The position numbers and the translations under genes are program-made. The notes below the pieces were generated by a model. It was not told where the DNA came from, made no database searches, and saw only the letters and a program-made list of their open reading frames with translations. Positions 1 through 64,000 of a stretch of DNA of 64,000 bases are shown here, in pieces. The DNA comes from Trypanosoma brucei (taxonomy: Eukaryota). The stretch spans positions 832,001 through 896,000 of the forward strand of contig CH464491.1 in assembly GCA_000002445.1 (NCBI GenBank). Reading direction: 5' to 3'. Position 1 is the stretch's first letter. Each line of letters opens with the position of its first letter.

Positions 1-103
1 GAGTGTCGCTGCCGCCCACGCACAAAAACGTATCCGCACAAAAATCTCCTTTCCCAGGGAAGAAAAGAGCAAGGAGATCCAAGAAGGAAAGAAATGACGG
101 AAT

Positions 104-1258
104 TCACATGAAAGGCGCTCCAGTACTCATGGATCCCAGTACCTGCTTGTTGCGATATTTGTACCCGTTATACTTATTAAGCGATGGGGGAAGACGCATC
201 GACTCGATGCAAGCATCATCCAACCGAAACGAGCTGCGGTGATGCATACGCGTCAACGTACTAATGGACCCAGTGGGGGGCGACACCATGGAGTGATACG
301 TGTCAACTGTCAGGTTAAACCAGCGCTTCACAAACATACGGATTGTTTGTCCGTGTGTTAATATCACCACATTTGTGTCCATGGGAAAGTCCATCCGCTC
401 CCGCTGGAAGGCATCTAAGAAGCTTGTAACCCGATCACACACATCAGCGCCACTTTCGCCGTGGGGAAAGCGGTAATAGAACTTGCCATACTTTTCCCTT
501 TCAGCTAGATGGTGCAGGAGCTCCCCCTTTGACTTATATCGTCCGATGTCTCCATCCCGCAGTCGAACATCCTCTCGCACCCCAACAATAGACTCACCTT
601 CCATCTTGTGCTCACTTCTATAGGCATCATACCCGCGCAGCACATGCTTGAATGACTGACGGCACCGCACGTAGGGGGAAAGGTAGTAATACACTGGCTC
701 ATCCCCAATGAGCTGAGCCAGCCGGCGGCCCGCATCATAAGATTCCTCCTCACCCTCAGGAACTATAGGAATACGCCAATCAGGAGTTGTCACGTGCGTG
801 CAAACGTTGACGTTGGCCAGGCTTCTACCGTTGCGCAGGAATATAATGCGCTTCACAGGCTCAACAGGTTGCGTTGGGAACTTAAGCATTTGGCGGCGGT
901 CACCACTGCGAATAGTAATGGACATCCTACCCTGAGACTCCGTGTGTGTTACGTAGGCCGAAGTTGGAGAAGGCACGGAGAACATTGATGAAGCGGGGTC
1001 CGTTGTGGCTGCATTTGCTGCAGTTTCACAAAGGTTAACAGCAACTGCAGGTTCTTCTACTAGTGCCTTGGTTTCCTTTGAGACTTCCAAGGGCCTCACT
1101 GTCTGGGTAGTTGGTTGAGGGTGAAGGTGAGGTGGCCACGTGGAAGACGTGAAGTGCATAACGTCGCATAGCGGTGCCTTTAGTGACCCACATGACACAA
1201 TACGATCCCACTGCTTGCAAATCCGGTGATGAGAGCACCTGCGTACAACTGCCATCAC
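104..1258 (-). CDS. Histidine phosphatase / phosphoglycerate mutase family protein, divergent paralog with RHG->RNG in the catalytic motif
   Basis: 384-aa ORF. It is homologous along its length to the adjacent ORF 1642..2541 (shared ...YYLSPY.R..Q..., YYRFP.GES..DV.DRV..F.D...RE and HG..IR.FV.RW blocks). The N-terminal signature reads IIFLRNGRSLANV instead of LLLVRHGESEANV. Confidence 0.6.
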   Translation of the reverse strand: MMAVVRRCSHHRICKQWDRIVSCGSLKAPLCDVMHFTSSTWPPHLHPQPTTQTVRPLEVSKETKALVEEPAVAVNLCETAANAATTDPASSMFSVPSPTSAYVTHTESQGRMSITIRSGDRRQMLKFPTQPVEPVKRIIFLRNGRSLANVNVCTHVTTPDWRIPIVPEGEEESYDAGRRLAQLIGDEPVYYYLSPYVRCRQSFKHVLRGYDAYRSEHKMEGESIVGVREDVRLRDGDIGRYKSKGELLHHLAEREKYGKFYYRFPHGESGADVCDRVTSFLDAFQRERMDFPMDTNVVILTHGQTIRMFVKRWFNLTVDTYHSMVSPPTGSISTLTRMHHRSSFRLDDACIESMRLPPSLNKYNGYKYRNKQVLGSMSTGAPFM

Positions 1259-1641
1259 GTAGGGGGGAACTCACAGACCACAACTAAAGCTAAAAGAAAC
1301 GATCCGCGACAGCAAAAACGTGAGACTAAACGATAAAATCACAGAGCTAAAATAAGAGCCAAGAGAAACAACTCAAGAGAAGAAAGTAAAACAAAGAAGA
1401 AGAGAGCACGCAAATGCCGCCGGTTAAAAAACAGCTAGCAGGTAAGCGTGTGATGTTGAAAAGAGTGACCTTGGGAGAGGAGTGAGGGGTGACACGCACG
1501 AAAATGAGTGAACACACACATATACCAGGTACGTAAATACGTGTTACGTACATTACACCACTTTGCAAAATCCTTCAACATCACCTTCCCCTCGGGTATG
1601 TACAAGCACCTCTGACTCAGCAAGCATTCACAACCATCAAA

Positions 1642-2541
1642 TTACCGGTCCGTTCCCTCGCCTGCGGAAAAGGAGTAGCCACCTTCAGCGAACAGGTGAC
1701 GAAACAGTTGAACATTATCCTTTCCGTCAAACTTCATCATCTCTAAGAGTGGATCACTGCCGAAAAGCTTCTTGCTAGTATCCGTCATCACCAGTCGCCC
1801 CGCCTCACGCCTCTCCAGCACGACAATCCCGCAGTTGGGTGGGTTCTTCATCGTTTCAAAGACTTCCATCGGCGCCGAATACCACCGCCCAACAAACAAC
1901 CTAATCAAAAGTCCATGCGATATTATCACAACATTATGATCATCGTCGTCCGGTACCGTAAACGAGGCAGGACCGACGTCGTTGCTACTGCCAGTGATCA
2001 TTTGCTTCCGCGCCGAGAGATAATTTAGTTCCACACGTTCGCGAAAGAGGGAATCGAAAAACTTGGACACGCGGTCGCCGACATCCACACTACTTTCACC
2101 ATCTGGAAATCTGTAGTACGAGCGTCCAAACTCACTACGTTCAGCCCACATCTCGTCCATCTTGTCCAGTGGTTGGAAATTGCCAATCTCCTGCTCCCGC
2201 AACCGCTCGTCCTCGCGCTCACCTTGCACCTGTGACGGCAGTAGACTCTTGCGCACCTCGGTTAGGGTCTGTCTGGTGCGCGTGTACGGAGAATAGTAGA
2301 CGTACAATTTTTCATTCTTTATGATCTTCCGGAGCCTCCGGCCGCACTCGAAGGCCTGCTCGCGGCCCCGCGCCGTCAGCGGTATCTTCCAGTCCGGAAC
2401 CTTGCTATACAATGCGCGATCCACATTTGCCTCGGACTCGCCGTGTCGCACAAGAAGCAGCCGCCGTGGGAGCCAGTAACCACTCGACATATCCAGCTTG
2501 CGCCCACATCGTGACATATCACAACTCAAGTGCTGGCGCAA
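1642..2541 (-). CDS. Histidine phosphatase (phosphoglycerate mutase family) with intact RHGE catalytic motif
   Basis: 299-aa ORF containing LLLVRHGESEANVD (the RHG catalytic-His signature of PGAM/branch-1 histidine phosphatases), a YYSPYTRTRQT segment and a downstream ISHGLLIR second-His region. Confidence 0.7.
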   Translation of the reverse strand: MRQHLSCDMSRCGRKLDMSSGYWLPRRLLLVRHGESEANVDRALYSKVPDWKIPLTARGREQAFECGRRLRKIIKNEKLYVYYSPYTRTRQTLTEVRKSLLPSQVQGEREDERLREQEIGNFQPLDKMDEMWAERSEFGRSYYRFPDGESSVDVGDRVSKFFDSLFRERVELNYLSARKQMITGSSNDVGPASFTVPDDDDHNVVIISHGLLIRLFVGRWYSAPMEVFETMKNPPNCGIVVLERREAGRLVMTDTSKKLFGSDPLLEMMKFDGKDNVQLFRHLFAEGGYSFSAGEGTDR

Positions 2542-3972
2542 TGGAGTGTATGGGGAAGCCTATATAAATGGTTCAACCTGCTTTCCTCAATATTGCGCTA
2601 ACAATCTGCTTCACAGCGAAGATAAATTAATCAAAAGAAAATATACTGTTATATTGTTCGGCTTACTTACCCGCACCGGACCAATTTCACAGCTTTCACA
2701 CATTTAGGGTTGGAAGAGACAAGAGCATCCAGTAGAAAGAAGAAGAATCAGGAGTTCATAGTGAAAAGGGTTTTCCGTCATGATGCAAGGATCAAAAATC
2801 CCATCAGCCCCCGGCTAGTGTTTGGGTGTGAGTAATTTACCTACTGTGGAGCCTTCCCACCACGCGGAAGGTATATGAGGCACTACAGTTCCAAACCCAC
2901 AGTAAGCGCGATATCTAACACATTCAACAGTTGAATCATCGGCATATGCGTGTGTACATGTGCATATGCATGTGCGTGGCCCTTAGAGCTTTTCCTTCAC
3001 ATGTACTACCAAGTTGAAAGGCAAAGGGAAAGAGATGCGAAACAATAAGGCAAAACAATGGCATAAAAGTGAAACACAGAATTAGTATGTGACACACAAG
3101 GGGAAGAAGCAGGCACCACTGTCGGCAGTTGCGCATAACAGCGTGTTGAAGATAATCGGTGATAGACAACCCACTGAGAACTTTCCGTACAAGCTCTCCT
3201 GGAGACAAGGGAAACAAGACAAAGTCAAGAAAGAATAACCTTTAAAAATGGCCGCTCAGTTTAGACTCATAGTCAGACAAATAAAGAAAAAAAAATACCT
3301 GGACATTGCTTTACCGTTTGCTCACCCAGCTTTTGTCATCACTGTAGATGAAAAGACTGCTATCCTTTCCTTCGCTAGCTTTGCCCCACTTGTTCTCATT
3401 CTTCAACTTCCATTTGTTACGGGTGCCACACACAACATATGATAGTCGCGGGTAGTGAAAGGTCACCGAAAAAACTTTGCATGAGAACACGTAAAAACGA
3501 AAAAATTGAAGGGAAGGGAAAGAAAAGTGGCAGGGGTGGCATTTGGTTAAGTTTTCTGAAGGGTCAAACCCTAACCCATTCGTTCCATAGACACGTCTTA
3601 CTTTCACTTCTCTGTCTCTTTCCTGCTACTTTGCTGTACATAAGGTGGAATTTGGAAATGTAAAATAGCGTGCGCAGAAAAAAAAAAAGAAAGGCACATA
3701 TATCAAACAACCAAGCAACTACAGTTTCTACTCGGCGACGGCCACTTTACACACAACTACGTATTGTGGATAGATAAGGGATGAGTGAATGAATGAGGAG
3801 AAGCGAACTTATTCTGCATAATAATAATAATATTAATAATAATAATACAGACCATGACAACGGATAACGCCCCGCCTCTTCCCCTTGCATCTCATGTCAC
3901 CCCTCCCCCGCTCCACTCCGCATGCTCCACATGTACAGTTCGAGCGAGCTTCCCACCCTATTCCATGCCTAA

Positions 3973-4338
3973 CTAAGCGAGGTCGGTATCCGCACCAGCG
4001 GCCTCAAGTTTTTCCTTAATATCATTCATAAAGGGCATGATGCGCTCGCGCTGGATGCGAAGGTTGGCAACAGCTTCCTCACCCTCCATTACTGTTCCAT
4101 CATCATCCCAAAGGTCTGTGCAATCCTGCACGTACTGGTTTTTCGTACCGTACCGCTCGAAAACAAAGTATCGAATGGCCAATGCCTGGACGAGGATCAC
4201 ACTGCAGGTGATCTTCAGTAGCGTCTTCATAGTAGCACCACTGATGCCCGTTTCACCAGGATTAGGGTAAAAGTACGTGCGTGCACCGGCGGCGGCGGTG
4301 CGTGCAAGTGGAGTGGAGCAAACGCAACGGCGGAGCAT
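3973..4338 (-). CDS. Hypothetical small protein with an Arg/Ala-rich N-terminus resembling a mitochondrial presequence and one predicted TM helix
   Basis: 121-aa ORF on the sense strand of the cluster. N-terminus MLRRCVCSTPLARTAAAGART; hydrophobic stretch TLLKITCSVILVQALAIRYFVF; acidic C-terminus. No recognisable family. Confidence 0.3.
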   Translation of the reverse strand: MLRRCVCSTPLARTAAAGARTYFYPNPGETGISGATMKTLLKITCSVILVQALAIRYFVFERYGTKNQYVQDCTDLWDDDGTVMEGEEAVANLRIQRERIMPFMNDIKEKLEAAGADTDLA

Positions 4339-4695
4339 CTTCGTCTGGTATGTCTCTGCCTTGTTATTGTTTTTTTTTTTGATGAAGCTGATGTCTGTAC
4401 ACTGTTAGTAACTGTACAAACTCTTTCCTAACGCTACTACTAAATGTATCACGAAAAATACTACCTTCTATTTTCTTTTTTCTCGATATATGCTATCTCT
4501 TTGTGTATGCGGTTTAACCCTGTTGAGAACAAAGAAATTGTAAAGGGGTGAAACCGAGCTACCGTTTGCAACACGTTCCCAAGCGGACAGGTGTTCCCCC
4601 AAAATATGATCTCAGGAGCAGAGTGCGGCGAAGGGTGAAAAAAGTTAGAATAGAGTGAGTACGTATATATAATTACTCGGCATTAACCTTTTACT

Positions 4696-5823
4696 TTAGT
4701 CGAGTTCATCACCGCTAGTCATAACGTAGGCGTCGACGATATCGTCCAGAAGCGGCAGCACATGTTCGTTAAGGAATTTGCAGGTGTCAGCCTGAACCTT
4801 ACCCGCAGTTACCGATGCCTGAAGATGTTTCTTTGCATTTAACTCTTCTAGTAGCCCAATACCCGCCTCGGTTTGCATGAGATTCGCAGTAATTTCCGCG
4901 AGCAGCATCTCGATTTCCCCAATGTGTTCAGCGCCATCACTCAGGCGCTCAACACACACACGAAGGCAGCGGCTGCGCAGAATCCCAGGGTGTCGCTCAC
5001 GCTGGAAACTGCAGTTGCGAAAACACTGTGCTGCCAGCAACCGATGCCGCGGGTTCAAGGAACTAAGACAGTCTGAAAGAGCCATTAACCAGTCGTCATC
5101 TTCCAGCAGAAGCTCCTGTCCGTCTGCTACGCGCGTGACGTTTAGTAAGATCTGCAAAATCCACCGCTGAAGGTCACGGGGAACTGTCTTGTTCAACTCC
5201 TCACTCTTGTTTCCGCCACTGTTACTACGAACCGCATCCCCCTCGCTAAGTTTCTTGTTGTCATCTCCCCCATCTTCCTGCTGCTGCTCCCCAGCTACAG
5301 CAACCTCAACACTGCAACCATCGTCAACAGTAAATCGGGTGTAATATGTCAGCAACTTTCCCAAGTAAAATCCACGAAGATCTTCATCAGTCACCTGCAA
5401 CAGATCATCTACCGCGCTCACGTGACTTGCCGTCAGGTTGCTTAGGAGCATCAACGTCATTTCCTCCAACCCCCGCTGGAGCGACTGGGGATGATCAGAG
5501 GCCTCAACGCTGTCAATAAGTCGCATAGCCCTGCGCACAACCTTCTGGGTCACAAGAACCTCCGTGCATGTGCCATCCGCGGCGCAGTTGATGAGTACAG
5601 TCAAGACATCCCCCAACAAGGCGACGCTTCCCGCGTGCAAAAACTGGAGCAAGACGTCAATGCAACGGGGGCCGTGCGTAGAAGATGCGAGGAGAGCAAA
5701 GAGCTCCTTGTTGTCTTTGCTCTGTTGTGCAAGTCCCTGGACAGCCATTTTGCGCACATCCTCGCGTCCACTGCTAATGAACCCGAAGACCTCTACGAGT
5801 TCCGTCTCGCAGTCATCGCCCAT
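4696..5823 (-). CDS. HGH1 (FAM203/brain protein 16) homolog, ARM/HEAT-like
   Basis: 375-aa ORF. MLLSNLTASHVS and CFRNCSFQRERHPGIL align with the conserved LLSNLS... and LRNCCFEH.HH..LL blocks of HGH1 proteins as I recall them. Helical repeat character throughout. Confidence 0.5.
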   Translation of the reverse strand: MGDDCETELVEVFGFISSGREDVRKMAVQGLAQQSKDNKELFALLASSTHGPRCIDVLLQFLHAGSVALLGDVLTVLINCAADGTCTEVLVTQKVVRRAMRLIDSVEASDHPQSLQRGLEEMTLMLLSNLTASHVSAVDDLLQVTDEDLRGFYLGKLLTYYTRFTVDDGCSVEVAVAGEQQQEDGGDDNKKLSEGDAVRSNSGGNKSEELNKTVPRDLQRWILQILLNVTRVADGQELLLEDDDWLMALSDCLSSLNPRHRLLAAQCFRNCSFQRERHPGILRSRCLRVCVERLSDGAEHIGEIEMLLAEITANLMQTEAGIGLLEELNAKKHLQASVTAGKVQADTCKFLNEHVLPLLDDIVDAYVMTSGDELD

Positions 5824-6466
5824 TTTCCCGATTTCCTCACACCTTCACTACTTCGTTTCTTCGCTCTTGGTGGAAGCAGCGTACGAGCAGATTGATAACG
5901 ATGAACGGTAACGAGAGAGTGCTAATAAATAAAAAGGTACAAAATTGGGAGAAGCGATGCGATGGGCGAACTGCCTGCGGTGGCAGTATATGTGCCCAAC
6001 AACAAAATCTACCACCCGATTTCCACGCTTAACGAACGGTGAGAGTGGTGGGACAAAAAGGGTGAAAAAGGGAGCAACCCAGCAAGAGACTGAACCAACA
6101 ATGCGGACGGGGCCTTGCACACCGCGGCTTTCCTACCCTCACAATACAGAACACAGCAGCGGAGGAACAAACGGGAGGAAAAACAAAGTGGGATTAGCGA
6201 ACCTAATGTGAACACCAGCCCCATTCTTGCGTCTAGCCATGCATTTCGCCCTTATTTTGTTACACGTACCCTTTCCAACTCACAAACAGGCGCCCAGGAG
6301 GCCCTTGTAAGCACCCGCAGACACATGTATGTATACAAATGTGTATACGTGCACGCATCCGTGCGCTCAGGGAAAGAGATCAAAAGAGTGAATAAGGCCA
6401 CCCACATCCTTCTGAGCTACATCAAGCGTACGAGCACCTCTTACCGTCTTATCTCCACCCCACACG

Positions 6467-8887
6467 TCACCATTTCGGTTGTGATGTCACAAAAAGCTGC
6501 TGTTGTGTTACAGCAACCTTTTTCGCCTCTTCCACTAAAAGATCATGCGCCTTCTGCCCGCATGCCATACGCAATGACCGCACTGCGGCGAAAAGATCCC
6601 GAGCGCTCTGCTGGGGCATGAGGGACGGCTCTACATAACCCGAGTCGTTTATCTGTTCAATAAGTTCAAAGACATGGCGCAGATACTCCACAATAACAGA
6701 GCTCCTCGATGCGGCAAGCCGAACGGAAAGCACAACCTCCTCTACGAAAACTTGCAGAAGCCATGTGACAGCAGTGACGCACGAACGGCTTCGGTGCACA
6801 ACAGCCCCGCCGTATGTAAGGGCCTTTCGTGCCAAGCTGTGCAGCTCACGCATAAGCGCAGCCTCGTCCTGCACCAACTGGAACTCAAGCGTACGGTCTG
6901 TCCCACCAAGAGCCAAGTCGAGTCGCGCAGTAGTCTTCGCGTGCTGGTCCGCTGCCGTCCGCAAAGCAGCAAACGTCATCCAAAAGTGCGACTCAGCGAG
7001 CTCCATTTCAGTGGGTGTGGCCGACAGGGCAATGCTATCCCTTCGGAGGTTTGGTAGGATAGTTCGACGTATTATCCCTGCCACGTCTGTAATAGCGTCC
7101 AGCTCCGCGCGTGGTTCCGCCAACCAGAAAGAGCCACAGGCCTCGAGTGAGTGACGCAAGGCGACGATGAAGTCGTCAGGTGAATCCGCATGCATCGCCC
7201 GCCACATCACAGCCTCTGCAAGGGGATTATGCGTCAGCAGGGTGGCGGGTTCCACCTTCTGGTTCAGCAACCGCATCACCTCGTCGTGTACTTCACTCAC
7301 TGGATCAGCCTTACAAAACATCTGTACCAGCTTTTCTTCTAGAGCTTCCACCTCTTCCCGTTTGGTTAGCTGCAGCTCTCGGCACCTACACGCAACAAGG
7401 AACGCAGCGTACACCGAGGCTCGCTGCCGTGCATCACGCAGACGTAAGTTCATCGCAATTACCGCCCTCATTGCGTCCTGTGGCGCGTAATGTGGAAGCT
7501 GCACAAGACTTTCGGCATATCGAGTGAGAGCCTCGGCAAGGCTAGTCGAGTACACTTGTACAGAACGTGAGTGTAACGCCTCACTGTACGCTGTATCAAG
7601 GCACAGTAACAAGTGGGAAACCAACCTAACGCCATTAGGGTCGCTTTGAGCAACACCTTTGACTCTGCTCAAATCATTCAACACATTTGTCCAATCCGCG
7701 TTGTCGGAGGAAAGAAAGTGAAGAATGACGCGCATTTGTAGCTTTTCCTCAAACGACACTGTGGCAAAGTAACTACTCTCAAGTCTATCGGCAAGACGAC
7801 GCACTACTGACTGTGCCGTTTCGTCTTGCCAAGAGTCATGCGATCCAGTGAGTCGCTCTACCAGAGCCCCATATGGTGCCTGGACATTATGGCGTGCAGC
7901 CATCAGCGTCTTTGTAAAGCACAGCACCAGTGCAGAGCGAAGGTGACACCACACCACGTCCTTCCAGTTTCCCGTAGCGAAGGCTGGCTCCATAACATCC
8001 AGGTTGCCGCACAGCACTGCCGCAATAAGCCCATCCAAGCCTCCGCCTGCTGTTTGTCCCTCACTTGATGTGGAAAGGGCCACAGAGTCTTCATACAGCT
8101 GAGAAAGATTATCAAGTCGGTGCTCATTGCACGCCCACTCCAGATCCACCTCCCCGTTGCCGTATTCCCCGAATAAGGGCACCAAAGGTGTTGCGTTAAA
8201 CCACGGTTCTGCCACCGTTTGCATCTGCGCGGCGCTCAGCAGGCAGCTGTACATGCAGTCTTTGGCCGTCACTGACAAATCTATGGCACGGTGAAGCTCA
8301 CCACCGCGTAAGCACGATAGAACAATCTGTCGCAGCAGCACAGCCTCTTCAGGGGTGCGAGACGAAGCCAACTTCAGGGGTGCGTTCCCGGTGCGGTAAA
8401 CCCGCTCCAGCCACCGGATAATAATGTTCATACGGCGGAGCAACGGTTGACGCTGCAGCAAGTCTTGGATATGGGCTTGATGAGAAACGTACCACTGCCT
8501 ATGGGGCTGTACTTTCGCTATGCCAATAGCATCGGGGTTGTACTTCACAGCTTGTTCCGCATCCAGTAGAAGTTCTAATAGCAAACTCCACAAATTAGAC
8601 TCCTCCACACGATTATCTCGTTTGGACCACCGCATGAACTGATCGGCTGTAAAGACAGAACGAACCACGGAGCCAAGATAAACTTCGGCAAAAGCCCGCG
8701 ATGGGTGCGCCGAAGTGCTGTTCGTGTCGTTTGCAGCTCCAGTGTCCAACCAATTATCGTGGACAGCAAATATAGAGCCACGATCATAAATACTGACCTT
8801 CTCACCAAGTGGCGGCAACTCCACCATGCCATGCTGCTGCTCAAATGTTGTCAGCATGTCTTTAAGTGTCGTCGGCTTTCCTTCCAC
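6467..8887 (-). CDS. Nucleoporin of the Nup84/Nup107 family (candidate Nup89-type outer-ring nucleoporin)
   Basis: 806-aa all-helical ORF of the size and composition expected for the kinetoplastid Nup84/107 ortholog (~89 kDa). The call rests on a weak, remembered similarity to Nup107-domain proteins and is not motif-proven. Confidence 0.35.
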   Translation of the reverse strand: MEGKPTTLKDMLTTFEQQHGMVELPPLGEKVSIYDRGSIFAVHDNWLDTGAANDTNSTSAHPSRAFAEVYLGSVVRSVFTADQFMRWSKRDNRVEESNLWSLLLELLLDAEQAVKYNPDAIGIAKVQPHRQWYVSHQAHIQDLLQRQPLLRRMNIIIRWLERVYRTGNAPLKLASSRTPEEAVLLRQIVLSCLRGGELHRAIDLSVTAKDCMYSCLLSAAQMQTVAEPWFNATPLVPLFGEYGNGEVDLEWACNEHRLDNLSQLYEDSVALSTSSEGQTAGGGLDGLIAAVLCGNLDVMEPAFATGNWKDVVWCHLRSALVLCFTKTLMAARHNVQAPYGALVERLTGSHDSWQDETAQSVVRRLADRLESSYFATVSFEEKLQMRVILHFLSSDNADWTNVLNDLSRVKGVAQSDPNGVRLVSHLLLCLDTAYSEALHSRSVQVYSTSLAEALTRYAESLVQLPHYAPQDAMRAVIAMNLRLRDARQRASVYAAFLVACRCRELQLTKREEVEALEEKLVQMFCKADPVSEVHDEVMRLLNQKVEPATLLTHNPLAEAVMWRAMHADSPDDFIVALRHSLEACGSFWLAEPRAELDAITDVAGIIRRTILPNLRRDSIALSATPTEMELAESHFWMTFAALRTAADQHAKTTARLDLALGGTDRTLEFQLVQDEAALMRELHSLARKALTYGGAVVHRSRSCVTAVTWLLQVFVEEVVLSVRLAASRSSVIVEYLRHVFELIEQINDSGYVEPSLMPQQSARDLFAAVRSLRMACGQKAHDLLVEEAKKVAVTQQQLFVTSQPKW

Positions 8888-9259
8888 TATCCCCGTTGAC
8901 TGCCGCGGTTAAGCCGCTTTTCCACCTTCTTCACCTATTGTATACTCACGAGTCTGTTGTTTACCCACTATTTTCACACACGTGCGCGACGTCGAACAAC
9001 AAAAAAAAGGGGGAAAACTCTTTTTTCAAAAGGTAAAACACCCCAAGTTAAAAAGATATGCTTTACGGATGGCAGAGTTTTAAAAAAAGAAAAGGTGCAA
9101 CCACGCACTCATAATCACATATATGCATGACAGCAACGGCTACACTACTTTTTGTAGCGAGAACGGTGCAGCCAATGATGACGCCCCATCGGAAAAACTA
9201 CGCTGAAATGTGATGACACCGAAGTAGCCACATTCCGGACCCAATGAACGGCTCCCTCA

Positions 9260-9586
9260 TTAAAGTGCTTTCATTTCAGATTCTTCCCCCGATCCGCCCA
9301 GAAGTAGCCGCTCATAATCCTTTGCTGGTGGGACTTTATCACTCATAGGTGGTCCATTCCAAACTTCTTCAATCGGTCTGACGCGCTCCCACGCGAACCC
9401 AAGCGCGACCCGCCGCTTCACCGCTTCCTCATCACTAATCTTACCATCAAGGGTGGTGCTCACTACAACCTTGGAAAGTGACGGGAAGGTGCTCATAGGC
9501 GGTTCGCGTCTTTCCAGGTACCGCGGCTGATACCAACCGAACTGCGGACTAACATCTGAAACGCTAGCATCAGGAAGAGCACTCAT
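9260..9586 (-). CDS. Hypothetical small protein
   Basis: 108-aa ORF on the sense strand between two larger genes. No recognisable domain. Confidence 0.2.
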   Translation of the reverse strand: MSALPDASVSDVSPQFGWYQPRYLERREPPMSTFPSLSKVVVSTTLDGKISDEEAVKRRVALGFAWERVRPIEEVWNGPPMSDKVPPAKDYERLLLGGSGEESEMKAL

Positions 9587-9680
9587 TGCTAGAGATGATC
9601 CCTCTACGTCTCACCTTCCCTTCTCGTCACGCTCTGTAATACACATGAAAAAGAAAGAAGTTTCCACGAATGAGTTCAAC

Positions 9681-9700
9681 ATATATATATATATATATAT
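9681..9700. repeat. (AT)10 microsatellite
   Basis: A direct dinucleotide repeat is visible in an intergenic region. Confidence 0.9.
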
Positions 9701-10087
9701 AAAGTTGTGAGGCAATGTCACCATACATGCAACCACACGTCCTCTCACAAGAGAGGAAAAGGGAAAAGCAGCTTAAGTACGTGTATATGTGTTTGGCATC
9801 AGTTTGAGAAGTTCCAACCACAGCACGTCAAACTTCACTTCGTATGCTGAGTGTCCGTTGATTGCCGCGCGACACGCCATTGCAGAGACCGGTGGAAATT
9901 CTCCACAATTGGGGAACGACGACGCCACACAGCAAAGCAAGGGGAAATCTCTATCCTTGAAAAAAAAACTGTGTATATTTATGAATATAACGTATAGAAC
10001 ATGCGCAAAACTGCATCAGCCATGTCAACAAAAAAAGGGCAAAACTGTAGCTTCGTGGTGGGGGTACATCAGAATCTATACCACTAC

Positions 10088-12064
10088 TCATAAAAGACCA
10101 CTGAGGTTAAGGAGTAGTTTCTCAACTACATCGGCTATTTGGTCCGTGTAGTTTGTGCCTTCTGGAGATTGACTGTTTGCAGAAGCTTGGAAATGCCTCA
10201 ACTCTCTCTCCTTCTCCAGGGCAATAGTTTCCGCGCGCGTGTACCTCGCGGTGTGCTGCAGCAGCATCTTTGTAAGTTCCGGATCTGCAGCAACCTGACA
10301 ACTGTCGGCTGCAGTAAGGTTCAGCAGCACACCAAAGCAATTGTACACAACGCGTGGGTCTTCATGACCAAGAAATACGACGCAAACCTCATCACATCGG
10401 TTCGATTCCATCCAATCACGCCCAGCATTAGTGAGACAAATGTTGCCCAGGACCCGGGTTGCCTCAACCGTTGCTTCGGTATCCCCATCAAAGAGGACGC
10501 CAGCAAGCATCGGTCCAAGAGTTTCGTACAACTGCTGGAGTTCCGCAGGGCCACCCTCGCTCTTTTCGAGGGAAGTAAAGAAAAATGAAAGATTGCTTAA
10601 GCACATCAGCGTATATATAAAGGTAAGGTGCCACTTCGCGACGTCAAAATCCTTGAGAAATCCCACCAAGAGCGGAGTTATCTTGCGAACGAACGCTGTC
10701 GAGCACCCAGGGCTCATTAATGCAACACCTACGAGCCATGTGACACTTTGCAGAAGATCTTCCTGCTCCGGATCCTCGAAATTCTGCGCGACCGGCTCGT
10801 CTTCCTTACCGTCCACTTTGAGCTGGGCAATGTGCGTCTGCACTAGCCGAAGCAATATTTGGTGATGGTTCTCCATGAACCAATCTCGCATTTCTTTACT
10901 GCATTCTACAAGACGTGCCAATACGCTGCACAACCGGGTGACTATTATGCCCCCCACCTCCATGCTTGACTCAAGCGCAGCAACCACCACGCGGCAAGTC
11001 CGAATGTTTTCCCGGTAGTGCTCCAAACAGGTATCGTTGAAGACTGTTTTGGACATTGTTCGTGCCGCGGCCTGTACGACGTCCATATCATCACGGAAGT
11101 GATCAAGCGTATCAATGACGCGGTCGAGGGAGCCAAGCTTTCGCAGGTGATGAGAGTACCCAGCACTGAAGTCCCGGAAGAGCAAACAGGTGGACGAAAG
11201 TAAAGAGCGGATCAGATTTTTATTTGCTGGAGAAACCTCGGGTTGAGGAGGAGACGATGAGTTTTGAAACAACTGTATAATGCGCTCCACCAGGGAATTT
11301 GTGCTGGGGATGGTTCCTAGGGTGACCATCTGAGATAGCATTGCCTCACTGCTACTGCACGAACGAAGCGCCTCAAGCGCATCCCACAACACGCAGGGCT
11401 GGCAAAGTAGAAGTTCATCATTTTTCAGCAGTTGTACAAGTGGTTGTAAGAGCGATTCCCGCACAACAACCTCCTCAAGTGATTGACCTTCAAGCCCAAC
11501 TTCACATAGCTCGTGCAAACGGCGTGTAACTACCGGAAGGGAGGGAAACCTATTAACATCGCAGTAGCGCAAAAGAATAGACGCTGCACACACCGACACT
11601 TGCGCGTCCGTCTTCGGGGACAACACAATATCCACCAAACGCCCAGTTAATGTGTCCCACAGAACGTGCTGGGGTTCACACAACCAGCGCTTTAACTGGT
11701 TAAGTTGCTCGAGTTGTTGTGGCGGTGCATCTTTCGCACTATCAAGAGAAGTAACAAACGCTATGGGATCCATCCGTTGCTGGTTAGTAGTTAACTTTGG
11801 CGGGTCGTTTCCACTAGTTGGGTTGAGTGCGGTGAGACGAGTTACGCGCTTGGGAGCGAACTTTGGTTGGGTCCTTGGTGGAGTGTTCGGTGGCCGCTGC
11901 TCGCGAATGACAGCACGCGCATCGCGCAAAAGACGCACAACACGCGACCCAACAACTGCTATCTCTGGATCTGATCCCTCTAAAGGTGGTGGCGCAGGGG
12001 GACGAGTTAGCGTACACACAGGTTTGCCCCCATCTGCCCTCCGCCCAACAGGGCGCGGTCTCAT
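10088..12064 (-). CDS. Hypothetical armadillo/HEAT-repeat protein
   Basis: 658-aa ORF, helical repeat-rich (LLQPLVQLLKNDELLLCQPCVLWDALEAL...). The N-terminal ~95 aa are Pro/Arg-rich. The start may instead be the internal Met of MDPIAFVTS. Confidence 0.4.
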   Translation of the reverse strand: MRPRPVGRRADGGKPVCTLTRPPAPPPLEGSDPEIAVVGSRVVRLLRDARAVIREQRPPNTPPRTQPKFAPKRVTRLTALNPTSGNDPPKLTTNQQRMDPIAFVTSLDSAKDAPPQQLEQLNQLKRWLCEPQHVLWDTLTGRLVDIVLSPKTDAQVSVCAASILLRYCDVNRFPSLPVVTRRLHELCEVGLEGQSLEEVVVRESLLQPLVQLLKNDELLLCQPCVLWDALEALRSCSSSEAMLSQMVTLGTIPSTNSLVERIIQLFQNSSSPPQPEVSPANKNLIRSLLSSTCLLFRDFSAGYSHHLRKLGSLDRVIDTLDHFRDDMDVVQAAARTMSKTVFNDTCLEHYRENIRTCRVVVAALESSMEVGGIIVTRLCSVLARLVECSKEMRDWFMENHHQILLRLVQTHIAQLKVDGKEDEPVAQNFEDPEQEDLLQSVTWLVGVALMSPGCSTAFVRKITPLLVGFLKDFDVAKWHLTFIYTLMCLSNLSFFFTSLEKSEGGPAELQQLYETLGPMLAGVLFDGDTEATVEATRVLGNICLTNAGRDWMESNRCDEVCVVFLGHEDPRVVYNCFGVLLNLTAADSCQVAADPELTKMLLQHTARYTRAETIALEKERELRHFQASANSQSPEGTNYTDQIADVVEKLLLNLSGLL

Positions 12065-12559
12065 TACAGGCGGTGCCTATTTTGTTTCCCTTAATCTCCT
12101 ACTCGTACTACGTCTCTGCTTCCCAACTTCCAGTTTTACTGGTGGTCGGTCAAGAACTAAAACCTGAGAGGGGCCCCTTTTGGTGGTCAGGTAGCGAAAA
12201 ACAGCAACGGTTGCTGCCTGACCCCCCCCCAAAAAAAAAAATCGCTTAAAGGATATCAAAAAGAGAACCCGAAGAGGAGGTGGAAGGTTGAGACCCTATC
12301 TTGCACAACAGCAACTAATATGCATACAGTTTACGGCATCACACAAGCAATTTAAGATGGGGCGAAACTATATTCACGGTCGGCGGGAGCAGAAAGATGA
12401 GCAAGCCCTCTCCAAGGAACCTCAGGCACCGTCCTTCTCCTATTTCCCACAAATCAACCTCGGTCAAGCCATTCACCAGGGCGCAATGTCGGAAGAAGGG
12501 CACGTGTAGAAACGCAAGGGTTGGAGCCACTACACTTCCCAAGGTAAACGGGTGGTCAA

Positions 12560-13204
12560 TTAATCCTCAATCTCAATGTATTTCCTCATTTGATTTAGAA
12601 TGCGCAAGCGCTCGGCATCCCTAAGAACCCTCTCACCCGCGCGGTTGCCATCATCCGCTTCCGGATCCGCACTAGCGACGCCACCACACCGGTCTCCACA
12701 AACCGAAAACCACGACAAGATGTCCGACTCCGTGGCAGACATTAGTCGACAACTAATGTACACGGCACATAACCTACTCAGCCGCCCGTGGCCGACAAAG
12801 TCTGCAGTAGCCATCAACTCCATGAGCTTCTCCTGTTGCTCGACCTCCCAAACGCCCCCTGTTCCACCAAAGCGATCAAGAAAAGCGATGTCATGATCGG
12901 GGAGTAGCGAATGCACGTCGTACCCGAGTCCCCCACTTCCACTACATGTAGTGCATGAAATAGGCAATGTCACAGTTTGCCCCCCCTTACACTCGCCCTC
13001 TGCAACCCCAGCCATACGCTTGGCCTGAAAGGCCATGTACTCAACAAGGTTGTGCAGTGTTTCGGTGCTGGCAATCGGTACGACACCCTCGCGCTCGCCG
13101 AGGCCCTCCGCCGCCTGCAGCCACAACGACTGAGATGTGAAGACCGGGTCGAGGGATATAAACACACGATCCCCGTTCATCGAGATGAGCGCGAAATCAC
13201 CCAT
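12560..13204 (-). CDS. SKP1/elongin-C-like (BTB/POZ fold) protein, hypothetical
   Basis: 214-aa ORF. Its N-terminal ISMNGDRVFISLDPVFTSQSLWLQAAEGLG...VPIASTETLHNLVEYMAF follows the SKP1/elongin C pattern (ISSDG..F.V.......S..I..M.......VP.P.V....L.KV..Y). The rest is divergent. Confidence 0.3.
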   Translation of the reverse strand: MGDFALISMNGDRVFISLDPVFTSQSLWLQAAEGLGEREGVVPIASTETLHNLVEYMAFQAKRMAGVAEGECKGGQTVTLPISCTTCSGSGGLGYDVHSLLPDHDIAFLDRFGGTGGVWEVEQQEKLMELMATADFVGHGRLSRLCAVYISCRLMSATESDILSWFSVCGDRCGGVASADPEADDGNRAGERVLRDAERLRILNQMRKYIEIED

Positions 13205-13501
13205 GTGATGAGGCTGGGTGTGCTGCGACGACGGAACGGAAGAAGAACCACCAGCGATGTACGAGCTGTGGGTCTAAACGACCGTTAAGGAAAGAAAAAA
13301 AAAACGAAGCACAAAACAGAGTGACAGTTGAAAGGAGTACAGCACATTCGGTAAACAGCGAAAGCCAATACTTTTGTTGAGCACGGACACACGTGCCACA
13401 ACAGCTGCCAAGAAGACTCCAGCGCATTTATAAACCAAATGAATGGCATAGTGGTGGAGAGAAGTCAGGCCACCACATGCCACACACACGCGCACAGGCG
13501 C

Positions 13502-14803
<1,302 letters not shown>

Positions 14804-15306
14804 TTAAAACGGGCAATACAGACACAGTACGCGGTCGCAAATAGAGTCTGAAGCGGTGCTACCAAAAGGACAAAACGTTTCCTCCCCTGAGTTCTTCGTC
14901 TAAATTACCACTCGTAACGAGTATACACTGCGCCGTCGTGTGTACATCCGCAACGTTGTGTACAACAGAGTGAACCAAATTATAGCCGGGATAGAAAGAA
15001 AAACAATTTCCCCAAAGTTTAATATAAGATGGAGACGCGAGAAACACCACTCAGAGCAAATGCAAAGCAGCGGAGAGAAACACAGATATTAAGGCTTAGG
15101 GGGACAAATCAGAAAGGAAAAAGAAAAACTGCAGCCATGTTGAGGCTAACAAAGAACTCACTGACTACGAAAACTGTCAGCATACAGCTAGCCATCGACA
15201 AGTGAGAACAGCGTTGAGGTCTCAAGGTAACACTTTTCATTGGTGTGTGCTTTTTCCATCCCACCCACCCAGCATCATATCCAGACACTGCACCACCTTG
15301 GGCTGC

Positions 15307-15561
15307 TTAGGCCTTGATGTCGGTCTTGAAGTGGTTCCTGATCCTGCGGTGGACGACCTTCAGGTAGCGGCAGCGGCCAGTACCGGTGCGACGGCGTTTG
15401 ATGGCCTTGACAGACCAGTTGTAACGTCGGCGCTGGGCGCGAGGGTAAGCGCAGGCAGCGCATCGCTCCCACTGCACATGGTAGGCGTTGCGCCCACAAC
15501 GGCGGCACAAAATGTGCGTACGCCCGTGGCGCTGCCCCATCGACGTGGTGCCCTTTGTCAT
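15307..15561 (-). CDS. RPL37: 60S ribosomal protein L37e
   Basis: MTKGTTSMGQRHGRTHILCRRCGRNAYHVQWERCAACAYPRAQRRRYNW...TGTGRCRYLK matches L37e, including the C4 zinc ribbon. The start is set at the internal ATG at 15561..15559, because the track ORF carries a 15-codon upstream extension. Confidence 0.9.
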   Translation of the reverse strand: MTKGTTSMGQRHGRTHILCRRCGRNAYHVQWERCAACAYPRAQRRRYNWSVKAIKRRRTGTGRCRYLKVVHRRIRNHFKTDIKA

Positions 15562-15808
15562 TTCGTTTCTCTTCTCACAGCTACTTGAATTACGAGAGAA
15601 ACACAAGATTCAAGGGAGCCAAGTAGAATAAAATAAAACGGTACAGTGAGGAGAGGAAACTTTGAGAATGGAATACGTGTAAGCAATTATGGCATCTAGT
15701 CCTAACGCGTATATCACCGTAATTCAACATAGCAACCTAGAAACCGGAAAAAAAAAACAGTCGAGAACAGCGTAACGTGGGCCAACCAAATCGCCCTCAC
15801 ATCCCACC

Positions 15809-17599
15809 CTAGCGTACACATAACCAAGGCTGTGTAACTTGAAGGGGTGAGGGTTGAGTTGGATGGATAGGTCCACTTTCAGCACGTTCAGCGTGTCGGT
15901 CAGACTCAAATTGGTAACTGGTACTATCTGTGAAGGAATCTACAGCACTATGATGTTCCGTCTCATCGTCCTCCCCTCCACACTGGTTTGTCGAAATGGG
16001 AATATGCCAAGTGAGGGGGCTCAGCTCCTGTATGCACTGCGCGTAGGGTGCTGGCATTTCCCAATGAAGCAGCGTGCGATCGTCTACGCGCGAGCATTTG
16101 AACGCGATACGGTGGCGATCGCGCCAGCGGGAGAAATGACGGGGACTGAGAAGTCTGAAGTGATGATCACGCATCAAGTCGTTCGTCAAAACCAACACCG
16201 TCTTCCCCTTCTCCTCACGAGGAACGGCATCAGTCGGTGTGGTGAGCTCCAATGCGGCGTACAGCCAACAAAGGTCATCGTTGAGACCACTTGGAGTGCA
16301 ATACAGCACACCTTCGCGACGCCACCTCGACACTAATGCTTTCCCAACATCTGTGACGTTGTTTGGTTCGCAGTGTCGTTCGTGTAACAGAACCAGCGGT
16401 TGCATGCCGCGGCGATAAGCCTCCTGCACAGCGAGTTCAATAAGTTCAAAATTAACGGACACATCAACAAAGCGGCGCTTCGACCAAGCAACATCCTGTG
16501 GTGCAATGTCGCTTTCTTTTCTTCCACGCCTTAAAAGCAGCTCTCGCTTGGCCAAGGCATACCAACTACTGAGGCCATAGTAGCCAAGGTTAGCGCCGTC
16601 CACTAGAACATCGATAGAGTGTCCGTGTGAAGAAATAAATCGTCGCCAGGTCTCAAACGCCATCCGCGCACGTGGTGAATTTTTCCGCCCGCCATCCATG
16701 GCAATCTGCACCACGTCACTCAAAAGCTTACTCTTTTGCAACGCTGTGAAACGGTGCCCGCTCAACACGCTGGAGCAAGAACAGCACGTTCCAGCAGGAA
16801 GCATTGCGTCGCTGTGTGGAAAAGTAACGTCTGTTACCTCCATCCCACCCCTCAAAGCCCAAGGCCGAATCACCTCTTCCGCTACCGCTGCAGACACGCC
16901 ATCCGCGTGCCCCTGCATCTCCCGCAACAAGCAGTGGAGCGTGGCTAAAGGCTCACCTATATTTACACAGAGGCGACCGATTGCAAGGTAGTCTTCCATA
17001 CTCAGATCCATCCTCTGCCGTAGCGCCTCTTCGTACACAGCGAAAGCCATGCGGCGGTCCCGACGTTTGCACCAGAAAGAAAGAAAGACAGAAACACTCC
17101 GCAAACGAAGCAGCTGATGGGAAACCATATAGGAAAACATCTTCGTAGCTCCAGCAGCATCACCGGCGGCACACTGTAGTCGTAAGATAACAGCCAACAC
17201 ACTTTCGTCGTCCCATAACCCCACCAAACCTGACTCCTGTACCTGCTTGACAAGGTCCATGGCAGTGTCCTCGTTTTTGGTGCGCTCAAGAAGAAATAAC
17301 GCATTTGCAAACGCCTTCATCGAGAAGACAGACTGAGATAACCCCATGCGGATTTCATCAACCACCCCTCGCACGTCACCCGCCCCAACGAGTTGTCCGA
17401 CACGACGCTGCAACTCCTCCACAGGTCGAATACTCTTCCAACGGCATTGAATGCTAGCACGTGCCAGCGTCGGAACAGGAACAAAGCGTGAAAATGCGGC
17501 AAAACCGTTCAACACGGAGCGCATCAGCACATAAGCGATAAACTCAGCTGTCCCTTCCCCACCCCTTCTCTCTGCATGTAATCCTCGGTCCCCAACCAC
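15809..17599 (-). CDS. Protein-only RNase P (PRORP): PPR repeats plus NYN metallonuclease domain
   Basis: 596-aa ORF with an N-terminal helical PPR-like region, a CxxC zinc site, and the NYN catalytic signatures IDVLVDGANLGYYG and LTNDLMRDHHF. The presequence-like MRSVLNGFAAFSRFVPVPTLARAS is an alternative start at 17524. Confidence 0.8.
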   Translation of the reverse strand: MVGDRGLHAERRGGEGTAEFIAYVLMRSVLNGFAAFSRFVPVPTLARASIQCRWKSIRPVEELQRRVGQLVGAGDVRGVVDEIRMGLSQSVFSMKAFANALFLLERTKNEDTAMDLVKQVQESGLVGLWDDESVLAVILRLQCAAGDAAGATKMFSYMVSHQLLRLRSVSVFLSFWCKRRDRRMAFAVYEEALRQRMDLSMEDYLAIGRLCVNIGEPLATLHCLLREMQGHADGVSAAVAEEVIRPWALRGGMEVTDVTFPHSDAMLPAGTCCSCSSVLSGHRFTALQKSKLLSDVVQIAMDGGRKNSPRARMAFETWRRFISSHGHSIDVLVDGANLGYYGLSSWYALAKRELLLRRGRKESDIAPQDVAWSKRRFVDVSVNFELIELAVQEAYRRGMQPLVLLHERHCEPNNVTDVGKALVSRWRREGVLYCTPSGLNDDLCWLYAALELTTPTDAVPREEKGKTVLVLTNDLMRDHHFRLLSPRHFSRWRDRHRIAFKCSRVDDRTLLHWEMPAPYAQCIQELSPLTWHIPISTNQCGGEDDETEHHSAVDSFTDSTSYQFESDRHAERAESGPIHPTQPSPLQVTQPWLCVR

Positions 17600-18040
17600 G
17601 GTACCGTATAGAAAGAGAAATGGATACTAAAGGGGAAGGAGGTAGAAGAAATGAAAGGAGGAAACACCTGGCAAGATTTTACATAAAATTTAAGTGGAGA
17701 GAGGAAGCAGTAGCGGACAGTCACTGTATCCTTCACGAAGTTTGATGGGGAAGGAAATACAAGTAGACGTCACGTAGTATAATACAAAAAACCAGTAAAA
17801 AGGTAAAAAAAAAACTCCCTGAAGCGCTACTTTTTCCCGCAGTTGCCCTCACCCACCGGGCGGCCAACCCGCACCCGTGAGGAAGGGCAAAGCAAAGGCG
17901 ATGATAAAGATGGGAATTTAAAAAAAAACACCAACTCGGCCGCTTCCAACAAGGCACCTCTCAGCGAGCAGATGGGGTTCGTCAACGCATGCGAACCAAC
18001 TTATAAAGTTCGCGGGGGAAAGTACATTTCCCCATATCAC

Positions 18041-20041
18041 CTAGAAGAGGGAACATATTCGCTTTTTCACGACGAACACGTAACAGAGTTGTAAAAGCCA
18101 TAACACCAAGAATAGCAGCGGTACAAAACAGACGAGTATTTGAAAATGGCGACCGTACTCGGGTGTTTCCCGGTTTTTCGGGCACTCGGGTGGATAGTCC
18201 TTCCCCTTGTGCACAACCAAAGCAATTTGAAGGCTCGTAAGGGGGATTAGTGCCCATGCGATACGAAACACGGTGTGACCGCGAAGCACCAGAAACACAA
18301 AAATCGCCACAAAAGACACTATGGACATTGCAGAAAGCACCATTTTTTCATAGTTGTGACATTGCTTTGCGCTGGTGACCGTCACAACGAATATGAAGAC
18401 GTTCAACTCGAGAAGAAAGAGCAATGCGGCGTAAACCATCCGCAAGAGGGCAGAGTACCGCTGTATGATTCGTTTGCTGTGGAAACTATAGCAAGCGAAC
18501 CCAAAATTGTTAATTGAGGTCTGCGTCGTAAAGATCCAGCACAAGCGCAGTAACGCTAACAAGTATGTGGTGCAAACGGCAGTGCTTAGCATACGAAAGG
18601 GGTAGCGTTTGTTAAACGCCAACTCGCCGTCCACGGTGGAAACCAAATACATCTGACACATAAACTGCGGCACCGCCAAACAAAGGCAAAAGCATACGGT
18701 AGACAAAACCTGGGCAGCTGTGATGTCATGTATAATGTCCACAAATAATCCACCTCTGTTTACAAAACAGTAGCGCACGTAAGTGACGATGCTCACAATG
18801 TTGTACAATGGCACCACTGGCAGGACATGAAGATGGGGTGACGGAAATGGAAATATCACGTTACCAAATACACGGTTACGCTCTCTCGCCCGCATCAAAA
18901 GTATCATAGCGATAAGATGTGAAGCATAGCCAGCACCGTATACAATGGCCGTGTATAACGCATAATAGCTCTCTGGATCCGAGGTTAGCCAATGCACCGA
19001 CACCAGAGCGATCCCCACGTTACAGAGAACCTCTGCGAGGGCGCTAATCACCATTACAAAAACAGCAAGATGCCACCCACAACATGCGTTGTTCATCCGA
19101 ATAAAGTGTTTGCTCCCAGTGAACAAGTGTGGGTATTCGTACAGGAGTTGAACAAACTCAAAGCCACTGTTCTCTACCACACTGTACTGTTCGGCATCGA
19201 GACGCACGAAACGGGGCTTAAATAGTGGGAGCAGGTACTCAAACACAGCCTGAGGAACCCGATCAACCTCCGTGGAGATGAGGGCATCGATGCAGCGCTG
19301 CAGCTCCTGTTGGACGTTGTAATCGTCCAAGTTGAGCTTATTTGACTCCAACAACATGCGCACAAGGTAGGGGTTGAGCCGTGCCTCTTTCAGCTCCTCA
19401 GCTGTGACAGGGTTCTCGACAGAGCGCCCAGCCAGAGCTGCTGCAACGAGGTGACCGAAACACTCGTTGGGACTCTTACGGTAGGCCCGCAAAGCAGATG
19501 ACAAGTCAACCCGTACATCAAGATCCTCCATATCCAACTCATCCTCTTCTTCTTCTTCATGGTATAAATAACTATTGTCATCATAAACTAAGCCTCGAGA
19601 CGCAACCGCACTGCCTGCACCCTGGGGAAAAGGTTCACTCAGACGGACAACCTCCAAAATGGGCTCGCTCCCGCTTGCATTAGTAGGCGGCCTGCTTGAT
19701 CTGTTAGGTTCCAGCATATTTTCCATTACACGATCCATGCCCCCCTTGATGTAACGCCATAATCTTGTAGCTACACCCTCTGCCGCGTCATCCTTCGCTG
19801 GTGGAGAGGACAACATCTCCGCCGGCGGAGCTATGGGAACCCAACGGCCGGGTGGTGGTGCGGCAACATTATTCACCGGAGAATCTGGGAGGGGTGAAAG
19901 CCCTCTGCTCGAAACCCTGGAGCCGAATCCAGTTTCTACGCCGGATGAGCAATAACGGTCTAAGTATTCAAATGCACCTGACACGTCGGTGGAAACGTTA
20001 GATGGTGACACGCCGGAACCCGCATTATTCCTCCCATGCAT
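18041..20041 (-). CDS. Hypothetical multipass membrane protein (large soluble N-terminal domain, >=8 predicted TM helices)
   Basis: 666-aa ORF. The N-terminal ~330 aa are hydrophilic and acidic; the C-terminal half has many 20-25-aa hydrophobic segments. No family recognised. Confidence 0.4.
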   Translation of the reverse strand: MHGRNNAGSGVSPSNVSTDVSGAFEYLDRYCSSGVETGFGSRVSSRGLSPLPDSPVNNVAAPPPGRWVPIAPPAEMLSSPPAKDDAAEGVATRLWRYIKGGMDRVMENMLEPNRSSRPPTNASGSEPILEVVRLSEPFPQGAGSAVASRGLVYDDNSYLYHEEEEEDELDMEDLDVRVDLSSALRAYRKSPNECFGHLVAAALAGRSVENPVTAEELKEARLNPYLVRMLLESNKLNLDDYNVQQELQRCIDALISTEVDRVPQAVFEYLLPLFKPRFVRLDAEQYSVVENSGFEFVQLLYEYPHLFTGSKHFIRMNNACCGWHLAVFVMVISALAEVLCNVGIALVSVHWLTSDPESYYALYTAIVYGAGYASHLIAMILLMRARERNRVFGNVIFPFPSPHLHVLPVVPLYNIVSIVTYVRYCFVNRGGLFVDIIHDITAAQVLSTVCFCLCLAVPQFMCQMYLVSTVDGELAFNKRYPFRMLSTAVCTTYLLALLRLCWIFTTQTSINNFGFACYSFHSKRIIQRYSALLRMVYAALLFLLELNVFIFVVTVTSAKQCHNYEKMVLSAMSIVSFVAIFVFLVLRGHTVFRIAWALIPLTSLQIALVVHKGKDYPPECPKNRETPEYGRHFQILVCFVPLLFLVLWLLQLCYVFVVKKRICSLF

Positions 20042-21771
20042 TTCTTATACTAGCACCTCTTTCTGTTCGCACCAGCTTATATAGGGGGGATAATGTGATG
20101 ATAGGATTCCTTTCCTCCGTATAACCCCGACTTGTTCCGTCCAGTGTATTCCTTCCTTTTATTCGCAAGAAGGCAACACCCACAATAAAACAAGCCACCA
20201 GTGCTCACTTTGGCTTCTGCTTGATGTATTTCATGAACAAAAGAGGGTAACCCCTCCAGTTCGTAACAGAAAGAGTTGCCACGAACTATCAGAAAGTAAA
20301 GCGTTTAGAAGAACCTGCAAAAAACAAAAATATAAAAGAGACGCAATTGGAAACAGAGACAGTGCCTACAGTTTTTTAAGAAGCATCTGAGGAACAGCAA
20401 CGTTATTGTTGAAGGGGGGGAAGAAACAGAGGTTTAAAAAAGATGGCAAAGTTAGATATTGTGTTTGTAGTGACAGCAGCACCTTTGCGTGGTCAGGAGG
20501 AGGGGAAACGGCAATACGAACACGCAGAGCTTCACTGTGCGCACACACACACACAACGTTTATATTTCTCCTTCATATGATATTAGGCTCACACTTTTAA
20601 GACAGTCTACCTTTAAACACATTTAATATTACCTTCCTTGCGCCGGTGCGACATCTGTGTCAACACTCATTCTGCTTTCACTTCCTTTTCTTAGCATGTG
20701 TTGGCATTTAGTGACTGGTCAAACAGCTTCTCATTGGAAGGAAGAAAATGAAAAGCTGTCGCTTACACGGTGGAGAAAATCGTAAATAACAACCGTTTCG
20801 TTTCCTATGTGTTTAGTCTTCACTCACTTTCATGTTCTTGTTGCTCTTCAATTGCCTTTTCTTCGCTTTCTAGCCTCCGGTATCTTGACTGAGCTATTCA
20901 ATATGTTATTCGCGATTAGTAGTAACAACGATACCTGAAACAGTGACAATTAAAAAAAAAATTGTGTCTCAAGAAACCCACCCTTTCAATCGCTTCTCAG
21001 TCCCTGATTTTCCTCACACCACACCCCCCCCCTCCCAAAAAAAAAATAATACCTTCTCCTTATTTCGTTTCTCCTTTCCCTCTTTATCCTATATAATCCC
21101 TCTCCTTATATTATATTGACATGGGTGCATCATCTATCGTTCCCAAGAAAATAAAAGAGGAGCAGCTTCGTTAGAACCCGCCAGACTTCATTCAGGGGGG
21201 GGGGGTCGAAGGAATGCACCCGCTTGTTTTTTTTTCTTTTCTTCGAGTGTTATTCTTTCATGATTCATATGCGTGTGCAAAAAGGGGGTTGATGTAGTGA
21301 TATTCTCGTCCTTTTTTTTTTTTACTTTACTTTTCTTTCCCTGTCCCCTCTCCCCGGTGCATGGCGTCGCCGGGTTCAAAGTACACGAAGAGAGAATTCG
21401 AATATCCATCCACCCACTCCCGTTACACGGGAGAAGCGCAAAGAACACACTAACAGTAACAACAACATTAGGATTAATCGTCGTCCTATGGTTTTTAAAC
21501 AACAAAAACAAAAAAATCCCCTCCCTCTCCCTCATCCGCACGTACGTATAAAATAGACGTAGATGTGGGGAGAAAAGATACATAAAAAGGGGCGGGAAAG
21601 GGACCACATAACAGCACCAAGTAAAATGAAAAAAAGAAAGGAAGGAAGGAAGGAACTGTGAGAACGAAAGATAAACTGAGGAAAAAACGAAAACAACGTA
21701 GGAATACTACGGAGAGGTACGTAATAAAATGGGGAAGGAGGCGGAGGGATCACCGTGAATTCTCCCACACA

Positions 21772-22842
21772 CTATGTGCGGAACAGAGAGGATAACGAGC
21801 ACTCGAAATGAAGATTGTAAATTGCTTGCACGAGGAGTGGCGCTATCGTCAGAACGGTGAGTTTGTTGCACTTTTGCGAGTTGATATTCTGAGCGATAGA
21901 GTCTGACACAACGAGTTCAGTGAGCGCATCGCACTGTGAAATGCGCTCACACGCCGGATCGGTGAGGATGCCGTGAGTTGCGCACGCCACCAACCGCAGT
22001 GCACCCATGTCTCTCAAAAGTTCGCACGCCTTACAAAGTGTTCCAGCGGTGTCTACTATGTCATCCACGATAACGCACGTGTAGCCCTCAACATTCCCCA
22101 CAGTCTGCATAGAGTCCACCTTACCGGGGCCGGAGCGGCGTTTGAGGATTGTCACGATGTGACTTGCACCGATACGATCTGCGAGCACATTCGCACGCTC
22201 CACACCACCTGCATCCGGTGACACAACCACAGTTCTCTCCCGGTCAAACCACGGTTGTCGCATGACATACGTGGCGAATTCTGGAAACATGAGGAGGTTG
22301 TCTACCGGCATGTTGCGGAAGAATCCCTGAATCTGGCCGCAATGCAGGTCGACCGTAACGACACGGTCCACACCCATGCACTGCAAAAGTTGTGCGACAG
22401 CTGAGGCAGAAATGGGGACGCGTGGCTCCGTTTTGCGGTCTTGCCGACTGTAAGCGAAGTAGGGCACAATAGCCGTGATGCGCTTGGCGGAAGAAAGCTT
22501 CAAGGTGTGCACGAGTAATAGAAGCTCCATCATGGCGGTATTGATATCGGTGTGCTCATTTGCTGCAATGGGTTGGAGAATGAAACAGTCATCGCCACGG
22601 ACATCATCTACCACCTTGATGTTCAGCTCACCATTTGCGAAGCGCTTGATCTCTGTCCGGCAGAGGTCAACCTTGAGATATTTCGCCACACTCTCCGATA
22701 GGGCATAGTTTGCCGTGCCGGATATGACGCGAATACGGTAGGATGTCTCCACCTGCGGCTTGCGGTGTTCACGGTAAAAATATGTCTCACCAGCAGCGAC
22801 ACGCTGGGCCTTTGGCGTAAGGGCGTCGGCTTGCCCCTGCAT
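21772..22842 (-). CDS. PRS: Ribose-phosphate pyrophosphokinase (PRPP synthetase)
   Basis: Matches Prs along its length (IRVISGTANYALSESVAKYL, RFANGELNIKV, DINTAMMELLLLVHTL, ITAIVPYFAYSRQDRK, CVIVDDIVDTAGTL). The start is set at the internal ATG at 22842; the 98-codon upstream extension is Cys/Phe-rich nonsense and contains a polypyrimidine tract. Confidence 0.85.
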   Translation of the reverse strand: MQGQADALTPKAQRVAAGETYFYREHRKPQVETSYRIRVISGTANYALSESVAKYLKVDLCRTEIKRFANGELNIKVVDDVRGDDCFILQPIAANEHTDINTAMMELLLLVHTLKLSSAKRITAIVPYFAYSRQDRKTEPRVPISASAVAQLLQCMGVDRVVTVDLHCGQIQGFFRNMPVDNLLMFPEFATYVMRQPWFDRERTVVVSPDAGGVERANVLADRIGASHIVTILKRRSGPGKVDSMQTVGNVEGYTCVIVDDIVDTAGTLCKACELLRDMGALRLVACATHGILTDPACERISQCDALTELVVSDSIAQNINSQKCNKLTVLTIAPLLVQAIYNLHFECSLSSLFRT

Positions 22843-23347
22843 GTTTGAAATTGCGCGCGAGGGACTCTGTCTAACGTAACCCAATTTCTTATTATCACAA
22901 CGGTCAAGTCGGTAAACAAAATTTATAATGAGGAGAGGCAAGAACCAAATGGGATATGCAGGTGATGAGAGAACGCAAGTAACAGCAAAGAAGGCATATA
23001 AAGCAAAAGGGCAAAAACACGAATCGCACTGGAAGTAAGTTGGGGAGCGAAAAGAGAAAGAGAGATAGAGACGTGCGAAATGCATAGCACAACCCATACA
23101 TATTTTGCAGCAAGAGACAATCCCTTCCTTTGGCAACCCCTTGACTCTTTATAATACCTGCGAGTCAATAGTGATTTTTTTTCCCGGAGAAAGAGAACAA
23201 TATACCAAAAATGTCAAAAAAAAAAAAATAGTTCCGTCTTGCTTTTTTTTTTTGTTCCAAAGAAAACCTCTTTCTATTTCTGATTTATAATTACATATAT
23301 ATGTTAAAAAAAAATGAGGAAAAGAGGATGAAGCTATTCTCAGTTCG

Positions 23348-23662
23348 TCATGCGTAAATCCCTACAAAAAAAAAATGGCCTCCTTTGAGTTTCTGCACAA
23401 CCGCACGGAAAACCAGGAACCAAGCAAAATAAGATAAAATAAACAAAATGGTAACCGTGGAAACAGCTTCACATATCTTCATATAGGGATCGACACCCGC
23501 GAACTCTTCACCCCTCCTCTGCTGTGCAAACACGTAAACGGTTACGATAGATAGGACTGTTACTAACAGTAGTTGGTTCTCAAAAGGAAAAAAAACACGA
23601 AAACTAATACATGTCAAGACGGTAACGCCACCATTGAGGGATGGTTTCTCACCGGGTAGCAT
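23348..23662 (-). CDS. Hypothetical small membrane protein (2-3 TM)
   Basis: 104-aa ORF on the sense strand in a long gap between genes. Hydrophobic segments only, so it could be non-coding. Confidence 0.15.
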   Translation of the reverse strand: MLPGEKPSLNGGVTVLTCISFRVFFPFENQLLLVTVLSIVTVYVFAQQRRGEEFAGVDPYMKICEAVSTVTILFILSYFAWFLVFRAVVQKLKGGHFFFVGIYA

Positions 23663-24834
23663 CCCAACACGGATCCAAAAATTCCGGGTTATGAAGTAGT
23701 AGGAGAGAAGTAAGGAACAGAAGACAATGGAATAAACAGAAATGGAATTAAAGAGAAAGCAGTTATCACGGGTGAAAATAAAAACAATAATAATAATAGT
23801 GGCAACAACAGTATTGGGTGAGTGAGTGGGTGCCCAGCAAACGTTTCTTCAGTTCATCGAAACGCCTCCCACTACAGCGCCAAAGCGTCTGCTATAATGG
23901 AGTTAGTGAGACTGTTAATGCAGAAACCGCATGCGAAGCCTCACAGCTGGATTCGATACATTGAATTGCTCGTCTGTCATAAGTTGTCGGGCCCCTTCAC
24001 CCATTTTCGGTACATCCAACGGGTGCCGCTTTTCCAACACCACCCGCTGCGCCTCCAGTTGGGCCTCATGGGCCTCACGTAAAAGTCTGCAACAGCCACA
24101 TCCACTCACGCACTGCGGTCCACACTGCCGCAGCCTACGTCCCATCCTCTTACTTTCACCTAGTCGATGTGACGCTAAAAATAGTAATGATGCCGTTCGG
24201 ATACAAAGAATAACCAACACATAAGCCGAAAGGGGGAAAGGATAAAAATATCGAAATGTGGGAAGTGAAGATGGAAACCTGGTAGTCGCGGAAACAGACA
24301 CAAACATCGCTTCAGCAGCGACAACTGTAGAAGGGAATGTAGACGGGGTACTTAAAGGATGTGAACTCCAAAGATGAATTCGCCTCCAGCTCACACAATA
24401 ACAGAAAGAGTAAAGACCGTATGGCGGCACCCTCTCGATAAACAAAACAAAACAAAAAAACAATGTGTAAGGGGATGCTTACTTATTTCGCTAAGCATGC
24501 GGACAACTAAAAGAATGAATAAATGACTGAATGAAGAGAGAGAATTTCGTTTCCCTCCTGAGTTACCCTCCTAGGGCAAAACAAGGTAAACTAACTGAAA
24601 AAATATACGATCAATGCATACACACAATGAAACCGAGAGATAAAAAAGATTTTGAACGTCTTGACGAAAAGACGGCGGGTAAGTTGCCCGCTTGCACGAC
24701 AGTTACCAACCACCATCACATTTTGCTGGAAGGTGACAGTTCCCTTCGCATTCCCAATCTCGTGGATGCGCACCAACACTAATGGCAATGAGGTCAGATT
24801 ACGACACATTAGAATGATGTCGTCACTAAAGGGT

Positions 24835-25926
24835 TCATCTAAATACCATACCAATATCGGACGATTCGGAGGAAAAGGGAGAGGAAGGGGTTGAAGAAGC
24901 CCTGAGACGTGAGGGCCCCACCCCATCGGAGCGCAACCCCCGAAGTACGTTTGTGCTCAAAGGAATAATCTCTGGTGACGCCACACCGCTCGCTGCAACC
25001 ACATCCCATTCGCCGCTATCAGAACTGAAGTAAAGGGAAGTAAAGGACGAGCAGTGGCTCAAATGCGCGTCAACAGTGTTTCCCTCGTCCCCTTGCTCAG
25101 AAGACCATGCGAACTCCTCCGCCCGTGCGAGGAGTTTGGCCTGTTCAGCCAAGGCATACTCGAAGTAGCGCACACGGTTAGTGTATTCCTCTTGCTCCAC
25201 CGCGCTCCGCATAACATCTTCCCCTTCTGCTAAGTCATTGAACGGACTATTTAGGTCGACAATCTTTCCGTGGCTCCTGCACGCCGCCCCCGCACGTTCC
25301 ACTGTAGCGGAACCAACCACTGTTGTGCAAATACGAGGCTGGGTGCGAACACCTTTCTTAGACCACATGGACACCGAGAGCGAGTCGTAAGCACCCGCTT
25401 CAGCGCTGCTACGACTTGCCAATGACGACCCAGATTCCTCCCAGTGGTCAGTTTCTAAAGGGGCAACATCATTCTTCATGTCCCTCATAACATCACTATG
25501 CAACACCTCGCTGAGCCCCACATCAGTTTCCATACGACAAGGCTGCTCTGGGAATCCGGCTGCAGTTTGCTCAAGCACCACTAAAGCTTTCTTACTGCTC
25601 CCATCTCGATGTACTTGCTGACGAGGCTTTAGATGCGGCTCACGTGCCTGGAGGTGATTATTGAGGGTGTCTCGGCTGTGCTCCAGAAGCGTACGAAGAG
25701 ACACAGCCATTTGGCGTGGAACGGAGACGGTGTTGACGCTTCTCTCTGCAACGAGTATGGCTTCCTCAAGCTCAAATACGTCGGCTGACCTCAATGCCTC
25801 CTGTAGCTTCCTCATAGCGTTCAACGGCGAAAATAATGCATCTTTGCTGCCGTTGCTACGTTCGTCGTTTCGCAACCCTCCTGCCAAGTTAGTCTTGCAC
25901 TCCATCGGCTGTTGAACCAGTGACAA
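24835..25926 (-). CDS. Hypothetical protein (Ser-rich, low complexity at both ends)
   Basis: 363-aa ORF on the sense strand. Coding-like composition. No recognisable domain. Confidence 0.3.
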   Translation of the reverse strand: MSLVQQPMECKTNLAGGLRNDERSNGSKDALFSPLNAMRKLQEALRSADVFELEEAILVAERSVNTVSVPRQMAVSLRTLLEHSRDTLNNHLQAREPHLKPRQQVHRDGSSKKALVVLEQTAAGFPEQPCRMETDVGLSEVLHSDVMRDMKNDVAPLETDHWEESGSSLASRSSAEAGAYDSLSVSMWSKKGVRTQPRICTTVVGSATVERAGAACRSHGKIVDLNSPFNDLAEGEDVMRSAVEQEEYTNRVRYFEYALAEQAKLLARAEEFAWSSEQGDEGNTVDAHLSHCSSFTSLYFSSDSGEWDVVAASGVASPEIIPLSTNVLRGLRSDGVGPSRLRASSTPSSPFSSESSDIGMVFR

Positions 25927-26494
25927 AACTCAGCGGGTTTCCTAGGGGGGAAATTGATGGAAAAGAAACAACGGAGGTTAAGTAAACTTAAAAATAACCT
26001 TTTGACGAAATGATAAGCCTGCTCCACCGTGAACAAAGAGCAAACGATCGTTTAAAATAGTAAAAATGTTGTCGGTCGAGAAAACAGGCGCCGAGGATTC
26101 GAAAGGGTGTCGACGTGCATCGCCCTTTGACTGAACGGTGGTCCAAAAAGAGTGGTGCGACGCAGAATTACCATGGGGTGGGAGGCAAACGCGTGTAGAA
26201 GGAGGGATCGAAAAGGCAAGCACACTTCCCGCCATCACTTAAGAGTCTTTGAAGTGTGACAGCGAGGTCAACGCGCACGCTGCAAAGTGTGCGCCGCGCA
26301 ATTTTGGTCCCCCATTTCATTATTTAGATTATCCAAAAACAGCCAGATGAATTTGCACACGAGTAAATCCCCTAAAAAAGGTATGGTTCCGTGCTTATCG
26401 CTCCACAGGCGGTGCTGAAAGGGTTATTAAACCAATGACATTTCCCATTCGACAAATCGTCACACGGCCCACGTTCATTTAACTCACGATGATG

Positions 26495-27049
26495 CTACTG
26501 GCCTTTCCTGCCCTTGGTGCCATTCTGCCCCGAGAGGAACTTGTCCTGTTCTTCCCGCGCCAGGCCAAACATCTCTCTCATCCACTCCACCGTCGCCACC
26601 TCATCCTTCCATGGCCTTACGAGCGGCCCTTCTTCCTTGAATCCTCGCAGGTACAGCTGCGTAACGGGGGCATTCCAAGCCACGATAGGGTTTGTAACGC
26701 ACTGGACTAGAAGCACAAGAGGCATCTCCCACCGCAAAGCAACAAAGAGTCCAATACAAACGGGAAGCATCATTTTCAGAAAAAACATCTCGCGCCACTT
26801 TCCAAAGTCGTAGTCTGATACCGTCATGCGTTCCCACTCACCAGTGTACGTATCCTTCACCTGCAGAATTCGTGTGTCCTTGGTATCCCAAATACGAGAA
26901 AACATGTAGATCATTACCGCAGCGAGCACTGCGTGCACTGAGTAAAACATGTATTGAACAACCGACTGCACTTCTGGATCTGTTTTGTCAATACTCCAGC
27001 CCGTTACCATAACGAGTCCTATTAGTATAATGTTCATGATTTGACGCAA
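26495..27049 (-). CDS. PHO88/SND3-family ER membrane protein
   Basis: 184-aa two-TM protein. IDKTDPEVQ, MTVSDYDFGKW, PLVLLVQCVTNPIVAWNAPVTQLYLRGFK and LVRPWK align with my recollection of yeast Pho88 (IDMEDPTII, TTVRDYDLKE, PLFMQSISPVKSALEHNEVKIHLFGK, LKRPFK). Confidence 0.5.
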   Translation of the reverse strand: MRQIMNIILIGLVMVTGWSIDKTDPEVQSVVQYMFYSVHAVLAAVMIYMFSRIWDTKDTRILQVKDTYTGEWERMTVSDYDFGKWREMFFLKMMLPVCIGLFVALRWEMPLVLLVQCVTNPIVAWNAPVTQLYLRGFKEEGPLVRPWKDEVATVEWMREMFGLAREEQDKFLSGQNGTKGRKGQ

Positions 27050-27630
27050 AACTCAACACCCAATAGATACGCTGACACAGACAACTTTGCGAGCTTTAAG
27101 CTCCCTCAAAGTTCTTCACTCTTGCTGTGTTGCTCAAATCTTCTCAGTTACGCTGCGACACTTGTAGTTCCCTCTTCGGTGGGTTATGAATCTCTACTGG
27201 TGAAATAAACCGCAGTGCGCAGCCGATAAACACAATCCACAAAGAAAGAAGGCGAAAAGAAGGGGTTATGGTACCACAACGCGCAGACAACATAGTAACG
27301 GTAAGAGACAATGAGTGAGGAATTTAGCCCCGTGTGTTTGAGGGAATATCGTTGTAAAATGGCTGTTCAACGGGGGAAACCAGAGGTGACTACAACATAA
27401 GCACCCCGGAAGTTTCACTGCAGGATGCATTCCTGTCCTCCTCAACCCCCTTAAGGAAAACACACATTTGTGTGGTGGTCTGTGCTGCAGCAGGCATTTT
27501 CATTTATCCTTAGCAGTGTTTCCCTTCTCGTCACCAGCATTTCTTTATTTCCCACATTCATTTACCTTTTTGTTTTTACTCGATTCATTTTTCCTCCCCC
27601 CTTCCTACTCCTTATTCACTCTCGTCACCA

Positions 27631-29361
27631 TCACTTCATCAGTGACCGCCAATTCATCGGCCTAAAAAGATGCAGCCCAGCGTAGTCTGTTGTTATCATC
27701 ATGCCCGGTATCTGCGGATGCCAATGGGCCTCCTTCGGGTGCTCAAGACCTTGGTGTTGGAACATCAGCTGATCCGGGATCCCACTGAGATCGGGACGCC
27801 CAAAAAGTTCCCCAACAACCTCCTGCTCCTCACTGGGGTCACGCTCAAGACTCAGGTCCCAGAGTGTACACTGTCCATCGTCACCCGCGACGGCAAGGAC
27901 GCTCTCATTATGTAGTGAGAACTCAACGGACGTGATGCTTCCACGATGCCAGGGGAGCTGCTGGATCGGGACCCCGCTGCTCACATGGCGGAGATCCCAC
28001 ACAGCCACAGCACCGCTGTCAGCACCCGTCACAAGAAGGTGAGAAGCCTGCAGCGCCTTGTTCCAATTAGCAACGTTGATGTCAGTGGGATCGGCTTGCC
28101 AATGTATCTTCGAACCGCGCATATCACGCGTATCCCACACCTCAACCGTGCCGCCAACGCGGGTTGCGATGAGAACATCCGTCTGGGTAGGGCTCCACTG
28201 AACTTCCTCAACAGATGGTGCCCCTTTCTCGCTACCCACGGTATTACTAGCGACGGCAGTCCAGCGACCGTCCTCGGTTGGTTTCCACACAAATAGATCA
28301 CCATTGCAATCACCAGAGGCGAAGACACCCTCCGAAACGCTGCTCCAGTCAAGCCCATAACCCTCCGTTTTATGGGATGTTGACGGAGTGCAAAACAGTA
28401 GTGATGCTTGTTTCCTCTGTGCCCCCGAACGCACCTGCTCTTTTATCCAATTCGGGTAGTCGCAAAGCATCCCTATTTCCTTTGCAATATCGAACACCTG
28501 CACATTCCCCGCGTCAGACCACACCGCCACCAAATTTTGGTTGCGGTGTGCGCATCGTATACGGTTGGCAGTGCCGTGGTGGGAAATCGTCCGATGGTGT
28601 ACAATGGGCTCTCCGTTATTCACCTCAGGTGCCTCATCCTCATTGCTGTCTTCGCTTTCACCCTCGTCACCTATGTAGCTGTCATCACTGTCGCTATCGC
28701 TGCCAGCATCATGCTTCGTGCGACAAATGTTAGTAACACGCAAGATGTACAACTGATTTTTAGATGACTCCTCTGCTTGCGAACCACACACCAGGGTCAG
28801 TGAGAGTGGGTACTTTGTGGTGCAGCCGCCACCTGTAGAGGACTCTTGCTCCCGAACCACATGAAACGAGAGGGAAGGATATTCCGTCCGCAACTGAAAA
28901 AATGAGTCATACGCTTTGTTAGAGTAATCCAACTTCTGACATTGTCCCTCCGGGTCGTCAACGCAGTCACTGCGCCAGACCGTGGGGACCGTATCGTCTT
29001 CATCATTTTCCTGCTTGGTCGAATCGTCATCAAATGTTACCTTCCGCAACCCCTTTACCATGGCTTCTGCCTCGCGTTGAAACTCGGCATAATCTTCGTC
29101 GTCTTCGTCATAACTGTCAACAATCTCCTCCTCCACTCCATCATTAAAAGGCTCATCCACGCCGCTGCTATTACTCCCATCAGACTCTTCATCTTCTGAC
29201 ACATCTTCCCAGTCCTCGTCTTCCGTGGGTCCCTCTTTACGGGTTCCGGCGGCTCGCAGTCGCTGCCCTCCCTCCTCGTCCTCCTCAACACAACGCCGAT
29301 GTTTGCGTTCAGAGGAGGTGGTGTCCTCCGTCCGCTCCACACGTTTAGCGGCTTTCCGCAT
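27631..29361 (-). CDS. Glutamate-rich WD-repeat protein GRWD1/RRB1 (ribosome biogenesis)
   Basis: 576 aa. It has an acidic N-terminal region, then the HEGxVNR-like block HHGTANRIRCAHRNQNLVAVWSDAGNVQVFD, several WD repeats (VAVWDLRH, CTLWDLS), and a typical C-terminal EAHWHPQIPGMMITTDYAGLHLFRP. Confidence 0.8.
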   Translation of the reverse strand: MRKAAKRVERTEDTTSSERKHRRCVEEDEEGGQRLRAAGTRKEGPTEDEDWEDVSEDEESDGSNSSGVDEPFNDGVEEEIVDSYDEDDEDYAEFQREAEAMVKGLRKVTFDDDSTKQENDEDDTVPTVWRSDCVDDPEGQCQKLDYSNKAYDSFFQLRTEYPSLSFHVVREQESSTGGGCTTKYPLSLTLVCGSQAEESSKNQLYILRVTNICRTKHDAGSDSDSDDSYIGDEGESEDSNEDEAPEVNNGEPIVHHRTISHHGTANRIRCAHRNQNLVAVWSDAGNVQVFDIAKEIGMLCDYPNWIKEQVRSGAQRKQASLLFCTPSTSHKTEGYGLDWSSVSEGVFASGDCNGDLFVWKPTEDGRWTAVASNTVGSEKGAPSVEEVQWSPTQTDVLIATRVGGTVEVWDTRDMRGSKIHWQADPTDINVANWNKALQASHLLVTGADSGAVAVWDLRHVSSGVPIQQLPWHRGSITSVEFSLHNESVLAVAGDDGQCTLWDLSLERDPSEEQEVVGELFGRPDLSGIPDQLMFQHQGLEHPKEAHWHPQIPGMMITTDYAGLHLFRPMNWRSLMK

Positions 29362-29410
29362 CGCTAAGACTTACAGCGAAGAGGAACTTGACAAACGACA
29401 GTTGGGGACG

Positions 29411-29460
29411 TAAGAGGGAAGAAGAAAAGAAAAAAGCATTTAAAAAAAAAAGAATTAAGG
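29411..29460 (-). promoter_or_regulatory. Polypyrimidine tract (sense strand) with AG acceptors upstream of the GRWD1 start: putative trans-splicing signal
   Basis: The plus strand reads taagagggaagaagaaaagaaaaaagcatttaaaaaaaaaagaattaagg, which is a long pyrimidine run on the coding (minus) strand ~50-100 nt upstream of the ATG, followed by AG dinucleotides. Confidence 0.4.
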
Positions 29461-29860
29461 TGATTAAGACTGGGGAGCACATTTCCCATCTATCAGGTGG
29501 GTGGACACAGCAGCAGCAAAGGAAATACGCACGAAAGTAATCACAACAAAGGGAAGAACGAAGAGAACAAAGAAAGAATGGAATAAAAAAAAATCTATGC
29601 GTAAAAAAACGCATGTGATGTTATTTAAAGTAAAAAAAAACATGTAAAAATGAAGAAAGAAAGATAGATAGAAAGGCTGCAGAACGCGAAAACACGTCAC
29701 ATTCATTACCTCTGAGTGCTTTCCCCACACTCTCTATTCGGTTATCTTATGTTTGTTCGGCGACTTACGTTACGACCACCTGCTCTCCTACGATCCACGG
29801 CTCTGAAGGACCTTACCACACAGGCCGGAGTAAAAAAGCAGAAATTAAGTTACACACGAT

Positions 29861-29881
29861 TATATATATATATATATATAT
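29861..29881. repeat. (TA)10 microsatellite
   Basis: A direct dinucleotide repeat in an intergenic region. Confidence 0.9.
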
Positions 29882-30305
29882 GTTTAGGTATAGATGTAGA
29901 CGGAAGGTAAGGGACGAATCTTTACACCGAATGTACAACGGTCAAAACACATAAAGGGTACACAAACACGTGAAAAATAAAATAAATAAACAAACAAACA
30001 ACAAAAGCCCAGGAGAGAAAATAAGGGCATAAAGGGGGAGAAAATGTAGCACATCGGTGGGGGAACGAGGTTTCGGTGAGTAAAGGAATACAAACATTTA
30101 AATTTTAAAAAAGGGAAAAGAACTTCTTTTCCCCACAAGACTCATACAAAGGAACATCATCAACCTTCTATTTATCACACCCCTTAATGCCCTTTGTATC
30201 GCCCTATTTCCCCCTCCCCGCACACATCCCCGATGAACAAAAATGAGTACATCATTACTTAAAGCGTACGTAAGTGCACGAAACACGGTCTTGCTTGGAC
30301 TGTTG

Positions 30306-30920
30306 TTACCGTGCACCGATGCTAATACGTTGCATCCTCTCCGTTATTCCCACATCATCCCCCACCTCCGTGGCAGCCGGCCGCTTCTTCAGGTAGTTGG
30401 TGGCGACGGCTATTTGCTCGCTTATATCTATTTCATTGTCTGGCGTAATCTGCTCGAGAAAGGACTCCACCTCTGCCGCTGGCACTGCCGAGGCACGTGA
30501 CCTCTCGAAGGTGCCGTCCATCGCGTTCGCATTAACTGCAACAGTGTCAACATGCCGTTCGAACGCATCCATTGCCGTCGTGATCTGCACAGGATCCAGT
30601 GAATGAAGAACCTTACTTATTCCACAAATCGCCTTTTCAAGCGACCGCGTCATCGCGTGCATCTGCATGGCAGATTGAATGCGTTCGGCGGCGGCATCAA
30701 CACGAGAGGCAAGACGAAGATAACTTGTTCCTTCATCCTTCTTCCGTATGGCGTTCTCGGCGTAGACGCGGGCGGCTTCAATATTGTCCTTGTTAAGGGC
30801 TTTTTTAGCCTTTATCTTCTCCCTCTCGCTCGCTTTGTCTGAGGCGGCGGCAGAGTTAGTCAACTCCTTCACTGCAAGCCTCATGTTTAACACGACATCG
30901 AGTGGGTTCGTAGTGCTCAT
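30306..30920 (-). CDS. ESCRT-III subunit CHMP1/Did2 (Vps46)
   Basis: LNMRLAVKELTNSAA...EKIKAKKALNKDNIEAARVYAENAIRKKDE...LRLASRVDAAAERIQSAMQM aligns with CHMP1 (LKFAAKEL...EKAKIKKAIQKGN.EVARIHAENAIRQKNQ..N.LRMSARVDAVAARVQTAV). The start is set at the internal ATG at 30920; the track ORF has a 44-codon extension. Confidence 0.75.
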   Translation of the reverse strand: MSTTNPLDVVLNMRLAVKELTNSAAASDKASEREKIKAKKALNKDNIEAARVYAENAIRKKDEGTSYLRLASRVDAAAERIQSAMQMHAMTRSLEKAICGISKVLHSLDPVQITTAMDAFERHVDTVAVNANAMDGTFERSRASAVPAAEVESFLEQITPDNEIDISEQIAVATNYLKKRPAATEVGDDVGITERMQRISIGAR

Positions 30921-31353
30921 GTCGTTCCAATACTCCCGCTTTCTGAGTACAGAAGAAAAAGAAAGTGTAGAACTGCAGCCAACACAAATGGGATGGTCGA
31001 ATGGCGACACACGAATAGGAACTTTTCTATGGCCTACACAAAATAACTTCATGGGAAAAGAGGCAGTTTGAAGAGGGCATAGAACAATCCACGTCGAATA
31101 GCGGGTAAACTGGGCCCTAATTTAGACATCTAACAATCAACTCGATAGGAGGAAAAAGAAGTAGGGAACAAACGATGGTGGGAGCTACACCGAGAGTAGG
31201 GAAGGAAGCGGTGTGCAATGAAGCCCCCCAAAACTTCTATTACTGGCTCCAACACTTGCTGCGCAAATTTAAACTTTTTTGTCGGAAAGAAATCACGTCA
31301 CTAAACAGCGTCCCCCTTCCGACATGCCACACAGCCCCCAGCAAAGGCATGAT

Positions 31354-31809
31354 TTACGAATTTTCGCTGCAGATACGAAGCTCATGCAACATCGCGTAGA
31401 GCAAAGGCACAGACGCGGGTGCCCCTGTCAGTCCCAACTGCGAAGCCAATATTGCGCGCGGCATGATTGCAGAGGTCGCCTCCTTTCCTGCACCCGACTC
31501 GGCCTTGAAAACCGACAGCGAGTGCTCCATCCCGTTAAAAGCCATGTAATCCTTAATTAGTTCATTCAGAAGCAAGTTCTCCGGTGGTATAGGTGGCCGC
31601 GCGGACTCGATGTCGTCCCCCTGTGAATTAGACTCCTGCAGTGAATGGAAAATGGCTGCACGTAACTCGGCCTTTACGTGGTCAATGACGCCTTTCGTCT
31701 CCAGTACTTGCCTCATTGCATCCTTCAACGATCCGTGTTTCGACATTGTAGTCGCCTCGGGTGCGTTAAAGCTTTCTCGCCGCACCTCTCCCTCCTCCCT
31801 TTCCTCCAT
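31354..31809 (-). CDS. FOP N-terminal/LisH-domain protein, FOPNL/FOR20-like (basal body/centriolar satellite)
   Basis: LKDAMRQVLETKGVIDHVKAELRAAIFHSL...ENLLLNELIKDYMAFNGMEHSLSVFKAESG closely parallels FOR20 (LKAVLKDTLEKKGVLGHLKARIRAEVFNAL...ENLLINELIREYLEFNKYKYTASVLIAESG). The start is probably the internal ATG at 31746 (MSKHGSLKD). Confidence 0.6.
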   Translation of the reverse strand: MEEREEGEVRRESFNAPEATTMSKHGSLKDAMRQVLETKGVIDHVKAELRAAIFHSLQESNSQGDDIESARPPIPPENLLLNELIKDYMAFNGMEHSLSVFKAESGAGKEATSAIMPRAILASQLGLTGAPASVPLLYAMLHELRICSENS

Positions 31810-32599
31810 GCTAAAATCCTGCAGATCTACTTTACCAAAAAAAAAAAAAGAAAAGCGATCAAAAAAGTGGAAAGAAGATATTGTAACTGAGGCAAGGGCG
31901 GGGAAGAAACGTAAATGTGCGAGCGTCCACCTTCTCTTGCGTTAGTAATCATGGCACGCCGGAGTCCTGTCCCGCCTCTCGTTTCCTTTACGTCCTTCTC
32001 AGTTCCCCGCCCGAATTCGTGCGAAAATAAATTGTGTCTTCCCACGCAAGGACCAAGCAGGTGAATACTCCGGAGAGAAAAAGTGAAACCTTACTTTTAA
32101 CCATTCCTTAACGGATGACAGGCAATTGGGGTTCGTTACCTCTCAATATCTCCTTTTCAAACTGCGCACCCCTCTTCCCATTTGCACCTACTCCACGCTT
32201 GTGAACTCGAAGTCAGGTGAGAGCGGATTAAATACACGAAGAATGATAAAGGGGGGAGGGGGACTAGATACTCGCCTTAACACTTGTCAGCTCTCTCTTT
32301 CAAAAGCACACCCATACAAATCATGCCCCACTCCCGCGCGGCGCCCCAAAAGGGGGTTCGAAACAAAAAGAAAACTGAAAGAGGGGAAAAGCAAAACGCC
32401 AATGGAAAATAGTGGTGTATAACCGTACCTAACTTCCACTAACGTCACCTTGTCACCCTCGTACCATCACCAGAGACGCACGTACGCATCTACACACAAA
32501 CTGCGAATGCGCGGTGCAAAAGGATAAGTAAAACGCTGAGCGGTCACGCGGGTCCTTTCCCTGCCTCACAATAGACGAAAAACAAGCACTTACACAAGT

Positions 32600-33688
32600 C
32601 TAGCGGGAGGAAAACCGCCGAATTACCAACGCAGACAAAACCACGACCACACCCGTAGCCACCAAAACGGAACTGACACGGTACGAACCGGGCCACTTTA
32701 CTTTACCCGGACCGCGATCCGCCCCCGTGCGCCTCGTTTTTTCTGCGGAAGGCAGCTTCTTTTGCACGGAGCGGGCCTCCGTACCCGGTGAAAGTTCCTT
32801 TGTTCCACCGAAGGAAAGCACAAGAGTACAGTGCCGCCCCTCCTTTGTATCGAGGACCAGGCAGCGACGCCCATCAAGAGAGATGCCCATCAGAGCAAAA
32901 GGTGTCGGAAGATCCTCCTGCAAGCTGTCTACCAGAACTTTATCGTTCTTGTACTCCAATTTGTGCACGCGACCGCCTCCTCTCAACCCCACAAGCACTT
33001 TGCGGGATGACAAAGCACACAACAACAACTGCGCCGACGTCCCTCCCACCGCCCCATTTGTTGATAACATAGGAAAGAGTTTCTTAAACACTTCTAATTT
33101 CTTTACGGTGCTTCGAGTAACGTAAAACGCTTGAACCGTCCCGTCCTCATACAGCGCAAAACAGAAGTACCCTGCGCTCGCAACAGTAAGCACACGATGA
33201 TCCCTTTGAGGGAGCTTAACCGCTGCAAGCATCTTCTTAGTGTCGAAACTCCAGTATTTGATCGTCTGAAACTCGGAATACAACAAGGCCACTCGCCCAA
33301 TTTGCATAAAGCATCCCACTGCACTGTCCTTGAAGGACACTGAGAGATTTTTTTTCCACACGAACAAGCTGCACCCCGCGGGTCCACAAGCCATCAGCTG
33401 CCGGCTCTCGATCCACATGAGTTGTGTCACCTTCAAGCACGATGCCTCTGCTAACATATCCCCTACCTCGCTCCCATTAAACTGGTATATCCGAATAACA
33501 CATTGATCCGGACCCGACTGCGACCTGAGGCCGATCGCTATGGCATGATCTTCTTCACAACAAGCGAAGGCAAGCACCTCACCACCGTACACAATGTATG
33601 ACTTTTGATCTGAGCCCTTCTCGAGTAAATGTAGTTCTCTCCCCCTGCCTGCTGTGAATATAAAGGACCCATTTGACAGTGCGGTCAT
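32600..33688 (-). CDS. Hypothetical beta-propeller-like protein with a C-terminal TM anchor (Sec12/PREB-like topology)
   Basis: 362 aa, beta-rich with no confident WD signatures. It ends in a Lys/Arg-rich segment followed by one hydrophobic helix (VSSVLVATGVVVVLSALVI) and a short tail. Confidence 0.35.
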   Translation of the reverse strand: MTALSNGSFIFTAGRGRELHLLEKGSDQKSYIVYGGEVLAFACCEEDHAIAIGLRSQSGPDQCVIRIYQFNGSEVGDMLAEASCLKVTQLMWIESRQLMACGPAGCSLFVWKKNLSVSFKDSAVGCFMQIGRVALLYSEFQTIKYWSFDTKKMLAAVKLPQRDHRVLTVASAGYFCFALYEDGTVQAFYVTRSTVKKLEVFKKLFPMLSTNGAVGGTSAQLLLCALSSRKVLVGLRGGGRVHKLEYKNDKVLVDSLQEDLPTPFALMGISLDGRRCLVLDTKEGRHCTLVLSFGGTKELSPGTEARSVQKKLPSAEKTRRTGADRGPGKVKWPGSYRVSSVLVATGVVVVLSALVIRRFSSR

Positions 33689-34104
33689 CCTACGTGAGGA
33701 ATAAGGAAAGAGAGAAGGGTCAAATGAGGAAGGGCGTTAATAAAAGATGTCCAACGAATAGGACGCTAAGGTAAAGCCGGTATCACGTTTTGCTAAAACA
33801 CTATCAACAACTAAAAATGATGTAAGACCAAAATAAAGTAAGAAAAAGACAAAACCAAGAAACAACTCCCTTAACCCTAAAGGACTCTATGAATACCTGA
33901 TGCAGAAGGAAGAAAAAGAGAGCAATAGGGTAATAAGGCATGGGAAACAACATCAAAGTTCGACAAAGCACCGCATATTTCGTAGGTGTGCTGTGAAGAA
34001 AACACGCAGAGGAATAGGGAAGAGGGAAATCCTGCCCGGGGGCGGCGCGCCTTACGAGCACACATATGGTTCTAACACAACTTTACATGTTACATTACCC
34101 ATCT

Positions 34105-34938
34105 TCACTGAATGCAACGAAGTTTTCGCAAACGGAAGCCGCGGTATGCTGCCTGAATTATAGTGGCGCTCCTATCGAACGCTGTCGCTATGGTTTCCTC
34201 AAAGTGGAGTTTGTGCCCTTCAAACGTAAGCCGTTTTTCCACGGAAGCAAAGACATCAGCCGATAGTAAGATTCTGGAGAAAAAACTATCTTCTATGTGC
34301 TTCCTCGCCATCGTCTCCTCTTCCTCAAGACTAACCAACCACGATGGCAAAACCACCGCCGGTTTTGAGTCACCATCTTCGAAAACGTCAGGCACGCGCC
34401 GCCACATCCAACCAGGTTTCCACTGACAAAGTTTCAAAAAGAAACTTTCCAAAAATTGAAGGGCCACGTACTGACGGTGCACTGACTCCAGGCGGCCGAC
34501 GTACGCCAACGATGAAACGAGAAAAGCGCTAACGATAACACGTCGCCCCTCCTCCTCCCTCCGTACAAAACGCTCAATTGCAGCCAGTCGTGTGTGCTCT
34601 GCGAAGTGCTTCCATGCAAAGCGGTCCGCATCCTCCTCAATGAATTCGCGCTCTATAGTTTCGTCTTTTATTGCGTACATGATGGCCCTGTCGAATACCT
34701 TGTTAAGAGAGGCGTTGAACTCCCGTATCCATAATGCGCAGCCCATAAGATACTCCCGGACAATCGCCGTCCGCCCCGATCCCTCTTCCGGGAACTCACT
34801 CTCGAAAGGGATACCCCACAGTGTCAGCAGCGCAGGAGCCAACGTGGGTGGGGGCCGCGTAAGTTTCTTCATTTTCGCCTTGTTAGCGGCCTCGAAAAAG
34901 TCATCGTCCGGGTCCTTCATAGCCGGTAGTACAAACAT
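34105..34938 (-). CDS. Hypothetical protein with a C-terminal IQ calmodulin-binding motif
   Basis: 277-aa ORF. The C-terminus reads IIQAAYRGFRLRKLR (IQxxxRGxxxR). The rest is helical with no known domain. Confidence 0.35.
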   Translation of the reverse strand: MFVLPAMKDPDDDFFEAANKAKMKKLTRPPPTLAPALLTLWGIPFESEFPEEGSGRTAIVREYLMGCALWIREFNASLNKVFDRAIMYAIKDETIEREFIEEDADRFAWKHFAEHTRLAAIERFVRREEEGRRVIVSAFLVSSLAYVGRLESVHRQYVALQFLESFFLKLCQWKPGWMWRRVPDVFEDGDSKPAVVLPSWLVSLEEEETMARKHIEDSFFSRILLSADVFASVEKRLTFEGHKLHFEETIATAFDRSATIIQAAYRGFRLRKLRCIQ

Positions 34939-35744
34939 CGCTTCCGAGACACTAGTCCTTCACGTAAGTGCAAATATGACGCTCTAAGTCTCGAGCTAAA
35001 ACTTGAAGCAATACGGAAGAAGGTATTCTACGGCAACAGAGCAAGGCAAAGTTTCAAAGTGCAGTACAGCCCTTAGGGAATGAATAAAAAACTGAATTAC
35101 CCGCTCTTCCGCAACAGATGTCCCCGACTCCTGCCTCATTTCTCTTCTGACTGCATCCGAACAAGAATATTGTAGAAGTATCTAAAAGTAGCTTACACCA
35201 TCAGATGATAACCCGGGGGGCAGATGCTTCTGAAATCGGTCACTTCTTCTTAGCGCATGGTTAATGCCGCGTCGGTCCTACGCACCACATATAGCGTCCA
35301 CGAGGTTGGATTCCCAGCCCCCTACCTTTCATACTTATATTCTTCTCCGGCTTCCCTGCTTTCCGTCTTCCATTTCTCACCACTTCTGTTGGCAGCCTCA
35401 CCTGCAAAAGCGCCACTCCTCCTCATCCACAGCAGGTACTTATAATGAGAGGGCTCCACGTAGGTAGAAAAATAAACAATGGAAACGAAAAGAAAGCACG
35501 ACACAAGAAAAAAACCAAAAGCAAGGGAGATACAGTTCCTGGTGTCGCACGCTTTCCCACAGACCAGAAACAAGAACTGACCGGGCGGATGGACAGAACG
35601 GAGTATTTGTATATACTAATACTATTGTTATTAATCATTAAGCGATGAAACCTTTCTTTTCCTCTTTTCCTCTGACTCGCTATCACATCAGCCAGCACCC
35701 AACAGCGCAAATGTGGTGCCGGTCCCTACTTAATAAGCAGTACA

Positions 35745-37712
35745 TCAGCGTCTGTCGCGTCTGCCGTTAGATTTCACCTTACCCGTGAAGAGATGCTTCG
35801 GCCGAAGGTTCGGTATGGCACGATCACCCTCTCCCTTCTTAGCTTGAAGGTTGCGCGGGCGAGCGACCACCTTACTCAGCTTCACAGCACGCAGCTTCTC
35901 ATTGACGTCTCTGTACCCCTCGCCGCGGTTTACGCTAAGTGAGCGATCGCGAGTCGCAGAGTGAGAACTAATGCCACGCGTTGTTTTGGTAGACATGTGC
36001 GAAGATGAACGGTCCCGCATAACTGCCTCCTGTGCAGCGGACAAGGACCGACCTCTCTTCGCGGACGAATTCGTGGTTTCAGATGAACAACCAGGGGTTG
36101 CTGAGCGATCGACCTGGCTTCCCGTTCGCTTGTTAAACTTCTCAATTGCAACTGATTGCCGCCTAGTGCGACGTAGTGAAGGGTTCTTCATAGCCCTCTC
36201 CATCTTAATCACCTTGATTTTGTCCCTGATAAAACGAACAGCCTCGACAGTAGACTCGTGTAACTCATATTGTGGACGTTTCTTAGATGCCTCCAACTCC
36301 AATTCCTGCAGACGTGCGTCCTCCTCTGCTTCCAATTCCATCAACCGCTCATGGATGTCAGGGTCTACGTTATCGTAGATGTTGTGCCCGTCCATGATAT
36401 CAGGGATGATATCATCCACCCATTCGGGGTTCTCTAGATCCCATGTCTTCCGCTCATTTGGTTGGTACTGTCCAGGTCCCCCATTTTCCCACTCATAATC
36501 CCGTTCCGTTTTGCGGCGCTCGCGCACTGGCTCACCGGATGCAAGTCGCTGGCGAATCTCTTCCACTGAAGGGGGAACATACGCAGGTCTTTCCACGTTA
36601 TCGCGTTTCTGCGGCACCGCACAGTAGAGACGATTTTGTATAGCCTGAAACCGACCGCTCCCTTCCTTTTGTTCCGAACGATGTGCAAGCAGCGTTTCAC
36701 ACGCCAAAGTCTTGAGGCCGCCTACGCCGGCGTCAGTGAGCGTGCTGGTCGTAATCCATTTGGCGCCACACTCTTCAATGGCTGTCATAACGAGAGATTG
36801 CTCTTCTGCCGTAATGTCGTCGAAAGTACACAGATCACTCTTGTTGAATACGACAATCACCGGTTTGCCAGTGAAGAGGGGGCCAATAGACTTGAAAAGG
36901 GAAACCTGCTGGGCTATTGAATGCCCGCATTGAGTGCTAAGGTCCATGAAGAAGAGAATGCACGCACGAAGATGGGCAAGTGCGGTGATCGCTTGCATCT
37001 CAATAACGTTGCGCTCCTCAAGGGAATGGTCCAGAATACCCGGAGTGTCAATTACCTGCCAACTGGCATACTTGAAGTCCGTGTGCCCGACGAAGAGAGA
37101 CTTTGTTGTGAAGGCATAGGGTTGTACTTCTACATCCGCGCGGGTGACCTTGTTCATGAAACTTGACTTACCGACGTTGGGGAACCCCGTGATAAGCAGT
37201 GTTCGGGCGTTGGGGTCAATAGAGGGCAGTCGAGACATGTGTTGCCTCACTTTCTCCAGGTATACCAGAGCGCTCGTGAGCTTTTTGCAAGCGGTTGCCA
37301 TGCGGCCAAGGGCTGCGCGCTTCAACTGCTTACAGCGGTAGAGAGAGTCACCGTATTTCAAAAGCCGCACGTAATCACGGCCCACATTATCCACCATGTG
37401 TCGCACCGCGCCGACCTGACCCAGCGCCACCTTATAGTGGTCGCGGTCGTACAATACATGCATCAAATCGCCGTAGAACGGGTGGATGTCATCCATTCGC
37501 GGAAACTCGGTTAGGATGTGGGTGAGCTTTTCGTTGATGGTTTTCTGCGTGAACTTCACCTTCCGCATGTAGAACTGACGAATGCGGGAAATATGATACC
37601 CCTTGTGGACCACGGTTGGTGTCTTTCTCTGCGTTTTGGAAAGAACAATGTCGATGAAGTCCTTGTATGAGGGGACAACAGTCACCGTTTTGAAATTGTA
37701 GATTGTCGACAT
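35745..37712 (-). CDS. NOG1: Nucleolar GTP-binding protein NOG1 (60S ribosome biogenesis GTPase)
   Basis: 655 aa. NOG1 N-terminal domain ([48 protein letters not shown]); G motifs [16 protein letters not shown] and NKSD; Lys/Arg-rich C-terminal tail. Confidence 0.9.
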
Positions 37713-39180
37713 CTTTCCAGAAACGGATATGAACGAGATGTTAAACTTCTTTGCTTACTTCCTCGCCAGAATGCCTCTGCAGTGAACGGCTGGGTTACAG
37801 TTTGCTTGGTTCACCTGCTGAATACCTCTTCCACTCCACTACTTCACAGCTTCACCTTTTCGCGCGCACCTTTCCTTACCTCTTTTTCCTTCGCGTTTAC
37901 TCTCCTCACGCACCCAACTGCTTCTGATGTACCGCCTGTTGCGTTCCTCTAAGACGTAAAAAAACAAAGTTAGGGTTGAAATAAAAAGCACTTGCCGTAA
38001 CATGTATGTCTGTACCAGGAGAGCAAAAGAGTTTCGTCAGCTCCGCTCGCACATTTCCTTCCCCCCCCCCTTGCTGCGCATGGAAAGAACAATCGCGGAC
38101 AGGGGGAAAAGAGAGGGGAGGGATTGGGGCAAAACGGATACAACGTGTGCGCTGGGGCAAACCATCTGATTTCCATCAACAAAGAGGGCAAATGTGAGTA
38201 ACGAAAAAAAAACAGAAAAGGGTTCATTAAGGTCAACTTTCATGCAACCTCAACGAAAATAATGAGGGGAAACCATATCCTGACCACGCTCCACCCCAGG
38301 ATGCTACACTAACCCTCACCCGACTCACAAATTCCTCCTCATTCCAGGCGCATACAAAGACCCGGTAGCGGTCCCTGTACATATCGGAAAGACACACGAC
38401 CACAGACGGAAGCCATCAGCAGACCATTACTTCGTCTCTAACGGCAGCCGTCGATTCAGCTTTATTATGGTAATTATTATCGCTAGATCTTGCATTTTGT
38501 TCATTATTTATGTTGTTGCCGAGGGCATCAATCGCCGCGTTTGCCGGAGATGTCGGTTCCTACCGGCCCCTGCCGCATCAACGTCGTTACGACAGTGCAC
38601 TTATTCAGCCACAACAACGATAACAATACCCCGACTCAAGGATCGAACATGGCATTGCAACCGCTGTTGCAGCTTCAACGTGTATAACCACCCAAAACCA
38701 ATTTTCGTGGACTTGCGCCGCGGGAAACTGAACGGCACAAATGAAATGAAACAAACACCAACACAAAACTTAAATGTGCTCATTTATAAAAATGCAAAAA
38801 AAAAAAAACAACCGCCCGGTAACCCGGCACCCGGTGCAATTCAATTTTTCTATGCGCACAAGACAGACTGCAGTGGCAAAGTACGAGCGAAAACAGAAGC
38901 AAAGGAAATGAGTTCTGCCAGCTTCCCGGTAAGGCCCAGCAAGGGGACTTTCAACTGCACGTACCGCAATTCGTTTACCTCATGAACTGCTGCATAAGGT
39001 GGATGAGAGCCGAGCACGTACGCAGCTGATACCTAAACACATGCTCTGAAAGGACAATCCGCTTCTTACCAGCTTCAATGTCTCCTTATTCTTCCTCGAT
39101 TCCATCGCAACCACTCACAAACCGACGACGTAACCCTCTTCTGCCGCCCACAGTGCGAAAAAGGATCGCCTAAAGTAGAA

Positions 39181-41109
39181 TCAAATGGTTACCCTGGGCT
39201 GCCCCACCTCCGTTTCTGTGTATCCGCCCACACCATCCAACATCATAATATCATGATGAAACTTCTTTAACGATTCACGGTGAGATGTCGTTATTAACGT
39301 CATACCCTCATCCAAAAGTAATTTGTACAACGTTGGCTCAATGTTTTGGGACACCGCGCTCGTGCACTCGTCTAAAAACACAAAGGTTGGCCGATGGTAA
39401 AGTGCGCGAACAAACGCCACGCGCTGCCGCTCACCTCCAGACAGCACCTCTGACCATTCTTTCCATGCATCCAACCCTCCCACGCGCGTCAGCAGTCCTC
39501 TCAACCCAACGCGGGTGGCAAACTCTACAAGTTTGGCGTCTTCGATATCACCTGCCCGCTTGTCTGCCTCGGAGGTTGGGTAAGTGAATTGAGTCCGTAG
39601 GGTCCCCGGGGGGAGGTAAACCCGCTGCGTCAGTACAACCATCTGGGATGGGGGAGGACGTTTCAGGGAGCCCTCACGCAGGGACCACACGCCAGTGATA
39701 ACGCGGATGAGGGCCGTCTTTCCAGCTCCGTTACAACCCATTATGAGGACGTGCCGGTCCGCCTTGAATGTTGCGTTGTAATTGGCAAGAATCATCTTGT
39801 CAGATGGGGAGAGAATGTACGCGTTCTTAAACACAATCTTATCGTCACTGGACTCTTCCACCAAACTTAGCGTCGTCTCCCGTTCGTTTCGCTCGAGGGA
39901 ACGAAGAGAATCCTGTAGCTCCCCAACACGATGGGCGCCGCCACACACAGCGCTTACCTTTAGGTGGATTGAAAAAAGCCTTGCGATGGATTTGGCCAAC
40001 GAAGTACACAGCTTCGCGTTCCGTGCATACAGTTGCGCCATACCAGCGGCATCCATGCTATCTGCACGACGGGCAACAGCGAATCCACAAACTGCTAAAC
40101 CGACGCACGTCGATCCATACTCAACAAACATCGAGCTGACTAAGGTGCTCCACCACTTAAGGCGCTTAATGTTACTTTCCAATCGCAGGTACGATCGAAG
40201 GAGACGATCAGCAGTCGCACGCTCAACATCTGCACCGCGGTAAAACGCCACCTCTTCCGCGTGGTGAAGGAGCTGGGTGTGCATCGTGCGAAGGTTGCCC
40301 TCCTTTGCGTGACTGGCTGCCATCATAGTTGCAAAGTTTGGAAGAATTAGTCGAAATAGCACGGCAACGAATGCGTAGTATGAAAATATGAGCAGGGATT
40401 CGTTGTGACCACCGTGCTCGGCCAGCGCAGAAGAAAATGTAACGATATCCATCGACGGTTTTAGTATAGAAGGTATCAAAACCGCAAGTTCTCTGCTGAA
40501 GCACTGGACATCATTCGTCACACGATGGCCCGGGTTGTCCACGGTGCCTGTAGTTGCAAGGTCGTAAACCCGGCGCCCCTGGAAGTACTCTTTATGAAGA
40601 GCATGCTGAAGCCGCTCCCGAAACCGCCACTCTATTGAGGAAATTGTGTAGCCGATGCCCACATTCACTACGGTTGCGGGTAAGGCATATAAAGCGATAT
40701 CACCGATGCCAAGTAACAATTCCCTAAAGTTCTTCTGAACGAGTGCCTTAACGTTATTCCCGGCTACCCGGGACAACATCAGCGTCAACCTGGTGCGAAG
40801 GGCGAGCAGCAACGTCAAAGCAACCATAGTACCAGATTCAGGGGAGAGAACACTGGGAAAACAAATACGGAGAAGCCCCACAACCCGCCAGAAGAGGGTG
40901 CTGTCGAAGCGTACAGTGGGTCGTCTATGTCGACCGGACGCCTTACCTGCGTGTCGTCGCGGCGATGATGGGTTTGCTCGGCGAGCAAGCACACACTTGT
41001 GTACGCCCTGAAACAGTAGTGCTATTACCACCAAAAGAGCATACTTCGCATGTGAGAACGGGGAGGCGACTAGTAATTGCTTCAGCCCGTCAAGTACAGA
41101 ACTCATCAA
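39181..41109 (-). CDS. ABC transporter, subfamily D half-transporter (peroxisomal/glycosomal type)
   Basis: 642 aa. TMD followed by one NBD with Walker A (GCNGAGKT), ABC signature (LSGGERQRVAF), Walker B (VFLDECTSAV) and the ABCD-type TSHRESLKKFH motif. Confidence 0.85.
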   Translation of the reverse strand: MMSSVLDGLKQLLVASPFSHAKYALLVVIALLFQGVHKCVLARRANPSSPRRHAGKASGRHRRPTVRFDSTLFWRVVGLLRICFPSVLSPESGTMVALTLLLALRTRLTLMLSRVAGNNVKALVQKNFRELLLGIGDIALYALPATVVNVGIGYTISSIEWRFRERLQHALHKEYFQGRRVYDLATTGTVDNPGHRVTNDVQCFSRELAVLIPSILKPSMDIVTFSSALAEHGGHNESLLIFSYYAFVAVLFRLILPNFATMMAASHAKEGNLRTMHTQLLHHAEEVAFYRGADVERATADRLLRSYLRLESNIKRLKWWSTLVSSMFVEYGSTCVGLAVCGFAVARRADSMDAAGMAQLYARNAKLCTSLAKSIARLFSIHLKVSAVCGGAHRVGELQDSLRSLERNERETTLSLVEESSDDKIVFKNAYILSPSDKMILANYNATFKADRHVLIMGCNGAGKTALIRVITGVWSLREGSLKRPPPSQMVVLTQRVYLPPGTLRTQFTYPTSEADKRAGDIEDAKLVEFATRVGLRGLLTRVGGLDAWKEWSEVLSGGERQRVAFVRALYHRPTFVFLDECTSAVSQNIEPTLYKLLLDEGMTLITTSHRESLKKFHHDIMMLDGVGGYTETEVGQPRVTI

Positions 41110-42825
41110 AAGGGGTTTTACCGGCTCCTTTTAATTTTCCTTCTATTTTTCTGTGTTCCCCTTACACCTACGAAATGTATAGACTTCGAGCTCAGTACCC
41201 TGGGAGACAAAAAGGTTATGGCAAGACTCTCTGCGTGCGCTCCACGCTGTAGGCACTAGAGTACGGGCTGGGTGGGCGCAGAGTGCGTACGTCCCTCTGT
41301 TTCCACGCCCTTCAGCTTATCCCGGTTTTTCTGCTGCTCAATGTCTTAAAAGAAAAAAATGCAGGGACGAAAAAGGCTTATGACAACGAAGAGCTTAAAT
41401 GCAACAATAAGAGCGGTGTAGGCAAACACCTCCTTATTCATCCACCTGCCCTCCTCAGCAGCAGTTATAGTTTCAAGGAAAGGAAGAAATAAAACTACTT
41501 GAGTAAAAACAGTAGCAAGAGTGACGTTCAAAAAACTTTAAAGGCCGTCGCTTCCATCTCTTCTCGGCTCCATTTCAGCGAAAAGATTCTGGTCTTCATC
41601 CACAAGCGGCTTCACACCCTTTCTTACATTCACCAGATACTTCTTTTTTTTTTTTGCTCTGTCACCACCCTTGTGGCTTCTGTCCCCCATACAAAAACAC
41701 AAATACAAAAAATGAAGAAGCATACTCCAACACTTCAAAATATCAAAAACTGTCGTGTTGATTAACGTTGGGGGCGGGAAAAGCAAAGATTTACCGCAGC
41801 ATACGTCACGGGAAAAAGAAGACAACTCAACCATCATCTCATCACCAAAAATGTTTCAATTCTTTGTACATTCTTAACCTCCAACAATGTACCCCTTAAG
41901 CTATACAAACAACGAAGGGTGATGGGATCAATGTATTCTTTTGTACAGTACCGCATTCCTCTTTCGTCCATTCGATTATTCATTTGTTTTTCCCACTACA
42001 CTTAAATATTTTTTTTCGATTGATTTTCTGTTTTTTTTCACTCTCTGCCTCGAAGAAGTTACAGAATACAGTACACATATGGAGGCGAACCGCGTGCCTG
42101 ATTCGACGCGGTAGCAGCAGCCATGGACCGCACGTGCGATCCTCCACAATTCAATTCCCACTGAAAGGAGGAAAGGGAGAATATTCTCGTCAGAAAGCTC
42201 GTAAATAAATTAGATGAGAGCAAACTCCCCTTCTCCCTTGCCCCCCCAACCCCCATCATTTTTCACAATAAACGAAAACAGTAAAAAAAAAAAAGAAAAA
42301 TTGCCGCACAGAAATGCACATCAAAGGCGGGGGGAAGATTGCAAGAAAGAGAGAGGTGGACGCAGGAAAGTGCAATGCTATAAGGAGGGAGAAATAGAAG
42401 AAAGAATATGAACACCGAAGCAAACGTTACGCTATATACATATTATAGATGAAGAAGACTGGCGTCTACCATTCCCCGCCCTTCCCTTTATAACAGTATG
42501 AACATTTTATTGCTCGTTCATTCACAAAAGTCATTCATAACCATTGGCTTTGTTCACAATTCCCCGTCCCAACTATCTTTGTGGTCTCTTACACTCCTGC
42601 AGAACCAAAAAAAAAAAAGCGTCTCCAACGCGATACATCCACCACATGATGTGCCTTTTCAATTTTAAAAGGGAACCGCACAGCAAGTGGGGGGAAAAGA
42701 TTAAATAAGTGCAAGCGTACACAAACCAGATACAACAACACAAAATGACGTAAACTGAACGAAAGACAAGGGAGCCAAAAACAGGTGCTAAAGACTAAAT
42801 TAAAAAAAGGAAGCGAATACATCTC

Positions 42826-44193
42826 CTAGCACCCGCATCTGTCGGTCCCACGTTTGCCTATCTTAGGCAAGCGCGGAAGGGCTTTGTGGAACTTAGACTC
42901 ACTATCATCTTCGCCAGTGGCCGCTGTGTTCCGCTTTTGCTTACTTAATAATTCATTGACCTCATCAGCGATCCACGGGTGCTTCATCGCCCGCCGAGGA
43001 GTGGCACGCGAGTCCGGAACCCACTCAAGGAACAGCTTAACGAAACTGACAAATGGATCTCCCTCCGGCAGTCCAAGGAACGCCGCAATATTCTTGGTTC
43101 CCGGAAAGCGTATCTTAAGTTTGCTGTTGGGAACTAATTTGGGTGAATAATTTGCGCTTGCTTCAAAAAACTCATGTTTGCGCGGGGAACGAAGTATAAA
43201 ATCACGCGGCGGGGTCCCTAAAAACTCCATTATGCACGCCATCTGTTCCTGCTCGCTTTCACCTGGGAAAATGGGGTAGCCGGAGGCGAGCTCGCAAAGA
43301 ACACATCCATAACTCCAAAGATCTATGCACCTGGAGTAGGGACACCCTAGAAGTACCTCGGGTGCACGGTAGAAGCGCGATTGGATGTAGGTGAACAAAC
43401 GGGCGTTTTCAAAGCAAGAGGAGCCCAAGTCAATCACTTTCACTGCCGTGTCATTGGGTGACCTGAGGAGTATGTTTTCCGGCTTCAGATCACAATGAAT
43501 AATGTTCTCTCGCCACATGTAGGAAAGAGACACGAGAACACCAGCCCCAATCTTGCGAACGACGTCTAACGGCAATGGCTTGAACCTGCGTTGCTTTAAG
43601 TAAGTGTACAAGTTACATCCTAACAGCTCGTATGTAATGCAGACATGGGAACGAAAGGTGAAATTATCAATCATTTGGACTATTCCGTAGATCCCTGAGG
43701 GGTCACCTTTCTTCAAATGACTCAAAATCTGCACCTCAATCTTTGCTTGTGCGGTGAAGCGTTTCCTGTTGCGGATAATCTTTAGCGCTACAGTACAGTT
43801 CTTGCAGTGATCAACTGCCTTAACCACCTGTCCGAAGGAACCACTCCCCAGTGTGCTTAAAACCTCGTAGCGGTATGCGATGTGGTCACGTAGTCTGATG
43901 AGGTAGTCCCCTCTTTCATCATCATACCCCTTGTTATGGCCTCCTTCCACCGGTGCCTGAACCTTGCGGTCACAATTTTGGCCAACGTAATATACTTCCG
44001 AGTAGCCCTTTATCTCGTCCATCTCGTACGGAGTAAGATGAGCGGAATGAAAGTCATTAGCGGGGACTGCACCTTCGTGCAACACATTTAGCCGCATCCC
44101 CTTGCCCCCTTGCGGTTTCGTACAGAGCGCAGGAACCTGCGTGCTCCTGCGGAAGTCATGGTTTTCACCCGCCAACCTGCGAGAGACATCCAT
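42826..44193 (-). CDS. Dual-specificity tyrosine-regulated protein kinase (DYRK family)
   Basis: 455 aa. YEVLSTLGSGSFGQVVKAVD; VALKII (VAIK-equivalent); HCDLKPENILL; DLGSS; the activation-loop YIQSRFYRAPE that is typical of DYRKs; a DYRK-homology-box-like N-terminus. Confidence 0.85.
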   Translation of the reverse strand: MDVSRRLAGENHDFRRSTQVPALCTKPQGGKGMRLNVLHEGAVPANDFHSAHLTPYEMDEIKGYSEVYYVGQNCDRKVQAPVEGGHNKGYDDERGDYLIRLRDHIAYRYEVLSTLGSGSFGQVVKAVDHCKNCTVALKIIRNRKRFTAQAKIEVQILSHLKKGDPSGIYGIVQMIDNFTFRSHVCITYELLGCNLYTYLKQRRFKPLPLDVVRKIGAGVLVSLSYMWRENIIHCDLKPENILLRSPNDTAVKVIDLGSSCFENARLFTYIQSRFYRAPEVLLGCPYSRCIDLWSYGCVLCELASGYPIFPGESEQEQMACIMEFLGTPPRDFILRSPRKHEFFEASANYSPKLVPNSKLKIRFPGTKNIAAFLGLPEGDPFVSFVKLFLEWVPDSRATPRRAMKHPWIADEVNELLSKQKRNTAATGEDDSESKFHKALPRLPKIGKRGTDRCGC

Positions 44194-44476
44194 CCCTCGT
44201 CACTTACTACTAATACTACTAAAGTAAGAGAGCCTCAAGAAGAAACAAAAAAAAGTGCGCGCAACATGTGCGGAAATGATCAAATAGTAAAAAAAAACTG
44301 TAGAAAAACTAGAAAGATCCTATGTACAAAGACGCAAGGCTACACCACCCAATACACATGGTCATCCAGAGCAATACAGAGACACTTTCATACCCCGTAT
44401 GCGCACACAGCCTGCATAAATGAACCACTAAAGAAAAGGGGAAGCGGGAGCGGAGGTGTGGGTCCCCCTCCAGAAG

Positions 44477-45730
44477 CTAAAACTTGCAAGCTTCCAAAGA
44501 GTGCACTATTGCTCCCATACGGGTGTACCAGTCCATCCACTCATTCGGTTCCTCCGTAGGGTTGGGCTCGTGGAGGACAAACAAACGTTCAGAGTAGTCC
44601 TCGAAGCCTACAGGGAAGAATACATGCTCCGATGCGAGGCCACCGCATGGAAGCCGAAGCGATGGGTTGGATTCAATCAAGGTCGGGATGTGAACTGTAG
44701 GAAGAGAGGAATACTCAACCGTGTACCCCAGCATATACCACAAAACCTCCGTGGAGGTCACTATTGTCCAGCAGGTGTGGCATTCGCTGCATAGAGCAAC
44801 ATGGCCATACTCTGTCATCACGCGCAAGTTGTTACACCGAATGCGGCGGATATTGGAATCTTCGGGGGTTGTGCGAAGCGCGCGCACCAGCTGCAGCACA
44901 TTCAACGCCAAGGGCCCACGAAAGGGAGGTGAAACATCCTTCAACACTGATGGTGCGGCCGAAATATCGTATAGTTTGGACTTCAGAAGCAACCCTTCAT
45001 GCTCCGCCTCGCGACGTTGGATCTCCGCAAACCACTTGGCCGCCTCTCTTTCATCAAGCATTTGCTGAACGGCATTTTTTTCACTTTTCCTTTCCATCAT
45101 TAAAGCTGCCCGGGCCCGCTTCTCCTCGGCAGCACAAACATCACGACTCTCTACCTCCATCCGCACCAGGTCCACGACGTTACCTGCCAGGCGTTTCTGC
45201 CACGCTTCCGTTTGCGCCAGTCTCAACACATGTTCATCATACAAGTCCTCGACCCAAGCAAGTGGTGGGCATTCCTCATAATTCAAGTTTTCTTCTGAAA
45301 GTATTAGTCCGCTTGCGGAAGTGTCAAACAGAGAACCTACAACGGTGCAAAAGTCTTCAAAGAGTTGCTCAATTGCTACGCACATCCGTTCATTGTATAT
45401 TTGCTTGTCGGGGTCCTTTTCCCGACCCTTGTGCAGAATCTTCACCACACGAGGACGGCAATTCGTTATTAAGGTTTGAACCGACACTGCCTGCGAGTGC
45501 AGAGCAACTACATCTCCTCTGTCATCATCCTTGAAGGCGTCAATGAGCACGGCGGTCTCCTGCTTCAGTTGATCCACAAGGGCGCAAAGTTTCTTGTACT
45601 CAGTCATTCCAGGGAAGAGCCACACCCCTCTGCAACCGAGTGAGAACAGCAAAAACTTCCCTCTCCCCTTTCGACTCGAGAGAATGAGCAGAATGATAAA
45701 GTTTGACAGCACCAATGTCGCGTGAAGCAT
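44477..45730 (-). CDS. Hypothetical protein (possible PUB-like domain)
   Basis: 417-aa ORF, acidic and helical. The hydrophobic first 41 codons are probably a spurious extension, with an alternative ATG at 45607 (MTEYKKL). A PUB-like segment IRRIRCNNLRVMTEYGHVAL is only weakly suggestive. Confidence 0.3.
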   Translation of the reverse strand: MLHATLVLSNFIILLILSSRKGRGKFLLFSLGCRGVWLFPGMTEYKKLCALVDQLKQETAVLIDAFKDDDRGDVVALHSQAVSVQTLITNCRPRVVKILHKGREKDPDKQIYNERMCVAIEQLFEDFCTVVGSLFDTSASGLILSEENLNYEECPPLAWVEDLYDEHVLRLAQTEAWQKRLAGNVVDLVRMEVESRDVCAAEEKRARAALMMERKSEKNAVQQMLDEREAAKWFAEIQRREAEHEGLLLKSKLYDISAAPSVLKDVSPPFRGPLALNVLQLVRALRTTPEDSNIRRIRCNNLRVMTEYGHVALCSECHTCWTIVTSTEVLWYMLGYTVEYSSLPTVHIPTLIESNPSLRLPCGGLASEHVFFPVGFEDYSERLFVLHEPNPTEEPNEWMDWYTRMGAIVHSLEACKF

Positions 45731-45851
45731 GATGACGACGAAAGTATAAACTTTGGAACACGTAACATAGCGAAAAAAAATAATAAGTCGAGTATGGCAC
45801 TCTACATGCCCAACAATGCCAACAAATCTGCCTCGCTTAGTTACATTTTAT

Positions 45852-47033
45852 TTAAAAGTCGGGGGAACAACCAGAGCCCAACTGCAGTTGAATCACCTGT
45901 GCCAGACGGTCCACGAAATACTCACTGTTAACTATAGCCTCATATGGATTCACAGCCACAGTGTACCTCACTTCAACATCCTTGTCCAGTATGCTTTTCC
46001 CTGTTTGAGCATCCCTCAAGTCCACAATAGATTTGTCCTCTCCAATCGATATGTTGTCGTCAAAAAACACGTAAAGGCGCGCTTTATCAGGCGTCGGTTC
46101 TGGTATTGTAGCAACCGGAAACACCTTCCCGCCACAGCGGCTTTCCGCTTTCTGTGCCCAATACGGATAATAATCAACAATCCCCGCCACGCCATTAGAC
46201 TTACTGGCGTACTCCACCAGTTGTTCTTCGAGGGCGGAGAAGTTCGTTTGGTAGACAGCGGTACATGACGGCATTTGTCGTAACTGCTTCATCGCATCCG
46301 AGGGAGAAAGTGTCCCCGTGTCCTCAGGATAGACCACCACCGCAGCGGTGTTGGGGCCGTAGCAAAGGAAAAGATCATCCTCATCGCGGAATATGCACCC
46401 CGTCACTTCAGGAACATATGCCTCCTTCAAGCGCTGAAGCATCGGTCCCCGCGGTAAGTGCTTGTGTTTGCCTTGAACAAACTCCCTCCACTCTTGGAGG
46501 ACACTCCCCAGCTCGGTCCCAAATGTCCTGAACAGAAGCGTAAATGGCCAGCTGAGTTCAGAAAGGGTGTTAATAAATTCAAAAAAGGACGGAATGATAA
46601 GCTGGTCGGGTGTTGCGGTCAGGACTGTCCTTTGTTCATCAACATATCGTTTAAAACCTTCGCCCGGTTGCCCGGGGCGTGTAAAGGCACTAAGAATGGA
46701 TCTTCTCTTTGCCGAGACATCCTGCCACAACCGATTTTTCTCAGCTCGAGAAAGATCTTGCATCCCTGGAGGTTCCTTGAATTTTTCATCAATGTACTGG
46801 TCGTACGTGACCAACCCGGTACGATCACCGGCCTGACCAGGGCCCAAAACAGCGGTCCAGCCCTCACCAGAGACGCGCCCCCATACGTTTGCAGCAACAT
46901 TACTATTCATAACATCCTCCATTGTTCGCCCCCCTGCAGAGTCCACCTGAATAATAGTTTTATTGATATCCATGTTTATGACGAGGTGTCTTCGGGGGCA
47001 CTGCTCGAGGAACAGGCGGGACATAGCTTTCAA
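45852..47033 (-). CDS. Hypothetical conserved protein
   Basis: 393-aa ORF on the sense strand with coding-like composition. No domain recognised. A HAD-like N-terminal VINMDINKT does not fit the DxDxT motif. Confidence 0.35.
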   Translation of the reverse strand: MKAMSRLFLEQCPRRHLVINMDINKTIIQVDSAGGRTMEDVMNSNVAANVWGRVSGEGWTAVLGPGQAGDRTGLVTYDQYIDEKFKEPPGMQDLSRAEKNRLWQDVSAKRRSILSAFTRPGQPGEGFKRYVDEQRTVLTATPDQLIIPSFFEFINTLSELSWPFTLLFRTFGTELGSVLQEWREFVQGKHKHLPRGPMLQRLKEAYVPEVTGCIFRDEDDLFLCYGPNTAAVVVYPEDTGTLSPSDAMKQLRQMPSCTAVYQTNFSALEEQLVEYASKSNGVAGIVDYYPYWAQKAESRCGGKVFPVATIPEPTPDKARLYVFFDDNISIGEDKSIVDLRDAQTGKSILDKDVEVRYTVAVNPYEAIVNSEYFVDRLAQVIQLQLGSGCSPDF

Positions 47034-47968
47034 GACTACCGCAGGACAAAAAACAGCGCCTTAAAGAGAATGAGTAAATTAAGGCTTGGAGGCACTACTT
47101 GAAGAAATGAAAAAATGATGCATGGGCGAGGAAATACATCACGCAAACAATAGCCACACATGATCAGCGCTAAAACGCGCTTCTTACATCCAGCAGTCAG
47201 ACAAACACTGTCCGCTGCAGCGCGTTTCGACGGATTCTGGCGACGCACAACAAAAAAGAATGACAAAAAGCTGACGGCTCACACTCATTTTCTGTCACGG
47301 GGAGGTGGGGAACGTCTTGGCGTGCGCATGAGACTACTACCGCTCGAAAAATATATATTCCCCCCTCCTCTCTCAACACGCAGTCACTCCACCCTGCACC
47401 AGCGAGCGGCACTCGAGCTAGTCGTTGCAGTCATTTATGTTTGGTATGATTCAAGACGGCTCCGCACAACCTTTGGGGTATCACCAAACACACGTCGCCG
47501 GGATGCTAACTTCACCCCAGGGTTATAGGCAAAAAAAAAAAAATGAACACCCTCTCAGAAACACCGTATTAACAGGAAACATGAAGGTGTCGGGAATTTC
47601 AAACGAATCACGACATTTGCTTGAACGTAAACACATCGACGGGAACGACTAACAACATCCTTGTGTATGTGACACCTCCTCCTCATCAGATCGCCCCCAG
47701 GTTCAAAACTGTGGCAAGAACGGCCTTGCGGATACAACAGAGAGGGGAATCGTTTTAAACAGACAAGCAGACACGGGTGGTTCAGCTTTCAAGGGAGCAA
47801 TCTCAAACACTGCCCGCGCTGATGTGGGGCGACTGGTGGCTTCGTACACCACACCCATCGAGGACAGACAAAGATCTCAAAACAATGGTCGATCTCTCAA
47901 AGACGCCCCCTCCCTCTCCACACATAATTTCCACACAACAGAAGGGTTCTCAAGGTCATGGAGGAGCG

Positions 47969-48586
47969 CTACCGTATGAAGTAGCGCTGTACGCGCAGGG
48001 GATGAATCTTCGTAATGCGTGGAAATATTTCCAGTAGGTACCACAGGATGTGGCCCACCAAATCAGCCATCACTTCAGTACCAATACCAACTTCACCGAA
48101 CATAACGCTCATCAGAAGGAATACAAGGGGGAGGTATCGCACCTGCACCGTCAAAAGACCAAAAATGCTCGCCTCCTGATGAGGCAGCAGCCGCCCAAAG
48201 AGATACACCAGCGTCTTCGAAAACTGGTTACTGAGGTATGGTGTTTCTATCGCACGAGTGCTTCTGAGGAAAAGTAAAAGCCCTGCCCCAGTAAAGAGGG
48301 TCAGGCAGTAGTCTAGACGCCGTCGGTGGAAGTACTGCAATTCAATGCTGCTGCTCACCATATATAACCAGTGTAACTCGATAATACTACTCAGGTTGAG
48401 AGGGCCAAAGTAAAAGAATGTTGAGACCAGCCGCCAATAATGCTTTTCTTGGAACGCGAGGGTAGGACTGAAAATCATCTGCAGTGGGTGGACGAGGCCG
48501 AATGAAACTAGCACAACCGAGATCACACTAAGACACAGCAGCAGCCTTGTTACTGGCGGTATCTCCCATAGAAAGTTAAAGTCCAT
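47969..48586 (-). CDS. Derlin (ERAD retrotranslocation, rhomboid-like)
   Basis: 205 aa with four TM helices. EIPPVTRLLLCLSVISVVLVSFGLV; YWRLVSTFFYFGPLN; RRRLDYCLTLFTGAGLLL; and the LLTVQVRYLPLVFLLMSVMFG pattern all match Derlin-1/2. Confidence 0.75.
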   Translation of the reverse strand: MDFNFLWEIPPVTRLLLCLSVISVVLVSFGLVHPLQMIFSPTLAFQEKHYWRLVSTFFYFGPLNLSSIIELHWLYMVSSSIELQYFHRRRLDYCLTLFTGAGLLLFLRSTRAIETPYLSNQFSKTLVYLFGRLLPHQEASIFGLLTVQVRYLPLVFLLMSVMFGEVGIGTEVMADLVGHILWYLLEIFPRITKIHPLRVQRYFIR

Positions 48587-48955
48587 GGCAACAATCAGCC
48601 TGGAAGCGAGATGTTCTCCGGAGATGTCCGTGGGGTCCTCCTAGCTAGTTCCAAAGTAGCAAACATGAAAATGTAGTGAGGGAGATGAAGTTAACGTACG
48701 GAAGGAGCATACGGCACTCATCAACAGAGAATACGGACGTAGGAAAATTAAAGGAGAAAAAACGGGCGAAGGTATCTTCTGGTCACCCGAAGCAAGCACC
48801 CACTATAACTCTTTTCCAGGGAGAACAGGCGGTGCGGGTTGCACATCGCGGGGCGGTCGCTCCCCGGCTTGTTCCTCCCGTACACACCCCGCTGCACGCC
48901 GCACACCGCTTTTTCCACGTCCATCATCCCACAAAAACGGGTCAGAAACACCCCA

Positions 48956-49591
48956 TTACATCTCAAGAACCTTCATTAGCAACAAACCTGAGAGGAGCAT
49001 AAGAGAGGAATTCGCTACTCCAACGATGACACATGTGTTGATGTCCCACTCCGAGTCCGACAAGCTACGGAGATGGTGAATAACCCACAATGATGTCAGC
49101 ATAAATACGCCACTGAACATCATGAAGGCCACTAGTACGCCCACTTCTACGAATCTGCGATCGCGGCAACGCGTAAACGTGAGTGGTGTGCTTGCAAGCA
49201 GCATTAGAGCAGCAAGACACACCTGCCACCTCAGAAGGGTCTGCACGAGAATTCCCTGTTGTCCATAAGTTAATAGGTAGAACGTAACAAGTAACAGTGT
49301 TAGAAGTGACCACAAAGCAGGCCATGAGATGAAAACAAAAGGCAACATATGTTCCCTCCTTGCACTCTGGGGAGCCATTCTCTCTAATTTGCGTATACCA
49401 TCTTCGATGAAGGCATCATACTTCCTTTCCAGGTACTGAAGTGACTCAAACTCTCCGGGTGATAAGTTACCGCAGTCCCTCGCAGCTCGAAGGGTGTCCA
49501 ACTGGTACTCATCTTCTCGGGTAAAGTCACCCATCACATTCACATGTGATATATTAACCAACAATGCAGTCTTGGATGTACGAAACGCCAC
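48956..49591 (-). CDS. Hypothetical membrane protein (3-4 TM)
   Basis: 211-aa ORF. It has a soluble acidic N-terminal ~75 aa, then hydrophobic helices. Confidence 0.3.
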   Translation of the reverse strand: MAFRTSKTALLVNISHVNVMGDFTREDEYQLDTLRAARDCGNLSPGEFESLQYLERKYDAFIEDGIRKLERMAPQSARREHMLPFVFISWPALWSLLTLLLVTFYLLTYGQQGILVQTLLRWQVCLAALMLLASTPLTFTRCRDRRFVEVGVLVAFMMFSGVFMLTSLWVIHHLRSLSDSEWDINTCVIVGVANSSLMLLSGLLLMKVLEM

Positions 49592-49968
49592 GCAGGGCCT
49601 TCCACTCCCTTCCTACCGAAACCCCACGGTACAAATTAAAAATAAGGAAGGTAAAGCACAGAAAAATGTAAGCAGTGCTATTAAAAGGCCACAGGTCAAA
49701 GTATCAACCTTATACCTGTAAAAGGTGCATTCCTCCTTGGCAGTCTTAGGGCTCCACGGGAGCTTACATGGACGTTAAAACCTCTGGTGGCATCGTCACG
49801 GGACAAAAAAAATGGGAAACTACTTTGGTAGCACAATCCCGTTCCCGCTAACAGCCCCCACGTCAGCCTATCCTCACGCTCATTTTTACGAACAAAGAGT
49901 AAAAAAGTGTAGAACCTGGCCAGCAAAAGAGGTGCTTCTGCCGCCAACGTTCGTCACATGGAGTCCGC

Positions 49969-52900
49969 TCACGTCGATTCCAACGACGCCTCATCATCAC
50001 TATTCTCCCCGTTCCGCGATGCAGCTTCGTCCTGGGACTCAGTCGTCTCTTCCTCCCCCATCGTCCACGTATCACTTCCGTCGCCACCGCCATCCACCTC
50101 GGCAGAATCCGAGTCACTCGTTGTTTCTGTGTTGCTGTAATACTCCGGGGAGTCGGAAGCGCTTGCCCATTCATAAGAATCGCTGTCATCTTCACCATCA
50201 TCGTCATCTTCGTCATAACCTCCAGACCAAGAACCGTTGTTTCCTACCTCGTCATCGTCATCGCTCTCCGCAAGACCTGCCCCACTATCATTACTCCGAT
50301 CGTTTTGTGGGAGCGAGAACGCTTGTTGACCAGGTAGCGGGCCGGAGGATGTTGAGAACACACGCACTACGGCTGCTGCGTCACCATCGAGAATCGCAGC
50401 ACAGTAACGGTCCGATGGTTCAATGGCAAAGGCTCTGAAGGCTGGGCGCACTTCTGTTGAAAACACGGTCTCAAATGTGTAACTATCAACCACTGAAAGA
50501 ACTGGTGTAGCCGTGTGAGACAACGCAGATGCTTCGCGAAAGCTATAAATCACACGTCTAAAAGGGCTGGTGTAGAAACTGCTGCTGTTCCTGAAGGAAG
50601 GTACGGTCTGCAGTATGGACAGGGTCCGCAAATCCCATACCTTTTCATCAATCATCACAAGGGGGTTGAACGGATGAAAAATATTGCAAAAGGAGTTGGT
50701 AAAACGGTCAAAACGACAGATGGGTCTGTCACCGCACCGAACATCCCACAGAACAGCGTCACTGAGAACAAGCTGAGAGAACTGGTCAAAGGTGGCTACG
50801 TTGTCAACGTTTTCCCCAACCCACGACGGATCGCTAAAATGACGCACCTCACATTGCGCCCTGAGGTCGTAAAGACGGCAGGTGTGCTCCTCGTCACACG
50901 TTGCTAACAAATATGTGTTACAACAAGAGAACATGGCCGCACGGCTATCCTCAACCTGGTACTTCACCGCAGGAAGCTCATTACGACCCATCACAGCTAC
51001 CTTGTGCTCCGCGTTTACCAACCCCAGTAAGGCACTATCGTCAGACACGTAAATTCCAACGACACTACCGTTATCGAAGGCCAAGTGCTGTTCTGACAAC
51101 TTGTCGTCCGTGGAATCATCTGGGAACGTGTCAAACAGAGCAATCCCGCCTTCAGAGGTTCCCACAACTAGTGTCTCCCCACCATCGCAAAAGGCCACAC
51201 TATCGCCCTGAAGTTCATCTCCACTCCCCGTTATGTCGAATAAATAACCCGGGTTACGGTACGTAAAGTGGTTTTCGTTCGTCCTTGTGCGTAGTGAGAA
51301 ATCTAATCCCATCTTTTGCACCAAGCGCCTGTTAAACGCGTTTCGCGTTTGATCAACAGGGGCATCCAGTGGGTAGTAAACATGGCCCTTCCGCAAATCA
51401 AATTGAGGCAAGGTTGTAATGGGATTGGTGCACTTCTCATGCTGTTGTCTCAGGTAAGAGCGCACAATGCCATCAAGGGTGGGTGCCCCGATGGGGGACA
51501 GTGCCATATCGGGCGAGGCATTCGCCGAATGTTGTGCCATTGCGATGTCACACGAAAGAGGAGCGTCACGCCGAAGGGCTGAAGCCGCATTCAGCAACCC
51601 CTCCGTCTCTAAGTGGCGGCAAATCAGCTCCAACAGTGATTCACGCGAATAACTTATGTGAGATCGAGCGATGACAGCCTGGCGTTGCTCCAACTCGACG
51701 GGGTCCACAGAAACGGACGGAGTGGTCCTATTCGTCTCATCGAAGAGAAAGCACTTGATGTTCTCCATAAACCGACCTGTTGCGTGCACCTCGCTCGCCA
51801 CATAGCGCGGCCCCATCATGGTTAAGTACTCCTTTTGAATATCTCCATATTGGGTCATAAGCTCCCGCGCCACTGAGCCAACCCCTAGAGCATCAAAGAG
51901 AAGACGTGTATCAGCATACCGTCGAAGGGTAACCATCAGTTGCAGTGCCCGTGCGACCACGGGAAACAACTGCAGCTTAACCGACATTGCCGGATCCTTC
52001 CGAACTTTCAAAACCTCCAACAGCGTACGAACGCCGTCGTTTGCTCGGATCATACCACAAACGCGGTTAAAGGTGGCCACACAAACATCGTCGTTTTTGT
52101 CAGCGGGTAATCTCGTTAAATTCAACAGTATCTGCAACGAAGTAGCAACACACGGAATGAGATGGGACTCCCTAGAGGCGTTTCCGTTTTGGAACGCCGA
52201 TGTTAATTCACTCACTATCATAATCAAGTGCGCAACCCCCGATTCAGGGTACTGAGCATCGGCAACCAAGGGTCGGAAGAAGGGTACAACTACCAAAACA
52301 CAAAGCACATTTAGCGATGCGGCAAGTAAGTCCCATCGACCCTGTGTGAAGTAGAACTGCGCACAACGTAGCAGTATCTGGTGAAAATTATTATCCGCGA
52401 AGAAACGAAATGCAGCAAGCCTATCTCGAGTAAGCAGGCTTTGGATTGTTTCGGTAGATATATCCGGAATAGTGGCAGAAGGGGCCGACAAATAACCGAG
52501 AACCGATTCCACGGTGGCAGGGTCTCGGGGCAGTGACCTCTCTGGTGCAGAATCGGTCACTAAAACCGATAAAAATCTGTGCTTCCGGAATATGACCCTC
52601 GTGGCCAACATCAGATGAGAAATCAAGTAAACGTAGGCGCACTTTAACGCCGCCAATGTTACTCCTGGACAAATAACATCAAACTGTTCTTCCGAACTCT
52701 GTAACAGCCGCTCTATTAAGCCAAGTGTTGCTTGGGGCCCTTGATGCGCGTCAAAAAAGGTAACAACATAAGGGAAACTCAAAGCAAGGAAAAGGAAGCC
52801 TCCCGCGCTGCCTTGTACGTCGTGACTCGAGGCAACTTTCCACTGATGCAGAATGAAGTTCAATATCGGCTCGAAGTATTCACCATGGTTTCGAAGCAGG

Positions 52901-55035
52901 TTCTCAAACACCGCAGCTCTAGCTAATTGAGACAGCACGATGCAGCACCCATACATTGTCACTGGATCTAAACGGCCATCAGTTAACTTTATGATCTGCT
53001 TCAAACCTCCCAGTTCTAGGAAAATCAAAGCGAGTTTCTTGTGGGTAAACAAAGAGTTTAGAACCCAACCAACCCTACCCACCAACTCCCGCATTTTTCG
53101 GTAATGGCTCTTAGTTGTTTGTAGTTCAGCACTCCAGTTCAAACGAACTTCAAGTAATTCGCGTTCGTCCGCGTTCATTTCCACATTGTCCTCTGATAAG
53201 ACGAACCCCAATGTTTTTTTCTCCTCCGTTTCCACAGCTGCAGTAGCTGCATCCAAATCGACTCGACTCAATACGTAGAACATGGATTCCACTGTTTGGA
53301 ACTGGAGAGCAGGTAGAACTGTCTCTCGTTGGTGACAAAGTGCTCCCACGACGGCGCAACACAACATAAACTCTTCCATCTTGAAGTCAATGTTTTCTGG
53401 CATCAGGGTCTGAATATTCAAAAAATGATCCCACGGAACAACTTGATCGTTTGGACCCTTGTACTTGTAGCGGAAGAATCGGTCCCCCTCACTCTCGTGA
53501 GGGGGACAGTCGACACTCCTTATCCAACGAACAACCACTTCCTCTGCCGTAGTTACCTCCACAACCTCACCAAAATCGCATTTTTTCCCTTGGTCATTGA
53601 AGCACCACATAGGACCGCGACCTACCCTGTCACCCCTTCGTGGCTGCCAAAAATCTGGTAACTTCCGAAAACGGGGTGATTCCTCTCCTGTTTCGAACTT
53701 CCTCTTTTTGTGGGGCCTAGATATCAGATCATCTCCTCCCCCTTGATTAAATTCTGCCAGGGCAGATTCATGTTCCACCTCTTTTATAGGTATGGTTGAC
53801 CTATCAAACATTGGAGATGAAGAGGCTTGCTCAGATCCCGCAAACTGCGAATGTGAAGAAAGGGACATCTGCTTTGATTGGGGCAACACTTGTTGCGCTT
53901 CCTTCACGCATGGCACCCCTACGGAGCTCCCAGCAGCAACTTCGGGTGACGTCTTACGTGAGAGCGTGGGAGAATTCAGCTCACTCCTGATAACGGCAGA
54001 GTAGTGTCTGAAGGGGGATCGACTCCATCTTTGTGAGGGAGATATCCCATTGTTTTCAGGATAACCAAATATCCGGTGAACCAGATGTCGCAATCTCTGA
54101 AGCAAAACCCGCGGCAACTGTTGACTAAGTGCCTCACCTACCGCTTGGTCATCCTCTTCAAGCCTGCTAAACACCAGAGAGAGGGCAATAAGCCGTTTTT
54201 GTCTCTTCTTCTCTCCTATGATAACTTTACAGAGATCTTGTATAGGTGTAGAGTCAAAAAAATTTCCCCGTGATCCCTCCACCAGCAAAAACGCCGTATA
54301 AGTGGCGATACTTTGTGTCCTCACCACACTTTTATAAAGGATTGGCTCACTCTGAATTGATCTTCCCTCAGATCTCGACAACAAATCATCCCGTTCCACA
54401 TTAAAATTAATCATTTCTCCCATGTATTCACAAAAGGGTGCATTATTGCAAACCGTTTTGATAAGAGACTCAAAAGGCGCGCGATCCTGTAGACTCATCG
54501 TGCTAGCATAAACGTCAGTACAACGTTTATACTCATCATGAAGAATTTTCGCTAATTGACCCCACAGAAAAAGTTCAAGATTTATGTACTCTTGTAGCAG
54601 GGTCAGTGTTTGTTTGTCACCGCTTTCGGTGTCTATTGTTTCTCCCTGTGACTCGGGGGAAGTATTCCTTGCCTGAGCCCTAAGTCTTTCTTTTAGCATT
54701 TTAATCTGCTTCTGGGCCTTCGTGAGACGTCGCATGATGTGTTTGAGTGTACCGACTAATTCGGCTGACACAATGATGTCATCTTCGAAGTTTTCCTCCC
54801 CGCTCCGCTCTGCAAGCTCATTGAGAACATTAAACGACATATTATTTGCAGCATCGTCTACCGATAAAGTCGTAAAGTGGTCAGTGCCATCTGCAAGACG
54901 ACTCCCTTGCAGATTTTCCATCAAGTTAAAAATGGTAGGAAAAAACTTTGTAGAAAAGTAGAGCTTTAAATAAACGAGTGGTGGTAAATTCAGAACTGCA
55001 TCAAAGGGTAGCAATTTAGTATAACATCTTATCAA
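49969..55035 (-). CDS. DCAF1/VprBP-like protein: helical repeat N-terminus, LisH motif, WD40 propeller, acidic C-terminal tail
   Basis: 1688 aa. LisH-like SRESLLELICRHLETEGLLNAASAL precedes a WD-repeat region (ATCDEEHTCRLYDLR, AVLWDVR, KVWDLRT). The extreme C-terminus is Asp/Glu/Ser-rich (DDDDEVGNN...DEDDDDGEDDSDSYEW). This architecture matches the CUL4-DDB1 substrate receptor DCAF1. Confidence 0.5.
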   Translation of the reverse strand: MIRCYTKLLPFDAVLNLPPLVYLKLYFSTKFFPTIFNLMENLQGSRLADGTDHFTTLSVDDAANNMSFNVLNELAERSGEENFEDDIIVSAELVGTLKHIMRRLTKAQKQIKMLKERLRAQARNTSPESQGETIDTESGDKQTLTLLQEYINLELFLWGQLAKILHDEYKRCTDVYASTMSLQDRAPFESLIKTVCNNAPFCEYMGEMINFNVERDDLLSRSEGRSIQSEPILYKSVVRTQSIATYTAFLLVEGSRGNFFDSTPIQDLCKVIIGEKKRQKRLIALSLVFSRLEEDDQAVGEALSQQLPRVLLQRLRHLVHRIFGYPENNGISPSQRWSRSPFRHYSAVIRSELNSPTLSRKTSPEVAAGSSVGVPCVKEAQQVLPQSKQMSLSSHSQFAGSEQASSSPMFDRSTIPIKEVEHESALAEFNQGGGDDLISRPHKKRKFETGEESPRFRKLPDFWQPRRGDRVGRGPMWCFNDQGKKCDFGEVVEVTTAEEVVVRWIRSVDCPPHESEGDRFFRYKYKGPNDQVVPWDHFLNIQTLMPENIDFKMEEFMLCCAVVGALCHQRETVLPALQFQTVESMFYVLSRVDLDAATAAVETEEKKTLGFVLSEDNVEMNADERELLEVRLNWSAELQTTKSHYRKMRELVGRVGWVLNSLFTHKKLALIFLELGGLKQIIKLTDGRLDPVTMYGCCIVLSQLARAAVFENLLRNHGEYFEPILNFILHQWKVASSHDVQGSAGGFLFLALSFPYVVTFFDAHQGPQATLGLIERLLQSSEEQFDVICPGVTLAALKCAYVYLISHLMLATRVIFRKHRFLSVLVTDSAPERSLPRDPATVESVLGYLSAPSATIPDISTETIQSLLTRDRLAAFRFFADNNFHQILLRCAQFYFTQGRWDLLAASLNVLCVLVVVPFFRPLVADAQYPESGVAHLIMIVSELTSAFQNGNASRESHLIPCVATSLQILLNLTRLPADKNDDVCVATFNRVCGMIRANDGVRTLLEVLKVRKDPAMSVKLQLFPVVARALQLMVTLRRYADTRLLFDALGVGSVARELMTQYGDIQKEYLTMMGPRYVASEVHATGRFMENIKCFLFDETNRTTPSVSVDPVELEQRQAVIARSHISYSRESLLELICRHLETEGLLNAASALRRDAPLSCDIAMAQHSANASPDMALSPIGAPTLDGIVRSYLRQQHEKCTNPITTLPQFDLRKGHVYYPLDAPVDQTRNAFNRRLVQKMGLDFSLRTRTNENHFTYRNPGYLFDITGSGDELQGDSVAFCDGGETLVVGTSEGGIALFDTFPDDSTDDKLSEQHLAFDNGSVVGIYVSDDSALLGLVNAEHKVAVMGRNELPAVKYQVEDSRAAMFSCCNTYLLATCDEEHTCRLYDLRAQCEVRHFSDPSWVGENVDNVATFDQFSQLVLSDAVLWDVRCGDRPICRFDRFTNSFCNIFHPFNPLVMIDEKVWDLRTLSILQTVPSFRNSSSFYTSPFRRVIYSFREASALSHTATPVLSVVDSYTFETVFSTEVRPAFRAFAIEPSDRYCAAILDGDAAAVVRVFSTSSGPLPGQQAFSLPQNDRSNDSGAGLAESDDDDEVGNNGSWSGGYDEDDDDGEDDSDSYEWASASDSPEYYSNTETTSDSDSAEVDGGGDGSDTWTMGEEETTESQDEAASRNGENSDDEASLEST

Positions 55036-55845
55036 GGCTAGTCACATCTCGGTCGTCGCAACGTGAGAAATGGATAAGCAGAAAATATATATAATTCTCA
55101 CAATATACAAAAAAGGGAGAGAAAGATAGAGAGAAGTAAAACCAACCCATATAACATTGTCTCTTCTTTTTCCTTCTGCTCCCTACTCCTAATGACCTCA
55201 CAGGCTCACTGTGTTTCCCTCAGACATAAAACACGGAACATATCTATAACACACGGTGTTCGCTACCCTCCTAACATTGGTGCCACAATGGCGTTAAACC
55301 TACATATGCGTAAGAACCTTTTATTTCTTCTCACCACTCACTGGGACGCTAACTCGAGTCCTACATTATGAATGAAGCCAAAAATGAGAAGAGAGTCAGC
55401 GCAACCCTGCCTAACTTGTATGCCAGCTATCCTCAATAAAAGCGTCTGCCCCATTCACAAAATATATAGCGATAATACGTTATTGCTTTTCATGGTAATC
55501 GACTGCTACAACAAAATGTGCTCTAAAAAGATAAGCACACGAAATGCGAACGATTACAAAAAACTGTGGAACGATAACAAGCTACTCATATGCTATTCTC
55601 ACGGTGTATTGTTTCACATGCACACACGTACCTCAAAGACATGTTTTCCACAAAATTATTTTTCCTCCAATAATGATAATTGCGAATGTGGGGTTCATCA
55701 AGTTAGGTTCAAAACACTGAAAGCACAAGTGCATATAATAATTCCTGCAATACTTACGGGCACCACAATTGGCTCTAAGCATATTTTCTCTGCGATTACA
55801 ACTCGTTTGAATAATTTAACGGACAAAAACTACTACTGCAATTAA

Positions 55846-56751
55846 TCAAGTAATTTTTCTGTAGATAAAAAACGGTGCCTCATCGTTCCAGTCGGCTGTC
55901 AGGTGAACATAAGATACAAGCTTCATTTGGCTCCCAACCAAAAGATTTTCATGCAAGGGGCGAGATGTTACCACACACAACAAAGCAGGCAAAGACACCA
56001 CGAGCTCCGTCAACCTCTTCATCAACTCGTCATCAAACATCCACGAGTGGGTGAATATAACATTGACATTTTCTTCAACCATTCTCCGCGCACAATTGAC
56101 AAAGTCATCTTGTATAAAGATAGCCTGCTTGCCGGAAAAGTTCTCTGGAAAATATGACAGGGCCTTAGCAAAAGCCGTTGTCGCAGCGCGATGTCGGGAG
56201 GGTATAACTTCAACGCCTACAACCTTCCTGCAGTTGGTCTCAGCCAGTAACTGAAGGCACACATTTCCAACGCCACTACCTATATCACAAAAAACAGCGC
56301 TTTCCTCAATAGAAACTACTGAATTATCAGTTGTATTTGCAAGGTGATCTCCCGTTACACAGCGGCGGAGCTGAGGTACAATGTGAGATGTCCACATTTT
56401 GCGCACACCGTCAAAGTCGATAACGCCATTCTGAGCGAAAACATTCGGCTTCACAGTGAGAATTTCTTCACCTGCCTCCAATTGGCCGCGTTCTTCGTAT
56501 TGGTCGTTCAAATGTTCATATATCCGCTGATATATTGCCTTGAAATTCCCTGGGGAAAATAACAAACTGCTCGATTTTCGTACAGCAATAAAAGAGTGTG
56601 TCTGTTTATTGTTTAAGTACACCAACAGAGCTCCAATAGCACTACCCACTCCAACAGACATGGCGGCAAAACGTAGCCCCCTAGTTCTCAACAATAGGTA
56701 ACTAAATGCAAGAAATGAGCATCCGGCAGCTGCAGCGTAGAAAAAGGTCAT
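55846..56751 (-). CDS. DOT1-like histone H3K79-type methyltransferase with an unusual hydrophobic N-terminus
   Basis: FCDIGSGVGNVCLQLLAETNCRKVVGVEV (DOT1 motif I: [26 protein letters not shown]), FIQDDFV and VNVIFTHSWMFDDEL (VIFVNNFAFGPEV) match the DOT1 catalytic core. The first ~50 aa form two hydrophobic segments. Confidence 0.7.
   Translation of the reverse strand: MTFFYAAAAGCSFLAFSYLLLRTRGLRFAAMSVGVGSAIGALLVYLNNKQTHSFIAVRKSSSLLFSPGNFKAIYQRIYEHLNDQYEERGQLEAGEEILTVKPNVFAQNGVIDFDGVRKMWTSHIVPQLRRCVTGDHLANTTDNSVVSIEESAVFCDIGSGVGNVCLQLLAETNCRKVVGVEVIPSRHRAATTAFAKALSYFPENFSGKQAIFIQDDFVNCARRMVEENVNVIFTHSWMFDDELMKRLTELVVSLPALLCVVTSRPLHENLLVGSQMKLVSYVHLTADWNDEAPFFIYRKIT

Positions 56752-64000: not shown

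What the first reader, a model, noticed from the sequence alone, without database searches (positions are those of the whole stretch)
104..2541. Tandem PGAM-family histidine phosphatase pair; upstream copy has RHG->RNG
Two adjacent same-strand paralogs share collinear blocks, so this looks like a tandem duplication. The downstream-transcribed copy (1642..2541) keeps LVRHGESEAN, with the phospho-acceptor His. The other copy (104..1258) reads FLRNGRSLAN: His->Asn and Glu->Arg at the catalytic RHGE. It keeps the distal ILTHGQTIR histidine region and has gained a ~110-aa Pro/Thr-rich N-terminal extension. That pattern suggests neofunctionalisation into a non-catalytic or altered-specificity paralog.
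Basis: seen in the sequence. Interest (0 to 1): 0.5.

Follow-up and report, generated by a model that had tools for sequence, protein, structure and literature searches.

The report
Ancient dead histidine-phosphatase paralog in trypanosomes
Two neighbouring Trypanosoma brucei genes encode related mitochondrial phosphatase-fold proteins, and one of them lost its catalytic histidine before the kinetoplastids diversified yet has been kept almost unchanged, so it is a conserved "dead enzyme" of unknown role rather than a mutation or an error.

Summary
Window 104-1258(-) and 1642-2541(-) are T. brucei chr11 genes Tb927.11.2910 and Tb927.11.2920. Both are His_Phos_1 proteins, 35% identical (E 4e-48).

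- **Motif change.** Tb927.11.2920 has RHG. Tb927.11.2910 has RNG at the homologous position.
- **Age.** The His is missing in every kinetoplastid ortholog examined (N, S, G, C or T). The order RHG gene then RNG gene is conserved from Bodo saltans to Leishmania.
- **What the clade keeps and adds.** It changes the general-acid Glu to Asp. It keeps both pocket Arg and the second His. It carries a clade-defining C-terminal tail (...RNKxxLGSxSxGAPxM).
- **Selection.** The domain is under extreme purifying selection (dN/dS 0.005-0.03 in Leishmania).
- **Expression and location.** Published proteomics puts both proteins in the mitochondrion. TrypTag, as tabulated in PMC7568655, puts Tb927.11.2910 at the mitochondrion and kinetoplast.

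Best reading: an ancient, expressed pseudophosphatase that probably binds a phosphorylated ligand without hydrolysing it. It may act with its active neighbour ("prozyme"-like), but that was not tested.

- Both genes are on the minus strand, so the RNG copy is the downstream one.
- The duplication is ancient, with no DNA similarity left.
- The database names (iPGAM, glycerolphosphate mutase) are unsupported.

I found no dedicated study. This is a new member of a known kind, of moderate interest.

The parts
104..1255 (-). CDS of Tb927.11.2910 (383 aa plus stop), the RNG (nucleophile-less) histidine-phosphatase paralog, annotated 'phosphoglycerate mutase, putative (iPGAM)'
   Evidence: ORF. The exact protein is XP_828373/Q386M0 and is identical in T. 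b. gambiense and T. equiperdum. Gene ID. PF00300 at 56.4 bits.
1181..1255 (-). N-terminal 25 aa, MAVVRRCSHHRICKQWDRIVSCGSL: basic and presequence-like (6 K+R and 1 D+E in the first 30 aa)
   Evidence: Orthologs begin MxRR/MLSRSR. The protein is depleted from mitochondria on ATOM40 RNAi. That this stretch is a presequence is inferred.
857..1255 (-). 133-aa N-terminal extension, lineage-variable, predicted disordered
   Evidence: pLDDT below about 60. Lengths are 20-30 aa in bodonid types, about 85-135 aa in Trypanosoma and about 300 aa in Leishmania. dN/dS is 0.52 in Leishmania.
905..925 (-). Conserved MSITIRS motif. Its Met coincides with the start, or near-start, of bodonid orthologs
200..856 (-). 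His_Phos_1 core domain (aa 134-352)
   Evidence: AF2 pLDDT is above 90 over most of the core. Foldseek matches branch-1 histidine phosphatases. Pfam match.
827..835 (-). RNG (R141-N142-G143), in place of the catalytic RHG; N142 sits at the phospho-acceptor position
   Evidence: In the tail clade the residue is N32, S4, C4, H2, G1. Elsewhere it is His in 40/40 and 215/216.
665..667 (-). R197, the second phosphate-pocket Arg (SPYxR), retained
   Evidence: 44/44 in the tail clade. Aligned to the SPRLR Arg of YKR043C.
554..556 (-). D234, at the position of the general-acid Glu (RLRDGDIG versus RLREQEIG)
   Evidence: Tail clade D39, G6, P1. Elsewhere Glu in 43/43 and 217/219. Alignment.
353..355 (-). 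H301, the second catalytic-core His (THG), retained
   Evidence: 46/47 in the tail clade
107..166 (-). Clade-defining C-terminal tail GYKYRNKQVLGSMSTGAPFM-COOH
   Evidence: Nearly invariant in 47 sequences and absent from all other homologs. Only about 15 clusters at 50% identity reach the profile end, and there is a score gap. Predicted flexible, pLDDT 30-50.
1259..1641 (-). Intergenic region with polypyrimidine tracts and several AG dinucleotides upstream of ATG 1255, plausible trans-splice acceptor signals
   Evidence: Read directly from the sequence. Function inferred from general knowledge of trypanosome mRNA processing.
1642..2517 (-). CDS of Tb927.11.2920 (291 aa plus stop), the catalytically intact paralog, annotated 'glycerolphosphate mutase, putative'
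   Evidence: PF00300 at 98.7 bits.
2440..2448 (-). RHG (R24-H25-G26) of the intact copy. R80 (2278-2280), E108 (2194-2196) and H201 (1915-1917) complete the catalytic core
   Evidence: Aligned to the TIGAR RHG.

Best explanation
**What it is.** Tb927.11.2910 (window 104-1255, minus strand) is an ancient, expressed, mitochondrial pseudophosphatase.
- It has the branch-1 histidine-phosphatase fold.
- It has no phospho-acceptor His; the position holds Asn here and Ser, Gly, Cys or Thr in other kinetoplastids.
- The general-acid Glu is replaced by Asp.
- It is encoded immediately downstream of its catalytically intact paralog Tb927.11.2920.

**Shown here.**
- The loss is homologous in position and is found in every kinetoplastid sequence examined.
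- The gene pair and its order are conserved from Bodo saltans to Leishmania.
- The domain is under very strong purifying selection.
- The phosphate-pocket residues (Arg141, Arg197, His301) stay essentially invariant.
- A conserved 20-aa C-terminal tail defines the clade.

**Shown by others.** Both proteins are imported into mitochondria, and Tb927.11.2910 localises to the mitochondrion and kinetoplast.

**Inferred.**
- The covalent phospho-His mechanism is impossible, yet the anion pocket is preserved. The protein therefore most likely binds a phosphorylated (or similarly anionic) ligand or protein without turning it over by that mechanism. It would act as a sensor, trap or regulatory subunit.
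- The flexible C-terminal tail probably serves as an active-site lid or a partner-docking peptide.
For: **Homology and position of the change.**
- Pairwise alignment, E = 4e-48; Pfam.
- A profile of the clade aligns RnG, SPYiR, RLRd and tHG to RHG, SPRLR, LRE and AHG of the solved yeast YKR043C.

**Conservation of the loss and of the pocket.**
- Nucleophile: N32, S4, C4, H2, G1 in the tail clade, against His in 40/40 and 215/216 elsewhere.
- General acid: D39, G6, P1, against Glu in 43/43 and 217/219.
- Retained: R141 43/43, R197 44/44, H301 46/47.
- Phytomonas reads RTG and Bodo saltans RNG.

**Synteny.** The RHG gene followed by the RNG gene on one strand, with a zf-HIT gene next in most loci, is seen in:
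- L. donovani, L. tarentolae, T. cruzi and T. melophagium;
- Phytomonas and B. saltans;
- two metagenomic bodonid-type contigs and one Logan (SRA-assembly) contig.

**Selection.** L. donovani against L. tarentolae gives dN/dS 0.026 and 0.005 for the two halves of the domain. The N-terminal extension gives 0.52 and the insert 0.22, at dS about 0.4-0.5.

**Fold.** AF2 core pLDDT is above 90. Foldseek returns branch-1 histidine phosphatases.

**Expression and localisation.**
- 6 peptides detected in the purified-mitochondria set; ratio 0.277 in purified mitochondria after ATOM40 RNAi (the neighbour gives 0.274); listed in the mitochondrial reference set; unaffected by ERV1 RNAi (0.94) (Peikert 2017, PMC5436138).
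- TrypTag gives 'mitochondrion, kinetoplast' (PMC7568655).
Against: - There is no biochemical datum on activity or ligand binding for either protein.
- Ser or Cys at the nucleophile position in some lineages (T. cruzi clade RSG; P0027-29 RCG) could in principle act as nucleophiles.
- Asp could still serve as a general acid, so residual or altered catalysis is not excluded.
- The tail is predicted with low confidence and was not seen docking anywhere.
- No solved structure or complex contains the protein.
- The only interaction hint is one co-fractionation edge to KREPA3, in a supplement that was truncated when stored.
Confidence: 0.55

Rival explanations
1. **Prozyme-type partner.** The dead paralog forms a heteromer with the neighbouring active phosphatase Tb927.11.2920 and activates or regulates it. 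AdoMetDC prozyme, DHSp and PRMT1-PRO do this for their active paralogs in trypanosomatids.
For: - The dead and active paralogs are kept as an adjacent pair, in the same order, in every kinetoplastid locus examined.
- Both are mitochondrial and respond almost identically to ATOM40 RNAi (0.277 against 0.274).
- The prozyme paradigm is established in T. brucei for three other enzymes (PMC5201418, PMC3663545, bioRxiv 10.1101/776112).
- Many branch-1 histidine phosphatases are dimers (general knowledge).
Against: - There is no evidence of physical association. Tb927.11.2920 is absent from the stored part of the Gazestani table, and neither protein is in the Crozier supplements.
- The active copy keeps a complete catalytic core and shows no obvious impairment.
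- Similar depletion ratios are typical of imported proteins in general (KREPA3 gives 0.229).
- Adjacency in a polycistronic unit does not imply co-regulation.
- Tail-bearing relatives with RHG exist, so the lineage began as an independent enzyme.
Confidence: 0.2
2. **Still an enzyme.** The protein catalyses phosphoryl transfer or hydrolysis by altered chemistry. Examples are direct water attack using Asp234 and His301, or a different substrate class such as an acyl-phosphate or phosphoramidate. On this view the family has been repurposed rather than inactivated.
For: - Nearly the whole pocket is under extreme constraint.
- Asp replaces Glu consistently, and does so even in the RHG-bearing tail-clade member P0042. 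This suggests a tuned acid-base residue rather than decay.
- Reviews note that some 'pseudoenzymes' have migrated catalytic residues (abstract of PMC10211241, listed).
Against: - The residue at the nucleophile position varies freely (N, S, C, G, T) among orthologs that are otherwise 50-80% identical. This argues that no specific side chain is needed there.
- No compensating invariant nucleophile was identified near the motif. Cys273 is clade-specific, but its position relative to the pocket was not examined.
Confidence: 0.14
3. **Scaffold with a relic pocket.** The fold is conserved only as a structural subunit of a kinetoplast or mitochondrial complex, for example RNA-editing or kDNA-associated machinery. 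The tail and the MSITIRS motif would be the functional contacts.
For: - TrypTag shows kinetoplast enrichment.
- There is one co-fractionation edge with the editosome protein KREPA3.
- The tail and the MSITIRS motif are conserved but predicted unstructured in the monomer.
Against: - Invariance of precisely the phosphate-binding Arg, Arg and His residues is hard to explain if the pocket is unused.
- The protein is absent from every solved trypanosomal mitochondrial complex in the PDB.
- The interaction evidence is a single edge.
Confidence: 0.1
4. **Artefact or decay.** This would be a strain-specific mutation, a sequencing error or a decaying pseudogene.
For: None found. The Phytomonas EM1 copy is split by frameshifts and the Angomonas copy is truncated, which could be local decay or assembly error.
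Against: - The protein is identical in three T. brucei-group assemblies.
- His is absent in all kinetoplastid orthologs examined.
- dN/dS is 0.005-0.03 in the domain.
- Peptides are detected by mass spectrometry.
Confidence: 0.01

Closest known systems
Tb927.11.2920 and its kinetoplastid orthologs ('glycerolphosphate mutase, putative'), grouped with AT74/AT74H-like histidine phosphatases of plants, algae and bacteria
   Same: - Same Pfam family and collinear domain; 35% identity.
- Shared sub-family motifs: DW.IPL, SPY.R, REDxRLR, YYRFP.GES..DV.DRV.
- Same organelle.
- Adjacent on the chromosome.
   Different: - The RNG copy lacks the nucleophile His, has Asp in place of the general-acid Glu, and has GRY in place of GNF after it.
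- It carries the C-terminal LGSxSxGAPxM tail and the MSITIRS motif.
- The active copy is closer to non-kinetoplastid homologs (40-45% identity) than to its neighbour.
Trypanosomatid prozymes (AdoMetDC prozyme, DHSp, PRMT1 PRO)
   Same: A catalytically dead paralog of an enzyme, retained under selection across trypanosomatids alongside the active paralog (PMC5201418, PMC3663545, 10.1101/776112).
   Different: - The fold and chemistry differ.
- No heteromer or activation has been shown here.
- The active partner here has an intact catalytic core, whereas prozyme partners are intrinsically weak enzymes.
- This dead paralog predates the trypanosomatids, since it is present in Bodo.
Yeast YKR043C (Shb17), a solved branch-1 histidine phosphatase (3lg2, 3f3k, 3ll4)
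   Same: Best sequence match in the PDB to the clade profile (E = 9e-7). The alignment covers RHG, SPxxR, LRE and HG.
   Different: - Similarity is only remote.
- YKR043C has the His nucleophile and the Glu.
- It has no equivalent tail.
Cofactor-dependent phosphoglycerate mutase (dPGM), TIGAR and the FBPase-2 domain
   Same: Same fold: Foldseek E about 1e-11, TM (target-normalised) 0.6-0.78. TIGAR is the best PDB sequence hit for the RHG copy.
   Different: - Identity is 15-22%.
- Both window proteins score far below every NCBIfam dPGM cut-off (15.7 and 30 bits against 305).
- The RNG copy cannot form the phospho-His intermediate that dPGM catalysis requires.
Pseudophosphatases of other folds, such as STYX and inactive myotubularin-related proteins (from general knowledge, not tested here)
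   Same: The concept is the same: a phosphatase fold that has lost its nucleophile but keeps a phospho-binding pocket and acts as a binder or regulator.
   Different: These are Cys-based PTP folds and are not homologous. The analogy is functional only.

Membership tests
Histidine phosphatase superfamily, branch 1 (PF00300) | Sequence match above the Pfam gathering score, and the alpha/beta PGM-like fold | tested here: met
   56.4 bits (RNG copy) and 98.7 bits (RHG copy) against a cut-off of 21.7. The AF2 core has pLDDT above 90, and Foldseek top hits are all branch-1 enzymes.
Histidine phosphatase superfamily, branch 1 (PF00300) | RHG motif with the phospho-acceptor His | tested here: not met
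   The RNG copy has Asn142. The RHG copy has His25, so this feature is met for that gene.
Histidine phosphatase superfamily, branch 1 (PF00300) | Phosphate pocket: Arg of RHG, the second Arg, and the second His (HG) | tested here: met
   R141, R197 and H301 are present and nearly invariant in the clade. They align to the YKR043C equivalents.
Histidine phosphatase superfamily, branch 1 (PF00300) | Glu general acid (LxE..G motif) | tested here: not met
   The RNG copy has Asp234. The clade shows D39, G6, P1, against Glu in 260/262 other homologs.
Cofactor-dependent phosphoglycerate mutase (dPGM) | Score at or above the NCBIfam equivalog cut-offs for dPGM | tested here: not met
   Against PRK14115 (cut-off 305 bits) the RNG copy scores 15.7 bits and the RHG copy 30 bits.
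Cofactor-independent phosphoglycerate mutase (iPGAM, the name carried by Tb927.11.2910) | Metalloenzyme / iPGM_N domains of the alkaline-phosphatase superfamily | tested here: not met
   The Pfam scan at E <= 0.1 returns His_Phos_1 and, below threshold, a RecO_N match (E 0.065, 13.7 bits against a cut-off of 27). There is no Metalloenzyme or iPGM_N hit.
Prozyme-type dead-paralog regulators (trypanosomatid) | A catalytically dead paralog conserved alongside an active paralog in the same compartment | tested here: met
Prozyme-type dead-paralog regulators (trypanosomatid) | Physical heteromer with the active paralog, and activation of it | not testable with these tools
No co-purification data were found.
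   The RNG copy has no PDB hit at E <= 0.001. The RHG copy hits zebrafish TIGAR only weakly (E = 5.7e-7), and no PGAM5 or Sts chain appears. T. brucei has a separate annotated PGAM5, Tb927.11.10340.

The most novel reading that the evidence does not exclude
Tb927.11.2910 is the regulatory half of a two-gene mitochondrial phosphatase module that has been conserved since the kinetoplastid ancestor. Two forms of this reading remain open.
- It is a prozyme-like subunit that controls the neighbouring active histidine phosphatase. This would be the first phosphatase example of the trypanosomatid prozyme paradigm.
- It is a kinetoplast-associated phospho-ligand 'reader' that couples a phosphorylated metabolite or protein to kDNA or RNA-editing functions. 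The conserved C-terminal tail would be the docking or lid element.
Probability: 0.2. Interest if true: 0.6.

Novelty: new member of a known kind. Interest (0 to 1): 0.38.

Why it matters
- **Annotation.** Two T. brucei gene names are wrong or unsupported: 'iPGAM' and 'glycerolphosphate mutase'.
- **A defined clade.** The work delimits a small, sharply bounded protein clade. It has about 15 clusters at 50% identity among 1.84 billion representatives. It is marked by a nucleophile-less pocket and a unique C-terminal tail.
- **A candidate pair.** It adds a candidate enzyme and pseudoenzyme pair in the kinetoplastid mitochondrion. Dead paralogs have repeatedly turned out to be essential regulators in these organisms, and parasite-specific ones.
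- **A tractable question.** Tb927.11.2910 localises to the kinetoplast and was a hit in a melarsoprol gain-of-function screen. That gives a concrete experimental target, though nothing here addresses a long-standing open problem.

Tried and rejected
- **PDB sequence search, RNG protein.** No hit, so the protein is not in any solved trypanosomal complex.
- **Literature.**
  - Searching by UniProt accession, Leishmania gene IDs and T. brucei gene IDs found only one screen table and proteomics supplements. No dedicated study turned up.
  - The Crozier 2017 complex-prediction supplements contain neither gene.
  - The Alsford RIT-seq paper is not held, so I have no fitness data.
- **dN/dS in Trypanosoma.** Synonymous sites are saturated in every Trypanosoma pair (pS 0.72-0.85), so only the Leishmania pair was informative.
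- **Phylogeny.**
  - Both clades are strongly supported in the NJ tree (100% and 99%).
  - The tree does not resolve whether they are exclusive sisters. The group that also includes four other sequences gets 56%; the two clades alone get 5.5%.
  - No maximum-likelihood program was available.
- **Source organisms of the RHG-bearing tail proteins.** P0186 has one unnamed relative. P0042 sits on a 1.6-kb metagenome contig with no context.
- **DNA-level similarity or gene conversion between the copies.** I found only chance matches of 9-14 nt.
- **Not attempted.** I considered a fused-chain AlphaFold run to model the heterodimer.
- **Rejected readings.** A recent T. brucei-specific duplication, a sequencing error and a pseudogene are all ruled out.
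Full report
**What is at the coordinates**

- The window carries two minus-strand ORFs, at 104..1258 and 1642..2541.
- The mechanical GTG and TTG starts are not the real ones.
  - From ATG 1255, the first protein (383 aa) is identical to T. brucei TREU927 XP_828373/Q386M0. It is also identical to the T. b. gambiense and T. equiperdum proteins.
  - From ATG 2517, the second protein (291 aa) is 100% identical to the T. b. gambiense 'glycerolphosphate mutase, putative'.
- The supplementary tables of Peikert et al. 2017 give the gene IDs:
  - Tb927.11.2910: Tb11.02.0430, 'phosphoglycerate mutase, putative (iPGAM)'.
  - Tb927.11.2920: Tb11.02.0440, 'glycerolphosphate mutase, putative'.
- Both genes lie on the minus strand, as does every non-nested ORF of 200 aa or more in the window. 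The RHG gene is therefore transcribed first and the RNG gene lies downstream.
- The 383-bp spacer contains polypyrimidine tracts and AG dinucleotides upstream of ATG 1255. This is compatible with the long ORF being the translated one.

Yes.
- The proteins share 35% identity over 228 aa, E = 4e-48. Both pass Pfam His_Phos_1.
- RNG (aa 141-143, nt 827-835) aligns exactly with RHG of the neighbour.
- Through a clade profile, RNG also aligns with the RHG of the solved yeast phosphatase YKR043C. That alignment also maps SPYxR to SPRLR, RLRD to LRE, and THG to AHG.
- The quoted strings and coordinates were verified by translation.
- No nucleotide similarity remains between the copies.

**How old and how conserved is the change?**

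Homologs of the RNG protein fall into a sharply bounded clade.
- The clade is marked by a C-terminal tail...NGYxxRNKxxLGSxSxGAPxM-COOH.
- In an exhaustive profile search of 1.84 billion representative proteins, only about 15 clusters reach the end of the profile. After them the remaining homologs stop short of the tail and score 251 bits or less.

Residue counts at the key positions:

| Position | Tail clade | Kinetoplastid RHG-clade | Other homologs |
|---|---|---|---|
| Nucleophile | N 32, S 4, C 4, G 1, H 2 (of 43 covering the site) | His 40/40 | His 215/216 |
| General acid | D 39, G 6, P 1 | Glu 43/43 | Glu 217/219 |
| R141 | 43/43 | | |
| R197 | 44/44 | | |
| H301 | 46/47 | | |

- Read directly from their loci, Phytomonas has RTG and Bodo saltans RNG.
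- Among the sequences with a source name, T. brucei, T. congolense, T. vivax, Leishmania, Leptomonas, Novymonas, Porcisia and Angomonas read RNG. T. cruzi, T. rangeli and T. melophagium read RSG, and T. grayi RGG.
- Three tail-bearing sequences of unknown origin still have RHG: P0042, P0186 and P0314. P0042 already has Asp at the acid position; P0186 and P0314 have Pro there. All three lack the Glu. The tail and the loss of the acid Glu therefore predate the loss of the His.

**Synteny**

- The arrangement is the RHG gene followed by the RNG gene on the same strand. A zf-HIT gene follows in L. donovani, L. tarentolae, T. cruzi, T. melophagium, Phytomonas EM1 and the two ENA bodonid-type contigs.
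- It is found in L. donovani, L. tarentolae, T. cruzi, T. melophagium, Phytomonas EM1 and Bodo saltans. It is also found in two ENA metagenome contigs of bodonid type and one Logan (SRA-assembly) contig.
- Locus tags in L. martiniquensis and Porcisia hertigi are consecutive as well.
- The pair therefore dates at least to the common ancestor of Bodo and the trypanosomatids.
- An NJ tree supports each clade (100% and 99% bootstrap). It gives only 56% for a group containing both clades plus four other sequences, and 5.5% for the two alone. A tandem duplication is the natural reading of the adjacency, but the tree does not prove it.

**Selection**

- For L. donovani against L. tarentolae (dS about 0.4-0.5), the two halves of the domain of the RNG gene give dN/dS 0.026 and 0.005.
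- Its N-terminal extension gives 0.52 and an internal low-complexity insert 0.22.
- Over their full lengths the two paralogs have similar dN/dS, 0.24 and 0.23.
- Trypanosoma pairs are saturated at synonymous sites.
- This is a protein under strong constraint, not a decaying copy.

**Structure**

- The AF2 model (69-sequence alignment) is confident for residues 134-352 (pLDDT mostly above 90).
- It is not confident for residues 1-120 or for the C-terminal tail 366-383.
- Foldseek against the PDB returns only generic branch-1 histidine phosphatases, at 15-22% identity: dPGM, CobC, Rv2419c, TIGAR and FBPase-2.
- Neither protein approaches any NCBIfam dPGM cut-off, and there is no iPGAM-type domain. 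Family-level tests therefore do not support the database names.

**What others have measured**

- In Peikert et al. 2017 (PMC5436138), both proteins are in the mitochondrial reference set.
  - Both fall about 3.6-fold in gradient-purified mitochondria after ATOM40 RNAi (ratios 0.277 and 0.274, p about 0.001).
  - Both were detected with 5-7 peptides in the purified-mitochondria and whole-cell sets.
  - Tb927.11.2910 is unaffected by ERV1 RNAi.
- A table in PMC7568655 quotes TrypTag as 'mitochondrion (75%), kinetoplast (75%)' for Tb927.11.2910. It lists the gene as 23-fold over-represented among melarsoprol survivors in a gain-of-function screen, without individual validation.
- Table S2 of Gazestani et al. 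2016 contains one edge between Tb927.11.2910 and Tb927.8.620 (KREPA3). I take this to be a co-fractionation edge; I did not read the table's header or caption. The file was truncated in storage, so this is weak evidence.
- I found no paper dedicated to either gene.

**Interpretation**

- Shown: the canonical phospho-His mechanism is impossible for Tb927.11.2910, the loss is ancient, and the protein is expressed, imported into mitochondria and strongly constrained.
- Inferred: the anion-binding residues are invariant while the residue at the nucleophile position drifts among N, S, C, G and T. The pocket is therefore probably still used for binding but not for covalent catalysis. That makes the protein a pseudophosphatase.
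- The conserved but flexible C-terminal tail could be an active-site lid, as C-terminal tails are in dPGMs (general knowledge). It could also be a docking peptide.
- The most attractive specific model is a prozyme-like partnership with the neighbouring active enzyme. It fits the trypanosomatid precedent and the conserved pairing. No association data support it, and the active copy looks fully competent, so I rate it at about 0.2.
- Altered catalysis (about 0.14) and a pure scaffold role (about 0.1) remain possible.
- Error or pseudogene is excluded.

**Novelty and score**

- Pseudoenzymes are common and trypanosomatids are known for functional dead paralogs. This is a new member of a known kind.
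- It is well defined and apparently undescribed, but it is not surprising to a specialist and does not open a long-standing question.
- Interest is 0.38.

Noticed in passing
window 905-925 (-); L001 6001-6798; L010 7113-8006: The Met of the conserved MSITIRS motif is invariant in all trypanosomatid orthologs. It coincides with the first residue of several bodonid-type gene models; Bodo saltans has only a 23-aa MLSRSR... leader before it. It may be the ancestral or an alternative start codon, or it may lie next to a presequence cleavage site.
   Followed up: partly
L005 1866-3374 and 5001-6863; L006 likewise: In Leishmania both paralogs are greatly expanded by low-complexity Ser/Ala/Pro-rich segments at different places. 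The RNG gene has a ~300-aa N-terminal region and an ~80-aa internal insert. The RHG gene has a ~150-aa insert before SHG and a long C-terminal extension. In the RNG gene these segments evolve much faster than the domain (dN/dS 0.22-0.52 against 0.005-0.03).
   Followed up: partly
L009 7784-9282 (Phytomonas sp. EM1): The RNG-type gene reads RTG and is split over three reading frames in the assembly. The C-terminal third, including the tail, is perfectly conserved. This is either assembly frameshifts or an early pseudogene. Angomonas deanei P0053 is similarly truncated after RLRDGDIGRY.
   Followed up: partly
P0187; L010 7113-8006; P0032, P0037, P0038 and P0027-29: Some tail-clade members have further erosion of the core. 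P0187 has RCG and also TDG in place of THG, so it has lost both histidines. Seven sequences, including Bodo saltans, read THD in place of THG.
   Followed up: no
window 104-1255 and 1642-2517: The database product names are misleading. 'iPGAM' denotes the unrelated metal-dependent mutase family, and 'glycerolphosphate mutase' has no support. Both proteins score far below every dPGM equivalog cut-off.
   Followed up: yes
window 3973-4338 (-): A 121-aa ORF begins MLRRCVCSTPLAR, which looks like a presequence, and has no Pfam match. By position it is probably Tb927.11.2930, which Peikert et al. list in the mitochondrial reference set. If so, three consecutive genes encode mitochondrial proteins.
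   Followed up: partly
window 62643-63797 (-); 6467-8887 (-); 4696-5823 (-): Other genes in the unit are a metacaspase (Peptidase_C14, E = 1.6e-34), a Nup84/Nup107-like nucleoporin (E = 4.6e-16), and a weak DUF383 match that falls below the Pfam cut-off.
   Followed up: partly
Tb927.11.2910 (literature): Two isolated functional hints exist. One is a single edge to the editosome protein KREPA3, probably from co-fractionation (Gazestani 2016 S2; the table header was not read). The other is 23-fold enrichment in a melarsoprol gain-of-function screen, without individual validation (PMC7568655).
   Followed up: partly
window 1-64000: All non-nested ORFs of 200 aa or more are on the minus strand, and GC skew is negative in most 2-kb windows across the window. 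This is consistent with a single polycistronic transcription unit.
   Followed up: no
window 437-439 (Cys273 of the RNG protein): DVCDRV: a Cys is conserved in 40/47 tail-clade sequences, where most other homologs have Tyr or Phe. Its position relative to the pocket was not examined.
   Followed up: no

What the first reader, a model, noticed from the sequence alone, without database searches (positions are those of the whole stretch)
55846..56751. DOT1-family methyltransferase core preceded by two hydrophobic helices
The DOT1 signatures are unambiguous (DIGSGVGNVCLQ...TNC..VGVE; VIFTHSWMFDDEL). Known kinetoplastid DOT1A/DOT1B are soluble nuclear enzymes, yet this ORF begins MTFFYAAAAGCSFLAFSYLLLRTRGLRFAAMSVGVGSAIGALLVYL, which is two predicted TM-like segments. 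I can think of three possibilities:
- the start codon is upstream of the real one (but no in-frame Met precedes the domain after residue 31, and that residue sits inside the second hydrophobic segment)
- this is a membrane-tethered or organelle-targeted DOT1 paralog
- it is a third, uncharacterised DOT1-like gene

Any of the last two would be unusual for this family.
Basis: partly seen in the sequence, partly recalled or inferred. Interest (0 to 1): 0.55.

Follow-up and report, generated by a model that had tools for sequence, protein, structure and literature searches.

The report
Membrane-anchored third DOT1-like methyltransferase of trypanosomes
This is the known but unstudied third DOT1-type methyltransferase gene of Trypanosoma brucei (Tb927.11.3200); its two N-terminal membrane helices are real and conserved, and it most likely methylates a non-histone, possibly mitochondrial, protein.

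Summary
Window 55846..56751 (minus strand) encodes a 301-aa protein identical to T. brucei TREU927 XP_828402.1 / Q386J1 / Tb927.11.3200. The literature calls it the 'third DOT1' and leaves it uncharacterised. It is neither DOT1A nor DOT1B. The DOT1 core is solid: Pfam E=2.5e-16, and the fold matches Legionella LpDot1 and human DOT1L.

The two N-terminal hydrophobic helices are not a start-codon artefact. The same pattern (hydrophobic helix, basic loop, Gly-rich helix, linker) is kept from Bodo to Leishmania. It is also encoded upstream of truncated gene models.

The catalytic domain is acidic. It lacks DOT1L's nucleosome-binding loop and C-terminal helix, and it has an invariant THSWMFDD where DOT1L has VNNFAF. 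A non-histone substrate is therefore likely.

More distant relatives carry MLRR-type basic N-termini followed by one hydrophobic segment, which looks mitochondrial. In Phytomonas, which has lost mitochondrial cytochromes, the syntenic orthologue has lost 25 of 50 invariant residues, including the SAM-binding motif.

My best reading is a membrane-tethered, probably mitochondrial, protein methyltransferase linked to cytochrome-dependent respiration. Its localisation, substrate and activity are untested. It is a new variant of a known kind and moderately interesting.

The parts
55846..56751 (-). Complete CDS of the third DOT1-like methyltransferase (301 aa plus stop). It is identical to T. brucei TREU927 XP_828402.1 / Q386J1 / Tb927.11.3200.
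56689..56745 (-). Hydrophobic helix 1 (residues 3-21, FFYAAAAGCSFLAFSYLLL). Orthologues have a small-xxx-small pattern here (FGGAVVGT).
   Evidence: KD 1.75. AF2 helix 2-20. Conserved as a hydrophobic segment in full-length orthologues.
56671..56688 (-). Short basic loop (residues 22-27, RTRGLR). The orthologue consensus is (T/K)PR(A/T)FR.
   Evidence: Alignment A1. This is the best-conserved part of the N-terminus, with mean top-residue frequency 0.62.
56614..56670 (-). Hydrophobic helix 2, Gly-rich (residues 28-46, FAAMSVGVGSAIGALLVYL). It ends in the conserved Y45-x-N47.
   Evidence: KD 1.91. AF2 helix 24-49. Y45 stays invariant even in the decayed Phytomonas copy.
56554..56613 (-). Flexible linker (residues 47-66) between the hairpin and the catalytic domain.
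   Evidence: pLDDT below 50 for residues 50-66. Length varies among bodonid-like sequences.
56416..56553 (-). N-terminal part of the catalytic domain (residues 67-112). It carries the invariant G89, G94-E95-E96, T99-V100, V104-F105, Q107, G109 and D112. By manual alignment this is the counterpart of DOT1L's YGET...VAQ SAM/substrate loop.
   Evidence: Invariant columns in A1. The manual alignment to the DOT1L-like P0082 sequence is an inference.
56317..56415 (-). Family-specific insertion (residues 113-145): a long helix followed by a variable loop, between the VFAQ loop and motif I.
   Evidence: AF2 helix 113-133. Low conservation, 0.47. No counterpart in the DOT1L alignment.
55945..56316 (-). 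DOT1 Rossmann-type core as matched by Pfam PF08123 (residues 146-269).
56263..56286 (-). SAM-binding motif I, DIGSGVGN (residues 156-163).
   Evidence: Read directly from the DNA. Aligned to DOT1L DLGSGVGQ. Invariant in A1.
56029..56052 (-). Invariant post-beta4 motif THSWMFDD (residues 234-241). It replaces DOT1L's VNNFAFGP, so the catalytic Asn position is occupied by His235.
55846..55944 (-). C-terminal strands (residues 270-301) with ADWNDEAPFFIY, the counterpart of DOT1L's SW(305)TGKPVSYY lysine-channel segment. The protein ends 4 residues later, so no C-terminal helix follows.
   Evidence: hhalign. Invariant D287, W288, N289, P293 and F294.
56755..56800 (-). Pyrimidine-rich tract (about 56774-56800) followed by the first AG (56756-56755), 3 nt before the ATG. 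This is a candidate spliced-leader acceptor and would place Met1 inside the mRNA.
   Evidence: Sequence read. Inference only; no RNA data were examined.

Best explanation
The ORF is Tb927.11.3200, the third DOT1-fold, SAM-dependent methyltransferase of kinetoplastids. It defines a discrete subfamily that seems confined to kinetoplastids and unidentified relatives that look euglenozoan.

Shown here:
- It has a complete DOT1 catalytic core with intact SAM-binding residues.
- The core is preceded by a conserved helical hairpin: hydrophobic helix, basic loop, Gly-rich helix.
- A roughly 17-residue flexible linker joins the hairpin to the core.

Inferred:
- The hairpin tethers the enzyme to a membrane. 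The catalytic domain swings on the linker and methylates a protein, most likely on a lysine, at or near that membrane. The substrate is not nucleosomal H3K76.
- The membrane is most likely mitochondrial, with the inner membrane and an intermembrane-space-facing domain as my first choice.
- The substrate is connected with the cytochrome-dependent part of the respiratory chain (cytochrome c, complex III or complex IV).

My sub-probabilities:
- Real, translated, conserved membrane anchor: 0.85.
- Non-histone substrate: 0.7.
- Mitochondrial location: 0.5.
- Substrate tied to cytochromes or respiration: 0.2-0.25.
For: Identity:
- The protein is an exact match to XP_828402.1 / Q386J1, which is Tb927.11.3200, listed apart from DOT1A and DOT1B.

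Fold and cofactor site:
- Pfam DOT1 E=2.5e-16.
- AF2 mean pLDDT is 84.
- Foldseek top hits are LpDot1 9ne1 (E=6e-11) and human DOT1L (about 1e-10).
- D156, G158, G160, E181 and D216 align with DOT1L D161, G163, G165, E186 and D222.

Anchor:
- Two hydrophobic segments with a basic loop occur in essentially all full-length kinetoplastid orthologues.
- They are also encoded upstream of the truncated Leishmania and T. theileri gene models.
- AF2 predicts a helix-turn-helix followed by a disordered linker.

Not a nucleosome enzyme:
- The catalytic domain has pI 4.7-6.2 in all 28 sequences.
- The region matching DOT1L loop 273-286, which contacts the nucleosome, is about 11 residues shorter. The chain ends right after the last strand, so the helix 319-331 is absent. 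The LpDot1 preprint gives these same two absences as the reason that enzyme methylates a non-histone protein.
- The VNNF motif is replaced by the invariant THSW.
- The family profile barely detects TbDOT1A (13.1 bits).

Mitochondrial and respiratory link:
- More distant family members start with MLRR, MYRR, MAYRR or MFGPPKR followed by one Gly/Ala-rich hydrophobic segment. From my own knowledge, this is the pattern typical of euglenozoan mitochondrial presequences.
- Both hydrophobic helices are only marginally hydrophobic and Gly-rich (summed Hessa dG +1 to +7). From my own knowledge, this is more typical of mitochondrial inner-membrane helices than of ER anchors.
- The syntenic Phytomonas Hart1 orthologue has lost 25 of 50 invariant residues, including motif I, GEE..TV and THSWMF. 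It drops below the Pfam threshold at 18.2 bits.
- The neighbouring gene evolves normally in Phytomonas, so the decay is gene-specific.
- Phytomonas has secondarily lost mitochondrial cytochromes and other haemoproteins.
- N-terminally YFP-tagged protein was undetectable in bloodstream forms. From my own knowledge, bloodstream forms lack cytochrome respiration.
Against: - There is no experimental localisation. The ID was not found in the TrypTag, hyperLOPIT or importome supplements that are held, although those files may be cut.
- It is absent from the 2017 compiled mitoproteome, which does list neighbouring IDs.
- The T. brucei N-terminus has no MLRR-type presequence.
- Basic residues flank helix 2 on both sides, so the positive-inside rule does not fix the topology.
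- The organisms behind the distant homologues are unidentified, and their start codons are automatic predictions.
- The Phytomonas decay is a single lineage, and Phytomonas lost other things besides cytochromes. A second decayed lineage (P0081) comes from an unknown organism.
- RIT-seq shows no fitness loss in any condition, including procyclic forms.
- The failure to detect the tagged protein may only reflect an N-terminal tag disrupting the anchor.
- Substitution of the catalytic Asn leaves open a non-lysine substrate or low activity.
Confidence: 0.55

Rival explanations
1. The protein is tethered to the ER or nuclear envelope, with the hairpin as a monotopic or re-entrant anchor and the catalytic domain facing cytosol or nucleoplasm. 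It methylates a cytosolic or nuclear-peripheral protein, or, in the extreme version, histone H3 at perinuclear chromatin.
For: - Two N-terminal hydrophobic helices fit an ER hairpin or signal anchor equally well.
- The protein is absent from the compiled mitoproteome and was not found in the importome supplements.
- The T. brucei protein has no MLRR-type presequence.
- The DOT1 fold has histone precedents.
Against: - Both helices are marginally hydrophobic and Gly-rich, which is poor for Sec61 integration.
- The catalytic domain is acidic and lacks DOT1L's nucleosome-binding loop and helix.
- Distant homologues carry mitochondrial-type basic N-termini.
- Catalytic motifs decayed specifically in Phytomonas, which keeps ordinary chromatin and ER but has lost cytochromes.
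Confidence: 0.25
2. The hydrophobic N-terminus is a cleavable targeting sequence, either a signal peptide or a long euglenozoan mitochondrial presequence. The mature enzyme would then be soluble in the matrix, the intermembrane space or a secretory lumen.
For: - From my own knowledge, euglenozoan presequences often combine a basic motif with a hydrophobic stretch.
- Distant homologues show MLRR followed by one hydrophobic segment, often ending in AFC.
- The linker after helix 2 is disordered and could hold a processing site.
Against: - In kinetoplastids the segment is about 50 residues long with two helices.
- It has conserved positions (the PRxFR loop, Y45, N47) kept even in the decayed Phytomonas copy. 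That is more conservation than a cleaved presequence normally shows.
- No small-x-small cleavage motif follows helix 1.
Confidence: 0.12
3. This is an annotation artefact. Translation really starts at Met31 or further downstream, and the protein is a soluble DOT1 paralogue.
For: - Gene models for T. b. gambiense, L. infantum/donovani, T. theileri and T. rangeli start downstream.
- A 271-aa version exists in an assembly-derived set.
- An AG inside codons 7-8 could serve as an alternative splice acceptor.
Against: - Met31 is not conserved in other species.
- The upstream reading frame is open and encodes the same hairpin in Leishmania and T. theileri, with stop codons just before the first ATG in T. 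theileri.
- The pattern is preserved from Bodo to Trypanosoma.
- A start at Met31 would still leave helix 2.
Confidence: 0.05

Closest known systems
Kinetoplastid DOT1A (Tb927.8.1920) and DOT1B (Tb927.1.570), the H3K76 di- and tri-methyltransferases
   Same: Same organism and same Pfam family (DOT1). All are small, 'minimal' enzymes of about 300 residues or fewer.
   Different: - It is a different gene on chromosome 11.
- The family profile scores only 13.1 bits (E=0.36) against the TbDOT1A structure sequence, versus 43.5 bits against human DOT1L.
- TbDOT1A ranks only 44th by fold.
- DOT1A and DOT1B are nuclear, or nuclear and cytoplasmic, and have no N-terminal hydrophobic hairpin.
- The literature describes a zinc-binding beta-hairpin N-terminal domain in DOT1A. 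No cysteine cluster is seen here.
Human DOT1L / yeast Dot1p catalytic domain
   Same: - Class I methyltransferase fold with DOT1 signatures.
- Motif I DxGSGVG(Q/N), GVE after beta2 and D-F after beta3.
- The C-terminal (S/D)W...P..Y segment.
- A probable YGE...VAQ-type loop.
   Different: - VNNFAF is replaced by the invariant THSWMF, so the catalytic Asn position holds His.
- The loop corresponding to DOT1L 273-286 is shortened.
- There is no C-terminal nucleosome/ubiquitin-binding helix and no basic tail.
- The surface is acidic.
- A 33-residue insertion precedes motif I.
- There is an N-terminal membrane hairpin.
Legionella pneumophila LpDot1 (PDB 9ne1)
   Same: - It is the best structural match (Foldseek E=6e-11, TM-score 0.73 normalised to the target).
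- It is a DOT1-fold enzyme lacking the same two nucleosome-binding elements.
- It was shown to methylate a non-histone lysine, SFPQ K518.
   Different: LpDot1 is a soluble bacterial effector with nuclear localisation signals. It has INSSTL at the post-beta4 motif and no membrane anchor. Sequence identity is only about 21%.
Mitochondrial membrane-anchored seven-beta-strand lysine methyltransferases of animals (ATPSCKMT/FAM173B, ANTKMT/FAM173A). This comparison rests on my own knowledge and was not tested here.
   Same: The working principle proposed here is the same. An N-terminal transmembrane segment both targets and anchors a class I methyltransferase domain, which then trimethylates a lysine of an inner-membrane energy-conversion protein.
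   Different: They belong to a different methyltransferase subfamily, not the DOT1 type, and have a single transmembrane helix rather than a hairpin. No sequence relationship was detected. Only the generic Methyltransf_* Pfam families scored, all below threshold.

Membership tests
DOT1 family (Pfam PF08123) | Significant match to the family HMM above the curated threshold | tested here: met
   60.3 bits against a cut-off of 23, E=2.5e-16, residues 146-269.
DOT1 family (Pfam PF08123) | Class I (Rossmann-type) methyltransferase fold most similar to solved DOT1 structures | tested here: met
   AF2 model with pLDDT 84. All of the top 50 Foldseek PDB hits are DOT1 enzymes, at probability 1.00.
DOT1 family (Pfam PF08123) | SAM-binding residues: motif I DxGSGxG, an acidic residue after beta2 (GVE) and D-F after beta3 | tested here: met
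   DIGSGVGN at 156-163, GVE at 179-181 and DDF at 215-217 align to DOT1L D161-Q168, E186 and D222-F223. They are invariant or nearly so in A1.
DOT1 family (Pfam PF08123) | Post-beta4 motif VNNF with the catalytic Asn (DOT1L N241) | tested here: not met
   The aligned positions read T234-H235-S236-W237, invariant in the subfamily. Other non-histone DOT1-likes also differ here: INSSTL in LpDot1 and CST in roughly 200-aa homologues.
DOT1 family (Pfam PF08123) | C-terminal lysine-channel segment SW...P.SYY | tested here: met
   ADWNDEAPFFIY aligns with VSWTNKPVPYYLH. W288 corresponds to W305.
Nucleosomal H3K79/K76 methyltransferases (functional class of DOT1L, Dot1p, TbDOT1A/B) | Nucleosome-binding elements: DOT1L loop 273-286 with acidic-patch arginines, the C-terminal helix 319-331 and a basic surface | tested here: not met
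   The loop region is about 11 residues shorter and lacks the arginines. The chain ends 4 residues after the last strand. Domain pI is 4.7-6.2 in 28 of 28 sequences.
Nucleosomal H3K79/K76 methyltransferases (functional class of DOT1L, Dot1p, TbDOT1A/B) | Methylation of H3K79/K76 on nucleosomes | not testable with these tools
   This needs an in vitro assay or a knockout with histone mass spectrometry.
Kinetoplastid DOT1A / DOT1B orthologue groups | Being the same gene as, or a close paralogue of, Tb927.8.1920 or Tb927.1.570 | tested here: not met
   The exact sequence is Q386J1 / Tb927.11.3200. The profile scores 13.1 bits, E=0.36, against TbDOT1A chain 8fjm_A.
Kinetoplastid DOT1A / DOT1B orthologue groups | Nuclear localisation | not testable with these tools
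   An N-terminal YFP fusion was not detectable in bloodstream forms, and there was no TrypTag entry as of June 2021.
Integral membrane (hairpin-anchored) proteins | Two conserved helical hydrophobic segments of transmembrane length | tested here: met
   KD 1.75 and 1.91 over 19 residues. AF2 helices at 2-20 and 24-49. Conserved across kinetoplastids.
Integral membrane (hairpin-anchored) proteins | Hydrophobicity sufficient for autonomous membrane insertion; membrane association shown | tested here: inconclusive
   Summed Hessa-scale dG is +1 to +7 kcal/mol, which is marginal. This was a crude sum without position weighting. No dedicated transmembrane predictor and no fractionation data were available.
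Mitochondrial proteins of kinetoplastids | Detection in mitochondrial proteomes or importomes, or a recognisable presequence | tested here: inconclusive
   The protein is not in the 2017 compiled mitoproteome, although neighbouring IDs are. It was not found in the importome supplements. Distant homologues have MLRR-type N-termini, but the T. brucei protein does not.

The most novel reading that the evidence does not exclude
This would be the first non-nuclear eukaryotic DOT1 enzyme. It would be a lysine methyltransferase of kinetoplastids and their relatives, anchored in the mitochondrial inner membrane by a Gly-rich hairpin and facing the intermembrane space. It would modify a component of the cytochrome-dependent respiratory chain. 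One candidate is the trimethyl-lysine reported decades ago in Crithidia and Euglena cytochrome c (from my own memory, not verified here), whose writer is unknown in this lineage. The enzyme would have decayed to a pseudo-enzyme in Phytomonas when the cytochromes were lost.
Probability: 0.2. Interest if true: 0.75.

Novelty: new variant of a known kind. Interest (0 to 1): 0.55.

Why it matters
DOT1 enzymes are treated as dedicated nucleosome (H3K79/K76) methyltransferases. In trypanosomes they are studied for replication control and antigenic variation. A conserved, membrane-anchored DOT1 subfamily with a remodelled substrate site would show that the DOT1 fold was recruited to a non-chromatin, probably organellar, task in a eukaryote. 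This would parallel the Legionella effector LpDot1.

Practical consequences:
- 'DOT1' (Tb927.11.3200) should probably be removed from lists of chromatin writers.
- The failed N-terminal tagging has an explanation, since the tag would sit on the anchor. C-terminal tagging should be used instead.
- The Phytomonas decay gives a concrete, cheap hypothesis for substrate hunting: the methyl-proteome of cytochrome c and complexes III and IV in procyclic knockouts.

Tried and rejected
- **Literature by identifier.** Searching the ID, the UniProt accession and 'DOT1C' found nothing in main texts. One search used guessed old-style IDs and was wasted.
- **Supplement look-ups.** TrypTag, hyperLOPIT and importome supplements gave no hit. 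Stored files may be truncated, so this is weak negative evidence.
- **Pyrih et al. 2023.** The sub-mitochondrial map is not held.
- **afdb50 fold search.** The library was unavailable, so organism names for distant homologues could not be obtained that way.
- **Cluster look-ups.** Most distant members are unnamed metagenome or SRA proteins. One is filed under Ancoracysta twista, whose culture (from my own knowledge) contains a kinetoplastid prey.
- **Pfam scan of the isolated N-terminal hairpins.** No significant family was found, so no Mic10-type or glycine-zipper assignment can be made.
- **Rfam, tRNA and tandem-repeat scans** of the window and the adjacent ORF-poor stretch found nothing.
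- **Recent duplicate of DOT1A.** Considered and rejected: 13 bits against TbDOT1A versus 43 bits against DOT1L.
- **Wrong start codon.** Considered and rejected because the N-terminus is conserved upstream of the truncated gene models.
- **PRMT-like resemblance.** THSW and the acidic cluster recall the PRMT THW and double-E loops, but the spacing does not match and no test was possible, so I give it no weight.
Full report
**1. What is there**

Window 55846..56751 on the minus strand is a 301-codon ORF that begins at the first ATG after an in-frame stop.

The protein is identical over its whole length to T. brucei brucei TREU927 XP_828402.1 / EAN79290.1 / UniProt Q386J1, on the 5.26-Mb chromosome 11 record. 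The supplement of Staneva et al. 2021 (PMC8559703) lists Q386J1 as 'DOT1', Tb927.11.3200. It is listed next to, and distinct from, DOT1A (Tb927.8.1920, nuclear) and DOT1B (Tb927.1.570, nuclear and cytoplasmic).

The window is one minus-strand polycistronic unit. A metacaspase gene lies upstream, at 62643..63797.

**2. The DOT1 domain is genuine**

- Pfam DOT1 scores 60.3 bits, E=2.5e-16, against a threshold of 23, over residues 146-269.
- phmmer against PDB sequences finds human DOT1L (about 4e-8), a 227-aa chain 9ne1_A (7e-8) and yeast Dot1p.
- An AlphaFold2 model built on a 28-sequence alignment has mean pLDDT 84.3 and pTM 0.73.
- All of the best 50 Foldseek PDB matches are DOT1 enzymes. The top hit is 9ne1, the Legionella 'bacterial DOT1L', followed by human DOT1L. 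T. brucei DOT1A (8fjm) appears only at rank 44.
- The SAM-binding residues align with those of DOT1L: DIGSGVGN, GVE and DDF.

**3. It is neither DOT1A nor DOT1B, nor a close copy of DOT1A**

The gene identifiers differ. In addition, a profile of the subfamily scores 43.5 bits against human DOT1L, 31.8 against LpDot1 and 28.9 against yeast Dot1p. Against the TbDOT1A structure sequence it scores only 13.1 bits (E=0.36).

An exhaustive HMM search of 1.84 billion representatives finds 26 proteins with E<=1e-30. These also cover the region upstream of the Pfam core. Scores then drop sharply to generic DOT1-like proteins. This is therefore a discrete subfamily.

Reviews already mention 'a third DOT1 ortholog' (PMC7468196). 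Another paper refers to 'three DOT1-like methyltransferases, two of which' have known activity (PMC10951340). I found no paper that characterises it.

**4. The N-terminal hydrophobic helices are real and conserved**

In the T. brucei protein:
- Residues 3-21 and 28-46 have 19-residue Kyte-Doolittle means of 1.75 and 1.91.
- AlphaFold2 predicts helices at 2-20 and 24-49 (pLDDT 73-78).
- A linker at residues 50-66 has pLDDT below 50.
- The globular domain begins at residue 67.

Across orthologues:
- Full-length orthologues of about 300 aa come from Trypanosoma, Leishmania, Leptomonas, Lotmaria, Novymonas, Bodo and many unnamed kinetoplastid-like sequences.
- All share the same plan. A hydrophobic helix with a small-xxx-small pattern comes first, then a basic loop with consensus (T/K)PRxFR. 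A Gly-rich helix ending in Y-x-N follows, and then a linker.
- Met31 of T. brucei is not conserved.
- The shorter gene models are truncations. In a Leishmania chromosome and in T. theileri, the in-frame DNA upstream of the annotated start encodes MYSTSVLFGCTAVGTLVVLKIVVTPRAFRIIATGVVVGAVGG... and MVAREVLLIAGVSFFTLVSSFFRPKLVRLVAFSCAFGCSVGYGL... respectively. In T. theileri, stop codons sit immediately before that ATG.
- The T. b. gambiense model is flagged as low quality.

Upstream of the T. brucei ATG there is a pyrimidine-rich tract followed by an AG 3 nt before the start. This is compatible with Met1 lying inside the mRNA, but I examined no RNA data.

The 'wrong start codon' option is therefore rejected.

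**5. The catalytic domain does not look like a nucleosome enzyme**

- hhalign against an animal DOT1L-like sequence pairs VNNYAF with the invariant THSWMF, so His235 sits at the catalytic Asn position. It pairs SW..P.YY with DW..PFFIY.
- The stretch equivalent to DOT1L loop 273-286 is about 11 residues shorter.
- The protein stops four residues after the last strand, so the DOT1L helix 319-331 has no counterpart.
- The LpDot1 preprint names these same two elements as essential for nucleosome binding. They are missing in LpDot1, which does not methylate histones but methylates SFPQ K518.
- The domain (residues 67-301) is acidic in all 28 aligned sequences, with pI 4.7-6.2.
- The subfamily has its own invariant signature ahead of motif I: G89, G94-E95-E96, T99-V100, V104-F105, Q107, G109 and D112. 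By manual alignment I read this as the equivalent of DOT1L's YGET...VAQ loop with a 3-residue insertion.
- A 33-residue family-specific insertion follows that signature.

**6. Where might it sit?**

This part is inference.

- Both helices are only marginally hydrophobic and Gly/Ala/Ser-rich. A crude Hessa-scale sum gives +1 to +7 kcal/mol.
- Among 83 sequences carrying the subfamily motifs, the kinetoplastid clade has the two-helix hairpin.
- The more distant members start with MLRR, MYRR, MAYRR, MFGPPKR or MWSAPKR followed by one Gly/Ala-rich hydrophobic segment. Others have a longer presequence-like leader (MLGMRRLNS......RFFTP...) followed by one transmembrane-like segment.
- From my own knowledge, an MLRR-type motif followed by a hydrophobic stretch is the typical euglenozoan mitochondrial targeting pattern. 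A presequence followed by a stop-transfer segment usually yields an inner-membrane anchor with the C-terminal domain in the intermembrane space.
- The contigs that carry two of these distant genes have tightly packed, same-strand, intron-less genes. That fits kinetoplastid or diplonemid-like genomes, but the organisms are not identified.

**7. The Phytomonas natural experiment**

One hit, P0069, is CCW71494.1 of Phytomonas sp. Hart1.

- It is the positional orthologue. As in T. brucei, Leishmania and T. theileri, it is followed by the roughly 1600-aa DCAF1-like WD40 gene.
- It keeps the length, the hairpin and the C-terminal DW...FYVY.
- It has lost 25 of the 50 residues that are invariant in the other 28 sequences:
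  - Motif I reads EIGCEFGN.
  - GVEIIPSR reads GMETNLTF.
  - THSWMFDD reads VRLNILDK.
  - The GEE..TV loop is gone.
- Its Pfam DOT1 score falls to 18.2 bits, below threshold.
- Its catalytic domain is 36% identical to that of Leptomonas. The much more distant T. brucei and Bodo-like proteins are 53% and 49% identical to Leptomonas.
- The acceleration is gene-specific. For the neighbouring gene, Leishmania-Phytomonas identity (45%) exceeds Leishmania-T. brucei identity (39%), as phylogeny predicts.

Phytomonas has secondarily lost mitochondrial cytochromes and other haemoproteins and bypasses the haem-requiring respiratory complexes (PMC3547853; PMC8262978). The 'conserved in all kinetoplastids except Phytomonas' filter was the route by which the kinetoplastid cytochrome c synthetase was found.

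The simplest reading is that the enzyme's catalytic function became dispensable when the cytochrome branch was lost. This points to a mitochondrial, respiration-linked substrate.

A second decayed lineage (P0081) exists, but its organism is unknown.

**8. Experimental data in the literature**

- N-terminal YFP tagging at exactly this ATG integrated correctly, but no protein was detectable in bloodstream forms. This fits several explanations: a tag placed on a targeting or anchor sequence, low abundance, or stage-specific expression. From my own knowledge, bloodstream forms lack cytochrome respiration.
- RIT-seq class 1-1-1-1 means no significant fitness loss in any condition.
- TrypTag had no entry in June 2021.
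- The ID is absent from the 2017 compiled mitoproteome, which does contain neighbouring IDs.
- It was not found in the held TrypTag, hyperLOPIT or importome supplements, which may be truncated.
- The mitochondrial assignment therefore has no direct support and one weak piece of counter-evidence.

**9. Verdict**

- The interpretation as a third, membrane-tethered or organelle-targeted DOT1-like gene is supported.
- The gene is already annotated and has been noted in passing in the literature.
- I did not find the following described anywhere:
  - the conserved hairpin anchor;
  - the loss of nucleosome-binding features;
  - the THSWMFDD active-site variant;
  - the decay in Phytomonas.
- I file it as a member of the DOT1 fold family. 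One defining catalytic residue differs. It is not a member of the functional class of nucleosomal H3K79/K76 methyltransferases, because the structural features needed for that were tested and not met.
- Most likely mechanism: a membrane-tethered SAM-dependent protein methyltransferase, probably mitochondrial and linked to cytochrome-dependent respiration.
- Confidence: about 0.85 for the anchor, 0.7 for a non-histone substrate, 0.5 for a mitochondrial location and 0.2-0.25 for the cytochrome link.

Noticed in passing
window 57000-62600: This stretch of about 5.9 kb has no ORF of 200 aa or more. GC rises to 0.53-0.60, against about 0.40-0.46 in the flanks. It lies between the DOT1-like gene and the metacaspase gene. 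No tRNA, Rfam family or tandem repeat was found. It could be a long UTR or a decayed mobile element.
   Followed up: partly
window 62643-63797 (-): A metacaspase gene (Peptidase_C14, E=1.6e-34). The listed ORF starts at a GTG upstream of the likely real start.
   Followed up: partly
window 49969-55035 (-): The 1688-aa ORF is listed from a TTG; the likely true start is MENLQG. It encodes a DCAF1-like WD40 protein. It sits immediately downstream of the DOT1-like gene in T. brucei, Leishmania, T. theileri and Phytomonas, so synteny is conserved.
   Followed up: partly
L006:6001-6900 (Phytomonas sp. Hart1, HF955211.1): The positional orthologue of the DOT1-like gene is an intact 299-codon ORF. It keeps the N-terminal hairpin but has lost half of the invariant residues, including the SAM-binding motif. 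It looks like a pseudo-enzyme.
   Followed up: yes
P0081 (265 aa, SRA-assembly protein, organism unknown): A second lineage in which the hairpin and the C-terminal DW..Y motif persist while motif I, the GEE..TV loop and THSWMF are gone. It has no Pfam hit.
   Followed up: partly
P0001 (T. b. gambiense DAL972 orthologue): This gene model starts at the equivalent of Met31 and carries a 7-residue insertion (KALFFVI) just before motif I. NCBI flags it as 'LOW QUALITY PROTEIN', so an assembly or annotation problem is likely.
   Followed up: no
window 55372-55845 (+) and 55903-56157 (+): Plus-strand ORFs of 157 and 84 aa abut or overlap the DOT1-like gene. Both have low-complexity, atypical composition and lie opposite to the polycistron's direction. 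They are almost certainly not genes.
   Followed up: no
L001, L002 (ENA ERZ25074155) and L003 (JGI 3300066132): These metagenome contigs carry distant family members. Their genes are tightly packed, same-strand and apparently intron-less, which resembles kinetoplastid or diplonemid-like polycistrons. L001 and L002 are two near-identical copies on contigs of 279 kb and 1.8 Mb.
   Followed up: no
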